This document shows positions 1 to 64,000 of a DNA stretch of 64,000 nt, one piece after another. Under the pieces are notes generated by a model. It ran no database searches. It was given only the letters and a program-made list of their open reading frames with translations, and was not told where the DNA came from. The position numbers and the translations under genes are program-made. How positions within the stretch are numbered: the stretch's first letter is position 1; every line of letters begins with the position of its first letter. This DNA comes from Podarcis cretensis (Eukaryota), in the NCBI GenBank assembly GCA_951804945.1, contig OX638155.1:51832001-51896000 (forward strand), read 5' to 3'.

Positions 1-94
1 CTATAGGAGTGCTCTGATGGTGTTTCCTGCTTGGCAGGGGGTTGGACTCGATGGCCCTTGTGGTCTCTTCCAACTCTATGATTCTATGATTCTA
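1..94 (+). mobile_element. CR1 LINE 3' end
   Basis: GGGTTGGACTCGATGGCC...TTCCAACTCTATGATTCTATGATTCTA octamer tail. Confidence 0.85.
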
Positions 95-500
95 TTTAGG
101 GAGCTTTGTGGCTTAGGACTGATTTCAGTGTGGGATGAGGTCAAAATTCTCAGGATTTTGTCTCAAAATAGGAGCTGGGGCAAGGTTTCATGAAACCCTC
201 CCCACCTTTCTGTGGTCTTTGAGGTGGTGGTGATAGTGCATTTGCACACATTTCTACTGCTGTGTAACATTTACCCCTAAGACATAAGCCTGGAGTGAGG
301 GCAGGAATATTTGCTTTTGCTCAGCTTTGGGCTTGGCCGCCATCATTGCCTAGTCAAATCTCACTGCCTGTGTGGCATAATCACAAAGCCGATTTGGGGT
401 AAGTGCAATGTTTGCTGCCCTCACTGTGATATCTTATGGGTAAAAATGTTAAAGGGGAAGTGGCTCCAGCAGCAGGGAAAACACAACCCCCTGTCACCAG

Positions 501-653
501 CATAGGCGTAGCCAGGACTGGGGCGGGGGACAGGCCCTCAGCTTCTGCTCAGCTTCTAACCATTGAGCAGAACCTCAGTTAGCCATGTATTTTTACTCAT
601 TTTTATTGATTGGGGGCAGCTACCCCTCCCTGCCCCCCTTGGCTATGCCCATG
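501..653. mobile_element. hAT-type MITE (TIR CATRGGCGTAGCCA), copy 1
   Basis: TIRs cataggcgtagcca / tggctatgcccatg; 8-bp flanks gtcaccag / gtgaccag. Confidence 0.85.
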
Positions 654-774
654 GTGACCAGCAAGTAGGGAAAACACTTGAATCTAGGTTTACAAGACCT
701 CCTGGAAAAAAGAGTTAAAGGGATGGTTTTCATCAAGCAAGGCCTGATGTCAACTGGGTTTCCCATCTCCAAGT

Positions 775-840
775 ATTCTTACAATGCAAGGGGTTGGACT
801 AGATGGTTCTCAGGGTCCCTTCTAACTCTACAATTCTATA
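775..840 (+). mobile_element. CR1-type 3' tail fragment
   Basis: ggggttggactagatg...gggtcccttctaactctacaattcta. Confidence 0.7.
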
Positions 841-923
841 CCACGCTCTGCTGACCTACCATGGTCCTATTGACCACCTGCTTAGAGTTCATATAGGAAG
901 AAAGTGGTTAGGGTTTGAAGAGG

Positions 924-924
924 C

Positions 925-1001
<77 letters not shown>

Positions 1002-1007
1002 GAGAGA
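924..1007. repeat. Compound microsatellite (CT)n(CA)n(GA)n
   Basis: Directly visible. Confidence 0.97.
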
Positions 1008-3623
1008 TGTTACACTTTAGGAATGTTTGTGACATACTAGTGAGACTGAAAAGACATCATAGTATGAATTGCATCATAATAGGGCATCCTAGCAACTAGT
1101 AGCTTGCTAGGGTGAAAAAAAAGCCAGTCTTTCCTAGCAGCTGGTCCTTCCTAGCAGCAAGGTTTGCTTCCTGCAGGGTGCAGGATCTGTGTGGCTCTGC
1201 CCAATGATTAGAAGCTGAGCAACAGAACTGCACAGAATCTTGTCTGTGCTGTGCAACAGCTAAATCAAACTGGAAGGATCGACCTACAGGGCAGGCAAGC
1301 AAATATTCATTTATTCTTTTATTCCCACATTAGGTGCCTTTCTGTATAACATTGTGGGTGGGTTGAATTAATTTTAAGAGAATAAAGGAAGTTGTGTTGA
1401 TAATCTCTGCTTCTTCTGATGTAATTACTGTTTTCTAACCAAATATATGCCCTCTTCTGTACAGTGGAGAGATTGCAGGAAGTGTGTAAAAGGTAACTGC
1501 TAAGTTTCTGTAGCTTCTTTCATTCTTTGTAATCTCTTCAGACATAAATCCTTTGAGGATTGTGTATGAAACAGTAATGCAGTAGCTCATTCATTCATTC
1601 ATTCATTTGGATTGTATCTTCACCTTATATTTGGTTAGAGCCATTGTATGATAAATGAATAGGAGCTGGCTAGTAAAAATCCACCCCAAAGTTCACCAGA
1701 CTATGCCATATAATTCCTGTTAGGCAAACAGTTCAGTTGAGTTTCAGTTCCATATTGGCCATAGTCCCTAAGAAGAAATGTTACAACACAATTCATAATG
1801 GGGTGGACAACACAACTCACAATTTGTAGATAGTTACAATGAGCAAGAGCTCAGCCAGCCAAAATTAGTTTTCATTACAGCAGTCACAGATGATAGCAAT
1901 TTACAACAAGAGATTCAATAGAAGCAGCATGAGACTTGGATAATGCTAAAGTGTGAGATGCTGACTTAATGAGTAATTCTTTATATCAATTATCTGATCG
2001 TTTCAAGATCTGACTGGTTTCCCTTGCCCAAAAGCAGTTGGGGAAGAAACATGTTTCTAACCAATATACAGTATAAGCAGAGTATTTTTAAAATCCAGAT
2101 GTTACGAGATCCTCAGTTTCTCCCGTGTCACAAAAGCATAGGCTAAATCTAGACATAGTGTAAAGTTGTGAGCCTGTGCTAGGCTTGGGCTCAGGAGCTG
2201 CCTCTTGCTCCTCCTCCAGTGTCTGCTGCCCTCTCCAATGCCCCCACCCTCTGCACCTTGGCCAGAGGGGGTACCCAGAAGAGGACCACCGGTGATGGCC
2301 TACAGGTCTGGGAGAGGTTCATACAGGATAGCCATGGTGACAAGAAATTGTATGCAGGCAAGAATATTTGGGGGGCTTCAAGAATAAGGTCTGACAGACT
2401 ACCTATCCCCCCCCCTTTGTTTATAATGCTTTGCAACAGCTGTGATGCAGGTGGCAATGACTGGGCAGGCAGCACCCCGCTTCAGTTCTGCAGCAAGATT
2501 AGGCCCAGTGAATAAAAAGAGACCCAACTGCTAAGTAACCATTTGCAATTCTGTTCTGTCCATAAAGAGGCCGCTCAATTCTTTTTACAGGCTGGTAACT
2601 ATTGTGAGCTTCTTTAGAGGCTGTGCCATATTCAGTTGGGTTTTCCTTACCATTTAAAGTGTTCTCATTAACCAGATGGGAGAGAACAAAACAAGTTTGA
2701 AGTCTCAGTTTATTTATTCAGTAAGCAGAGTTTAAAGAGCCTGCAGCAAAATACAATCCACCACTGGAAACCCTTGGGGCAAGAGAGAACTAAGGGAGAC
2801 CTTCCGTGTTTCTATTCAGTAGGCAGATTTTTAAAAGGCTGCATGCCCAAAATGACTGGTGAGGGGCATCTCTTGGCCCAAAGGTTTTCTATTGTGTCTC
2901 CATTTATTTCAATAGACGTATCTGGGTTTTGCGAGATTTTTTTTATTGATTACTTGCAAAAACCCTTGAGATGTCGAGTATCCAAAGGAAATGTTTGCAA
3001 AAGCGTGATTGTTTTTAAGCTTGAACACAGAGATGTTAATGCATCCTTACAAATTATCTCCCTCCACAAAGCCATTGTTAGCACTCCTGGGTGGGGTGGG
3101 GGTGCAGAACACAGGCACCAGGCTTGTGGGATTTTTTGCCAATAGAGATCCAGCAGGAGCCTTCGGGGTCAAATTTTAAACACCTACTGAAAACTTTTTT
3201 ATTCTGCCAGGCAATTAAGAACGTATCTTTCCACAATGGATAATTGAGGTCTGTTTTTAACTTTTTAATACATGATTTGTTATTGTATGTTTTATGTATT
3301 ATTGCTGTAAATCGCTTTGTTATTTCTTCTTCTTCTGATATAGCACTATATAACTGTTTTTAGAAATAAATACAGTTACTTAACCTCTTCGCCTTCCCCC
3401 ACGACCTCAGTGTGACTAACAGAATCAGGGTGTGTGTGATTTAGATCAGACAAAAGATGCTGTGGAAGGTTAAAAACCTCTTCCCTAGCAGAGCCCTTCC
3501 AGTCAATGTCACCTTCCCCAAACTGCTTTAAAATAAAATGAAAAGTCAGGAGATTGCTTCATATAATTTATGTGTCATAATTTGTTTGTGCTTCCTTACC
3601 CTGTGTGGTATATGGTATTTGGA

Positions 3624-3624
<1 letters not shown>

Positions 3625-3650
<26 letters not shown>
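3625..3650. repeat. (TG)n microsatellite
   Basis: Directly visible, abuts the Sauria SINE head. Confidence 0.95.
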
Positions 3651-3654
<4 letters not shown>

Positions 3655-3657
3655 TCT

Positions 3658-4021
3658 GGGATGTGGGTGGCGCTGTGGTCTAAACCACTGAGCCTTGGGA
3701 TTGCCGATCAGGAGGTTGGTGGTTCGAATCTTCACGACGGGGTGAGCTCCTGTTGTTCGGTCCCAACTCCTGCCAACCTAGCAGTTCGAAAGCACGTCAA
3801 AGTGCAAGTAGATAAATAGGCACCACTCCAGCAGGAAGGTAAACGGCATTTCCATGCGCTGCTCTGGTTTCGCCAGAAGCGGCTTAATCATGCTGGCCAC
3901 ATGACCCGGAAAAACTGTCTGCGGACAAACGTCAGCTCCCTCGGCCAGTAAAGCGAGATGAGTGCCGCAACCCCAGAGCCGTTCGCGACTTGACTTAACT
4001 GTCAGGGGTCCTTTACCTTTT
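3658..4021 (+). mobile_element. Sauria SINE, full length
   Basis: Head GGGTGGCGCTGTGG with B-box GGTTCGAATC; core CCAACCTAGCAGTTCGAAAGCA...AGTAGATAAATAGG; ACCTTT-type tail. Confidence 0.92.
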
Positions 4022-5185
4022 TATATATGGATTCTACTAATTTCATGCATGAGATCAAAAGGGCTTGTTGCATACTGCAGTCCTGAATCACCAAATGTCT
4101 TGGAATTCAGGTCATCTCAAAGGGTTTGCCACATGTCAAAGTAGCTTGTGTGGAAGTTGATGGACGTTAAATGGAATGCTGGAGAGAGCCAATCAGTGCT
4201 GGAGCAGCCTGTTAGGACTGGACTTCAGCTTCTAGGTGCAAAAGCTACATAAAGCTTCAAAACTGAAAAAAAAAACACCTCGTGCCTTTCTTTTTCTTCT
4301 TTTTGCTTTATAAAATATATTTGGCCTTTTATTAATTTAGTTTCAATACTGCTTTGGCACACAACATGTTTTATAATTCTCTACAGTTCTCTATAAATAT
4401 GTATCCAATCGCCTGTAGATGTATTTTCTTTTTAATTCCATTCTGGTCTAATGAAATGAGCACCTGAAAAGGAGACCTATGTTTCCTTTGTGTATAAAAA
4501 TGACAATGTTTTGGTGGGCAAATGATTTTATTTTTTAGAGTTGTTGCATCTCCTCCTCTTGCCTCCCCTTACTGCTGCTGGCTCCCTAAAAAACCCCCAT
4601 CAAGGAGTCTCTGGCCCCCATGCGTCATTGGTAAGGGGTGGGCTTTTCCCTTAAGCCAGCCATTTTCAGGATGCACCTTTTTTCTTCCATATGGAAAGCA
4701 CAGAAGACATCACTGATTCTCTTGCTGTGCATTGGTTCGGGGCACAGAGAAAGACCATCCCGCCAAAAATGGCTTGGAGGAGGAAACCCATCCCAAAGGC
4801 CCATGACAAGGGTGGGTGAGCTTTTGGGGGGGTGTACCCTTTGCTTCCCCCACATGCATGTCAATGGACACAGGACTGCTATTTTGATTTTTACCCAAAC
4901 TATACCTGTAAACATGGCATCATGGGAAAAGCAAAAGGAGGCCACTCCAAATTGTTTCACTCCACCAACTTCCCTTGAAACAATTTTGTACACCCCCGCA
5001 AAAAAACAAAAACAAAATGAAGCCCCACTCACAAACCAGCGGTGGGGGGAGAAGGTGTCATTTCAAGCAGATCTAAGTATATATTTTATCTATCTGTCAA
5101 AATGCTATAACCTAAGATAGGATTATTTTCTGTCTCTTTTGTGGGTATTTATCTGATTGTTAATACTATCTTGCATCCTACATAG

Positions 5186-5399
5186 TGCACTTAGTGGATA
5201 TTTGGAATGTAATAGAAGCATTGCGGGAAAATTCATTGAACAACCTGGATCCGAACATAGAACTGAATGTGGCTCGAATTGAAGCTGTCCTGTCCACAGT
5301 TTTTTACCAACTGAACAAACGCATGCCAACTACCCACCAGATCAACGTAGAGCAATCCATCAGCTTACTACTCAACTTCCTGCTGGCAGCTTTTGATCC
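5186..5399 (+). CDS. DTNA: DTNA exon, EF-hand region ([13 protein letters not shown]...LLAAFDP), 214 nt
   Basis: catag|TGCAC acceptor; GATCC|gtaagt donor; ORF 5185..5403. Confidence 0.97.
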
Positions 5400-5656
5400 G
5401 TAAGTTTTCCTTCTTATATTATTGATTTTAATCTTTCCACAGAAAAATAGTACCAAAGTGAAATATCAGTTTGAGCTGGGCCTTGGACAAAGTGAAATTC
5501 CCGAATTACTGTTGTTGTTCAGAACTTTCTTAATTATGACTATAAAAGCTATATGTTACACATGTAGATGTGTGCAATATTACCTTGTTGCCTCGGGGAT
5601 TGGAGAAGTGGGAGTTGGAGGGAATGCTTAAATCTTTCCCTCCCCACCATTGTCTG

Positions 5657-5672
5657 CTCTCTCTCTCTCTCA

Positions 5673-5704
<32 letters not shown>
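5657..5704. repeat. (CT)n(CA)n microsatellite
   Basis: Directly visible. Confidence 0.95.
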
Positions 5705-5706
<2 letters not shown>

Positions 5707-8313
5707 CACAGCTTTACCAAAAGGGCCATTGCAGTAATGTGCATGTAACGTCGAGTTTGGCCCCAAGCAGAACACTTCAAAATGCAAAATTGTTCCATTC
5801 TTTGGGTATTATTATTGCTGGTGGAAACATCTGCAGCAGTGTTTATTCTGTAGCAGTGGCATGGGGTTAGTGGCTTATTGTTTGAAGGAAACTCTTTTTG
5901 CTGCAAGCTTAGGCAGCTGTGAGCAATTTCCCCCTTTTCCTTGTTAATGTAGCAAACTCTGAGATTCCAACAGAAAAAATGGCAATAGAATTCATGTTAT
6001 TACTACTGCCTGAAACCTTGCATTTGAAGGCCTAGGAGAGGTGGAGACAACCAAACAAATGTGAATTTATAGGAAAGAGACATCCCTAATGTCATGTTAC
6101 AGATGAGCGTTCTGTGTATATATGTAAATTACGGTAATTGAGCATAGGATCCATCAGCATGTTATTGGCATTCTTAAAAGCATCTGAATAGCCTGAAATT
6201 ACAAACTGGATTGACTGGGATCAGCTTTGTGCTTCGACAGGTGCAAATTATCTATTACCTCATTACTGTTTTCTATTATGAAAATGCACTGGTTGGAAAT
6301 CCACACTATTAAAGTACCATTAAAATAAGTTGCCTTGTGTTCCCGCTTGCCTACCCACCCCCCCCTCTTGCCCTCCTCCCCAGCACACACTTGATGGAGT
6401 TCTTGCTTGGCATTGTGTACCTTCCAGAGTCAGATCAACTGGTACAGTTTAGTCACCATGGCAACACCTGGGGTGAGGTGGGAGGGAGCAACCGTTCCAC
6501 ATGACAAAGTAGCAGAGGCACTGTGTGCCTGTATCCAACCAGCTCTCCTGCCCTCTCCAAGGAGAAATTGTCAGTAGGCTGTGAAACTGTGGCCTTCAGT
6601 GTTTGGAAAAGATTCCACAACAAGGCAGAAGCTCTTTTTAAAAAAGAAGTAACAGTAAACCCTGAATTCTTGACTCTTCACAAGAACGGGGAAGAAACCA
6701 ACTGAGAAAGCCTGGGCACATGTTTTGCTGCCCACTGCCTGTAAGTCTCCCTCCCTCCCAACAAAACCATCACTGTGAAAATGAGATCATTCGTAATACC
6801 CACTTTGTTTCTGGAGTTTAGCACTGCAAGGCTTTGAAGATGCATACAAAACACCATCCCACAGAGGAAGGAATGGAAAAGTACTGCTTTTCTAAATGAT
6901 GGGGTGATCTATGTTAACACAGTACTGCTCTCACATAGAATGTGCTCAACAACTATTCTACACACTTTTGGTAGCTAGGTAATTGTAGGACCTGGAGTAT
7001 ATCCAAAAATGCAAATTGTTCTAAAATAGCAACTGCTTTCATTTCAAGTACTGTAAATCAGAGCTGTCCTCACTATGCTGACATAGTGCTTGAAATTTGT
7101 GATTGAATTAATAGAGGGGTAATCAGAAATCCTAAATGTGAGCCTCAATGAGCCATATAGCCTGATAGGATGGATGAAGAATCCCAGGAGTTCTGGGCAG
7201 GAAATGCATTTTATTAATGTCGCCTGGTGTGGCAAAATATTAAAGACTCAGTCAAGTGGAATGACCATAGAAATGTTAACAGAGTTTCCATTCTTGTTGC
7301 TACTTAAGATGTAGCTTAGCAATTTTGGATTGAAGGTTTGAGTTATATTAACAGTGCAGGCCTGTGCCTATCTACTCATGCTTAGGCCCCACTGAGTTCA
7401 ATGGGGCTTCTTCCCAGGGAATTACATATAGCAAAGCAGCTCCCCTAGCTAAATATGACTGCCTGTGTTATCTGCATCTGGATGCCTTCGTCTGCAACAA
7501 AGCATGTCTTCTCCATATTGGTCTCTACAGCCACAGCAGGCACTGTAACTCTCCAATGGTTTGACTTTACCCCCAAATGCACACTCCTCTATTGTCTCCC
7601 AAGACAGATGGATGCCAATAACAACAGTTATCATGTAGCCTATTCACAGTGAGAGCAGGAAACACTGGTCTCACCGTGAATTGGCATCATAGATATACTT
7701 AGTTATATGACATTGTAATGTCATCATGTTAATCATATTATCCCAATGGGCTGCCAGCAAATTAGTAGTGGCCGCCATTTTATCCCAGAGCAATCAGAAT
7801 GAGCAATCCTAACAAGAGCCTTAAAGTCAAGTTGTAAGGAAATATCTAAGTGTCTTTTGATGCAAGGCAGGGTGGAAATCTTTTAAATGGACAAACTGTA
7901 CTCCTAATTGCAGGGAACTCATTGGAAATACATTTGGTGAAGGCCCACAAATCAAAGATGTGTGTAAGGAAGGCTTTTCCGAGGTCAGAGTATAGGGTCT
8001 TTGATTTCTACCAAGAGGTGCAAATGAAGGCATTTTCTTCTGATCACATCTAGTTTGGTTCCCTGACGCAGCTTGTCACTCAGTTCTTTTTATCAGCAAT
8101 CACCCCAATTGCATGTGCAGAGAGACAGGGGTTTCTGCTTGCTTCCTTTAAACCAGACTCCTTATTTTTGCCCTGAAATATATTAAACTGTTTTATAAAT
8201 GGGACAAGGCAACATTAAGTAATGCTAGGGAGTGGGGAGGCCACCTGCTCATTTTTTTTGCTACTGGTTACAACCCACTTGCAGCTTTGATTATCTGCTG
8301 CATTCATGCCATT

Positions 8314-8315
<2 letters not shown>

Positions 8316-8354
<39 letters not shown>
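8316..8354. repeat. (AC)n microsatellite
   Basis: Directly visible. Confidence 0.95.
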
Positions 8355-8356
<2 letters not shown>

Positions 8357-10317
8357 CTATTCCTATGTTCATGGCAGGCACGTTCTGCTCAGTAAAATAC
8401 ATTTTTCAGAATATATTATCAGAATAGTATAAATACAATACAAATAAAAGGGGGGGAGCTCATGCTTCATTATTTTTAAACTTTCACCTACTCTTATGGA
8501 GAATAATACAGCTTATTTCCAAAGGGAAATCTAGATGAGGTTTTGTTAAATCAGCTTGGAAGTGTTATTGGCTCTGATAGAGTATGCAAAAGCATGCACA
8601 GGGTTTTAGTCATATGCTATAGATTTTGTTTTGTGATAGCCTCTAGCTAATATGGTATAGAGTAGTACTATTGGCATTCGACAGCTGGAGCACCCTGTGG
8701 CCTCAGGTCCTTTACTGATGTTTCATATGCGTTAGAGGCAGGAGAGCAAAGGGCATTTCCCTACCTCCTCACTTTTGCAGACAAGTACAGCGTGAAAGAG
8801 AATTACAAGGGAATTTTCAGCCCTTTATTCTGTTCACTTCATAAGTCCTTCTGATGCCTTTACAATAGCCCATGGCCAGTACAGAGGAATGCTGCCCGTT
8901 CATGTAATAAGCACATCTCTTATGGTTGTTAAAGTCAGTGTGATCATGTTTTGACAAGTGAAGTTGTTGATCAGTCTACTACCCAACTGCATATACAATT
9001 GTTGACTGGATGAGCACCACAATACATTTCTCTGATGGCACAGTTGGTTCTTTGAGTGTTGTTCATTCTTGTAGAGAACTGAGTAACATTTAAATAGAAA
9101 TATTTTCTCCATCTCTACAAGTAACGCAGTTGACTTCTTCATTTATTTTCTGCCTCTGTGCCCTGCTCCACTAGCCCATGGGCTTGCGGGAGTGGTTTAG
9201 TGCAGTTATGTCAAAATACCAGAGTGATTCATTCTAGTGCTTATAAGAAATAGTAAACTCACAGCAGAGCCAGCAGAGCCCCACTGCCTTGGCAGACGCA
9301 GGACAAACACTGCAAGAGTGGGAAGTCACCATTACTTGTCCACACCCAAGCAAATGTTTAGGCATTCTTTCTACACAAAGCAGCCTACTTCAGTTTGGCC
9401 CATCAATTCACCTGACCGGTGAGGCCATAGATGGCTACTATCCAAAGCTTACAGATAGCTGTCCTCTCTGGGCCAAGAGCCCAGCATCCCAGGGTCTACA
9501 GATAAGCACAGCATCAAAGCAAGCCAATTAGTATATACAAAAGCAAGTGAATAAAGCAAGTGAATATAAACATATATGAGCTGTTGCAAGCTCCTTCTTG
9601 CAACAACTACCAATTCGTTTTGGAGTTATCTTGACTACCAAGATGGCATTTTAGGCCTTCTGGAACATTTCACCTTTAGTTTCAACACACTCTGAAGATT
9701 CTCTCCCCCTTTGTGGCTTTACAACAATGATCCCTTCACTGAACAATGATCCCTTCACTGAACATCTTCACCAGCGGCTGTCACAAGGCAGAATACTTGC
9801 TCTTAGGCAGCCATATTTTACTCATGAAAACTTTAAAAACTACTACTATAAAGGAGTTTCATTGTACAACAGAGCAGCTTTGATAATTGCCAGACCCTAG
9901 GGGCACCTAAATGCCAAGGTGCCCGTTTATCTCACCTAGTCACAAGCCATGTCAATACATATTTTCATGGGGAAATTGAATTTACGCTGAGTCTAGGTAG
10001 AGATGTATGAATATAAATGACTCAGATGAAATATGGTGTCCAAACCTATCAAGTCCAACTGCAAAAAAAAATTAAAATGGAAAATATTCCTTTCATACCT
10101 TTTCTTCTCAGAAGTATTCAGCTATGGAAAATGCTATTCCATTTGGGATACAGAGAAAACTTACTTATCTGCTATTCACAATTCATCCCCTTACTGAAGA
10201 AGGACCCATTAAATTTGTACAATTGCCATAGGTCACACATTTATTTATTTTTTAAAAAATAATCCATTGACTTCAAACAATAAAGTTGTTTCTCCTTACC
10301 ATTATTACATTTTTTTA

Positions 10318-10530
10318 AAGTGCCACAAGGTGGAGGAAACCCTGATTCATATGTGGTGTTCATGTAAATACACTAGAGAGTACTGGGAAATGATTCACAC
10401 AGAATTAAAAAAGATTCTAAAACTCACATTTCCCGAAAGACTGGAGGCCTTTCTGTTAGGGATAATAGGTGATGACATTCCAAAAAAGGCACTCAATATC
10501 TTTCTGTACATGACTGCTGCAGCTAGAATA
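10318..10530 (+). mobile_element. L1-clade LINE ORF2 C-terminal fragment
   Basis: KCHKVEETLIHMWCSCKYTREYWEMIHTELKKIL...EAFLLG...TAAARI resembles the Cys/His C-terminal region of sauropsid L1 ORF2. Confidence 0.8.
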
Positions 10531-11849
10531 CATTACTGCCTAAACATACACAGGTACTTCAAGCCACAAGTAGTCACCAACTAGCTTTTAATGTATTGTA
10601 TGTACAAGATGGATGATCGCTGTCTATGTTTGCATAAATGCTTAGCTTTGTTTCAAAACTGTTGGTTTTACTTGGACCAGCTTCGTTGATAATAATTGTG
10701 ATTTTGAATTATATTCAATGATTTCCCATTTATTTATATGTTAAACTAAAATGGCAAACACCTGAAATTAAAATATGTATGCTGCTTGCCTGTTTTATGC
10801 AAGCATAGGGCACAATCAAGCCAAACTATGCACCTTTTAACTAAGCTTAACTCTCTCCAACTGAAATAAATAAGACTGACCATTTTTAATTTGTCTGTAT
10901 CACTACCACTTCTGCATTCAGCATGTAGACACATGGCTGGATATTTTAGGGGGCCTACTGTGGACCCACATTAATATTGATTCAGCACTAGACAGACATC
11001 TTTGTTGTATTCCCAGGCATAAGAACAACAGCAACAGCAACAACAATAACTGTATACTGCCCTCCATCTGTAGATATCAGAGCGGTTAACAACATAAAAA
11101 TGACGTTTTGACAGTTAATGGCATTTTAATACCATTTAGGGTAGAATCTTGTGGTCCCAAGAGTCATAGGATAGAGTGGATCTTCTCCCTACCCACGGAG
11201 AGGGAGATGTGGAGGCTGGAGGAAAAGGTCTACTCTCTCAAGCCTCTCTTGTTGTTATCACAGAAACCTCTGCTCTGTACTGGTGGTGCTGCAGTGGTGA
11301 TAATGGCAAAAGAGCAGCCATTCTGGAGACAGATTAAGGATGGATCACCCAGATCAAAAACCCTTCCAGGCTCCTGACATACACCCATAATGGGGGGAAA
11401 GTACATTAGGTATACTTATAATCTCTCCATTGGGATTAATATGAGGGGAAATCTTCAGGGAACACCCAGGAAAAGAAGGGGGGTGGGGAAGCAGAGAAAT
11501 GCTGGCCAGAGCCTTCTTCCCTGCCAGAGCCTGACCAGACTAGATTGGGCAATGTTTCGTGTTCTGGTTTCGATGGAATTTAGTGTTGTGCTAGAATTAT
11601 TATATTTGATTTATTTCTCTAGCTTTATCTTTTTAAACTGTTTTTACACTACAACACTCAGATAACCACTGTTCAAATCAGAACTACAATAAATAGCTTG
11701 TTTTCTCTTGTATTCTTTTTAAAAGTTTTATGGTTGTTTGCAAAATTTTAATTTCCAAGCCTAAGAATATTTGTACGGCATAATTCAACAGCAGTGCAAA
11801 AATATTGCCATATTGATGTCATCATATTTGTTTTCTTGTTACTGTATAG

Positions 11850-11935
11850 AGAAGGACATGGAAAAATGTCTGTCTTTGCTGTCAAAATGGCCTTGGCAAC
11901 ACTTTGTGGAGGAAAGATCATGGACAAATTGAGAT
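11850..11935 (+). CDS. DTNA: DTNA exon (EGHGKMSVFAVKMALATLCGGKIMDKLR), 86 nt
   Basis: tatag|AGAA acceptor; AGAT|gtaagt donor; phase fits neighbours. Confidence 0.97.
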
Positions 11936-12344
11936 GTAAGTCTTTGTCCTCTATTGTTTATATTTTATTAATGTTGTTCCTTTCCTTTCAATATGGAATA
12001 GAACCGGAATTTGGTTTAGATAATAGTGATATGAATCAATTCATGGTTTCTTTCCAGAATTCTGGTACTGAAAGATTCCTCTTATGCATGGTCAAATGTG
12101 TTGAGTGTCCAGCATAAAGAAACATTTTCATGGTTTTCATAATGAAATATATTTTGCACCCCACCACCACTAAAGACCCAAAGAGCTACTCTACTAAACA
12201 ATACAGAGTACAAAGACCCCCAGCAATAAAACTGCTAGCACATTTGCAAAGCAAAGCAGGGTCCAGTACGGTTTCAAATTAGATGGGAGACTGTGTGCTG
12301 AGATTCCTGCATTGTTGGGGATTGGACTAGATGACCCTAGGGAT

Positions 12345-12588
12345 GAGAGCCAGTGTGGTGTAGTGGTTAAGAGCAGTAGACTCGTAATCTGGTGAACCAG
12401 GTTCGCGTCTCCGCTCCTCCGCATGCAGCTGCTGGGTGACCTTGGGCTAGTCATACTTCTCTGAAGTCTCTCAGCCACACTCAGAGTGTTTGTTGTGGGG
12501 GAGGAAGGGAAAGGAGAATGTTAGCTGCTTTGAGACTCCTTAGGAGAGTGATAAAGTGGGATTTCGAATACAAACTCTTCTTCTTCTT
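12345..12588 (+). mobile_element. Squam3-like tRNA-derived SINE inserted into a CR1-type tail
   Basis: GAGAGCCAGTGTGGTGTAGTGGTTAAGAGC head; (CTT)n tail; CR1 tail halves on both sides. Confidence 0.85.
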
Positions 12589-13219
12589 GGGGTCCCTTCC
12601 AGCTCTGCGGTTCTTTGATTCTATTATACTAAAACAACAGGACACTACTGAATTGGCAGCCAGGCCCAAGTTTGAAAAGAACTAACAGTGTTTTCTACTA
12701 CAAGCAGTTTTCTGTTTAAGTTTTGCATAGTCAACATCTGTAAAGCATTTAACAATTTTAAAGAATTGCTCTTTGACTCCGATAGCAAGAGCAGAAAAGC
12801 AGTTAGCAAAATGTTTGGGAAACATGCATATGTATTAGAAAGATTGATCAATTAAAGCTTCTTTAATCAGGTTGCAGCCCTAGTTAAAACCAATATGGAT
12901 TAAGTTAATCCATTCATAGATCCAAACACATAACACACAAGAGGCACAGAAACAACTTTATTGTCTGAAGTGAAATCACCCTTTGTAATGCATTGAATAT
13001 TTTAAAGCGCGCACACAAATACCCAGCTCTCCAATAATCCAAATCAAGGATGACTACCTGTGGCCCTTCAGGTGTTGTAGGACTTCAGCTCTCATCAGTC
13101 CCAGCTGGCATGACCAAAGGTTAGGGATGATGGTAACTGGAGACCAACAATTTCTGGTAGGCCACAGGTTAACCACCCATATCTAAATACTCAGTTCCCA
13201 GATCATGGACCACCTCTCC

Positions 13220-13545
13220 CCATTTGAACCAAACCAGACCCTGTGATAGTAATTTGAGGCTCTTCTACATGTTCCTCCTCCACAAGAGGTTCAGAGGGTG
13301 GCAGCATAAAAATGGGCTCCCTATTTGTGGAATGCTCTCCCTAGGGAGGCTCACCTGGCACCTTACATAACTTTAGGTGCCAGGTGAGAACATTCCTCTT
13401 CACACAGGCCTTTGACTGATCAAACAATCCATGGCCTTTTAAATGTGTTGAGGGGAAGGTTATTGTTGTGTTATATATTTTGTATTTTTATACTGTAAGC
13501 TACCCAGTGATCTTCAGATAAAGGGTGGTATAAAAATTTAATAAA
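13220..13545 (+). mobile_element. Degraded L2 LINE 3' end
   Basis: tgtggaatgctctccc (LWNALP motif), caggcctttga, then an AT-rich tail ending aataaat. Confidence 0.65.
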
Positions 13546-13878
13546 TTGTCACCATTATCATTACTTGAAGCAGAAAGTTGCTCCAGGCTCAAGAAGTTTG
13601 CATTTTGTGCTTTGGATCTCTTTTATCATGCTAAATTACCATTTTTTCTCTGATTTGCATCATTTTTTTTCTAAAACTGGAAAAGAATTTTGAGTATTAG
13701 AAAAGTGCTTGCTTACTTCCTTTAGTGAGTCCTAACAAAGGCGTATCCATTCTTTTGCAATATAAAAAAGGGGATAACTCTAATTATTATTTTCATTTGA
13801 AAAGAAATACTGTTAGATTTGTAACTAGTGGCTTAAACCAAATAAACCATTTCATATTTCCCCCCTTTATTCCATCAG

Positions 13879-14033
13879 ATATTTTCTCAATGATTTCAGA
13901 CACCAGCGGTGTAATGGTTTATGGTAAATATGACATGTTTCTGCGAGAAGTCCTTAAACTACCCACGGCGGTCTTCGAAGGTCCTTCTTTTGGATACACA
14001 GAGCAGTCAGCAAAATCCTGTTTTTCTCAACAG
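13879..14033 (+). CDS. DTNA: DTNA exon ([11 protein letters not shown]...SCFSQQ), 155 nt
   Basis: catcag|ATATT acceptor; CAG|gtagat donor. Confidence 0.97.
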
Positions 14034-14844
14034 GTAGATAAAATGACAACATTCACTGCCTCCTTTTTGCCCTTCCCATTAATGATATGCAGTGACAAAA
14101 TGTTATGTGCTTTTTATTTGTTTATACTGTAGATTGTGTACTGGACACTTTGGCAATTGTAAACCAGAAGAGAACTGTATTTTGTTTAAGGGCCAAATTA
14201 GATATGACTTGGGAAGACGTGTGAACAATCTCCTAATACGATTTGGAAAAAATACTAACAAGATGTTGTAGGGTAGCTATGAATTGGTTCGCAGCAGCAG
14301 CAGCAGGAGGAGGGGCCCCTGTATTGTTTTCCGAAATGCTCCTACATAAGTGTGGAATATGATTAGGGCTCAGCTCTCAGGTGGGCACCACTGGGAGAAG
14401 TTCATGGTGAGCTCTGGCACATCTTTTTCTAGAAAAATAGCACTGGTTATGATAACAATGATATTAGATTTATAGACCAATAAACTATTGCCTTCAGTAT
14501 TATAGAGATGAACAATATTGGGACTAGGTATGCACTGAGGTTTGGTCCTTCCCAGTTCTACATGGACACAGGACTACATCCAGCCCATCCTGTTTATGTG
14601 CAGATTTAAATGGAAAATCCTTTGAAGTTTTCAAGTAATGCCATTTAAAAAAAAAAATACAAGTACAAGTGGTTACAAGATGGTTCCAGGACTACAACGT
14701 GGCCCCTAATCTCCCCTACTCCTTTTCAAAAGGCTCCCAAATAGCTGACTGAGATGTTTACAGCCTGGAGCAACTACCATACAAAGCTTCTTGCCTTTGA
14801 ATTACAACAGAGCAAATCCCCCTTGTAGCATCATGGACTTGATG

Positions 14845-14992
14845 CATGGGCGTAGCCAGGGGGAGGCAAGGGGGACAGCTGACCCCCATCAAGTAAAACA
14901 ATAGAAATACTTAACTAACTGACCAATCACATTGGTTCTGCCCCCCTAACAAAGTCCTGCCCCCCCAAAAAAAAATCCTGGCTACGCCCATG
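14845..14992. mobile_element. hAT-type MITE, copy 2 (opposite orientation to 501-653)
   Basis: Perfect 16-bp TIR CATGGGCGTAGCCAGG; 8-bp flanks acttgatg / acttggtg. Confidence 0.9.
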
Positions 14993-15385
14993 ACTTGGTG
15001 TCCCTCAGAACTCTTCCTGGGCCATACCCCTCACTGGCTCTGCTTTACTCCTTAATTGTGTCCTTGACCTCTGATAATGTCTGGGTGGAGAACAGAGAGG
15101 GCTGTGGAAGTATGTGTAGAAGCTAGCCTACTGTACAGAGATGAAATTACATCTGTTGCTTTGCTCACTTTTGCTCCAGATCCTGCCTATCACTTAAAGG
15201 TTGCCTCAGATGGTTGCCGGAAAGGAATGCGTCTCTTGGGCTGAAAAGAGTTCCCTTCCCCTGTTTAAGATATTGAAATGTATCTGCTTAATTATTTCAC
15301 CCATGTGTGTGTGACCCATGAGGAAAGTAAAATTCCCCTTTCAGCTTGCAATGCTAAATTGTTTCTGCTTTGTTCATGTAAACAG

Positions 15386-15491
15386 AAAAAAGTCACACTG
15401 AATGCTTTTTTGGACACTCTCATGTCTGATCCTCCACCGCAATGCCTGGTCTGGTTACCACTTCTGCATCGATTGGCAAATGTTGAGAATG
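15386..15491 (+). CDS. DTNA: DTNA exon ([10 protein letters not shown]...RLANVEN), 106 nt
   Basis: aacag|AAAAAA acceptor; AATG|gtatgt donor. Confidence 0.97.
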
Positions 15492-16329
15492 GTATGTAGT
15501 CAAAAGATGAGGGGCATGTGGAATATCAATGGGGTTCACAATGATTGTGTTTTCCCCAGGAAAAGTTATTGTTCTTGAAAAGGAAGAATGGCTAAGAATG
15601 TGGTGCCAATTTCAATTCCTAATGATAAGGTCTGCCTTGTCCATTGATTTCAATGTGCTCAGACATACTGAACTCAGGATAGTTTCAGGCTGCAAGTTGT
15701 AAACCTAGTTAGTGTTGTCCCTCTTGCAAAATCATACACAGCATAAACTGATATGCTTGCTACCTTTAGTATCTCTCCTTCTGCCTTTGCAAGTTGACCA
15801 CAGTAGATTCTTCACATCCACACTAGTCCTAGGATGGAATTCAACACCGCATTAATACAATTGTTCCGTCAGCACCAGTATTTCTGATTGCCAGACAGAA
15901 CAGTCTCCCTTAAGACTCCCTCTATGTGTTATTATGGAGGTTTTCCTGACTCCCCAAAGCAGATTTGGGGGAGTAGTGTGGGGAAGAGAGGGGGGAAACT
16001 CCACTGAGCTACTGGGAGTCCTTCTGCTGGCTTCAGCTAGTGCACTGGGTTAGTTGAATCCAACCCCTCATTCTTTCTTCCACGCTTCCACATTTTCCTG
16101 TTTTGGTTTTCTGCTGCTATAAGAGGTTTTCTCTTAGACAGTAGCAGATGCTTGTTTGTCTTCAGAGAAAACTGCGAAGCTTTTAAATTTCAGGAACCTT
16201 AAGAATAACATTTGCTGTGGAAAATGACTTCAGACACAAAAGCAGGTTGCTAAGACCTGTTAGTGGCTTCAGTTTTAACACTGCGCTGATTGTCTTTTGT
16301 TTTGTTTTTAAATCCATTTCCCCTTGTAG

Positions 16330-16496
16330 TCTTCCACCCTGTCGAGTGTTCCTACTGCCATAGCGAGAGCATGATGGGATTTCGCTATCGATGCCAGCAG
16401 TGTCACAATTACCAGCTCTGTCAAGATTGCTTCTGGAGGGGACATGCCAGTGGTTCCCATAGCAACCAGCACCAAATGAAAGAATACACGTCATGG
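16330..16496 (+). CDS. DTNA: DTNA exon, ZZ zinc finger ([10 protein letters not shown]...KEYTSW), 167 nt
   Basis: tgtag|TCTTC acceptor; TGG|gtaagg donor; CxxC pairs of ZZ domain. Confidence 0.98.
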
Positions 16497-18046
16497 GTAA
16501 GGGAAGGTTCATGAATTGCTGCAGACTGTTTGAACTCCACCAGTCAGAGAAAATCTCAAGGATGGGAGTTGGAACTGACCGAATCGTTTTCCCTTAAAAC
16601 CACATATAGGAAACTAACTTTGCCAGTTTAGCTAAGCGTCTCTGTAATGGAGAAGCCCCAGTTGTGGTCCTTGTTCCCAGTCAGTTCTGAGATGAAAAAT
16701 GGGAAGAACTGAACAGTATGGCTATCCTCAGTGTGGATTTGAGCAGTCCAACATGTTAATACTGTTCTGGATGTCAGGAGAGCTGCAGGAAGGTCTTGGA
16801 ATATAAAACTATTTCCACAGTAAGTTGTTCATTTTTGTAGGACATAGTCAAATATGTTGGCTTTTCTCTCATATTATCTGCTTTATATGATAAGAGATCT
16901 ATATCTAAAATGGAATCTTAAAAATCTAGATCTAAGAAGAACAATGGAAGATGTTGATTTACCATTCAGCTACTTTATGAAATATGTTTATATAAAGTCA
17001 GTAGAAGTGTAGGCATGCTATATATTCATTAACATTCAGCCACCATAGTTTCTTAACCTTATTCAGACTATCTCTAACAACATGAACTCTATATTGCACT
17101 CAGATGAAACATATGTGTGATCTTGTCTCATTTTGGTAGCTGCCAGTTAGCTACGGAGTCAAGTGTAACATTCTAGTTCTAGTTTACAAGGCAGCTTGGA
17201 ACAGCTTGGAACCAGTTCTCTAAAACAATGCCTCCTTCTGTGTAGACCATAATCTGCACTGGTTACCCTGTTAGCATGCCATGGTCCACAGGTATACATC
17301 TTACCGTGGGGCAGAGGAGGGTCCATGGTGGCTCCTGAGCAGTGAATTGATCTCCTCTTGAAGGTCAGGCAGGCTGCAACCATGGAATGTTTATGTCAAC
17401 AACTGGAAGTATACCTGTTTACCCGGGCATTTCCCTGACTTATTATTGTTGTTGTTGTTGTTATTAAAAAAAATTATACCACCCTTCATCTGAAGATCAC
17501 AAGGCAGTTCACGATACCAGTGCCAGGTATTGGTGGTTACTGCAACTTATATTTTAACTTTGTTTATTGAACTGTTTTTATTTTGTGTGTTTTGTTTTGT
17601 TTGTAAACCACATTTTAGCTTCTTTTTGAAATTAAAGGTAGCATGTGCCTTCTATTCTTAATAATATTTAATAAGCTTACTTCTATAAGAGTCCCAGTGT
17701 ATGGCCCCCTTAAGCCACAACTCAGTTAATACAAATTTCTGGGACTTAAGCTCATATCATATGTGAGTCTATGCACATTATAGTCTATGCAACAGATTCT
17801 ATATATATAAAAAATAAGTTACATGCTTTTAGATTCACAAAATGTTTAGGGGTATGTGTACCCCTGCGTCCCCACAGAAAAAAAGTGCTGAATGCAGAGA
17901 ATATCTTACCTGCAAAAGCTGGAAAGGAGGGAAGTGCAACAAGGATAATGAAAGCAAACTAAGCAATTGCAGTACAAACAGCATTATATATTAAAGCTGG
18001 TGCTTCTGAAATTAGAATGATAAATAATTGGCAATGATTAAGAAAA

Positions 18047-18220
18047 TAGGGTTGCCATATTTCAAAAAGTAAAAACCAGGACACCCCGAAAGTTGTTGAG
18101 AGCTTTTTTTAGGACAAAATGCTGCCTTTTGGAAATCCCTCCTCCCCCCCCCCCCCGACGTCAATCCCACCTTCAAAATCCTGGTAACGTCCAGTAAAAT
18201 CCAGACATATGGCAGCCCTA
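18047..18220. mobile_element. MITE with TAGGGTTGCCATAT TIR (hAT-like)
   Basis: tagggttgccatat ... atatggcagcccta; no clear TSD. Confidence 0.75.
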
Positions 18221-19211
18221 AATAAATGAAGATAGGTAGTGCAGAGTTAGGTAGTGAATCAGGAATATGGAAAATATTATTCTAGTAATGGCCTCTGAAC
18301 TCACACTTCTTTGGCATGGATCACCATGTTTTAAGTGTTTAAATTATTAAGGACTGAGTAAAGAGGGCCTGAATGAAGTATGATTCACTGTAATTTTTTT
18401 ATTTTTCAATCTAGATTTTTTGTGTGTGAGAGTCTGGTTTGATTGAGTGTTGTGCTGATGTTTATCACACAGCTTTTTGTACTGATGATGTTTACCTTAA
18501 AAACCCAGTTTATGCAAAGGTCTGCACAATTAGAAAACAAACTGTATCTGATTCTGCCTTTGTTCCTGGGTAGAAAATTCTGCCTGGGGATCATACACTC
18601 AGATACCTGGTTCCTTTACTGGGGGAAAAAACTCATTTATACCCTTGATAGGCTACTAAAGGAAGTGTACTACTCTATACATATCTGTTTGTTGTCCCTA
18701 ATCTCTTTGGGGCAAACATGGTCTTTTCAGTCATAGAAATGTTTGCTCTCTTCCACTTCTAATTATGTCATCAGCAGCTTTTCAAATGTACTTTTCACCT
18801 GGGATTGTGCCAGTGGAGAAATCAGATGCAGGCCTTGGGTCCTCTCTCCCACTCCTCTCACTGTGGGAGATAGGAGAAAGATGAACTGGGAGATTCTGCA
18901 GCTTCTCTCTCTTTAAAGGATTTTATTTATTTTATTTATTTTATTTCTATACCTCTTTATATTTTTAATAAAAAATCTCAAAGCAGTTTACAGCATATTA
19001 AATCAATAAAACAATAGCCGGGTGATGTTCCTCCGGCCTCATGAGGATGCAACTCAGGACATAATACAGAGCCACTGAATAAGTGGGTCTTTGGTGGGGG
19101 GGATGCCTTTAACTAGTAGAGCATTGCTTTGTTTCCCCATAGTTCTGTGGCTGCAAAAACAATTTAAACCTTACCTGTCCAAATTACCTTTACCTTCCTT
19201 GTTCCTCCCAG

Positions 19212-19336
19212 AAATCACCTGCTAAGAAGCTAACTAATGCACTTAGCAAGTCTTTAAGCTGTGCTTCCAGCCGTGAACCTTTGCACCCAATGTTCCCTGA
19301 CCAGCCTGAAAAACCTCTAAACTTGGCTCATATTGT
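19212..19336 (+). CDS. DTNA: DTNA exon ([15 protein letters not shown]...[16 protein letters not shown]), 125 nt
   Basis: cccag|AAATCA acceptor; ATTGT|gtaagt donor; manual translation, not in ORF track. Confidence 0.96.
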
Positions 19337-20405
19337 GTAAGTATTTGTGTGCTCTGTAGATAATATCCTTTGTTCTAGGTGACCTACTGTTCATCCTGGT
19401 TTGAAGGCAAATGGAGGGAGGCCTCTTCATGTGTTCTTTAGAAATGCTGCTTATTAAACTATCCAATTGTATTATGGATTTAAGCATAACTTAGCTTCAT
19501 GATACTGAAAAGTAATGGGAAACACTGGATCTTTTTTCCATTTTTGCTTAGCATCATAGTATAGCATTCTGAAATATTGGTGTGTGTTTTTTTAAATTTC
19601 AGTTTAGTGAGTCTTCAGTATACCAGGAGGCTAGAGCTGAATGATTCTGCTCTGTTTTGACCAGTGAAACAGTTAAATATCTAAAAGGTAAAGAAAGGAA
19701 AGTAGAAATTGACATGTTCCAATATGGAAGCAGATTTCAAATTATTTATCTTACCAGTTCTCTCAAAATTGAGATTTTCTAAAATACATGCCTCAGTTCA
19801 CACGAAGGCAATGCTTTCCTGCAGGAATTACAGTTATGAATTATGAAATCTGATAGACTGTGTGAGACAAGGTGGAACAAAGGTGCTTTGAATTGTTTCC
19901 TTCAACTGTTTCACATAGCCATGCCTTGATTTTTCCATAACTTAGATATGTATTATGTGGCAGCTGCAATGTGCTCCTTTTAAGAAGCAGGGAAGCATGG
20001 TCAAAAATGTAGGAAAGCTACATTTCTACAAATTAAAGAAATTGCCATTTGAAGAAGTAGGAAGTTCATCTCACAGCAGTCTTTTCAGGGACCCTGTAAG
20101 TCAAGGGTGAGAAATCTCTAGTCCTTAGGCCTAATGAGACCCACTAGGCCATTTTGGCTAAGCCCTGCCCACTGGCCCTGCATCTGACATCATATATGAC
20201 ATCAGAGTGGCTGGGCCAAAAAAAAAAAGTTTTCAGGCACTGCTGATCAGATGATTGATGGTGTCTGCAAAACCATTTGCAAGGCACTTTGAAGCTCTGG
20301 CTATCCGCTGATTGTTACTGCTTCAAGAGAGCCCTGCATTGTTGACAGTCAGCTGATAGTTGGGGCTGTCCTAAGGAGTTTCCCATGGGATGTAAAGCAC
20401 TAGAG

Positions 20406-20543
20406 CAGCCTTTCTCAACCTGTGGGTCCCCAGATGTTGTTGAACTACAATTCCCATCACCCCTAGCAAGCAAGGCCAGAGCTCAGGGATGATGGGAGTT
20501 GTAGTCCAACAGCATCTGGGGACCCACAGGTTGAGAACCACTG
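20406..20543. mobile_element. Palindromic hAT (Charlie-like) MITE
   Basis: Near end-to-end palindrome; perfect 8-bp TSD cactagag. Confidence 0.92.
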
Positions 20544-21120
20544 CACTAGAGGAAATGCTTTGAATTCAAAATGCTTTCTCAGAGACTTCAAAGGTCCTTC
20601 CTATAACTGTTGATCAGCAGTTCTAGCAACCTCCTCTGAATTTGGACAGGTGTCAGTCACCTGCTATCATTAGGAGACCTGATGATTTGACAGATAGACA
20701 GTCCTGCCTACCTGTCAAAGTTGGCCCACAGGGATGGGAGAAATAAGTATCTGGAGTTGAGGAAGGTACTGGTGATATCCAGGAATGCAGAATAAAAACA
20801 ACCTTGATAAAAGTATTTACATGAAGCACTCCATATGCAGGACAGGAGTTCTGATTTCTGGGATTGTGGTTCTGTGATAGGTGACTGGCATGCTAATTCA
20901 GCATGTTAGAATCTGGCAAGCTAGAGATCCAACAGTAGCCATATACATTCTGATCACTGCTGCTTCAGATGTCAATCAGAATCTCCATTCCTATCTCTGT
21001 GTACATAACAACTGGTGTATTTTCCCAGCACCACTTACTCCAAACTCCTATGATATGTATTTTTCACCTCTCTTTGGAAACAGTCTTTACAAAAAATGGT
21101 GTTTGGAAATGGCTTTAAAG

Positions 21121-21259
21121 CAGGGGTAGCCAATGTGGCACCCTCCAAATGTTATTGAACAACAACTTCCAGCATCCTTGACCATTTGTCACACTTGCTG
21201 GGGCTGATGGAAGTTGTAGTTCAACAACTTCTGAAGGACAACCACATTGACTACTCCTG
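21121..21259. mobile_element. Palindromic hAT MITE, same family
   Basis: caggggtagccaatgtgg ... ccacattgactactcctg; flanks ctttaaag / ccttaagg. Confidence 0.8.
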
Positions 21260-22182
21260 CCTTAAGGCATGCACAGAGGAGCTTCTGCCACTATAGAGTT
21301 GTGAGAGGATAACTTTGTAGCCTCAAAAGCCTGCTCAAAAGCTTAGTTGGCTTAAAAGAAGCAGCATGTATTGTAAGCTCTGGACTTCCTTTACTGCTCA
21401 GTTCAAAATCAGATCAATAAGAAGTAGGCTTCTGATATTCCAGTGATTTCTTCTCTAAGTCCCTAGAGCATCTGAGTGACTTGTAGATAATTATGTTCCC
21501 ACAAGCACTTTTAAATTATGCATTCATATAGCTGAATGGGCACAGATAGTCAGCTGTTTAGATAGAATCATTCTGACAAGGATAATTCCCAGCATATTCA
21601 GAAAATAATTGTGATTTGCTTAATGGGGTTTGGGTTTTTTTTACGGTAACTACTACTACTCCTGTGGTTCTTAAAGTGGTTCAGATCTCCATCACAGAGA
21701 TTTATTTTTATGTTCTGTGTTCCATTTACCTCAAGTCAAAACTTCCTTCATGTGGCTGTTCATTCTGTATTCACTGTTGCATGCGTTTTGTAGAAAATAC
21801 AAGGAACATTATATTACATAATGACTGTCTGTGGTTGGCAGCACTGTTGGAAGTCACTTAGCCTGCTTTGACATGAAGACTCTCACGCAGATATTAAATA
21901 CTGGGCTACGATTATTAACTAAGATCAGTCTAAAGCAATGAGCTGTCATTGGAAGACTGAACAGTGTATTGTTCTCATTATGATGAAGCTGTAATGGAAG
22001 CACACTATTTGTTTAACCTTCCCAAATCATAGAATCATTGATAGTGCTTTTCAAAACAGCATCTTACTTGATAATTCCTTTTAAATTAAATTTACACCTG
22101 CTAAGAATATTAGTTTGAAATGCTAGACCCTCTACTTATTCCATTCCTTAGATGTCAAAAATAAAAGGTTGACTACTTAAGC

Positions 22183-22313
22183 CAGGGATGGAGAACCTGT
22201 GGCCCTCAAGATGTTTATGGAGTCTATTTCCCATCAGCCACAGCAACCATAGCCAATGATCAGAAGTGATGTGAGACCACAGTGTTTGGAGGACCACAGG
22301 TTCCCCCACCCAG
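22183..22313. mobile_element. Palindromic hAT MITE, same family (diverged)
   Basis: cagggatggagaacctgtgg ... ccacaggttcccccaccc. Confidence 0.75.
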
Positions 22314-23237
22314 GTTAAATGGAAGCAAGCTACTGAAAAATTGATGAAAGCCAAATGAATCAAGCAGTTATGCTCAAAAGGAAACATTTTTGTGAATAGT
22401 TGATGTAATTCTATGGTTTATAGCTGAGAGCCATAACATATTGATGAGAGTTTTGCTATTTAGTTCAGGTTAGTATAGTTAGGTCTTCAGACTTGCCCTT
22501 ATAGCATTAAATGAAAATCGCAAATTAGCCAGTACCTTCATGGTTTAAGAAGAAAAGAATAACTGTATGGGGACTTCAAATAAATATGCTGCAAATATGT
22601 GTATTTTTCCGCTTGAAAGATCTTTCTGTTTGAAGCAGAGCCTTCATTCCTCCCCACACCCCCACATCTCCAGCTGGGGCCAACACCAAAATGCCTTCCT
22701 GCAGCATTCAGATACCAAGCTATTTCTTCCTCTACCCCCTACCTCTCTCAGTGCCTCCTGAAGAAGGCCACCTAACTCTCCTACTTGGCAAGGCCCTGAA
22801 CAACTACTCTTATTATACTATATCTCCACTTGCAAAAATCTGAGGAGGAGAGAGAGAAATGTGAAATTGAAGCAAAACATGATCCTCTTCTTTGCATTAT
22901 CCAGGATCAGCTACTCTATAGAAAAGGACTTCTGTGTACATCTTTTCTACCTGTATTTTTATACAGAAGGCAATGGCTGCAGTTCACTAAAGTTTGTTGA
23001 GATCATATCCCAATAAGATCAATGCAAGAAAGTATTTTTTCCATCATTTTTTTGTGGGAATTGTTCACTTATTGGAAGTGTGCAGAGGATTCAACTTTTG
23101 TCACAATTAGCTTCAGCTGGACTGGAGTCAATCTATTCACGTACAAGAAAATATACCAGGATTCGAAAGGGAATTGAGCACTGTTCTTATAAGGATTTCA
23201 AAAACAACCAGCAATCTGGTCTCTTCTGATCCTAGGA

Positions 23238-23365
23238 CAGGTGTAGGGAGCCCAGATGTTGCTGAACTACAACTCCCATCATCTCTGGCTATTGACCATG
23301 CTTGCTGAGGCTGATGGGAGTTGTGGTTCAGCAATATCTGGAGGGCCAATGTTTCCCCACACCTG
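23238..23365. mobile_element. Palindromic hAT MITE, same family
   Basis: caggtgt ... acacctg; flanks tcctagga / ccctagga. Confidence 0.85.
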
Positions 23366-25101
23366 CCCTAGGACATTACCTCCTTCCTAAGAGAAAATAT
23401 CTGTTCCTGACAGTGAGAATGTTTGTTATTTTATTTTTACTTTTTCTGGTGGGGATTGAAAGCAACGTTGAATACAATAATACAGAAATTAAAATAAACC
23501 AGTTGTGGAGCGAGCATCGTATGCAATACAGCTGATATAAATTAGCACAGGGGGGAAAGATATGCTGCATGGATTCCTTGGGAATATATTCTTACTCGAC
23601 TGATTTTTATTCTTAAATGTAATGGAAGATAAACCGTATCATGAGGAAAAGCTCTAGGCAAGCATCCCAGCAAAAGGGGTATTTACAGCCACTTTTAATG
23701 GTAGGCTTCATGTAAGCAAAGTCTTCCTTCCCCCTGCAGCAGCCACTTACAGTAAGGACAGAAATCTTTTGTAGAGCTACGCTTGCATTTGCACTTTCAT
23801 TATACGCTGGTTTTAACATTGTATTTACTACCATGAGTGACTCTACCAGTGTAAGTGGGGGCACAGCAGTAAACACTTGGTTCAAACATTGTTAAATTCC
23901 ATTGAGTAAATGCTGTAAGCAACCAAGTAGTTTTAACTCCCTATTTAGCATCAGTGAAATGCACTCGTGGCATGACCTGAGAGAAGAATGACCTTTCTAT
24001 CTTAAAAAAGAAATCCCTTGGTAAACTGCAATCTTGAATTTAACATTTTGCATGATGATATTGATATGTTCACCGAGATACTGCATTGTTTTCCATTGAG
24101 TCTAGATTCTGCCCCAAGGGTTTCATGCAATGGCGGGTGTTTAATAATGGTCCCATACAACACTTGGACAGGGCTAGTGAACGACCTGGGTAGAGCCTAG
24201 CCTCCCCTCCCCCCACCTCCAAAACACAGAGAAATATAAAACCTCCCCACACACAAACACATTTCCCCCCTGTCTCTCCATGCAGGGATGAGAACATCCC
24301 AGCACATAATTCCTTGTCCTCCTCACTAAGTTCTCTTCACTAAGCAGCTGGAGAGTCGTGAAGGTCAGAGGCACACAATGAGATCTCAGCAATCCTATCC
24401 CAAATCTTCTCCTGCTGATTGGTGCTGGGAATATGTGAGGAGCACTCCCATCCAAGTGCTTTACCCGCAACCTATAGTGAAAATGGGATGTGTGGGCTGC
24501 ACAGAAGTTGTCTGAGGTCCACCTGTGGGCCATGGGTTGCCCATATGGGATTTAAACACTGTACCTGTCTGTCATAATGGCCATTGCCTACAAACAAGCA
24601 AATGCAACCACTGGCTGACTACAACTGTCAGTCTCTACAAAGTGTTCCTCAGGTTTTGTTAATTACTTATTAGCTATTGGAGAAAGTTCAGTATTTAACA
24701 TATATTTCACTTGACAGCCATCAGAAACATCTTAAATGTCAACAGATTGATTTTCCTATTTACTGCATCATATCCTATAGCTGGGATTCAAGATCAAGCA
24801 CAGACAAGCACTTGCGAACACTGAGCTGGAGTCTTTCCTTTTCTTTCGACACACTTGTGTGCCATTTCACAAACTGATTTTGATACACAGTTGAATATGG
24901 GAAACTCACCTGAGTTTCAAATGCAGTTCACTCCCCTGAGCATTAAAGGCTGCTTGCCATATAACATGGGGGAAGAGCAGGAGCAGATATAATCAGCTAT
25001 TTCAACCCAGTTAACAGAGAGCGTACACATTTTTCAAATTCTAATCTGTACCAGCTGAATTTGAGAAAAGTGAATATTACAACTGGTAGCCATAGATATA
25101 T

Positions 25102-25348
25102 TTACCTTGGGCAGAAGATATAGAAGCATGATTAGTCACACCAACAGGGTAAAGAACAGCTTCTGTCCGTGGGCTGTTAGGGTGCTGAATGAAAAGATAA
25201 CAACAGGGCAACTGACTTTCGGGTTTGGTGGGTGTGCGTCAGTAAACAAGGGGAATTAAGACTAGAGAGCTGAGTGGGGGTGCTCGTGTAATCTCACTGT
25301 ATACAAGTTGTACAAGTGACAATAAAGTATTTCAATTTCATTTCAATA
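25102..25348 (+). mobile_element. Rex1/Babar LINE 3' end
   Basis: Translates GRRYRSMISHTNRVKNSFCPWAVRVLN (Rex1-type ORF C-terminus), then TGACAATAAAG and an (ATTTC)-like tail. Confidence 0.8.
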
Positions 25349-25634
25349 TATATAGCCTCTAAATAGTTTCAGTGTTCTGGACATAGGAATTTGCTAGAAA
25401 TTCTGACAAAATAAATAACTTGTTATCTTATGGAGATAAACTTCAGTAGCCCTACATGCATGACCCATTCTCTTACCCCATCATGGGGCAACTTGTCAGA
25501 AGAGAGGGGCCGAGCCTGTAAGATGAGTATTAACTATGGCATAGATAGAATTTCCCTAACTTTGACACTTTCTAAAAATTAAATCTTTCAACTTAATTAA
25601 TAGCTTCTTTTTATTTCATTTTTTGCTGCAAAAG

Positions 25635-25643
25635 AGATACCTG
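25635..25643 (+). CDS. DTNA: DTNA 9-nt alternative microexon (adds DTW)
   Basis: ttttttgctgcaaaag|AGATACCTG|gtaagt; GT+A GAT ACC TG+G = V D T W, matching the known ...AHIVDTWPPRP insert. Confidence 0.92.
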
Positions 25644-27573
25644 GTAAGTAAAGCATTACCCCTTAGTACATTTTTGATATGGTTGGAATTCTCATACGAA
25701 TTATTGAGTATGCAATTTTATTTCTCAGGGGGGTTCTTTTTCTACCATCAACCTTTTTCCTGAAGTCTCTAGGAGATCCCATGACTAGAGAAAAGGGAGA
25801 AAGGGATCCAGATTTTGACTGGGCATCCTTCTTTCCATGCCTGCTTATTACTACTGTGAGAATACAAGACCCAATTATGGGTGGAGGAATAGGTGCCTGG
25901 GGACTGCAAGCCCATTACCATGAGGAAACAGTTGATGATAAATTGTAGGACATCACTGAAGATTTTTTTTGCAAGCTTGTACCTATGTATTCTAGGTGGT
26001 GAAGAACAGATCTCGTGAGATTTGCTGGAGCCAATCAGAAGCACTATTAAAACAGAATCAACATCACTCTGAGCAGTGAGCTGCAGGCTTAGCACCTTCT
26101 CTGGAATAGTGAAAGAGAAAGAATTTATATGGGAAACACTTTGACAGCCTTCCCTGACCTGGTGCCCTCTAAATGTTGCTAGACCCCCAACTCCCATCAA
26201 CCCCAACCAACAAAGTGTTGATTTCTCTCGAGAACTACAAGAATTCCTTAGTTCCTGCTGGGATTTGCTATTCACAGGCAGGAGGAGCCAACAGTGACAG
26301 CTTACTGCTTTCCTCACACAGCTGGCTTTTGCATATTTGGCACATATGCACCGCATACAGGACCTGTTTCTGCATGCAGGTTGCATTGTCTGCAACAGAG
26401 CATTTGATATTATATTGCTGAAATGCAAATATTTGGGGTTGAGATGTCCTCTGTCAGAGGGCCCAAGTACAGAACAATACACAACCTGTGTTGCAGTCAC
26501 TGTGTACATTTATACCATGAAATAACCTAAAGTTCCTCATCATCATAAGAATCATAGTACAATTCCTTTCTGAACCTTCTAAACAGCAAATGAAGGATAA
26601 GTCTTTTACAAAACTCCTGTTTTATGTGTCTTAGTCAACTCCGCGTGATACTTGTATATTTCAAATTCCCCTTCATTGCTACTTGAACATAACACCTTCA
26701 GGCTTAAGGAAAAACTGACTCCTCATCATAAATGTGTTATTGAATAAGTGGATTCTGTTTGGTTCTTTCCATTTGTAATCTCTAGTGGGCTGATGTTCCA
26801 TGTTAACATGTGATGACTTTAAAAATTCAAATAATGTCTACACTCTGAATCTGGAGTTGTTGTGTGAATTCTGCACCAAGTGGATCCCCTGGTTTTCACC
26901 ATGGCAAACATACTAAAGGAAGTGTTTGTTGTGGCATTGTGAAAATGTAAGTTCATACAGCTGTTACATATGAAGGACTCCGTACACAGAAGCTTCCACA
27001 CAATTTAGGTTTAAAGCAGCCACTATGTGGCCATCTAAATTGAGATTTTTTGTTGTTAGAAATGGAAATTGAGACATTTGAGTCAGAGAGGGCTCTCAAA
27101 AAAGGGACTGTGTGCTTCTTTGGGGGAAAAAATCTTAGAATATTAAACCAACAAGAAGTCAAACACTACAGTTTGAAGGCTGTTGAAACAATTCTACATC
27201 AATTCTCCTTTATGAACTGCTTCCATTAGCTTTGCAAAAATACAACACAGTCAATGATTTTACTGAAGCAGGATAGAGCAAGCAAATTGCACACAGAATA
27301 CTTAAGAATCTAAAAAAAATGTTTTTCTAACACTCAGATCTGTTACTTCATGTAAAAGTTAAGTGCAAGTGTTTACTCAGGAGTAAGTCCCAGTTCAATG
27401 GGGATCATTCCCAGTGTGTTCAGGATTGTAGCCTTTATTTTTTAAAATATAGATTTAGAGTACAAAAATAGAATATTCCAGCTTCTTATTGACTAAATGT
27501 ATTTGTGGGTGTTGAGCTTCTGTATTTGATGCACATGATAAACAATATACTTCTTAACTGTTTTTTTGTCAAG

Positions 27574-27654
27574 GCCTCCCAGACCAGTCACCAGCATGAA
27601 TGACACATTGTTCTCCCACTCTGTTCCCTCAGGAAGCCCTTTCACAAACAGAAG
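27574..27654 (+). CDS. DTNA: DTNA exon (PPRPVTSMNDTLFSHSVPSGSPFTNR), 81 nt
   Basis: gtcaag|GCCTCCC acceptor; AGAAG|gtgagt donor. Confidence 0.95.
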
Positions 27655-29569
27655 GTGAGTCCTCTTCCTGATATGTTTTCAAATAAGAGTTCTCAAATAC
27701 CTGTTTTATTGTATACCTTCTTCTCAAACTTCATGAAAGCAGTAATGGAAAACAGGCATAGAATGCTCACTATCTTCATTGTTTTAAACTGAGAAACTAA
27801 ACTTATTTGTTACATTAAAATCTCCACTTTTCTTCCAACTCTGCTTTGTTTCATCAGGTTCGCTACATCCTGTGCTTTCAAACCATGCCCTGGGTTCAGA
27901 GATGCACGTGAATACAGGGACATAACATCTCCACTCCAAATCACTGATTTGTTGGAGGCAGAATGAGCAACAACCTCAATAACTCCTTTTTTTTCTCCCT
28001 CCTCCTCTCACAATCCTCCCTTGGTTATTAAGCCAGTTTTCTGTGACTAACAAACTAAGAAACAGCAATTTAAGTATTCTATACAAACCAGGATTGTAAA
28101 CCATAGTTGGATCCTAGTTTGCAATCCTGGTTTGTAGGGAACACTTAAATCAGTCTCCTGGCTTGGAAATCACAGGGAAACTGTGATATAACAAACCAAG
28201 AAGTTACCTCTGAAGATGAGTATACAAGATGAGGAAAGATGAGTCATTGAGCTTGCTATTCATTCTCCAACATAGCATTGTTTGTTGAAATTGAAGCATT
28301 GAGTTTGATCCATAGAGTTGCTCGTTTAGGTGCTTTTTTCCTTTTTTATTTTTTTGTTCTAGTGACGCAGAATTAGGGATGTTTGGGGAACTCAGTCTTT
28401 GCAAATTCAGATATGAACTGACCTGATCCACACTTCCTGGACTAATGTGCAGATGAAAATATAGCTACCCATTGCATTTAGCAGGTCTTGACAAACAAAC
28501 GATCATGTATGTTTTAAAATGCATGTTTTAAGAGGAAATACATTTTAAAATACATATTTAAATGTGATTTTTGTGTGCGTGCATGCAGATTTCTTTTATT
28601 TTTTAAAAAATCACAGATTAATGTGGAAATGGGCTGCAATGCATCTACAGGTAAACCCATGCAAAAATTACATGGACCAGAGAGAGAATGATCCGTTCAT
28701 CTCTAATCAATCCAAGTCAACTGTGACCATAGAGTTTAGCAGTAGGACTGGTTTGAGAAGCATGGCCACAGTATGGAACGGGTTGGGATGCAATCCATAA
28801 TCAGTTTAATCCAGAGGGTTGAAGCTTCCACAAGATACATCTGAAAGTATCCTTAGAAGCAGACTGTAGGCACATAAATACCAAGGAACAGATGAGGACC
28901 TGCTGCCAAGTTGTTCTGATAAGAAAAAACACACACAATGATTTAAGGATTCTATGTAAGCTGAATCCTGGCAAACACCCACTTATTTTGTGTTTTTTGA
29001 TAGCTTGCCACTGAGATGGTTTAAGTCACCCTTCACAATTCCTTTTATTGCCCCTCTAACCTGTCATTTGCTCTTTTGGAGCAGGGCTTGCTCAGTCCCT
29101 TCCACTTCACTGTCTTTTTCACAATTTGCTCCCTCCTTGCTGCTCTTGCTTCTTTTCTCATACTCTATTCTAACTTTTCAATCACTCACTATCCTCCTAC
29201 GGCCTTTAATTGCATCCACTTCTTTGCCTCTAGCCTCCCCCTCTTTCCCCCTAACCAGTGTTTTTTTCTTTCTCTGCACTGCTTCACTTATACTCCTTTC
29301 TGGCTGTGTCTCAATTTCTCTGACCATCTCTCCTCACTTTCCCTCCTTCAGACCTTCTGCTTCTGTTGTATCCATTCTGCATTTATTAAGCTGCAGGTTA
29401 GATGTCTCCATGCCTTACAGAGCATTGCTCTGCCCCACCCCAGGGGCAGACTTTGATAATATAATGCCCTCGGCATGAACAAAATTGGGCACATCCCCCA
29501 AATATGTCTTATTTTCACAATAATTCATTTTGGCACAGTTGCTTTTTAATGGATCGATACGGTGGTATT

Positions 29570-29605
<36 letters not shown>

Positions 29606-29607
29606 TT
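29570..29607. repeat. (TTTA)n microsatellite
   Basis: Directly visible. Confidence 0.93.
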
Positions 29608-30317
29608 TTGTGCCCCCTCAGCTCAGTGCCCTGTGTGGGCGAAGCACTTGCACTACCCTAAATCCAGTGCTGCCTACCTAATATGATCCACCTGGCTTGC
29701 CTCCCTGATAGCAGGGCAATATGTTTGCCATCCTTTGTGTATTTAAGTAAAGGAAGATTCCAAGATGTTTGCTGAAATGGCTTGCTGGGCAGGATTGAGC
29801 CTCTATGCTAGCTTCCAAGTAGGTTGGCCACTATTGCTTCCCGGAAAAGGAACAGTGACAGGGAGGTTGGCCCAATGCACTGGCAGGAGCACTGGATTGG
29901 CTCTGCCTGAGTGTTTGCCCTGTGCCAACCTCCCTCCCACTCACCACTCTCCATCCGAATAAGCAACAGCAACCCACTTGGCCAGAAATCCAGCATAGCA
30001 GCTTTGCCTCACCTGGTAAGCTGTTTCTCAATGTTTGTATGCAAAGGTTGATTGTACTCCATGTTCAGGTACTATGAATTGGGCATGGATGAAATAAGAA
30101 CTTACTAGGTGCAAGGAGGCTTATTACCTGAATATTGAGGTTCAGTCCCCTTTATTGCCAGCCAAGTTTTTTTATCCATGTCAACTGTTGTCCTATTCTG
30201 TGATGGATCCCAGAGGTCACTTGTCTACATTTCCTTTGAACCTTATGTTTGTTTCCCTCTCCCAGTGACATCTCAGTGAATTAATGTGCAGTTTGATCCA
30301 ATCATGGTGGGGTGTTT

Positions 30318-30338
30318 TGTGTGTGTGTGTGTGTGTGT

Positions 30339-30372
<34 letters not shown>
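30318..30372. repeat. (TG)n microsatellite, one interruption
   Basis: Directly visible. Confidence 0.95.
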
Positions 30373-30375
<3 letters not shown>

Positions 30376-30541
30376 GCTTCCAGTCCTTATTAATTTGAAA
30401 TCTTCATTCGTTCATTCATTCATTTATGTCAGTATACTATCCACTTTGGCTGTAAACTAAATGCTTTCCCCACCAAACGTATCCCCATGTATTTCTGTTT
30501 GCACAGACTGTTAATGAGATTTCATTGTTTGAATCATTCAG

Positions 30542-30631
30542 GTTACATGAGGGTATAAATGTAGCCAGTCCTGTGGCTGATGAGCACTCTCTTATAAAGC
30601 TGTATGTAAATCAGCTTCACAACAATTTACG
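30542..30631 (+). CDS. DTNA: DTNA 90-nt cassette exon with alternative syntrophin-binding site (LHEGINVASPVADEHSLIKLYVNQLHNNLR)
   Basis: attcag|GTTAC acceptor; TTACG|gtcagt donor; phase 2-2; DEH..I..Y motif. Confidence 0.9.
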
Positions 30632-33600
30632 GTCAGTATAAGAAGAGCACTAAACTACTAACTGATGTAGTTCTGTAGCTAGTACATTAAAATCAGTACA
30701 TTAATATATTAGTCATTTTTCAGAAGTACTAATGGGGGTTGTTTTTTAGACAAAGGAATACTGTGGTTTTAATGAGACTTCAAATGGATCTCATGCTGAG
30801 CTTGAACCGTCCTTTTATCTTGCATTTTGCACAGGGCAAGTATTTAAATGAATAACATGCACTTGCCACAGTTTAACCCTTAGGTCTGCTGACCTGTCTA
30901 GTTTAATTTTAGTGCCTTTCCTCCAAAACGCAGCTCAAAAAGAAGCTACATAATCCTCACAAAGGCACACCAATTCACACAGGGATGCAGCTTCCCACAT
31001 ATAGTTGAGGTTGGCTTGGCAAACCAGTTACAGAGTGGGCAATGTTAAATTATGTACAATCAGCACAGCTGTGAGTGATGCCTCTCAGTGTCCCTAATAG
31101 CCAAGTGGACCCACTAAGGACTACAGAGGGTTAAAGTAGAAGTCGTTTTGATGGTGTGTTCGAGTTCTGTGCTTGGGATTCCCCATACATTTTTCTTTAC
31201 AAAAGCAACTGCAGTGGCTCTGATCCAGACTGACAGCATGGGGATAGGATTTAACCTTTTCATCTGGTGCTGTTTCCCTGCTGAAATATATCACACACAC
31301 ACTGCAGCTTGCCACTGATGCTGCCATTTGTGAAGAGACATTGAAATATACTGTAAACATTTAAGTAGATGGTTAGTTGTGCAGAAGTCTTATTTTAACA
31401 TAAAACTTGGAAATCTACAAAACCTGCTTTTTATCTCAGCAGTCCTGGGTGTTTCTTGAATGTTATTACATATATTCTGTTGTTTGTGACCCTGACTTAC
31501 TAAGAAGGTAACAAAACAATATAGTAAAATAGCAGCATCAGCATCTTTTATGTTATAGTAGTGAAGAAAGTCTCGCAGTAAGTGTGAAATGCCTGTATAA
31601 AATCAATGCATTTAATATCACTTGAGTTCACTGTACACCACATATCTCTTGCTCTTTGTTCACTGTGGACATTATATTTTAGAGGAGCTGTACTCTTTGA
31701 CAATAATTTACTATCCAGTGTAATGAAATCTAATAGTCTATGTTGCTCTTTCACTTTACTTCCTATAAATATTTTTCCCATGGAATTCTAGTGTATAGCA
31801 CTGATTCATACATTCATCAGTGATGCTCAAATAACATGGTGCTCAAATAACTTCCACATAAATATTCTTGTGTTGCCCCTATTTGTATGGTGAAACTACC
31901 TGTTCTTCATCCCCTACTTGTGGGCTTCACAGAAGCACCTGATTGGCCTGATTGGTTAAAACATGTTGACTAGATGGACCTGTTGGTTTCCTCCAACAGG
32001 GCTAAGTTTATGTTCTTAGTCACGTATATGCAATTTTGGAGGTCTAGGAACAAGCATAAAAAACTGCATGCATGAACCATGCCTATCTTGATTTTTCACA
32101 TACTTAATTAAAGCCAGTAAGTCCACAGGGAATTTTTACAAGTGATGTCAAGAGCAAATTTTATCACTTGTGAATTACTGTGACATAGATATTGAGCTGT
32201 AAACTCACTTTAAATTGGGCCAAGGGCTCAGAATACGAATATAGATGTGAATTTTAAATGTTTGATGCACTGTTTTGTTTATATGTGAACGGGCACAATT
32301 GTGAATGGAAATTTTAGTGCCAATTCTGTGCTCTTAGGTTAGAAGTGGAGAAATTATATAATGATGCAAATGTTCAGAAAGTAACTTTGTAGCATCTATG
32401 CAGAGATGTGAAATTTTAATGATGGTTTCTGCATGCCATGTACAAACACCCCTATTCTGAACACTGGATGTTAGACTCAAAGTTACTTTGTTAAACCCCT
32501 GGGTCCTTTTTCTGGGACAGGATTATTATTATTTTTAAAGCATGATATTTTCTCTCCTGGTAAAAGCAACTAAGAGGTTACTGGTCAAAATGTTTAGAAA
32601 CAAGCTTGGACAAGGACCATAAATGATCCAGTTAAGTGTGAGTGTTAGACTCATTTCAGAAAATGGTAGATGTCACACTCTTTCTGTTAGATAGCTAAAA
32701 GCATACTCATGCCATTTTTATAACTGAACAACTAAAACCAAACTGTTACGTCAAACTGATATAAAATGTAAGTTAAGATAGGAAGAAGTGAATGTGTGCG
32801 CACACAATAAATTGTCAGTCTTCAAAGTAATGGAATATCATCCTACACTTCCATTAATATATTATGGACATGATCTAATTGTGAAACTAACCCCATGAGC
32901 CCAATGAGTCTTTAAACGTGGTTTTTTCCTGAGCAGGAGTTGCCTATGTCACATAACTGAGGAGACTTTTATCGTGGCTAGTCTTATCCTCTGGTCATTA
33001 CTACCATTTTGTGGGACTGAATTCCATATCTGAACTGTATTTGTCTGTACTGACATTCCAATTCACCTTTACTGGATTGCATGGGTTCTAGAACAATGAG
33101 AGAGAGGGAAATAAATCTTGCTATCCATACTTTGAATACTTATATACTCCTCTACAATGCCCACTCTGTTTCCAGACTAAAAAATTTCAGGTGTTGTAAA
33201 GTTTCCTCTTTCCAGTCCTGTGATCATTTGCCCTTTTCTGTACCTTTTCCACCTGTACAATATCATTTTTGAGGTAGCATTTGTATAGTCCATATCAGCT
33301 AATGCAATGCTAGGCTAGCTCCCAAGCCTTATTATTAAAAGAGAAAGTGATAATAGCGTCTTCTGGGCCTGGGATAGGGAGCCTTAGTATGTCCCTTATT
33401 GTGTTAATGTTGGAATTATGCCTTGTTTAACTAGGTTGAAACAAGATTTCTCTTCCATAGCTTAGCTACTGCCTTCTATTAATATCAAAGTATGTTTTTA
33501 AAAAACACACCCTTTTTCAGGGCATGTTTGCGACTGAGAAAAGATTTCACTGATACAGTGCTAGCACAAATATTTGTAAGGAAGCAAGATCACTCACAGT

Positions 33601-35543
33601 CTGAGAAGTCTAGAACAGGTGGTGATTTTTCTCACCTTCATAGGAATATGGCATCATTTTGATTTGCTATGTTACTTAAATACTGCCTCTCTTTGCACTT
33701 TTATTCAGTTAGTTGATGAAAAATGAATGTCAACATACAAGTTACATGATATAGCTGAGAGCTGAGATGAAATCTCTCAGAACATATTTTTCTGAAATGA
33801 TTTCTGGGACATTTCTTTTTCTCACCTAACTAGAAAAAGCATAACAGCTCAGGAGAATTTTACCTAAATATTCTCAGCACTTTTTTGTGTCTGGTGGTTG
33901 CTGTCTACCTGCTTCCCTTGTCCTTGCCCCCACCATACAATGCACCAGAAAAATATACTAGTTCCAGTGCATTACAGAGAGTGCGAAATAGATAGCCTAT
34001 TTGTACACAGCTGTAGATAATCACCATGTTGGAGAGTTTTTTGCTTGCTTGGGGGATTCCCCCACCTGCATTCTACAATGGTATGAATGCACCACATTGA
34101 CACAGAGATCTGTGCATGCATGGTAAGGGCACCCATGCTGCAAAAGCCTGTGTCACCCACAAGATAAGTAGAACTGGAGACTGGAATCTGTTTCAGATTC
34201 TAGAAGCATGAAAGAAAGTCCACAGATTGATAACTTTTCTGAAGTGGTACTGAGTGGTGAACATAACCAGGAACAAACACTGTATCATTTGTAACCTGAC
34301 GTGTTCACCAGGATCCTGTGGCCTAGATACAGATATGCCCCCCCCCCCAATGTGCATATGAAGTGCTGCTCGTCTACTGAAATTTGAAGACTTACATTGT
34401 GTGTGTGGAACAATTCTCCTTTACATAGAACATTCCCAGTATTAAAAAGAATAGCATATTCCCTTGCACTCATGGAGTTCCAGTTGAACAATGGAATGCC
34501 ACAGTTTTTCATATAATTCCCACTATGTGAAGCAGATATCACTGATTTCATGGGAAACTGCTTCCAAATTAGTGTGCTAAAATATTCTCTTCTAAGCCAT
34601 CCATTTCAATGGAACCCAAACAGACTTCAGTCCCCATACTTTAGTAAGTAAAGGGTTCTCCTCCATTATACCACAACTACTTTAATCGCCTCTTATACGA
34701 TGTTGTAAATGGAGAAATCCATTCCTCTACATGGCACACAGCCCTTTGGCTATAATATGTATCTTATTTATAATAGCTGGCATGAAAAGATTGCTATGGA
34801 ATAGAGAAATCGGAATGGAAAACCTGGAGCTGAAAAGAAAGTATTTATGCCGTGTTTCAGAATTGCATCAAGAAATGTTGTTGTGGTTCTGTATATATTT
34901 AAACATAAAAATGCAAACGTAAAAGAATATAGTAACGAATAAGCATGGTAGAGCACTATATAAGATCGTAATACTTTCCTATGTTTAAATCAGAGGTCAT
35001 TTTAAAAATATTTGTTCAATGTGAACATTTTCTTGGAGATCATCCATAATGGGGAGAATATCCTTCTATAATGGCAAAGAGAAGAACTGTGTCTTAACTT
35101 CATCCCCACCCTGCCTTGCTGAAATGCTACCCTAGAAAATGCTTTCTAAAGAGTTGGCAGCATAAAGTCTCACTCCACACAGTACGTGGCTTGCAGCTTA
35201 ACAAGTTAAGGCTGCAAACCTAAATGTACCTTCCTAAGCTCCAATGAGCTTGGTGGATTTTATTTTCAAGTGGATATGAGTAGGATTGCAATTTAAATAG
35301 GGTTTTAGAAACCATTTTGGCAGAAGCTTATGATGTATCAGCTTCCTCTAAAATGTTTATAAATCAAAGAAGTAGACTTGTAGAAAATCACCATTCTGTT
35401 TTGTACAAATCTGATAATCCATTTTAGATTTTTAGAGCAATTTTAGCATTATCTGTTATTTAAATCACTTACCTATGTTGTAGAGTTCAGTGGATTTCAG
35501 CCTTCATGGTTTACTGTCTTAGTTGTCCTGTCTCATTAACTAG

Positions 35544-35621
35544 CTCTCCTTACAAGAATAATGAAGTAGAGCAGAACAAATTGCTGGCTAGGGCTGCTCC
35601 AGCTTTTTTGAAAGGCAAAGG
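35544..35621 (+). CDS. DTNA: DTNA 78-nt cassette exon (SPYKNNEVEQNKLLARAAPAFLKGKG)
   Basis: aactag|CTCTCC acceptor; AAAGG|gtaagt donor; phase 2-2. Confidence 0.94.
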
Positions 35622-36855
35622 GTAAGTTTTAAAAAGTGCATAAGTAGCTTGCACTAACACAACTAAAGCAAATTCCTTCTCCTCTGATTATACTGTGCAT
35701 TCCACAAAACATATCAATGGCAGAATTTTAATTTCCTCATAATTTATCTGCCAGCTGGATTAAGCACAAATAAACAGAGGCATATGAAATATAGTAGCAC
35801 ACGAGGTCTTGCTATGACATCTTAAACTACAGGTAATTCTACATTTTGATGTAGATTTGTGTATGCTTAGTTAAATTTTGCACTTCACTCCTAAGAGCCA
35901 ATCTATACAGATCGACCAATAATGGAGTGCACAGTTCGTAGGACTGTAGCATTTCATTCTGTATTGGGGAAATCGGGTGTTGTAGCTGCTTGGGCGCCTG
36001 GGGTGGTATGAGCTGCCCACAGGGCAGGGCGAGCGGAGCTTTCATGGAGGCCGCCTCCCCCTCAGCTGTAGGGCAGATGCAAGCCTCAGGTTGCTGTTTC
36101 AGGCAGCTTGGAGCCTGCAGGCACCCGAGCCACCACATCACTCCCAGGAGAGACATGTGGCTTGCGCTGTAAGTGCCGCCGCCACAGTGTGGTGCCCGGT
36201 GCGCCCCCACCCACCAAGCTATGCCTCTGGTGGAAATCACATGTTTGTTTGACCCCCTTGCATCAAAACATACCCAGCCACAAAAACCTTGCACATTGTG
36301 TGAGAGTGTTCTAGCCTAACCACTAGTTTGCTAGGTCCAAAAAAACATTTTGCATGGGCAAGCGTTCTGACATGAAGTCTTCTACATATCATTTGAAATG
36401 GTTCGTTCTAAGAACTGTGTCACGTGGTTGTTGGTTTGTTTCTTTTTGCATGTGTAGATTGGCTCGCCTGACTGATGTCAGCTGAATTCCCCTTTAAAAT
36501 AAGTTTGCTTAGTATTTGAGCTAAAGGTTGGCAATTTCTTATATTCTGAGTTATGCTTCATTGTAGCACTAATCCAAGGCCAGATCCTGCATGGTCCTTG
36601 AGCATCTCTGCTGCTTTAGTTTTTGTAGGTGCTGATATTCTTGTCTTGCAGGCCCACTTTCTTAATATCTCTAAGTTCTACCTTGATTGGATGGAATTGA
36701 TAACCATTTCAACACTTGTTTTATGAAGAGAGAAAAAATACATTTGACTGCTCATTTACAAATTCCCATTTCACACTCTTACTTGCTCCTGCTTTCTCTG
36801 TTTATTTCTCTTTGTCTGTCCGGACTATACCCTTTTCCCCCCAACCCTGTTTCAG

Positions 36856-36948
36856 GTTACAGTATAGCCTCGATGTTGCAGACAGGCTGGCTGATGAACA
36901 TGTTCTCATTGGGTTGTATGTCAACATGCTCCAGAACAACCCCTCACG
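36856..36948 (+). CDS. DTNA: DTNA 93-nt cassette exon, syntrophin-binding site (LQYSLDVADRLADEHVLIGLYVNMLQNNPSR)
   Basis: tttcag|GTTAC acceptor; TCACG|gttagt donor; ORF 36716..36985. Confidence 0.95.
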
Positions 36949-39313
36949 GTTAGTGCAGGCTGGGCACCTTGGTGGGGAACTTTAGAGACGAATCCAGGCC
37001 ATTACAGAATGCAACTCCTCAAAGGACTGCGCAGAAACTAAACTGACTGGCCTGGTCCTCATTCTATTGGATTTCAGCAGTGTTAAATATTACAAACAGT
37101 AGAATCACTACCATGCACATTGATTTGTGTTAGTCTCTAAAAGGCAATCATTAGTGTGCTTATCAATATTATACATACTCTGACCCATTTATCCTACTAA
37201 CTGATCAACTGGGTGACAATCTACATGAGCCACCACAGAACTGCTGCATATGTAAGGAATATTCTGAAGTTTCTTTTTGTGTGAAATCTGTATGAAAATT
37301 CTCGCATCCAGTTGTCAAAGGCAAATGATTTCACTGAAAACACACACATCACCACCACTCTTCAGTTCACATAAAGTGTATGTTCATCATTACATATTGA
37401 TCTACAACTTTCTTATATGGAAGTGACATCTGAACGCCTTGATGAATAGGCAGCATTAAATCCAAATACAGTAATCAGCATAATTAGGTGTTTTTTCAGA
37501 TTGTACTGTTGGCAGTGGTTGTTACTAATAATTGTTTCTTTTGTGCTTTTAATGTGCATATTGCTTTCCTGGCTTTATGCTGTTTATACCTAAAACAGTC
37601 GTTTCAGATAAAGACAGTTACTTATCCAAGCATCCAAGGGGTTCGTGGCTAAGCAGAAATTTCATCTCAAATCCCTCAGGTCCAGCACCCTATCAGTTAG
37701 TCCATGCTAGAGTATGTAGGACAGAATGCACAGATTCAAGTATTCTTTGGAGTATTTTTCCAAGTGAAGAAATACAATGGTTGAATAAGAGGACTTTTTA
37801 TTTGCCTGCTCTGTTGCCACTGTAGAGCTGTACATTAGACTGATCTCAAAAGCAGTTGATAAAAGGTTGGTTGAAAGCATGCGGTGGTCCACCCTATAGT
37901 GTCTACAGAATAATGAAGGCTGGGCATCACATTCATGAAGTATTTAAGGTATGGGATCATGACTGAAACTTGGATTCTGTAAAACACAGCAGTATTTAAC
38001 AGGACATCTTTTTCCATGTAAGACTGAAAAGCTCCCTGTGTTGTGACATGTGAATATATCCTTTTGCATGGTTAGATAACTGATGGCTATTTTCTGAACA
38101 GAGTGTTCTGGTATAATAAGCCACCCTTCTCTGTCTATGCTTCTTGCTAGCTATAGCCATTTACTTGTCAATTGTTTTTTTTATCAGTCAAATTGAGGCC
38201 CATTCCTTTTTGTATACACTTGCTAGATGGAGCTGATGTAGTTTGAGTCCACATGCTCAGTGCGCAGAAGAAACTGTGTGCCATGATAAACCCTTAAATT
38301 GAATGCTTTTGAAGGTTTGGATGGGTAAAGAAACAATGAAATGTGTAGTGCAAAACATATGATTATTGACATTCAAAGATTTCAGTATTAAAGTACTTGA
38401 TTGAAAAGAGCACCAGTCATTCCCATTATATTAACAGGCAAAATTAGCTAACAGACTTAACCATGTATTACATAATGCTTTGTGGTAAGGAGTGGAGAAG
38501 TGCATAGTTCTGAATATTTAAGAGCTCAGGCAATATGTTATTCCTGAGCATTATATAATTTTTATAGACTGGCATCAGTCCTGATACTGTCCCTCTGCTA
38601 ATGTCTGTGGTTATGCATTTAATTGGTAAGTGCATTCTGGCCATAAAGTTTTTGTACAGCAGGCCACAAAGTTCCCAGCTCTAACTAATAATGGTCTGCC
38701 GCTTGCAGTCTAAGGAAGCAAAACCACTGTTCACTATGTCCACTGATACTAGGACCAGAAGCAATTTATTTGAAATTGCAAAGCGACAAACTTAGATAAA
38801 GGTTTAGGGCAACTTTTCATAACAAGTAATGGAGCATGCAGAGTAGAGACAATTGGGAATCTTCCATTGCCATTTGAATGCAAGCCACGGCTTTATCCAA
38901 TACAGGTCTGATTGCTATTCAGTGTGGTAGCAAATGATCACATGTAGCAGCAATGACTGATACTGCCACAGTGCATGTGGTCCATTTCCAAAAGCCATTA
39001 TCATCCTAATGAAATACTAACACTAAAAAACAAAAAAATCTTCAAATAAAGCAAAACAGCGTATCTTTACAGATGCTAACATAACATTAGTTCTGAACTC
39101 TACATACTGTACAGCCTCATCCAGATGGTCTGGGAGGCATCAGTGATATTGAATGGATTGCTAGCTGCCCTAGCCTGCTGTTGTATGTTTAATGCACAGA
39201 ATTTCTGAAACTTTCATGGCATGGAAATAATATCACTTGCTAATCTTGGTGCATCAACCTTCTGCTAAGAGACGTATTTACAGCAGCCAGTTGAAAAGTT
39301 GACAACTCCAAGG

Positions 39314-39670
39314 ATAAAAGGTAAAGGTACCCCTGCCCGTACGGGCCAGTCTTGACAGACTCTGGGGTTGTGCGCCCATCTCACTTAAGAGGCCAGGGGC
39401 CAGCGCTGTCCGGAGACACTTCCGGGTCACGTGGCCAGCGTGACATCGCTGCTCTGGCGAGCCAGAGCCACACACGGAAATGCCGTTTACCTTCCCGCTG
39501 GTAAGCGGTCCCTATTTATCTACTTGCACCCGGAGGTGCTTTCGAACTGCTAGGTTGGCAGGCGCTGGGACCGAGCAGCGGGAGCGCACCCCGCCGCAGG
39601 GATTCGAACCGCCGACCTTTCGATCGGCAAGCCCTAGGTGCTGAGGCTTTAACCCACAGCGCCACCTGCG
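39314..39670 (-). mobile_element. Sauria SINE, full length, CpG-rich
   Basis: aaaggtaaaggt tail; ctatttatctacttgcac and ttcgaactgctaggttggc core; cccacagcgccacc head. Confidence 0.92.
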
Positions 39671-40964
39671 ATACTCACAGTTAAATAGGAGTAACGTCCC
39701 CAGAGGGCTGCACTGACATGAGAGACATAAATGATTTCAATCAATCAAGATATTTGAATAGCCAAGATTGAGGCATGTTGGTTCCATAAACATTTTTTCT
39801 CATGCAAATTTCAAAAATGAAATGTACTTTTAACTTGCATTTATTTTTGGCATGTGGGGACGGGGAGTAATTTTCCTTCAAATCAGAGTGGCTTGTGTTT
39901 ATTGGAGTGTGGATGTCTTTGTTTCCTTTCCCAGGCAAGTGTGATATGACTAATTTGTTTGAGCCATCTGAGTTGACTTCGGGTGAATTAGCACACTCTA
40001 GTAGTCTCAGAAAATCTATCAACTGAGAAATAGCTAGTGGTGTTGCCTTGCCCTTTCCCACTTAATATCATACAAGTATATATCAAAATAATACATAGAA
40101 TTACTTTCTCCCACAAACTTGCAACCACAGTTGTCATGACAGCAAACAAGTGATGGAATTGTCACCTCTTGACTTGCCTAGAGGAGAGGATGTATAGGAT
40201 TGTTCTGGTTTTCCATCCTATCTAATGACTTTTCCCATCCTATCTAATGACTTTTTCACTACGAGAAGGATTTGGGATACCCCTGGCCTTTCACAGCATA
40301 TTTGGAAGCAGTTTTGCAACAACAGTCAGCTTCCACCCACCACCCACCCCCGCTTAGACACATTTCCTATTGGAAACCTTTACTTTCTCCCACAATTCAA
40401 TAGGCACGATTAGGCATGCATGGATGATTTGGAAGGAAGGATCCTGTCTTCAGTGGTGACTGTGGTGCAGGTTCAGCCATTCTTCCTTATTTGTGACTAG
40501 CTGCTATCTACTCTTAATGGGAAAAAGTAGAATACTTTTCTTGGGGACAATCTTGCACCTCCTCCACCCTTCCCTTATCGCAGTTTGCACAATTCAAACC
40601 ATGGCTTATTGGGAACAAGCAAATATGTGGGTTCCTAGAAAGAAGATCACAACCACATCACTCCTCCAGTTCTGCTGCACTGCTGTGAGCTAAGCCTTGA
40701 TTTGGTTTAGTGTTACATTCAAACTTAGGCTTGATCTCCCCAAGGTTTGTTCTATGGCTTACTGCTCTTGATTTGTCACAAGCCTAACTCTGGATGTGCT
40801 GCTAGGCCAAACCTTGGCTTATCTTATAGCAGCGCAGCAGCAGTAGAACCAGAGGAGGATCAACATGGCCACTGTCTTCTCCCCAGAAACCCCATGTTTG
40901 CTTGTGTGTGCTGTGCCAGGATTTTGCTTAGCAGTGTGTGTGTGAACCAGGCCACTGTGGTCAC

Positions 40965-41740
40965 AGTGTATCTGTACGTATAAGGACACAGACATGGGTT
41001 GCATCTCCAACAGTGTCGTTGTGGGCCCTTCATCCACTCTGCCTTGCCATGCTTATTTTCTTGAACACAATCTATTGAATTTTTAAACTTATCATATATT
41101 CCGGTGCTTAATTAAAAACTATGTGACTGAAAATTTTGCTTCCAATAAGTTGTTCTGAATGAAACACTTATCTTCACTCTTCCTCAAGTGTTGTTTCTTT
41201 CACATTTTTTGTTCAGTTTCAGTTTTTATACATGCACCATTTAAGCAGATGGTTTTTACTGAAGGATGAATCCATTCTCATGGGGGTGTGGGGGGGGGAG
41301 AGAGAGAGTCTGTAGCAAGACAATCTAAACCATACACAGAATTCCCAGGGGTCTCTTACCTTGCATTTAGAAAACAGTGTGTTGTAATGTAGAAGATAAA
41401 ATTTGCAGAACTTTGCCTCATCCCAGATTCAAAGAGAAATCTTGCGTTATCAACAAAGCTGAAGCATTTAAATACATCAAAAAGTTTCATATGAAGGAAA
41501 ATCTCATACAAATACATGCCCATATGCCTCATAACTGTATTAATTTTTAATTGGAGTAGTCCTGGTTAAAGAATTGTTATTGACATTAAAACCAGCATGC
41601 TTTACTTCATTTAATCAGTAGTTTAGGCTGCAGTTCTAAACACACCAGGGAGTCGGTCACATTAGAGTGGGACTTGCCTCTGACTAAACATTCATGACTT
41701 TGCACTGCTAATTCAACTTAAAGCTATGCAACACAATTCT
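40965..41740. repeat. Diverged dispersed repeat, copy A (homologous to 58303-59285)
   Basis: Colinear shared words: cactcttcctcaagtgtt, caccatttaagcag, caagacaatctaaacc, atttgcagaactttgc, aatacatgcc, ttaaagaattgtt. Confidence 0.9.
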
Positions 41741-42457
41741 GTTTAGCAGGAAGTCAGTCCTACAGTGCTCAGTGGGGCTTTCCCCCATGGAACAGAGCAT
41801 AAAAACGGAGTCTTAGGCTGTAATCCTATACTCATTTACCATGGCATAAGCATCACTGAGCTCAGTGGGACTGACTTCTGAGCAGTCAATAACCATTAAT
41901 AAATTATAATAAAAAGAGGAGTGTCAACCAGTTTAATTTAAATTTAATCCATTTATTGACAATTCATCTATTAATTTATGTATCACTGAAGCATAATTAT
42001 AGGTACTCTTTCATTACCGTAAAGACAGTGTGAGGAATCTTAAAATCTAATAAACTAGGGTTAAAATCCTGGGGTTGTAACTAAGGTTACATTTACCTAG
42101 GAGTAAGTCCCATTGAACTCAATGGGACTTACTTCTGAATAGATGTGCATAGAATTGTACTGTAATGTTACCACTCATTGTTAGGAATCGATATATTTAA
42201 TTTTTTCTTCAACGTTCAATGTTACAGTAATATATTCGAATCACAGTAGCCTAAAAGAATAAGCAAATGTGCCTGTAGCTCCCTTTGGGAGATAGTTATA
42301 ACATGTTCACGTAACATCAAACATGAAAGAAGATATTAAAGATATTTCATCTTCAAAATAAAAATATTTTGCCTTCAAAGATAAACCTTCCTGAAGGAGG
42401 AAAATAAGTTTACTTGATTCTTAGAAATTCAAAATAGCAAAGAGGCCATGCTGGAAA

Positions 42458-42850
42458 CATAAGAAAAGCCCTGCCAAATCAGCTCCAGGTCCAGCATCCA
42501 GTTCCCTACCGTAGCCAGCCTCCTCTAGTATTTCCCATGGTGTTTAGAGGTATACTTGGGAGCTGCATTTAGGTGGAATGGTTTATAGCCACTGATAGAC
42601 TTCTCCTCCATGAACTTTGTCAAATCGCCTTTGGAAGCTGCCTCTGTCAGCATGTATCACAGCATCTTTTAGCCATGAATTCCATAAGTTAATTGTGCAA
42701 TATATGAAATGCTTCATTTTGTCTGGCCTGATTCAACTGCCAGGGAATTTCACAAAGTGATCTTGAGTTCTAGAGTTTCAAGAGAGAGTAATTTTCCTCT
42801 GTCCACATTCTCCACACGAGTCATAATTTTATTAACCTCTATTATGTAAC
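42458..42850 (-). mobile_element. Degraded CR1 LINE 3' region
   Basis: Minus-strand IEVNKIMTRVENVDRGKLLSL resembles the CR1 ORF2 C-terminus; cataagaaaagccctg tail. Confidence 0.7.
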
Positions 42851-42937
42851 CTTTTTTTATATAGGTTATGGAATATTTTCCTCTCAACCTATATATTAAT
42901 GTCTCTCCCACTTTCCCTTGCCCTTCCCTCACAACAG

Positions 42938-43025
42938 TTTGCTCGACAGCCCAAACCGTCTAGATGAAGAGCACAGACTGATCGCAAGGTATGCAGCAAG
43001 ACTGGCAGCTGAGACTACTTCATCA
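42938..43025 (+). CDS. DTNA: DTNA exon, syntrophin-binding site ([29 protein letters not shown]), 88 nt
   Basis: Long pyrimidine tract, caacag|TTTG acceptor; TCA|gtaagt donor. Confidence 0.96.
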
Positions 43026-43195
43026 GTAAGTGGCTTTCATTAAGAGAAGGTGGTTTTGTTTTGTTTGAACTTGCTGAAATAAAAGGGTTGAGGAAAGCTA
43101 CCACTATCCCCTGGGATAGGCTTGTTTACATAGGAGGAACTATCTCTAGCCATGCTGAAAGATTGATTGGCACAAGTCTAGAAGTCACTGCAATC

Positions 43196-43196
<1 letters not shown>

Positions 43197-43231
<35 letters not shown>

Positions 43232-43699
43232 TTATTTTTATACCCCGCCCATCTGGCTGGGTTTCCCCAGCCACTCTGGGCTGCTTCCAACAAAAGATTA
43301 AAAATACTTTAAAACATCGGTCATTAAAAACTTCCCTAAACAGGGCTGTCTTCAGATGTCTTCTAAATGTCAGATAGTTGTTTATGGCTTTGACATCTGA
43401 TGGGAGGGTGTTCCTGGGGGGCGGGCAGCACTACCGAGAAGGCCCTCTGCCTGGTTCCCTGTAACTTTGCTTCTTGCAGTGAGGGAACCGCCAGAAGGCC
43501 CTCAGAGCTGGACCTCAGTGTCTGGGTTGAACGATGGGGGTGGAGCCACTCTTTCAGGTATACAGAACCAAGGCTGCTTAGGGCTTTAAAGGTGAGCACC
43601 AAAACTTTGAATTGTGCTCGGAAATGTACTGGGAGCCAATGTAGGTCTTTCAAGACTGGTGTTACGTGGTCTCGGCAGCCACTCCCAGTCACCATTCTA
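43197..43699 (-). mobile_element. L2 LINE 3' fragment with (TAA)n tail
   Basis: DHVTPVLKDLHWLPVHFRAQFKVLVLTFKAL...RAFSV, a typical L2 ORF2 C-terminus; microsatellite tail 43197-43230. Confidence 0.9.
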
Positions 43700-45499
43700 A
43701 AGGCACATGACTACTCAGAAGGAAGTCCTATTGAATTCAGTGGTGCCTGCTCCCAGCTGAGGTGTGTTAGGGTTGTCGCATTAAAGTTGAAGATTGGAAA
43801 TACTGACATCTCTGTGAGCACACATGATTTCTGGCTGCTACCACAGCAAATGCTGAATCTCTGAGGCTGCTTTGGCAATACTGCAGGGGCAAAAGCAAAA
43901 TCCAAGGCCTATCTGCCACATAAAACCCTTAGGACAAGAGGGTCCTTAGCGGCAGGTAGGGTTCCCCATCACCACTACTGTTCACTTTGTCCTTTCATCC
44001 TCCAAAACATATTCCTGCAAGTATCACAGGCAGAGAATGGGGTTTCTATTTCCAGGCCTTGGATTGCCTCAGAGAAATGATCCAGGTTTTGAGGGCTCAG
44101 GTCATTTCCAAGCTAATCCAAGGGGACTTTGGAAGAACTCAGTCATCCCTAAAATAGACCATGATTTCCAGTTAATGACAGACATTATTCCCCCATCCTT
44201 GCTGCATGTGCAGCACAGTTTCTCACTGTAAAAGCTACTTATCATGCTTGTCATACTGTGAGACTTGTCTCTGAAAATTATTACATGACAGTTAAAGGGG
44301 AAAAACTACTGCTGTAGAGAGAGTTCTCTTGCATCAGTGGAACAAAATATTGGCTAGTGCCACCAAGCAGAGGTTTTTCAAGAGATTTTTCAGAGATGTT
44401 GTGCCACCCAGTTGAGGACCTTCTCCATCTAGGAGAAGAAAGTGAGATTATGCTCATTATGACTTATTTGCTAAACACTTGGGACAGTAAAATCACTTGA
44501 ATCCATAGCTACTTATGTGCAATTCTGATTAAAATACAGCCAGTGAATACATTCAGAGCATTAGTTAAATTTTGTTGGGTATGTTTCAAGTGCTGTGGCC
44601 TCAGGCCTCTGTGATGTTGTCATTCCCCAACTGACCCTGTTCAATAAAGCCAGGACTGCTTCAGCTGTGCTAGTATTCTATTGATAGTTAGCAAGTAATG
44701 AGCTTCTTCCCCCTCCCCTTGTTACTCATCTCAGTTGTCTTCAAAATGGGAGGGGAACAGCAAATTAATTATCACAGTACCTCACCAAGGCTGAGAGTGT
44801 GCAGTCTATAGCTTTGCCACTGGAGCACCAGCTGCAATGATGAAGGTGATGCCAATGGCCAAATATTATTCTGACGTTTTGATTACTGATTGTGTCGTAA
44901 ACCAAGTAGTGCTTCTGTCATGAGGAGGAGCTGGGAGGGAGATTGATCACAAGGTCTTCTGAGGAAATTCTTAACAGATACTGTCAATTAACCAAGTAGT
45001 TATGAGAGAAGTGTGACTGGATGGAATGAAGGCCAAAATAATTTATGTGAGCCAGAAATCAGTTAATTGCTAGTCACTTTCAGTGCAGTGTCTCAGATGT
45101 ATGTATTTGGTTCTTCCACCCAATATCACACCGTGGACTTTTGGTCACACAATTGGATTTCCCTTTCTTCTTCTTCTTTTCCTCAACCCTCCAGAGCACA
45201 TTTTGTGGGTGTGCAGAAGGCTGCAGGGGGAAAGGGAATGATGGGGATTTCAGTTTTGTTTTTGTATTGTGTGGACCACCTTGAGTTTCTCTGAAAATCA
45301 GGCAGGGTATAATTTTTTGCAATTAATTTAAGTTGAATAAACACCTTTAGCCCCTATATTACACAAGCATTGCTGTACGATATCAGCCATATGGTTAATA
45401 TGTGTATGAATACAAAAAGGACAAAAGATGGGCATGTCTATCTTTAAACAATATACTTTTATTTGCCATTGTTATTGACATGAACAACCTGTCTTCCAG

Positions 45500-45606
45500 C
45501 AACTGCAACAGCAACCACAACAGAGAGGTGCTCCAGATATCTCATTCTCTATTGATGCTAATAAGCAACAAAGACAGCTTATTGCAGAACTTGAAAATAA
45601 GAACAG
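45500..45606 (+). CDS. DTNA: DTNA exon ([36 protein letters not shown]); start could be 45512
   Basis: ttccag|CAA acceptor, with further in-frame CAGs at +12 and +24; ACAG|gtaaga donor. Confidence 0.9.
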
Positions 45607-46717
45607 GTAAGAGTCTGTTGTAACCTACCTCCAAGCTAAATGTATGTCTGCGGATAGAAACAAAATGTATCAAGTTTCAAGGCAGAGTTGACCAAAACTG
45701 TGGTGAATCTGTCATGAGGGAACCTATAGATGCAGTATAATACACTGGGGCCACTGTTAGTTTCTGGGTTTTGGATTTAATTTAATAAGCTATAAGACAA
45801 TCTATACTTAAACAGTACCTCCTAGTTGCAGCATCTGAGCTTTCAGTTTTTCCATGGAGCAGATTTTGAGGCTGTGTGAAGAGGTACCTCTCTTTGGGAT
45901 GGGGAGGGGGGAGGCATCTCAGAGACCAGGGGCAGCAGCAGAGGCTGCCTGGAGGACTCCTGGTGAGAGGAGAGGAGGCTGAGGGAACACTACACAAGGG
46001 AGGGTGTTTGAAAAAGGGTGAGAGGCTGCCAGCTCTGCAGGCAAGGGGTGACATAACTGGGCTCCTGAGCCCCACAGGGGTGCCACAGAAAGAATGTAGT
46101 TGGTCAAGGGAACCATGGACTCAAAAAAAATGAAAACCTTTGCCCTAGCACAACAAAAAAGAAGAAACAAACACTTTGTGGTTTGTTAAGTGATGGGGAA
46201 ATGCATTGAAAAGTGTGAGATGAACAATTGTCTAATGAGAATACATATAAACACCCCATAAGAAATCGGAATGAATGCAGGACAAATGCTCATCATTGTT
46301 TAACCACCCCACAAACAAATCAGAAAGAATGTTCAACAGAGTCCAACTAGGTAAATCCAGAAGTGTTGCATCACTTGAGAGTGAAGGTGTTGTGCTATCT
46401 TCCAGGCAAGTGGGACACTCTTGCTTACCAAGAGAGGGAGGAGCTAGGTGGCAGGGAAGTCAGCACAGTGCAAACACACTAGGTGCTCCTGCTGGTGCTT
46501 TTGCACCATATTTACCTCCCTGCCGCCTCTCCCTCGAGGTAAGGAACAGTAACCCACCTGCCAGTTAGTGAAGCAGTTCCCCTGTCACCAGCTGCTCCTG
46601 ATGTACTTTTGTGCAGGCACAAGCCAGGATGAATGCCCAATAAACAGGTCATTTAGAGGGGCCCTTGGTGAAAACGTTACCTACGGCTTACCTCTTCTTC
46701 TTCTCTTCTTCTGTAAG

Positions 46718-46831
46718 AGAAATCTTACAAGAGATTCACAGGCTGCGACTTGAACATGAGCAGGCGTCTCAACCCACTCCAGAGAAGGCAGCGCAGAATC
46801 CTACTCTCCTGGCAGAACTTCGGCTCCTGAG
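46718..46831 (+). CDS. DTNA: DTNA exon, coiled coil ([15 protein letters not shown]...LAELRLLR), 114 nt
   Basis: Pyrimidine tract, gtaag|AGAA acceptor; GAG|gtaagt donor. Confidence 0.96.
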
Positions 46832-47734
46832 GTAAGTACATAAAGTATATTATATTCAGCCAATGACTTCAGAGGTTTCTTATTAAAAAAATAATAATAA
46901 CACAATCTTACACATCTCTACTCAGAAATAAGCCACATTCAGTTCAGTGGGGCACACTACCAGGTAGCATATATTGTTTTGAGGTTGTGTTTTCCATTAT
47001 TGATTTTACTAATGGAGTTGTCAAAAGATAACTCTTCCTCTAACTAGAAAAAAATAATGGCAGCAACATGCAACATTAGTGTTGTAGAACTTATTAGAAA
47101 GTGATCAAGATCAATGTTCAAGTTTAACTGTTTCCCTTTTGGAGACCCATCCTAAAATGTGTTTTAGAATACTACAAATAGGGTGAAATAGTTTTACTTT
47201 TTTTAAAAAAAAAGTCCCTTGATTATGCAGTGCTGGAATTTTTACTTGACTCTCTGAGGCTGTAATCCTGTGTACACTATCCTAGGGGTAAGCTAGTGTG
47301 CGTGGTGCTTGTTTTTGCATTTCTTTGATTTTGCTTCACAGATAAAAAAAACATAATAACTTTCTTTAAATTTATTGACACTGAATGTCCTTAGGGAGCT
47401 TTGTCAACAGAGATCTGTCCTCCATTTTAATTTGCAATGTCACAGGAAGCAGTATATGTCCAAGCTTGTGTGCGGTCAGAATAGTAATAGTTAATTAACA
47501 GTTAAAGGGGCTTATTTTAATTCCTTGCACAACATTTGCAAAATAGCCAAATGAAAGCTTCTCAGCATAATGAAAATATAAGTAGGGACTATGTGGTTGT
47601 TCCCCCAAGTGTTCTGTGCAGTGTACTGGCTATTTCACAGTCCCAGGTTCTCTAATAAAAATATCACTGTGGCTCTCTAACCTGAACACCAGGCTTTGCC
47701 AGTCTAGTGCCCTCCCGGTGTTTTGAACTACAAC

Positions 47735-47805
47735 CAGTGCTTTTTTCCTGGGGGTACACAAAGGTATGCAGTACCAGCACCTTTTTTTCTCGAAGGAAAG
47801 CACTG
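47735..47805. mobile_element. 71-bp hAT-type mini-MITE
   Basis: TIR cagtgcttt / aaagcactg; flanks actacaac / actagaac; related end fragment at ~14385-14445. Confidence 0.8.
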
Positions 47806-49024
47806 ACTAGAACACTAATCTGCATTCTGCTTAAAGGCTGTTCTTGCTGGGGGGGTTCAAAAGATCCCAGAAAGCTCAAAAAGTCGGCCCAGTAAACTGA
47901 AATCAGGTGATGGGGAAGAAAACTTAATTATTAAATTGTCATTCTAGTTGGCTAAGAAGTTGAGAGTGGAAGTTAAGATAATGTCTGTAAGGACTCTTCC
48001 AGACATCCTTTTTTATTGAGCATTCATCATGATTTGTGCTTGTTATGTTATTTCAGCAGCTCTATGTTATCCCCAATTAACACTCAACTTTAAAAGAAAC
48101 CAGAAGTTAGTACCTCCTTAAAGGACACTGAACATGTTCCTTACATTGAAAAGTATAGTGTTTGAAACTATATCTGTTGATACTGTAGTCAGCAGAGGAT
48201 GAACATGTATGTGAATGCACCTTTGAGGCAATGTGTGTTGTGCCAAATAATCAGCAAATAGATGCAAGATCATACTCAGCAGTGTGGCATCAGTTTGTCC
48301 TGGATCAGGAGACCTTTTGGAATAGCTGAATTACCAGGGAAAGGAATCCCAAGAGCTAGAGTAACACATATTGAAAAAGCAACTTCTGGTTCCAAACCCA
48401 GCCAACTGTTAAATAGGCTTTACCAACTTGAACTCACAATGGCAGAAGGAGGGCAGATTCTGACAAAAATCCAGGATGTTCAGGAAATGTCAGCCTTTTC
48501 TGTGGGCAGACTTTTAGCCGGTAAACATTTGATCCATTAGAGAATCAATATTGAGTATCAGAATAGGACAAGGGAGTGCTAACTTCATATCCTCTCTTGA
48601 ATGGGTCACCTTGAGCAAGTTATCCCCTCTCAGCCTAACCTATTTTATGGATTGTTGTGGAGACAAAATAAGAAGTGAGGAAAGGACTTTCTATGCATGT
48701 TGTCCTGAGCTTCTTGGAATAAGAGACAGATAAAAACAAATAATAAAATAAATATATATTTGGTGCATTGGAGTAGCATGGTGGTGAGCTAGGAAAAGAT
48801 TCTGGAGGGCTTGTTGTCTGCTGCAAGAGTGGAACCAAGCTCCATGTTTTGAGCTGTGCTCATGGTCAGTCTTGGGGCAAAAACTTCCTGCATAGGAAAT
48901 CAGGTGCAACATTATAACACATGTTTTGGATTACAAATGCAGGCTTTTCCACTGCATGTTCATTTGTCTGGGAAGCTTTGGAATGGTTAGCTACATGCCC
49001 TGATCTTAAATGCTTATTTCTTAG

Positions 49025-49121
49025 GCAGAGGAAGGATGAGCTTGAACAGAGGATGTCAGCTCTTCAGGAAAGCCGGAGAGAACTCATGGTTCAGTTAGAA
49101 GGCCTCATGAAACTGCTAAAG
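49025..49121 (+). CDS. DTNA: DTNA exon, coiled coil ([13 protein letters not shown]...GLMKLLK), 97 nt
   Basis: cttag|GCAG acceptor; AAG|gtaaac donor. Confidence 0.97.
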
Positions 49122-49166
49122 GTAAACTATTTTAATTCCCAAGCTTATACGATTTCTCTCCTAGAC

Positions 49167-49292
49167 CAGGGATGTGGAACCTGTAGCCCTCCAGATGATG
49201 TATGACTCCACTCTTCCCTGAGCATTGGCCATGCTGATTGGGGTTGATGGAGTCTAACCGCAGCTCAGGGGACTCCAGATTTCCCATCCCTG
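49167..49292. mobile_element. Palindromic hAT MITE, same family as 20406
   Basis: cagggatg ... catccctg. Confidence 0.75.
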
Positions 49293-50359
49293 CCATAGTT
49301 GTTTGTTCTGGGAAATACCTCCCACTAACTTCAGATATTCCTATTGCCCAGACAAATAGGTTGTTGTTGCTGTTATCTTTTCAACCTACAATTTGACCAT
49401 TGTTTCCACAAAAACAGCAGCAATGGAGAGTGGATCCAAATGCCCTTTTCTCCAGGTACTTAGTACTGAGGAGCTAAGGAGTGTTGTTGCTAGTTGTCAT
49501 ATTTCATTATATACACCCCCTGTTTATTAACCTCTTCAACCTAAATGATTTGGAAAAGGACTAATGTGCAGAAATACATCCCTTTGATAACAGAAATTAA
49601 GATGGGGAGGGGAGGGGGCAGATGGGCAAGGACTCAACTTCTTTGTTTGGAATTTTGTTCATATTTTAAAAGATCAGTCCTGGCATAAACTAGCCTGGTC
49701 TCATTAAACTTAATACCTGCAGGGGCTAAAATTATATTCTTTTCCTGTTAGCTACCCCTATTTAACAAAGTATATTTGTTGATGTACAGAGGTGCACAGC
49801 AAAAGAGCTATTAAGCCATCTTTGCTGTTTCTCAGTCCTGTATAGGGTCTGAGTCCAACCCCCTGCCATGCAGGAATCTCAGCTAAAACATCCATGACAA
49901 ATGGCAATCCATCCTCTGCATAAAAACATCCAAGGAAGGAGGCTCATAATATATACAAAATATATTTGCATCCAACAACATGACAAGCTTTAGGAAATGT
50001 GAGGCTGGCCCCTTTAATGGTTTGAGTGCACCACTTAACTTGGAGCTGTGTTGCTATATAGCCACTCCTGTTGTTATGTATGTACAGTGAGAACATTTAA
50101 AATGTAAGAGTCCTGCTGAATCTGACCATCTACGGTACTCTAGCAGTGATTAGCCAGGTCACTCCAAAACTTCTCAAATGGGAGAGAAAGGCAACAGCTC
50201 TCCTTCATTATTGCCCCCCCCCCCTGGAAATTGATGTTCAGAAGTATGCTGTTCTAAGACCAAGGGGTGACAATCCTGCTCTGTAGCTGCAGCTCTCTCC
50301 CCTATCTCACACTTTAAGCTCAGACTCATCTGACTCGCAATCATCCAATCTTTCTTTAG

Positions 50360-50380
50360 GAAGAAGAATTGAAGCAGGGA
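50360..50380 (+). CDS. DTNA: DTNA 21-nt alternative exon (EEELKQG)
   Basis: tctttctttag|GAAGAAGAATTGAAGCAGGGA|gtaagt. Confidence 0.93.
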
Positions 50381-50410
50381 GTAAGTTATTTACTCTGTAG
50401 ATGTCACTAA
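50360..50410 (+). CDS. DTNA: Alpha-dystrobrevin-2-type terminal exon by donor read-through (EEELKQGVSYLLCRCH*)
   Basis: Resembles the recalled mammalian alpha-DB2 end EEELKQGVSYVPYCRS*; AATAAA at 50486-50491. Confidence 0.8.
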   Translation, partial: EEELKQGVSYLLCRCH

Positions 50411-51074
50411 CTCTTAAGAAGCGCTCCTGTGATCCAAATGTGTGCTTACTACATCTGCTTGAAATGCGTTTACATGCTCTGGACCAATAAATAACACTAC
50501 CTCGCACGTCTTTCACCTTTTATATGAGAAGTTAAGGTACTTTAAATAGTCAGCTGTTATGGCTTTCTTGATAGGTCAGCAACAACAAAACAGATCTCTG
50601 TGGCTCACTACTGATATAATGGTATCTTTGGCATGAAGAGCAATAACTCTTCAATGCTGTCCAACACAAACTATTGAATTGTGTGAACATGAGCAAACTC
50701 CTTGAAGTTGAAAATGTAGAGGTACTTCAGATTGATGAAATGCTAAGTCCATCCCCCAACCCAAGTAACAGCTTTGAGAATATTTGAAAAATAATTCCAT
50801 AACCTATTTGTACTGAAAAATGCACTAAGGTTGTGTTTGTAATTATCTTTCCAAATGCATTAAATTACACTGAAGCCAAAGGAATAATGTTGCTTAAGTG
50901 ACTAAAGTGTAGCATTCTCACTGGCTCAGGAAGTGTTGAGGGATTTCTCACTATACTAAAGCAGAGTTTTGTTTCTTGGTTCAGCTACGAAATCAATGTG
51001 CAGTAGCTAGAACTATGTGCACACAGATTAGGAGAAAACTGGTAGTATTGGGCCATTGCTGATCTATTGGTATA

Positions 51075-51300
51075 CAGTGGTACCTCGGGTTAAGAACTTA
51101 ATTCATTCCCGAGGTCCGTTCTTAACCTGAAACTTTTCTTAACCTGAGGCACCACTTTAGCTAATGGGGCCTCCTGCTGCAGCCACACCACCACCACACG
51201 ATTTCTGTTCTCATCCTGAAGCAAAGTTCTTAACCCGAGGTACTATTTCTGGGTTAGCAGAGTCTGTAACCAGAATCGTCTGTAACCCGAGGTACCACTG
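51075..51300. mobile_element. Tc1/mariner (Tigger/pogo-like) MITE
   Basis: Perfect 18-bp TIR CAGTGGTACCTCGGGTTA; TA TSD on both sides. Confidence 0.93.
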
Positions 51301-54300
51301 TATCTGCATTAAAAGTACTATTGTTACTTTTCATAATGTAAGATTTGAGCCCACTTTTTTATTGAACCCAACTCACTGAACTCATTTAAAGTGAACAATT
51401 ATTCAAATTGCAGTTTTATGCTGAATTTTCACTCAGATATTTTCAATATGAAAAGTAGGTTTTGAGGAGTGTGAAAAGCATCCTGACCTCCCCACTCCAC
51501 ATTTTTATGGTGTTGGGAAGGTTATACCTGATCATGGCCCCAAAATGTTACTGCTTCTTTGCAACTTCAATGGTTTCTTTCTCCTTCAGTGCAAGATCCC
51601 TGCCAATCAGTGATCACATAGAGCTACTGATGGCACCAGAGCATAAAAATCACATTTGTCTAACAGACAACACTGAGGGCAGTGCTTTCATTTTAAAATA
51701 TTCATGTCCTACCTTTCTGGGGGGTGGGCTGTGGAATATCCAAGTTGACTACACTGCATGGCAAAACTTTTGCTACACATTTTTGCATCTGACTACTAGT
51801 GACAGAAATGCAGTAAAAAAGGACGACATCCCCATTTGGATGTGCATCTGAATACCAGTTTTCTCTATCAACACTGTGTTACTTTCACAGGCTGCACATC
51901 CACTTGCACATCTCCACCCATATTGTACCACAACCAGTCGAGAACATTTAACTAGGAGGAACAAAGGAGCATCTACCTTCTGTCTTTCCTCCTCCTCACT
52001 TTCCCCAAACCCCATCCATTTGTGAATACTTTTTCACAAAAGGGTGTTTAGCCAGCAAAGTGGGAGCTTTTCATGAGGGGTGAAAAGATTTGTAAAGGGG
52101 GGGACCCACTCTGTTTCAGCTCAGCATAAGTGCATATTGTTATAAAGGGCAAAGATATACAAATCTATCATATATATTTTCTGCTTAGTGTACTAAGCAT
52201 TTCTGTTTTCCATGTTCCTAATTTTTCTGTTCAGAAATGTAGCTCTTTTATTTTGTATAGATTTCTACCCTGGTGATTCTAACCTGTGAGCCACTCTAGG
52301 TTCCAGCAGAGGGAGCTACATACCAAAGACTAACAGAAGAGATTTGTTTTAAGTTTTACCGAACTGAGGGGAGGGTGATTGTAGATAAAACTTAAGTATC
52401 TTATTACTAGTTTCTTATCAGTGCACTCAGTGAGAAGATACAGATGACATTCCTCATTAAAATTGTCATTGTCAAAATTGTAGCTGCTGTAACAGGAAAC
52501 GGATTTGTCTGTTTGCAGACATAACAGCAGTGTGAGCTTGACAAATAAATTTTTTAAAAACGTAGAAATGCCAAATAGATGCTTCCAGAACTAAGAACCC
52601 AAAGCAGCTCCCATACTTTTCTCCAAGCTCTACTAGTGTTTATCTGGGCATCAAGATTCTAGCCACAATGAATAGTGTAAACTGTGGGGTTGGCAGTTAA
52701 GGGATAGAATGGAGCTATCTCCATACAGAAATCCACATTGGAACCATGGTTTCCAGTAATGGGGATAGTAATTCCAGAGTGGACACAGAACTTACAGCAG
52801 GATCAAGACACAATCCAGAAATAAAGAGAGGTTTCTGGTGTGGGGTTGAGGATGTTCCCTCCTGCCTTGTGCTAGTGCAAAAATGCAGCTGAAAGCCCCA
52901 GTTGCATTTGAAGGTCTTCTATACAGTGAGGTTTGTTGTGTTGTGTTGTGTTTTACCTTTGCCTTACTGAATTAGAGTGGACTGAGGAAACCATTCCTGC
53001 TTCCATGATCAAGTTCAGAATTTTGGTAGGGCAGAATTGAAACAATCCATTCTCTGTCATGACTCTGCAAGCTCTCAACATTTTTGCCACATCAGGAGCA
53101 AAACGGTGACTTGAAAGTGGGGTGTTGCTGTGGAAAGAACTTGGAAGAATGGACCACACCTCTTCGGCTGTGCACTTCCCACTATGAGCCTATTAGCAAC
53201 TGTACTCTACTTCTAAAAAGTAAACAAAGTCAATTAAGTTTTGCTCAAAGTAGACCCATTGAAATGAAGGGCCCTAACCTCGACATGTTAAACTTCAATG
53301 GGTCTACCCTGAGAAAAACTTAGTTGAATACTGCTCGTTAGTATAGACTCCTATCTCTGCAGTCCATTCCCCTTCCTTGCATAGAGTTCATAACTCTAAA
53401 GCAGGTCTGCAAAACCTGTAACCCACCAAGCTGAATTCTGCTCATCAACTCTGTATGGCAACCAGGTGGGGCTCAGTAAACCACCTGCTGCTGCTCCCTA
53501 CGTGGGATGAGAAAAACAGGATTAACTGGCAGAGAATCGATGAGTATAAGATCTTTGTGTATTCTGTGATGTGTTCTGCTCACTTTCACTGACCAACTAC
53601 ATGTCTTTCTTATGACTGATGTTAAAACACTTTGTCCAGGATTAAGATACCCTCCTTAGGCTCACATAAAAGGCTTGCATGCACTCATGCTGGGGTTTGC
53701 TGTTTGGTTTTGTTTCCTAACAATAGCTATTTGTGCTGTGTTCTACGGCCAAACTGTGCATTGCCTTAAACATACAGCCAATGATAACTTGTATCATCTC
53801 CTAACAAGCTTTAATTAAAGCAGAAGGTGTGACCTGACATCATCACGCTTAGCAATTTCCTTCCCCACCTTGAACCACCATAGGCAGAAGCCATTGAAAG
53901 ACAGCCAGGGCAGAGAAGCACTGGGCATGAGGATGGCATGGAGTACTGGGTCCATTTCAGGACCCCACACTTCTAGTATTTGTTTTAGAAAGGAGTTCCT
54001 ACATCTAATTTTTGAACACAGTTCTTTTCTGTATGAAAAGTTAACAATTCTATCCAAGACATCCAGCCTTCTTAATGCAAAGACCTCTGCATCTTTGTAA
54101 CTTTTATTATATACTGTGTAAAACACCTAGAGGCCTATTTTGGCATTAAGCAGAATATAATAGTAACAGTAATAATAATAATGCAAAATAGAAGACTGTA
54201 TTGTATTACTATGCACATTGTTAACATTATATTTTCCATGGGGGGGGGGGGGGAGAAGTTCCATATATGGGGGTTTTTAATGTCCATTTGAACCCTGGAA

Positions 54301-54563
54301 CTTATAAGATCCTTTTGGCCATTTCTCCTGTCTTACTTCACTACATTTTTACATTTCTGCTGTTTTACTAGTATGCACGCCTGACCCTATTAACTAACAA
54401 AGAGACTGATGTGCTCGCTTTCCATCAGGATGATCCCAGTATTCAGCATGACATGGCATTTTCTGACTGTTTGCACAGTAGGAATATAATTAGTGATGGC
54501 AGCGCTGGGGCGCTCTCTGCTGTAAGTCGTGCTTAACCCACTTAGCAAACCTTTTTATTCCAG

Positions 54564-54723
54564 ACCCAAGGGGCAGGCTCCCCACGCTCTTCTCCCAGCC
54601 ACACTATCAGCCGGCCTATTCCTATGCCCATCAGATCTGCGTCTGCCTGCTCGACTCCAGCCCACACACCTCAGGACTCTCTGACAGGCGTGGGAGGAGA
54701 TGTGCAGGAAGCCTTTGCACAAG
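54564..54723 (+). CDS. DTNA: DTNA exon ([13 protein letters not shown]...VQEAFAQ), 160 nt
   Basis: ttccag|ACCC acceptor; CAAG|gtaagt donor. Confidence 0.97.
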
Positions 54724-56064
54724 GTAAGTTGTGCAGAGCATCCTTTGCTACAAAGTGGTTGTGCTTAGGAATAGTCAGCAGGGGTGGGGGAAATGCCCTG
54801 CAACTCAGTGACTTCTTCCCTTATCGTACATATGCCATGTCATCTACAAATGAGTTTTTTATCATTTAAGGTGGGCATAGCCAACTGATGTGTCCAGATC
54901 AGCCCCGGAAGCATGGCCAATGGTTGGGGTTGACGAGAGCTGTACTCCAACAACATCTGGAAGGCACCCCAATTTAGCCTAATTAAAAGCTTGTGTTTAG
55001 AACAAGTGGTATCAGTGAGAGGATTCCTAATGGCATAAAACAATTGTAAAAAGTTAGTATTGTTTCACCATAATGAAAAGCATGAGGAAAAGATTTGGCC
55101 TAACTAACTAAACAAGCCAGATTATCTGCAACAGACACAACATCCTCTATTAATCAAGTGTACATAAAGATGCATTGTATTCTCTGGCCATAGCAATTAT
55201 ACTTCTTCATAATGTGCCACATTGTTGCATGATAATTTCTCATGCCAGCTGCTTGACTCCTCCGAGTCCTCTTCATTGGCCTCCAAGTCCCTATAACAAA
55301 AGTGATTCTTTAGTTAGGAGCACCAATTCCCCTGTATTGCTTTAGTGCAGAGGCGAGGACGAAATACAGAGCCCGGGGACCAAATGCAGTCCTCCAGAAC
55401 TGTGTATTTGGACCTCAGGACTCTCTGCAGGCCACACAGCCTCCCCAGGCTGCATCTCTCATAGACTGGACTGTGCTCTGTGCTCTTGTCTGAATGTGTA
55501 TTGTCCTTGGGTTCTAATGCCTCTTGCTTGCCTGGATAGAAGATGGGAAGACCATGGGGGTATATGTATGGATAATTCTGAATTGTGTGGCTGGAGCATA
55601 GCCTCCACTGGAATATAACCACAATGAAAGGGTGTAAAAAAGGGTTAAAAGTCCCTCCACTGCTCAGCCTGCTTTTTGCTTCTGGCCCTGATCACCAGTC
55701 CAGCATGCAGCCTCTGGAAGATTGCCCACAGGGGAATGTAGGCTTTGAGCTGAAGAAGATCCCCCTCCTCAGTCTTTGTGGATAGTGCATGTGGGCTGGA
55801 GCAGTAAACAGTTGCTGAAAGTATAAGCTTGCAATGGAGGAGGAAGCGGGTAAGAAACTGGGAAACTGTGTTAGAAAATGCAAAATATATGAATTTTGTA
55901 TTTGGTTCTTAAGCAATGAAGATTCGTAGCAAATAAAGAATAAGCATGGGAAGGATTAAAAGCCAGGTTGCTGTTTTTAACTCAGTGGAAAATGGGGTTG
56001 GTTTTTTATTTGTTTGTTTTTGTTGTGTTCAGCATGGAACTAGCTCATTAAAAAGTTATATCGG

Positions 56065-56195
56065 AAGGGATGGGGAACCTGTGTCCCTTCAGATGATGTT
56101 GGGACTGCATTATCCCTGACTGTTGGCCATGCTGGCAGGAGATGATGGGAGCTTGAGCTCAACAATATTTGTGGGGCCAGACATCCCCTACCCTG
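56065..56195. mobile_element. Palindromic hAT MITE, same family as 20406 (diverged)
   Basis: agggatggggaacctgtg ... tcccctaccctg. Confidence 0.7.
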
Positions 56196-56619
56196 GTTCT
56201 ACCAGTGGCCAACATGGGTTTAGTGAAGCTGGGTTTTTGAGGGCTTGGGCAAGCATCATGAACTCTCTGAGGTTTTTGTTTTCGTTGGCTGATCACAACA
56301 CCATAGCAAACCTTGCTTTGGAATGTCCTCTGAGTTTCCAAAGTTGATTGTGACATGGAAAGCAGGCTGGATATCCCATTCCTTTGGATCCTGATCTATA
56401 TTTTATTCTAGATTGGTGGCACCAGCATTAGATGAAACACTAGCAGTGGTTGCTGTGTGGTGTAGGAAAGGGGAAACCACGTCCACATAAAAGCTACATG
56501 AATATAGATCTAAAATGTGTTTTTCATTTACTGCACTGTAGTTTAATTACACTCTCTAGTTGTTAAGCTTACAGGGGGTAAGGAGACCTCTGAACATAAA
56601 GCTTTGCTTCTCTTCACAG

Positions 56620-56709
56620 GTTCAAGAAGAAATTTAAGGAATGACTTGCTGGTAGCAGCAGATTCAATCACCAACACTATGTCTTCTCTGGTGAAAGAAC
56701 TGAACTCAG
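56620..56709 (+). CDS. DTNA: DTNA exon ([29 protein letters not shown]), 90 nt
   Basis: tcacag|GTTCA acceptor; TCAG|gtctga donor. Confidence 0.96.
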
Positions 56710-57347
56710 GTCTGATTATTTAAAAGCAGAATTAATATTTAACCATTCAACACTCTTTTTAAAAAACCATAATGTTTATAGACTACAAAAAGAGATGTAC
56801 AGTATGTTATGTAGAAGATGTTTTTAATATGTAAGGAGAAAGGTGTGGCAAATTCTGTTGAAGACAGTCGCCCCCATCCAAGGTAACTAGAGTGCAACGC
56901 TAAGAGTTTCTTTCTCTCTCCCACTCACACACAAAATCAATTTTTTACTCTTGAAGCAGAGTTGCATAGTTTAACGCTACATGGGTAACAAAAGAGAGCC
57001 CAAACTCTGCAGTGTTTTGCATAAGGAGGTTTGGCAGCAACCCATTGTTAGAGCTGTGGCACTGTGGTACCCATGCTGACCCCTTCATTGGTTAAAGGGA
57101 ATCAACATGGAGATTGGCCTAATCCCTGTGTCAAGGTGAACTAAATAATCAAACCTGCTACACAATAAATGATCTCTGTGCATGAGTATCAGCACTACAT
57201 GAGTAAAGTAAGCAAACTAACTGTATGCAACTGGTGTGTTTATAGCCATTTAGGATGGTGGTATAAAGTCAGTCTGTGCTAGAAACATGAGAGAAACTTC
57301 CTAGAGTTCATGTAACCATAGTACCATTGGTGCCTTTCTTCCCACAG

Positions 57348-57516
57348 AAGTTGGAAGTGAGACAGAGAGTAATGTGGATTCTGAGTTTGGTCGGACTCAT
57401 TTTGATGACCTTGTTCCATCACCAACTTCTGAAAAGGCTTTCCTTGCGCAGATTCATGCCCGGAAGCCAGGATACCTTCACAGTGCAGCTGCCTCTGGCA
57501 CCATCCGCAGTGATAT
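57348..57516 (+). CDS. DTNA: DTNA exon (EVGSETESNVDSEF...GTIRSDM), 169 nt
   Basis: ccacag|AAG acceptor; GATAT|gtgggt donor is the one in phase with the next exon. Confidence 0.93.
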
Positions 57517-58302
57517 GTGGGTAACTCCTTGTGCTCTTTATCTCTCTTTCCTTATTAAATAATATATATTCCATATTGTCTTCAATAAACCATCTCTGAA
57601 GCTAAGCAAATGTGGTATGTACATGTAATATGGAGTTGCTCTCTTAACCAAATATTAGGCCAAGAATAGCAATGAGGGCTATTGTGTTTAAATCCATTTT
57701 ATGAATCTCACAGCCTTCAAAAGAAAAACAATTATGCGGTGATTTTAACTTGGAAATTCAGCACTAAAGCAAATAAATGTAGAAACTGTTTGTTTTCAGG
57801 GCAGAGCCCTTTACTAGGAGATGAATTTAGCAATTGCTGACCTCCAGCTAGAGGAAAATAATGTTTCCAGTGGATATTGTTACAGTATATGTTTGTGGGG
57901 TGGTAGGCTGTAGACCTGGGCCCCCTTCTAATTCCTGAGGTATCCAGGCTAGCTTCTTGGTGAGGGGATAGCCTAAGTCACGGGCCTTTAAGGGAACAGG
58001 GGAAATGGCTCAGAAATTAGCCTCCTCTTCCCATTCCACATAACAAAAACTGCTCTTGAAATTTTATTTTGTTACTCCTAATCCTTACAAACTGCTGGCC
58101 CTTATTGGTTCATAGAGTAGACAAAAACAGCAGTTGCACAGTCCACACTGCTGACATTCTGCACGCACTGTGACCTGGTTATGGCTAAGCATGAATGAGC
58201 AGGTACTTAAGAGTAGAAATCATGTCCACTTTGCCCCTAGTCTTGCTCAAACCCATGACCCTGAGATTAAAAGTTTCATGCTCTACCAACTGAACTATCC
58301 CT

Positions 58303-59285
58303 TCAGTCTGTATGTATAGAGGACACAGAAACAGGTTGCACCCCCAGCAGGGTCCCTGTAATACATGGCCCCTTCCTCTGCTCTGCCTTCTATTTACGTA
58401 TGTTAGACCTTAATTAAAAGCCATGACTGGAATTTGGCTTCTAATAAATTATCCCAAATGAATCTCTTATTTACACTCTTCCTCAAGTGTTTTGGTTTTT
58501 TATTTATTTCGACTGTGTCAGACCAGCACGGCTACCTACCTGAATCAAGTGTCAAGTGTTCTGCATTTTTTTGCTCAGTTTCGATCTTTATACATACACC
58601 ATTTAAGCAGGTGGATTTGCAGTAGGACAAAGCCATTCTAGCTGCAGGGGGAAAGTCAGTCCCTACCAAGACAATCTAAACCTAATTTCTGTATACAGAA
58701 TTTCCAATGTTGCCTTACCTTCCATTTACAAAACAGTCTTTCGCAATGTAGAATATGATATTTGCAGAACTTTGCTTCATCTCAGATTCAGAGAGAAATT
58801 CTGCATATCAGTTATGCCAAAGCATTAAAGACATACTGATGAGTCACAAATGTAGGAAAAATACATACCAATACATGCCTATGCCTTATATCCTCTATTC
58901 AGGTACATGGTGAAGACTTTTTAAAAACTTTAGCAGGCATCTTAAGTTAGCCTTTTTTACTTTATGTTTAGTTTTAACTGATTTTATCTTTGTATCTTTT
59001 TTGTAATCGCATTGTGCACAGCTTAGAAACTATGGTGTTAAGTGGTATTTCAGTTGCTGAAATAAATAAAAAAAGTAAAGTAGGAGATGTCCTGATTAAA
59101 GAATTGTTTGTGATTTCTTTAAATATGCATGTTTTAATTCAATTAATCAGAAGTTTAAGCTGCAATTCTAAGTGTGGTTACTAGGGAGTAAGCTTTACTG
59201 ACAAAGTGGGACTTACCTCCAAGTAAACATACATAGGATTGCACTGTTAAATCAACTAACACTGTGCAAAAGAATCCTAAGCATG
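58303..59285. repeat. Diverged dispersed repeat, copy B, with private insertions at ~58491-58551 and ~58890-59075
   Basis: Colinear with 40965-41740. Confidence 0.9.
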
Positions 59286-60150
59286 TTTAATCAAGCATGT
59301 TCTTGGTTTACTGCTCATTGTTTGTTTGGGGGAGACAAACTGCAAGCCTGGGTTAATACATACTGCTAAGCCAAACTCTGACTTTGCTTTGGGTAGCGCA
59401 GAAGCAGTGGGTTTCTTTCGACAACTCAGTTGGTGGCATGCAGCTGACAAATTTTGTGGAAAGAATAAAGCACCCATGATCTTAGCTCTGAGTACCTGAA
59501 CGCTTGCTCATTCATGCTTAGCCACAGTTTGGCTTAATGTTATGTGCTAACTGGGCTAGTGAGTGTGCTTTAGAGAAAGCAGTGCTTATCTTTTCCCCCA
59601 GGGTACTTCCTGTGTTCTCGGCTGTGAATTCCTACCCAGACCAGAATCATAAACACAGTTCTGACATAGATGGCTACGTTATCTCCTTCCTAGATTATAC
59701 CATTTCAGACTGCAGGTGTTGAGGGTCATATTGTAATTCTCATATGTTGTCTCTTCAAAGCGAGAGAGAGAAAACTCCCTGCCAGTAGAGATCCATCATT
59801 TATTATGTGAGGAAGCAAATGCAGCCTCCAAATTTTAGGCTGACATGGTGCAGTCTAGGAATTCATTTTTCATTTCAGAACAGTAGTCAGGGTCTAGCAT
59901 ACAGTAATTATCCCCAAAGGCACTGCAAGTAGGAATCTCTCTGTGAATGAACAGATCCATTTGAAAGATGAAATGTGAATGTGTAAACAAATAAGTCCTC
60001 TGTTTTGAAAGAATATACAGTATATGGAGTTTTTAAGAAATACACAAAACAGGACTTGCCTTTCAGAGTTCATGAAGAAAACACAATGAGTCTTCTGAAT
60101 GTTAGCATTTTAAAAATTTTAGGAAGCTATTTATTAATAATTGTCTTTAG

Positions 60151-60283
60151 GGTTACAGAAGATGGAGACCCTTACGTTAGAGCAGATGATGAGAACTATG
60201 AAAATGACTCTGTTCGCCAGCTAGAGCATGAGCTCAAGATGGAGGAATATTTGAAACAAAAGCTGCAGGATGAAGCTTATCAG
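60151..60283 (+). CDS. DTNA: DTNA exon, alpha-DB1 tyrosine tail (VTEDGDPYV...LQDEAYQ), 133 nt
   Basis: ctttag|GGTT acceptor; CAG|gtaaaa donor. Confidence 0.96.
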
Positions 60284-61051
60284 GTAAAAATAAAAAGAGA
60301 GCTCAGCAAAGTATCTAGGTAAAATTAGAATCCACAAATGACACTGTGCTGGATTCTGTTTTGGTTGGATCTCAAATGTGTTCTCTGTAGAGCTGAGGCA
60401 TCAGATTCCAACTAGTATTATATTCATTCATGTTTCTATGTGTGAGTAATCAGGAAGTGCTGTAGGTATTGAACTGAACAAGGCTGACATTAACCTCAAC
60501 AGGCTGTTAGTTGATGCATCACAAATGCTAATAGCATTCTCTGTCAACAATGTGCTTTGCCAACTGTTTTTACTGATTTGCAATAGAGTGGTGCTTGGCT
60601 CACGTGTGCATGTTTGGCACTTATTAGCTGGAGAATAGAATGAAGATTTGCATGTGTAAATGAGCCATCACTGATTTAATCTCTGAAGGTTGACCTTCCA
60701 TGTTATCCATCACCAGCTCAAAGAATGTGCTCAACAGAGCAACGCAATCAAGTTTTGAGTAATGAAGTAATGAGAAACGAAGTGATGATATGCATATGGA
60801 AACCAGCTCTATATGTTATTTCATTCAAAGAAAGTTAGGCTGTGGCCCTTCTGCATTAAGGGGCTCTTAGCATAAAAGTGAATCTCAAGAGTCCTCATGC
60901 ATACATACAAACAAACAAACAAACAAATGAAAAAAGGAACAGCAGACAGGTAGTCCAGTCCTGTGGTCTATGTAAATATATGTTCAAGTTACCAAAACAT
61001 CTAAGCAGCAGATGTATATTCCTTGCATATCACTTCTCATAGAAGATATCT

Positions 61052-61196
61052 CATAGAATCTCAGAGTTGGAAGGGACCCTGAGGACCACCTTGGCCTACC
61101 CCTTGCACTGCTGGAATATGCAGCTGTCCTTTAAGGGAATCAAACCTGCAACCTTGGTGTTGTTGGCACTATGTTCTAACCAACTCACCGATCCAA
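61052..61196 (-). mobile_element. Squam2-like SINE (tRNA head + CR1 tail)
   Basis: Reverse complement reads agttggttagaacatagtgcc...ggttgcaggtttgattccc, then CR1 tail cccttccaactct...attctatg. Confidence 0.7.
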
Positions 61197-61332
61197 CCTG
61201 TAAAATGATTGCCACTATGCCAAAGCGGAGCTAGCTGGAATCCTGTGCCCCTCCCAGCACTGTAAAAAAATGCAACCATAGCAGTACGAAAGAGGCACTG
61301 TCGCCATGGCCACTCCCCCACCGGGAAGTTAC

Positions 61333-61520
61333 CAGTGGTAAAGCACTTGGTTTGCTTGCAGACAGTCCCAAGATCAGTCCCTGGCATATCCAGGTCAGGC
61401 TAGGAAAGACTCCTGCCTGAAACCCTGAAGAGCTGCTGCTTCCAGTCAGTACAATGATAATATTGATCTCAATGGACCAATGGCCTGACTCTGTGTAAGG
61501 CTGCTGCTTATGTTTCCTAT
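61333..61520 (+). mobile_element. tRNA-derived, CR1-tailed SINE (family uncertain)
   Basis: cagtggtaaagca...gcctgaaaccctgaagagctgctg...atggaccaatggcctgactc. Confidence 0.65.
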
Positions 61521-62534
61521 TTTCCCCTAGCAACTCTGTTGCTACCTACTAATTATAACATCGCTCCCAACATGGCTGTAACTATGCATCACATAAAGCA
61601 ATCGCCATGGAATGATAGCACAAAAACTGTGATAGCGTCACATTATGAGCACATTGTCAGGAACAGACCACGTTGCTTCTTCCTGTGCAGCTGGTGCCAT
61701 ATCCCAGGGATTACAGTGAAAGCAACCCATCCTTGCCCTGACTCCTGGCATAAGATAGTTCATAGAAATCCTCTTGTTACCCACCAGGCATAAATCAAGG
61801 AAAGGATTGTATCATAGGCTGGAGTCCTTGGCCTAGTTAGATTCCTTGAAGATAGTGTTCCAGGCACATGTGCCAGGGCAGATCTGCTATGAAACCAATG
61901 AAGCTTAATATTCAGGGCCCCTAATCCCAGAGGGACCCCAGAAGAAACTTTAGTCTGCATTGTTTAAAAATCTAGTAGACTCAATTTGATTAATTTTTGG
62001 TTGTACATGTTTCAACAATCCCAAAGTTTGAGGGTCAGTAGCATGGATGTTGTAAAGGTATGATGATCTGTTGTGAAACAACCCCACTGAAGAAGATAAC
62101 AATAGTTACCTAGACCTCAGTGCTGCTTCTAGCTTCAGGGCCCCCAAAATTTACATTCGCCACTGTATATGTGCATAGAAAATTACTTTATAAATGAACA
62201 GTTGACTGGTTTGAACTTACATGAATCTTGCCTGTCAAAGAAATCACATTCCTTTTATACTACAAGGCACTGAACTCTAGAAGGTCTAGGCACAAGAATT
62301 AGAAGAGAGTATTCCTTTCCTCTCTGCTCTGGTGCTTGTAGTAAGTGACCTTTGTATTCAGAAGAACAGCAGCCTTCTTACAGGATCACCTGGCATGCAA
62401 ACCTCCTTCCTTATAAATGTGTAGTGTTACTGCTCTTGAACACTCGCTCATCTTTCTTGTCCACTGCTGTCTCCAGAATGCTACGCTGGTTTGGCTGCTC
62501 ACATCTTCAGTTTTCACTCTCTTTTTATTCATAG

Positions 62535-62552
62535 GTCAGCTTGCAAGGATGA
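62535..62552 (+). CDS. DTNA: DTNA last coding segment VSLQG* (exon continues as UTR to donor at 62577)
   Basis: Pyrimidine tract, tcatag|GTCAGCTTGCAAGGATGA; CAA|gtaagt at 62578. Confidence 0.93.
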   Translation, partial: VSLQG

Positions 62553-63544
62553 GTAACTAGTATCACTCTTCTCTCAAGTAAGTATTCTGTTAGTCTAGAT
62601 CTCTGGTCAGCAGGTGGTTTTACAGGCAGGATGAACTGGTTGTGTGTGAAGGAGAGAAATGTTCAAGCCCAAAGCGGACTGTTGCCAAATTCAGACATCC
62701 TTCTCTTCCCTCCTCTCCTTTCCGCTACCTAGAATTGGGCACAGAGACTAGTGTGTAGCATTAGTTCTCCTACTGCGAGATCCTTCTATTGCTGGCATGT
62801 TCCTGTGGGTCTCCCTTTCCTATTCTCTTGCTTTTTTACTTTGTAATGCAACTGGCAAGGCAAGCAGGGGCTTAAGTGAGACGAGTTTCTGCGTTTGCTT
62901 GTGTACTTCAGTTTCTCCACACCAAGAGTCTGCCTCCCATATTTTTCCTCTCCCTTAAGAAACCGAGAGAGGCTAGCAGTTTTGGAACCTATGGTACCCC
63001 TCAAGGACCAGACTGAACCCATGCACTGCCAGTTTCTGACCTTTAGTCTAGTACAGAGGTGCTCAAACTCCCCCACTCCCCGGCCACTTGAAAATTGTTG
63101 ATGGTTTTGGTGGATCACTTAATGATTTTTGTTCCTGTTGTAGCAATTGTAACAGCTGTGTTAGATGTTATATGAATGTTAATAGTATTTTTAGTATTTC
63201 TTTTCTTTCTTGTATTGTATTGCATTGCATTACAGTTTGCATTCCATAGAATATAAGAAAGAAAAAAGGCAATTAAAATGAAATTAAAAATCAATATGGA
63301 TATTTAATATCAGCATCTAAATGAAGGTGACCCACAGACCATAGTTCAGGAACACCTAGTCTAGTGGAATGATTTCATCTGAAAGCTGGCACTTTTAAAT
63401 TTAAGTACCATCTAAAACACATGCGCAACCTTGCAGGTTGCTACATGCATTAACTAGTCAATTCAAGCCATCACTCAGAATTATCCCCAGTTATAATTCT
63501 CTAATTTGCAGGTTTTAATTTGCTGCTTTCAAAGGTGCTTTTAA

Positions 63545-63765
63545 TGTATCGTATTTCTAGCCCACCTGTCCTTCAAAGAGCTGAAGGTGTTATGCACAGT
63601 ACACCCCCCTCCTTTCCCTTCAAAAAGACCCTTGTGAGATACGTTAGGCTGAGGGTTGGGGGCTGGTGCAAGGCCACCCAATGAGCTTAATGGCTGAGTG
63701 GCAACTTGAAGCTGGATCTTGCAAGTCCTAAACCAACATTCTGTTCATTGCAGCACACTGGCTCT
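63545..63765 (-). mobile_element. Degraded Squam3/MIR-like SINE
   Basis: ttgtgag...aggctgag...caaggccaccca core; cacactggctct head. Confidence 0.6.
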
Positions 63766-64000
63766 CCCACATACTGACTATTTCCACGTGGTAGTTATGC
63801 GTATTACAGAAATTATAGAAATGATAGTTTCTATAGAAACTAGCATTTCCGCAGCAGAACTCGAGCAATGTGTACAGCTCAGTATGTTCTTGTACACCTC
63901 CATGCTTTTACTCCACCTGTACATTATAAGTGCCAAGTCACAACCTATGCTTGCTAAGCAGTACTGGTAAAGTTACCAACCTGAAGAGGAGTGTATCATA

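Follow-up and report, generated by a model that had tools for sequence, protein, structure and literature searches.

Two related blocks in introns of DTNA

The window analysed here, a 64,000-nucleotide stretch of contig OX638155.1 of the lizard Podarcis cretensis, carries exons of the alpha-dystrobrevin gene DTNA (exon numbering after PMC2796648) and, within its introns, two related blocks of DNA, here called A and B (Table 1). The blocks are colinear and in direct orientation; self-BLAST linked 40971-41740 with 58307-59278 by four HSPs of 71.6-80.2% identity, the best with an E-value of 5.8e-48, and the local HOXD70 alignment scored 22,370, whereas the highest of 20 null scores was 3,446. Block A measures 770 bp, against 972 bp for B while two later insertions are still counted in it; over 710 aligned columns the two are 77.3% identical (K2P 0.275 +/- 0.024), and they lie 17.3 kb apart. 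The sequence-only reading that first drew attention to this locus had described a colinear direct repeat about 17 kb apart, which the four direct HSPs and an alignment far above the null bear out; its identity of about 70-75%, estimated by eye, was slightly low. As that reading also held, the block contains no DTNA exon: splice joints and ORFs, when compared, gave no exon overlapping either copy. No significant homology was found past the ends of A and B, and a larger tandem duplication taking in exons was rejected on this ground.

Table 1. Features around blocks A and B, in window positions.
Feature	Position	Strand	Remarks
DTNA exon 13, syntrophin-binding site 1	36856..36948	+	ORF and splice sites; dystrobrevin chain stretch 424-442; upstream border of A's intron
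M2_A, near-complete M2, "MA" subtype	40581..40957		consensus 9-446, 80% to MA consensus; ends ~15 bp before A
Block A, putative donor	40971..41740	+	unique intronic DNA and small MITE remnants
M1a in A	41630..41712		~90-bp palindromic MITE remnant common to both copies
M1b in A	41727..41804		whole ~80-bp palindromic MITE; consensus 16-94, 72%
DTNA exon 14, syntrophin-binding site 2	42938..43025	+	PDB dystrobrevin match, E 1.7e-9; donor seen in contigs presumed RNA-type
DTNA exon upstream of B's intron	57345..57516	+	joints 56706-57345 and 57516-60151
B-left, M2 left end, "MB" subtype	58172..58235	+	consensus ~8-95
5' half of ~150-bp tRNA-derived SINE	58230..58302	-	3' half lost
Block B, putative derived copy of A	58307..59293	+	alignment to A
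Young private insertion in B	58492..58560		high-copy retroelement end; 9-bp target duplication
Older private insertion in B	58891..59082	+	5'-truncated LINE-type 3' tail; 70 candidates
M1a in B	59162..59250		
M1b stub in B	59273..59293		first 21 bp; 19/21 to consensus; ends at M2 junction
B-right, M2 right half	59288..59557	+	consensus 207-443, 82%; intact TIR at its end
DTNA exon downstream of B	60151..60283	+	joint 57516-60151

The palindromic MITE remnant previously noticed in both copies was recovered as M1a. Just to its right, a second shared MITE, M1b, starts in both copies; it is whole in A and reduced to its first 21 bp in B, which argues for a polarity from A to B and would place the right breakpoint of copying inside M1b of A.

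The genome-wide search, which ignores very common words and scores the best candidates only, yielded two candidates for A at its sensitivity, compared with 46, 70 and 75 for equally diverged control repeats, and nhmmer found no third copy in 464 kb around the locus and 800 kb elsewhere (1.26 Mb); three further close two-copy pairs occur in the same 1.26 Mb. A dystrobrevin-family paralogous region of 200 kb, probably DTNB, was discarded as the site of another copy, its matches starting only in insertion or MITE columns. Since the genome search gave only two copies of the block, as against dozens of matches for equally old repeats, it is not a dispersed repeat family, which would show many copies and shared termini. 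A genome-wide copy count had been named as the check on the earlier reading, and it returned two candidates only; of the two origins then proposed, an old intragenic duplication is supported, while a repeat family absent from the catalogues that inserted twice is not supported, given this number. Two insertions, for example by a local hop, of an undescribed transposon of very low copy number are scarcely credible: the closeness and direct orientation of the copies and the limits of the genome search would suit such an element, but no third copy was found, terminal inverted repeats, a tail and a shared target site duplication (TSD) are absent from the block ends, no ORF is conserved, and the right end of the block cuts through an older MITE.

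MITE pieces on both sides of block B

Block B has on its left the left end, and on its right the right half, of M2 sequence, M2 being a family of palindromic TIR MITEs of ~445 bp. In its TIRs starting with G(G/A)CC, its 3-bp TSD and its hairpin structure (M2_A folds as a long hairpin, z -3.0), M2 resembles palindromic PIF/Harbinger-type MITEs, to which we provisionally assume that it belongs. The pieces beside B, B-left and B-right, occupy non-overlapping intervals of the consensus with both TIR ends facing outward, and ~95-110 consensus bases are missing between them (~95-113 vs 207). In the window, the left TIR extends for 9 bp and is then interrupted by a private 23-bp deletion at 58180; all four related runs have the 23 bases, which agree with M2 consensus 14-36 at 18-20 of 23 positions and make the left TIR complete. 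The family TSD is exact in 4 of 10 cases and agrees at two of three bases in 2 of 10; around the whole M2-B-M2 structure, two of three bases match. At the right junction of B, the M1b stub and M2 overlap by ~6 bases, and neither a poly(A) nor a target duplication is visible there.

Three diagnostic bases that are rare in M2 are common to B-left and B-right; all three together occurred in 6 of 32 arms found using B-right as the query, in none of the 28 arms found with M2_A and in none of 9 arms from unselected regions. The alignment score of B-left is 2371 against B-right and 989-1141 against M2_A; this score and the diagnostic bases rule out B-left as a paralogue of M2_A. As a caveat, 3 of 58 other M2 loci outscore B-right in the comparison with B-left, so that the two pieces may share only a subfamily. 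With M2 halves flanking B, and with only a stub left in B of the M1b that A has entire, B is probably the derived copy; the M2 pieces around B, unseen in the earlier reading, thus probably give the direction of copying.

Several changes at B came later. The lost 3' half of the SINE marks a deletion by which the first left junction of B was erased, and this deletion, which is common to all four related runs, would also explain the wide gap between the M2 pieces. Copy B had been said to have gained private insertions later, and two were found. The younger, presumably Penelope-like, has 939 genome candidates, 38 of them at 87-98% among the matches listed; the older, whose LINE-type tail we take to be L2-like, has left no remnant in A. 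Four related runs have no cover at 58319-58452 in B, which is given no weight here, since run X17 covers this stretch.

Origin of block B

We consider it probable, at roughly 0.7, that B is an old one-off copy of A that arose by repair-mediated duplication, or as a single-copy Pack-TIR. B-left and B-right would then be one M2 element; a break would have arisen within this hairpin-forming element, near the centre of its palindrome, the free end would have invaded A in cis and used it as a template for synthesis (SDSA or template switching), before being rejoined at M2 consensus position ~207. The SINE insertion and the deletion at the left junction came later, B gained its two insertions, and it appears to have decayed neutrally since. 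At the rate published for wall lizards, 1.98e-9 per site per year, B would be ~70 My old if that rate holds here; the related taxa examined (1-4% diverged) all carry B, and whether a lineage has B or the empty MITE provides a datable marker for lizard phylogeny. The literature search found no paper on this locus.

As a tentative and somewhat doubtful addition, homology between two M2 copies, one in the last intron and the other M2_A, 17 kb upstream, may have led the repair end to its template: it would have left M2, invaded M2_A, run through A and stalled in the M1b hairpin. This would account for a donor that begins ~15 bp from an M2 end and finishes within a palindrome. If true, local duplications in squamate genomes would have palindromic MITEs as their break site, their guide and their stop signal, and if true at many loci, MITE-to-MITE guidance would add a specific way in which introns are reshaped by hairpin transposons.

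It is unlikely that A was duplicated locally (to ~41840) into unique intron DNA, with M2 entering M1b of B later and losing its left half, and with B-left as an independent neighbour. Half copies of M2 are common (49 of 74 matches are partial), the triplet at the right flank of M2 is also present at that point of M1b, and A 41752-41841 shows a weak anchored similarity to B 59558-59647; this post hoc test, on the 90 bp after the right end of M2 against the rest of M1b in A, was run at four lengths, with p 0.008 for one of them and 0.02, 0.06 and 0.24 for the rest, and it is about neutral, since only ~1-2% of truly homologous windows reach its score of 103. Such a history would, however, require one minor subfamily to have inserted twice within ~1.1 kb, compared with about one M2 per 60-70 kb (21 loci in 1.264 Mb, including three here), and a deletion ending a few bases from the TIR together with four indels in 90 bp; the region after M2 does not match the M1 consensus (p 0.39), nor could the flanks be aligned over a wider range (p 0.32-0.47).

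Whatever its origin, it is very improbable that the block is functional, as a duplicated enhancer or antisense-transcript exon, and kept by selection. A donor-like hexamer on the minus strand is kept in both copies (A ~41355, B ~58715), but a contig of run X15 (41299-41579) crosses it unspliced in A. Three low-depth contigs of X15 tile A, and X17 and X19 cover B (RNA-type is a presumed label for these runs), yet no splice joint falls in A or B among 15 listed of 113, and the joint 57516-60151 skips B. Block A differs from related organism G at 16 of 613 bases and eight other intronic pieces at 150 of 4565, which is not significant. Selection on the block is further weakened as an explanation by its even identity (chi2 13.8, df 10), by the two insertions that B tolerated, and by differences in the core of B in three related taxa (at least 5-6 per 330 bp, vs 13-19 per ~1280 bp overall) that reveal no deficit. 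A coding or antisense exon was rejected, as six-frame translation gave no open frame common to both copies and the mismatches are spread evenly among codon positions, and so was a structured RNA, since Rfam gave 0 matches to 36000-61000 at E<=1. Signals of coding, splicing, Rfam families or constraint were thus not found in A or B, and B appears to have been neutral since copying.

Comparison with described duplications

Because B lies between two halves of a TIR MITE, the case can be filed under a described process; it is an ordinary, described kind of duplication. As a single case it carries little weight, since such repair scars, neutral by appearance as this one is, number in the hundreds in other vertebrates, yet it suggests that captures are readable at 27% divergence that published filters miss.

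According to the main text of Pace et al. (2009; PMC2671141), repair-mediated duplications (RDs) number 824 proximal cases in human and 6-266 each in chicken, zebrafish, mouse, rat, dog and cow; the word "lizard" is absent from that text, and to that extent the set contains none. As with the RDs described there, B represents unique DNA with a nearby donor on the same chromosome, is intronic, lies inside what is probably an interrupted transposon and appears to have decayed neutrally; the insert, of at least 50 bp, sits between two M2 pieces of the same orientation, neither exceeding 95% of the consensus, and, as far as the searches could detect, the genome holds it at exactly one further site. 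In contrast to the same text, where a donor within 5 kb defines the confident class, inserts reach at most 619 bp (proximal) or 3,424 bp (distant), and the filter demands transposon pieces within +/-30 bp on the consensus, the donor of B is 17.3 kb away and 770 bp long, the M2 pieces are ~100 consensus bases apart, and the event is much older.

Single-copy Pack-TIRs form by gap filling (Tan et al., 2021; PMC8277862), and the sole published survey with a lizard found none in that genome (anoCar2), where 77 consensus-length DNA transposons were counted; the same table holds PIF-Harbinger hosts of similar size (487 bp). Like Pack-TIRs, B is single-copy non-transposon DNA from a cis donor, placed between the two TIRs of a short DNA transposon, diverged by ~18%, with the breakpoint within the element, and both flanks hold at least 10 bp of the consensus ends, the right TIR being intact and the left TIR intact in all four related runs. 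Unlike Pack-TIRs, it has transposons within 100 bp of its parent (M2_A ~15 bp to the left of A, M1b at the right end), and it shows 77% identity against the >=90% required and a raw length ratio of 126% against 80-120%; these limits on identity and length are filters for young cases.

Two copies of an intronic block in DTNA

Block A and its second copy B, some 17 kb downstream, are linked by four colinear, direct HSPs in a self-BLAST of the window (71.6–80.2% identity, best E 5.8e-48; Table), and a single local alignment across all four HSPs scores 22,370 against a maximum of 3,446 in 20 null comparisons. The sequence-only reading, which described a block occurring twice in DTNA in direct, colinear orientation, is thereby borne out, including the significance of the alignment on which it turned. 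The alignment comprises 710 columns at 77.3% identity, with 96 transitions and 65 transversions (K2P 0.275 ± 0.024). The gene is carried on the + strand; its exon at 42938-43025 shows similarity to a dystrobrevin chain of solved structure (E 1.7e-9), and the identity of the gene as DTNA is supported by an intact third syntrophin-binding exon near ~30580-30630 that fits exon 11b, which PMC2796648 reports in alpha-dystrobrevin but in neither beta- nor gamma-dystrobrevin.

Table. Window positions of the duplicated blocks and the associated elements
Feature	Position	Description
A	40971-41740	inferred donor; intron between DTNA exons 13 and 14
M2_A		near-whole copy of the palindromic MITE M2; end ~15 bp left of A
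M1b	41727-41804	second small palindromic MITE at right end of A; complete
B-left	58172-58235	M2 left end
B	58307-59278	inferred derived copy; intron between DTNA exons 57345-57516 and 60151-60283
LINE-type tail	58891-59082	inserted in B; no remnant in A
B-right	59288-59557	M2 right half, consensus 207-443

The alternative offered by that reading, two insertions of an uncatalogued repeat family, is not supported by copy number: genome-wide, query A returned two candidates in 1.5 Gb, both at this locus, against 75, 46 and 70 candidates (68–94% identity) for control queries from the flanking MITE pieces and the second insertion of B, all counts being lower bounds. Since the controls gave 46–75 candidates, the search would probably have picked up an old dispersed family. 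The first 605 bp of B yielded 41 matches: A and B account for three, and a 69-bp insertion private to B for the other 38. An A/B profile, with hits beginning in MITE or insertion columns set aside, detected no further copy in the surrounding 464 kb or in four other 200-kb regions. As far as these searches reach, the A/B block is a two-copy sequence.

Among two-copy HSPs of at least 150 bp in 1.264 Mb, five lay within 50 kb (four loci including A/B, the two-copy status of the other three being judged within this sample) and 11 farther apart, from which about one near pair would be expected by chance, by our estimate. The sampled regions hold a 5,405-bp head-to-tail tandem duplicate of 100% identity (G000:C7:52033741-52044550, L038-L039), which either arose by duplication very recently or reflects an assembly artefact; a 256-bp inverted pair of 89% identity, 5.7 kb apart, with a repeat adjoining each copy (G000:C7:51784446-51784691 and 51789916-51790170); and a 385-bp direct pair of 95% identity, 19.7 kb apart, with a palindromic repeat directly before the second copy (G000:C3:60883449-60883830 and 60903136-60903520), which may be a more recent product of the same process. 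The A–B divergence is about eight times the intronic divergence between the window and the related organism G (3.3%); if the rate of 1.98e-9 substitutions per site per year given in PMC8760935 applies to this lineage, B is ~70 My old.

Transcripts and constraint

DTNA joints are visible in contigs of four putative-RNA runs, and the joint 57516-60151, which spans B, occurs in one of the four; none of the 15 joints listed, out of 113, falls inside A or B. One putative-RNA contig passes unspliced through a donor-like hexamer in A, and low-depth RNA-type contigs cover A and B as they do other introns. Elsewhere in the gene, a microexon of ~21-23 nt (50358-50380) is spliced between 49119 and 54564 in two of the four runs, and a contig of one run continues into the intron (50358-51100), the pattern that the 3′ end of a shorter isoform would give. 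The exon 14 joint (43025-45499) contains five letters matching neither side; the acceptor site is thus probably either slightly upstream of 45499, by a few bases, or different in the taxon concerned.

Neither an open frame common to A and B nor codon bias was found, positions 36000-61000 gave no Rfam match at E ≤ 1, and A/B identity is even over eleven 60-column windows (chi2 13.8, df 10). The core of B shows at least 5–6 differences per 330 bases from three related taxa (whole contigs, 13–19 per ~1,280), and A differs from organism G at 16/613 positions versus 150/4,565 in eight other intronic pieces, which, summed by hand, is not significant. The blocks show no sign of function; as these distances are short and lend little power, weak constraint may act on them.

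A probably divided M2 element and the probable direction of copying

M2 is a ~445-bp palindromic element (consensus rebuilt from 58 loci) with short TIR ends and a 3-bp TSD, exact in four of ten well-defined copies and matching at two of three bases in two more, seven of 17 full-length copies with poor ends having been left out. It folds into a hairpin (z −3.0) and occurs at 21 loci in 1.264 Mb; three of its pieces adjoin the A/B blocks. B-left scores 2371 against B-right and ~1000 against M2_A, with three of 58 other M2 loci scoring higher. Three states common to B-left and B-right occur together in none of nine unselected arms, in 0/28 arms found with M2_A and in 6/32 found with B-right. The simplest reading is that B-left and B-right are one M2 divided by block B; against it, the two pieces lie ~100 consensus bases apart and the TSD of the split element matches at only two of three bases. 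In all four related runs, 23 extra bases at 58180 make the left TIR complete, the deletion there being private to the window's genome; one of the four has eight extra bases at 58198, and a 31–37-bp segment at ~59798, present in three related runs, is missing from the window.

The right end of A carries two small palindromic MITEs; B has the first, the remnant that the sequence-only reading had correctly placed in both copies, then just 21 bp of M1b, then M2 again. Because M1b is whole in A and a 21-bp piece in B, B is probably the derived copy. Insertions gained later by B, also anticipated, are the LINE-type tail and the end of a young element that has a 9-bp target duplication. Separately, four copies of M1, the small palindromic MITE, differ in age (72–86% to consensus) and cluster within 540 bp at 41630-42165.

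Retrotransposition shortens the 5′ ends of inserts, yet a tRNA-derived SINE (~150 bp) at the left of B keeps only its 5′ half, which suggests that a later deletion took the SINE tail and the original left junction; this state is common to all four related runs.

It is unlikely that M2 instead inserted later, after duplication of A. Such an order would fit the frequency of partial M2 copies (49/74 hits) and a similarity between the 90 bp beyond M2 and the remainder of A's M1b (anchored p 0.008 at one of four lengths tried, and 0.021, 0.061 and 0.236 at the rest). That similarity, however, scores 103, whereas five true-homology controls score 3,000–5,400; since scores of 300 or less occur in only 1.8% of 596 truly homologous windows, homology and chance are about equally likely to produce it. 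Wider flanks give no alignment (p 0.32–0.47).

Comparison with known duplication processes

The duplication is real, lies within DTNA introns and is old, and B most likely arose long ago, by repair-mediated capture into a palindromic MITE. Literature searches found no publication on this DTNA locus. Repair-mediated duplications are defined as unique DNA that lies in an interrupted TE and has a single donor close by (Pace et al., 2009; PMC2671141), and single-copy Pack-TIRs are described as products of gap filling (Tan et al., 2021; PMC8277862). The A/B locus works like both. It lies beyond several of the operational filters used there, namely a 5-kb limit on distance, the ±30 bp window, 90% identity and a parent free of TEs, and so belongs strictly to neither list but represents an old and eroded example.
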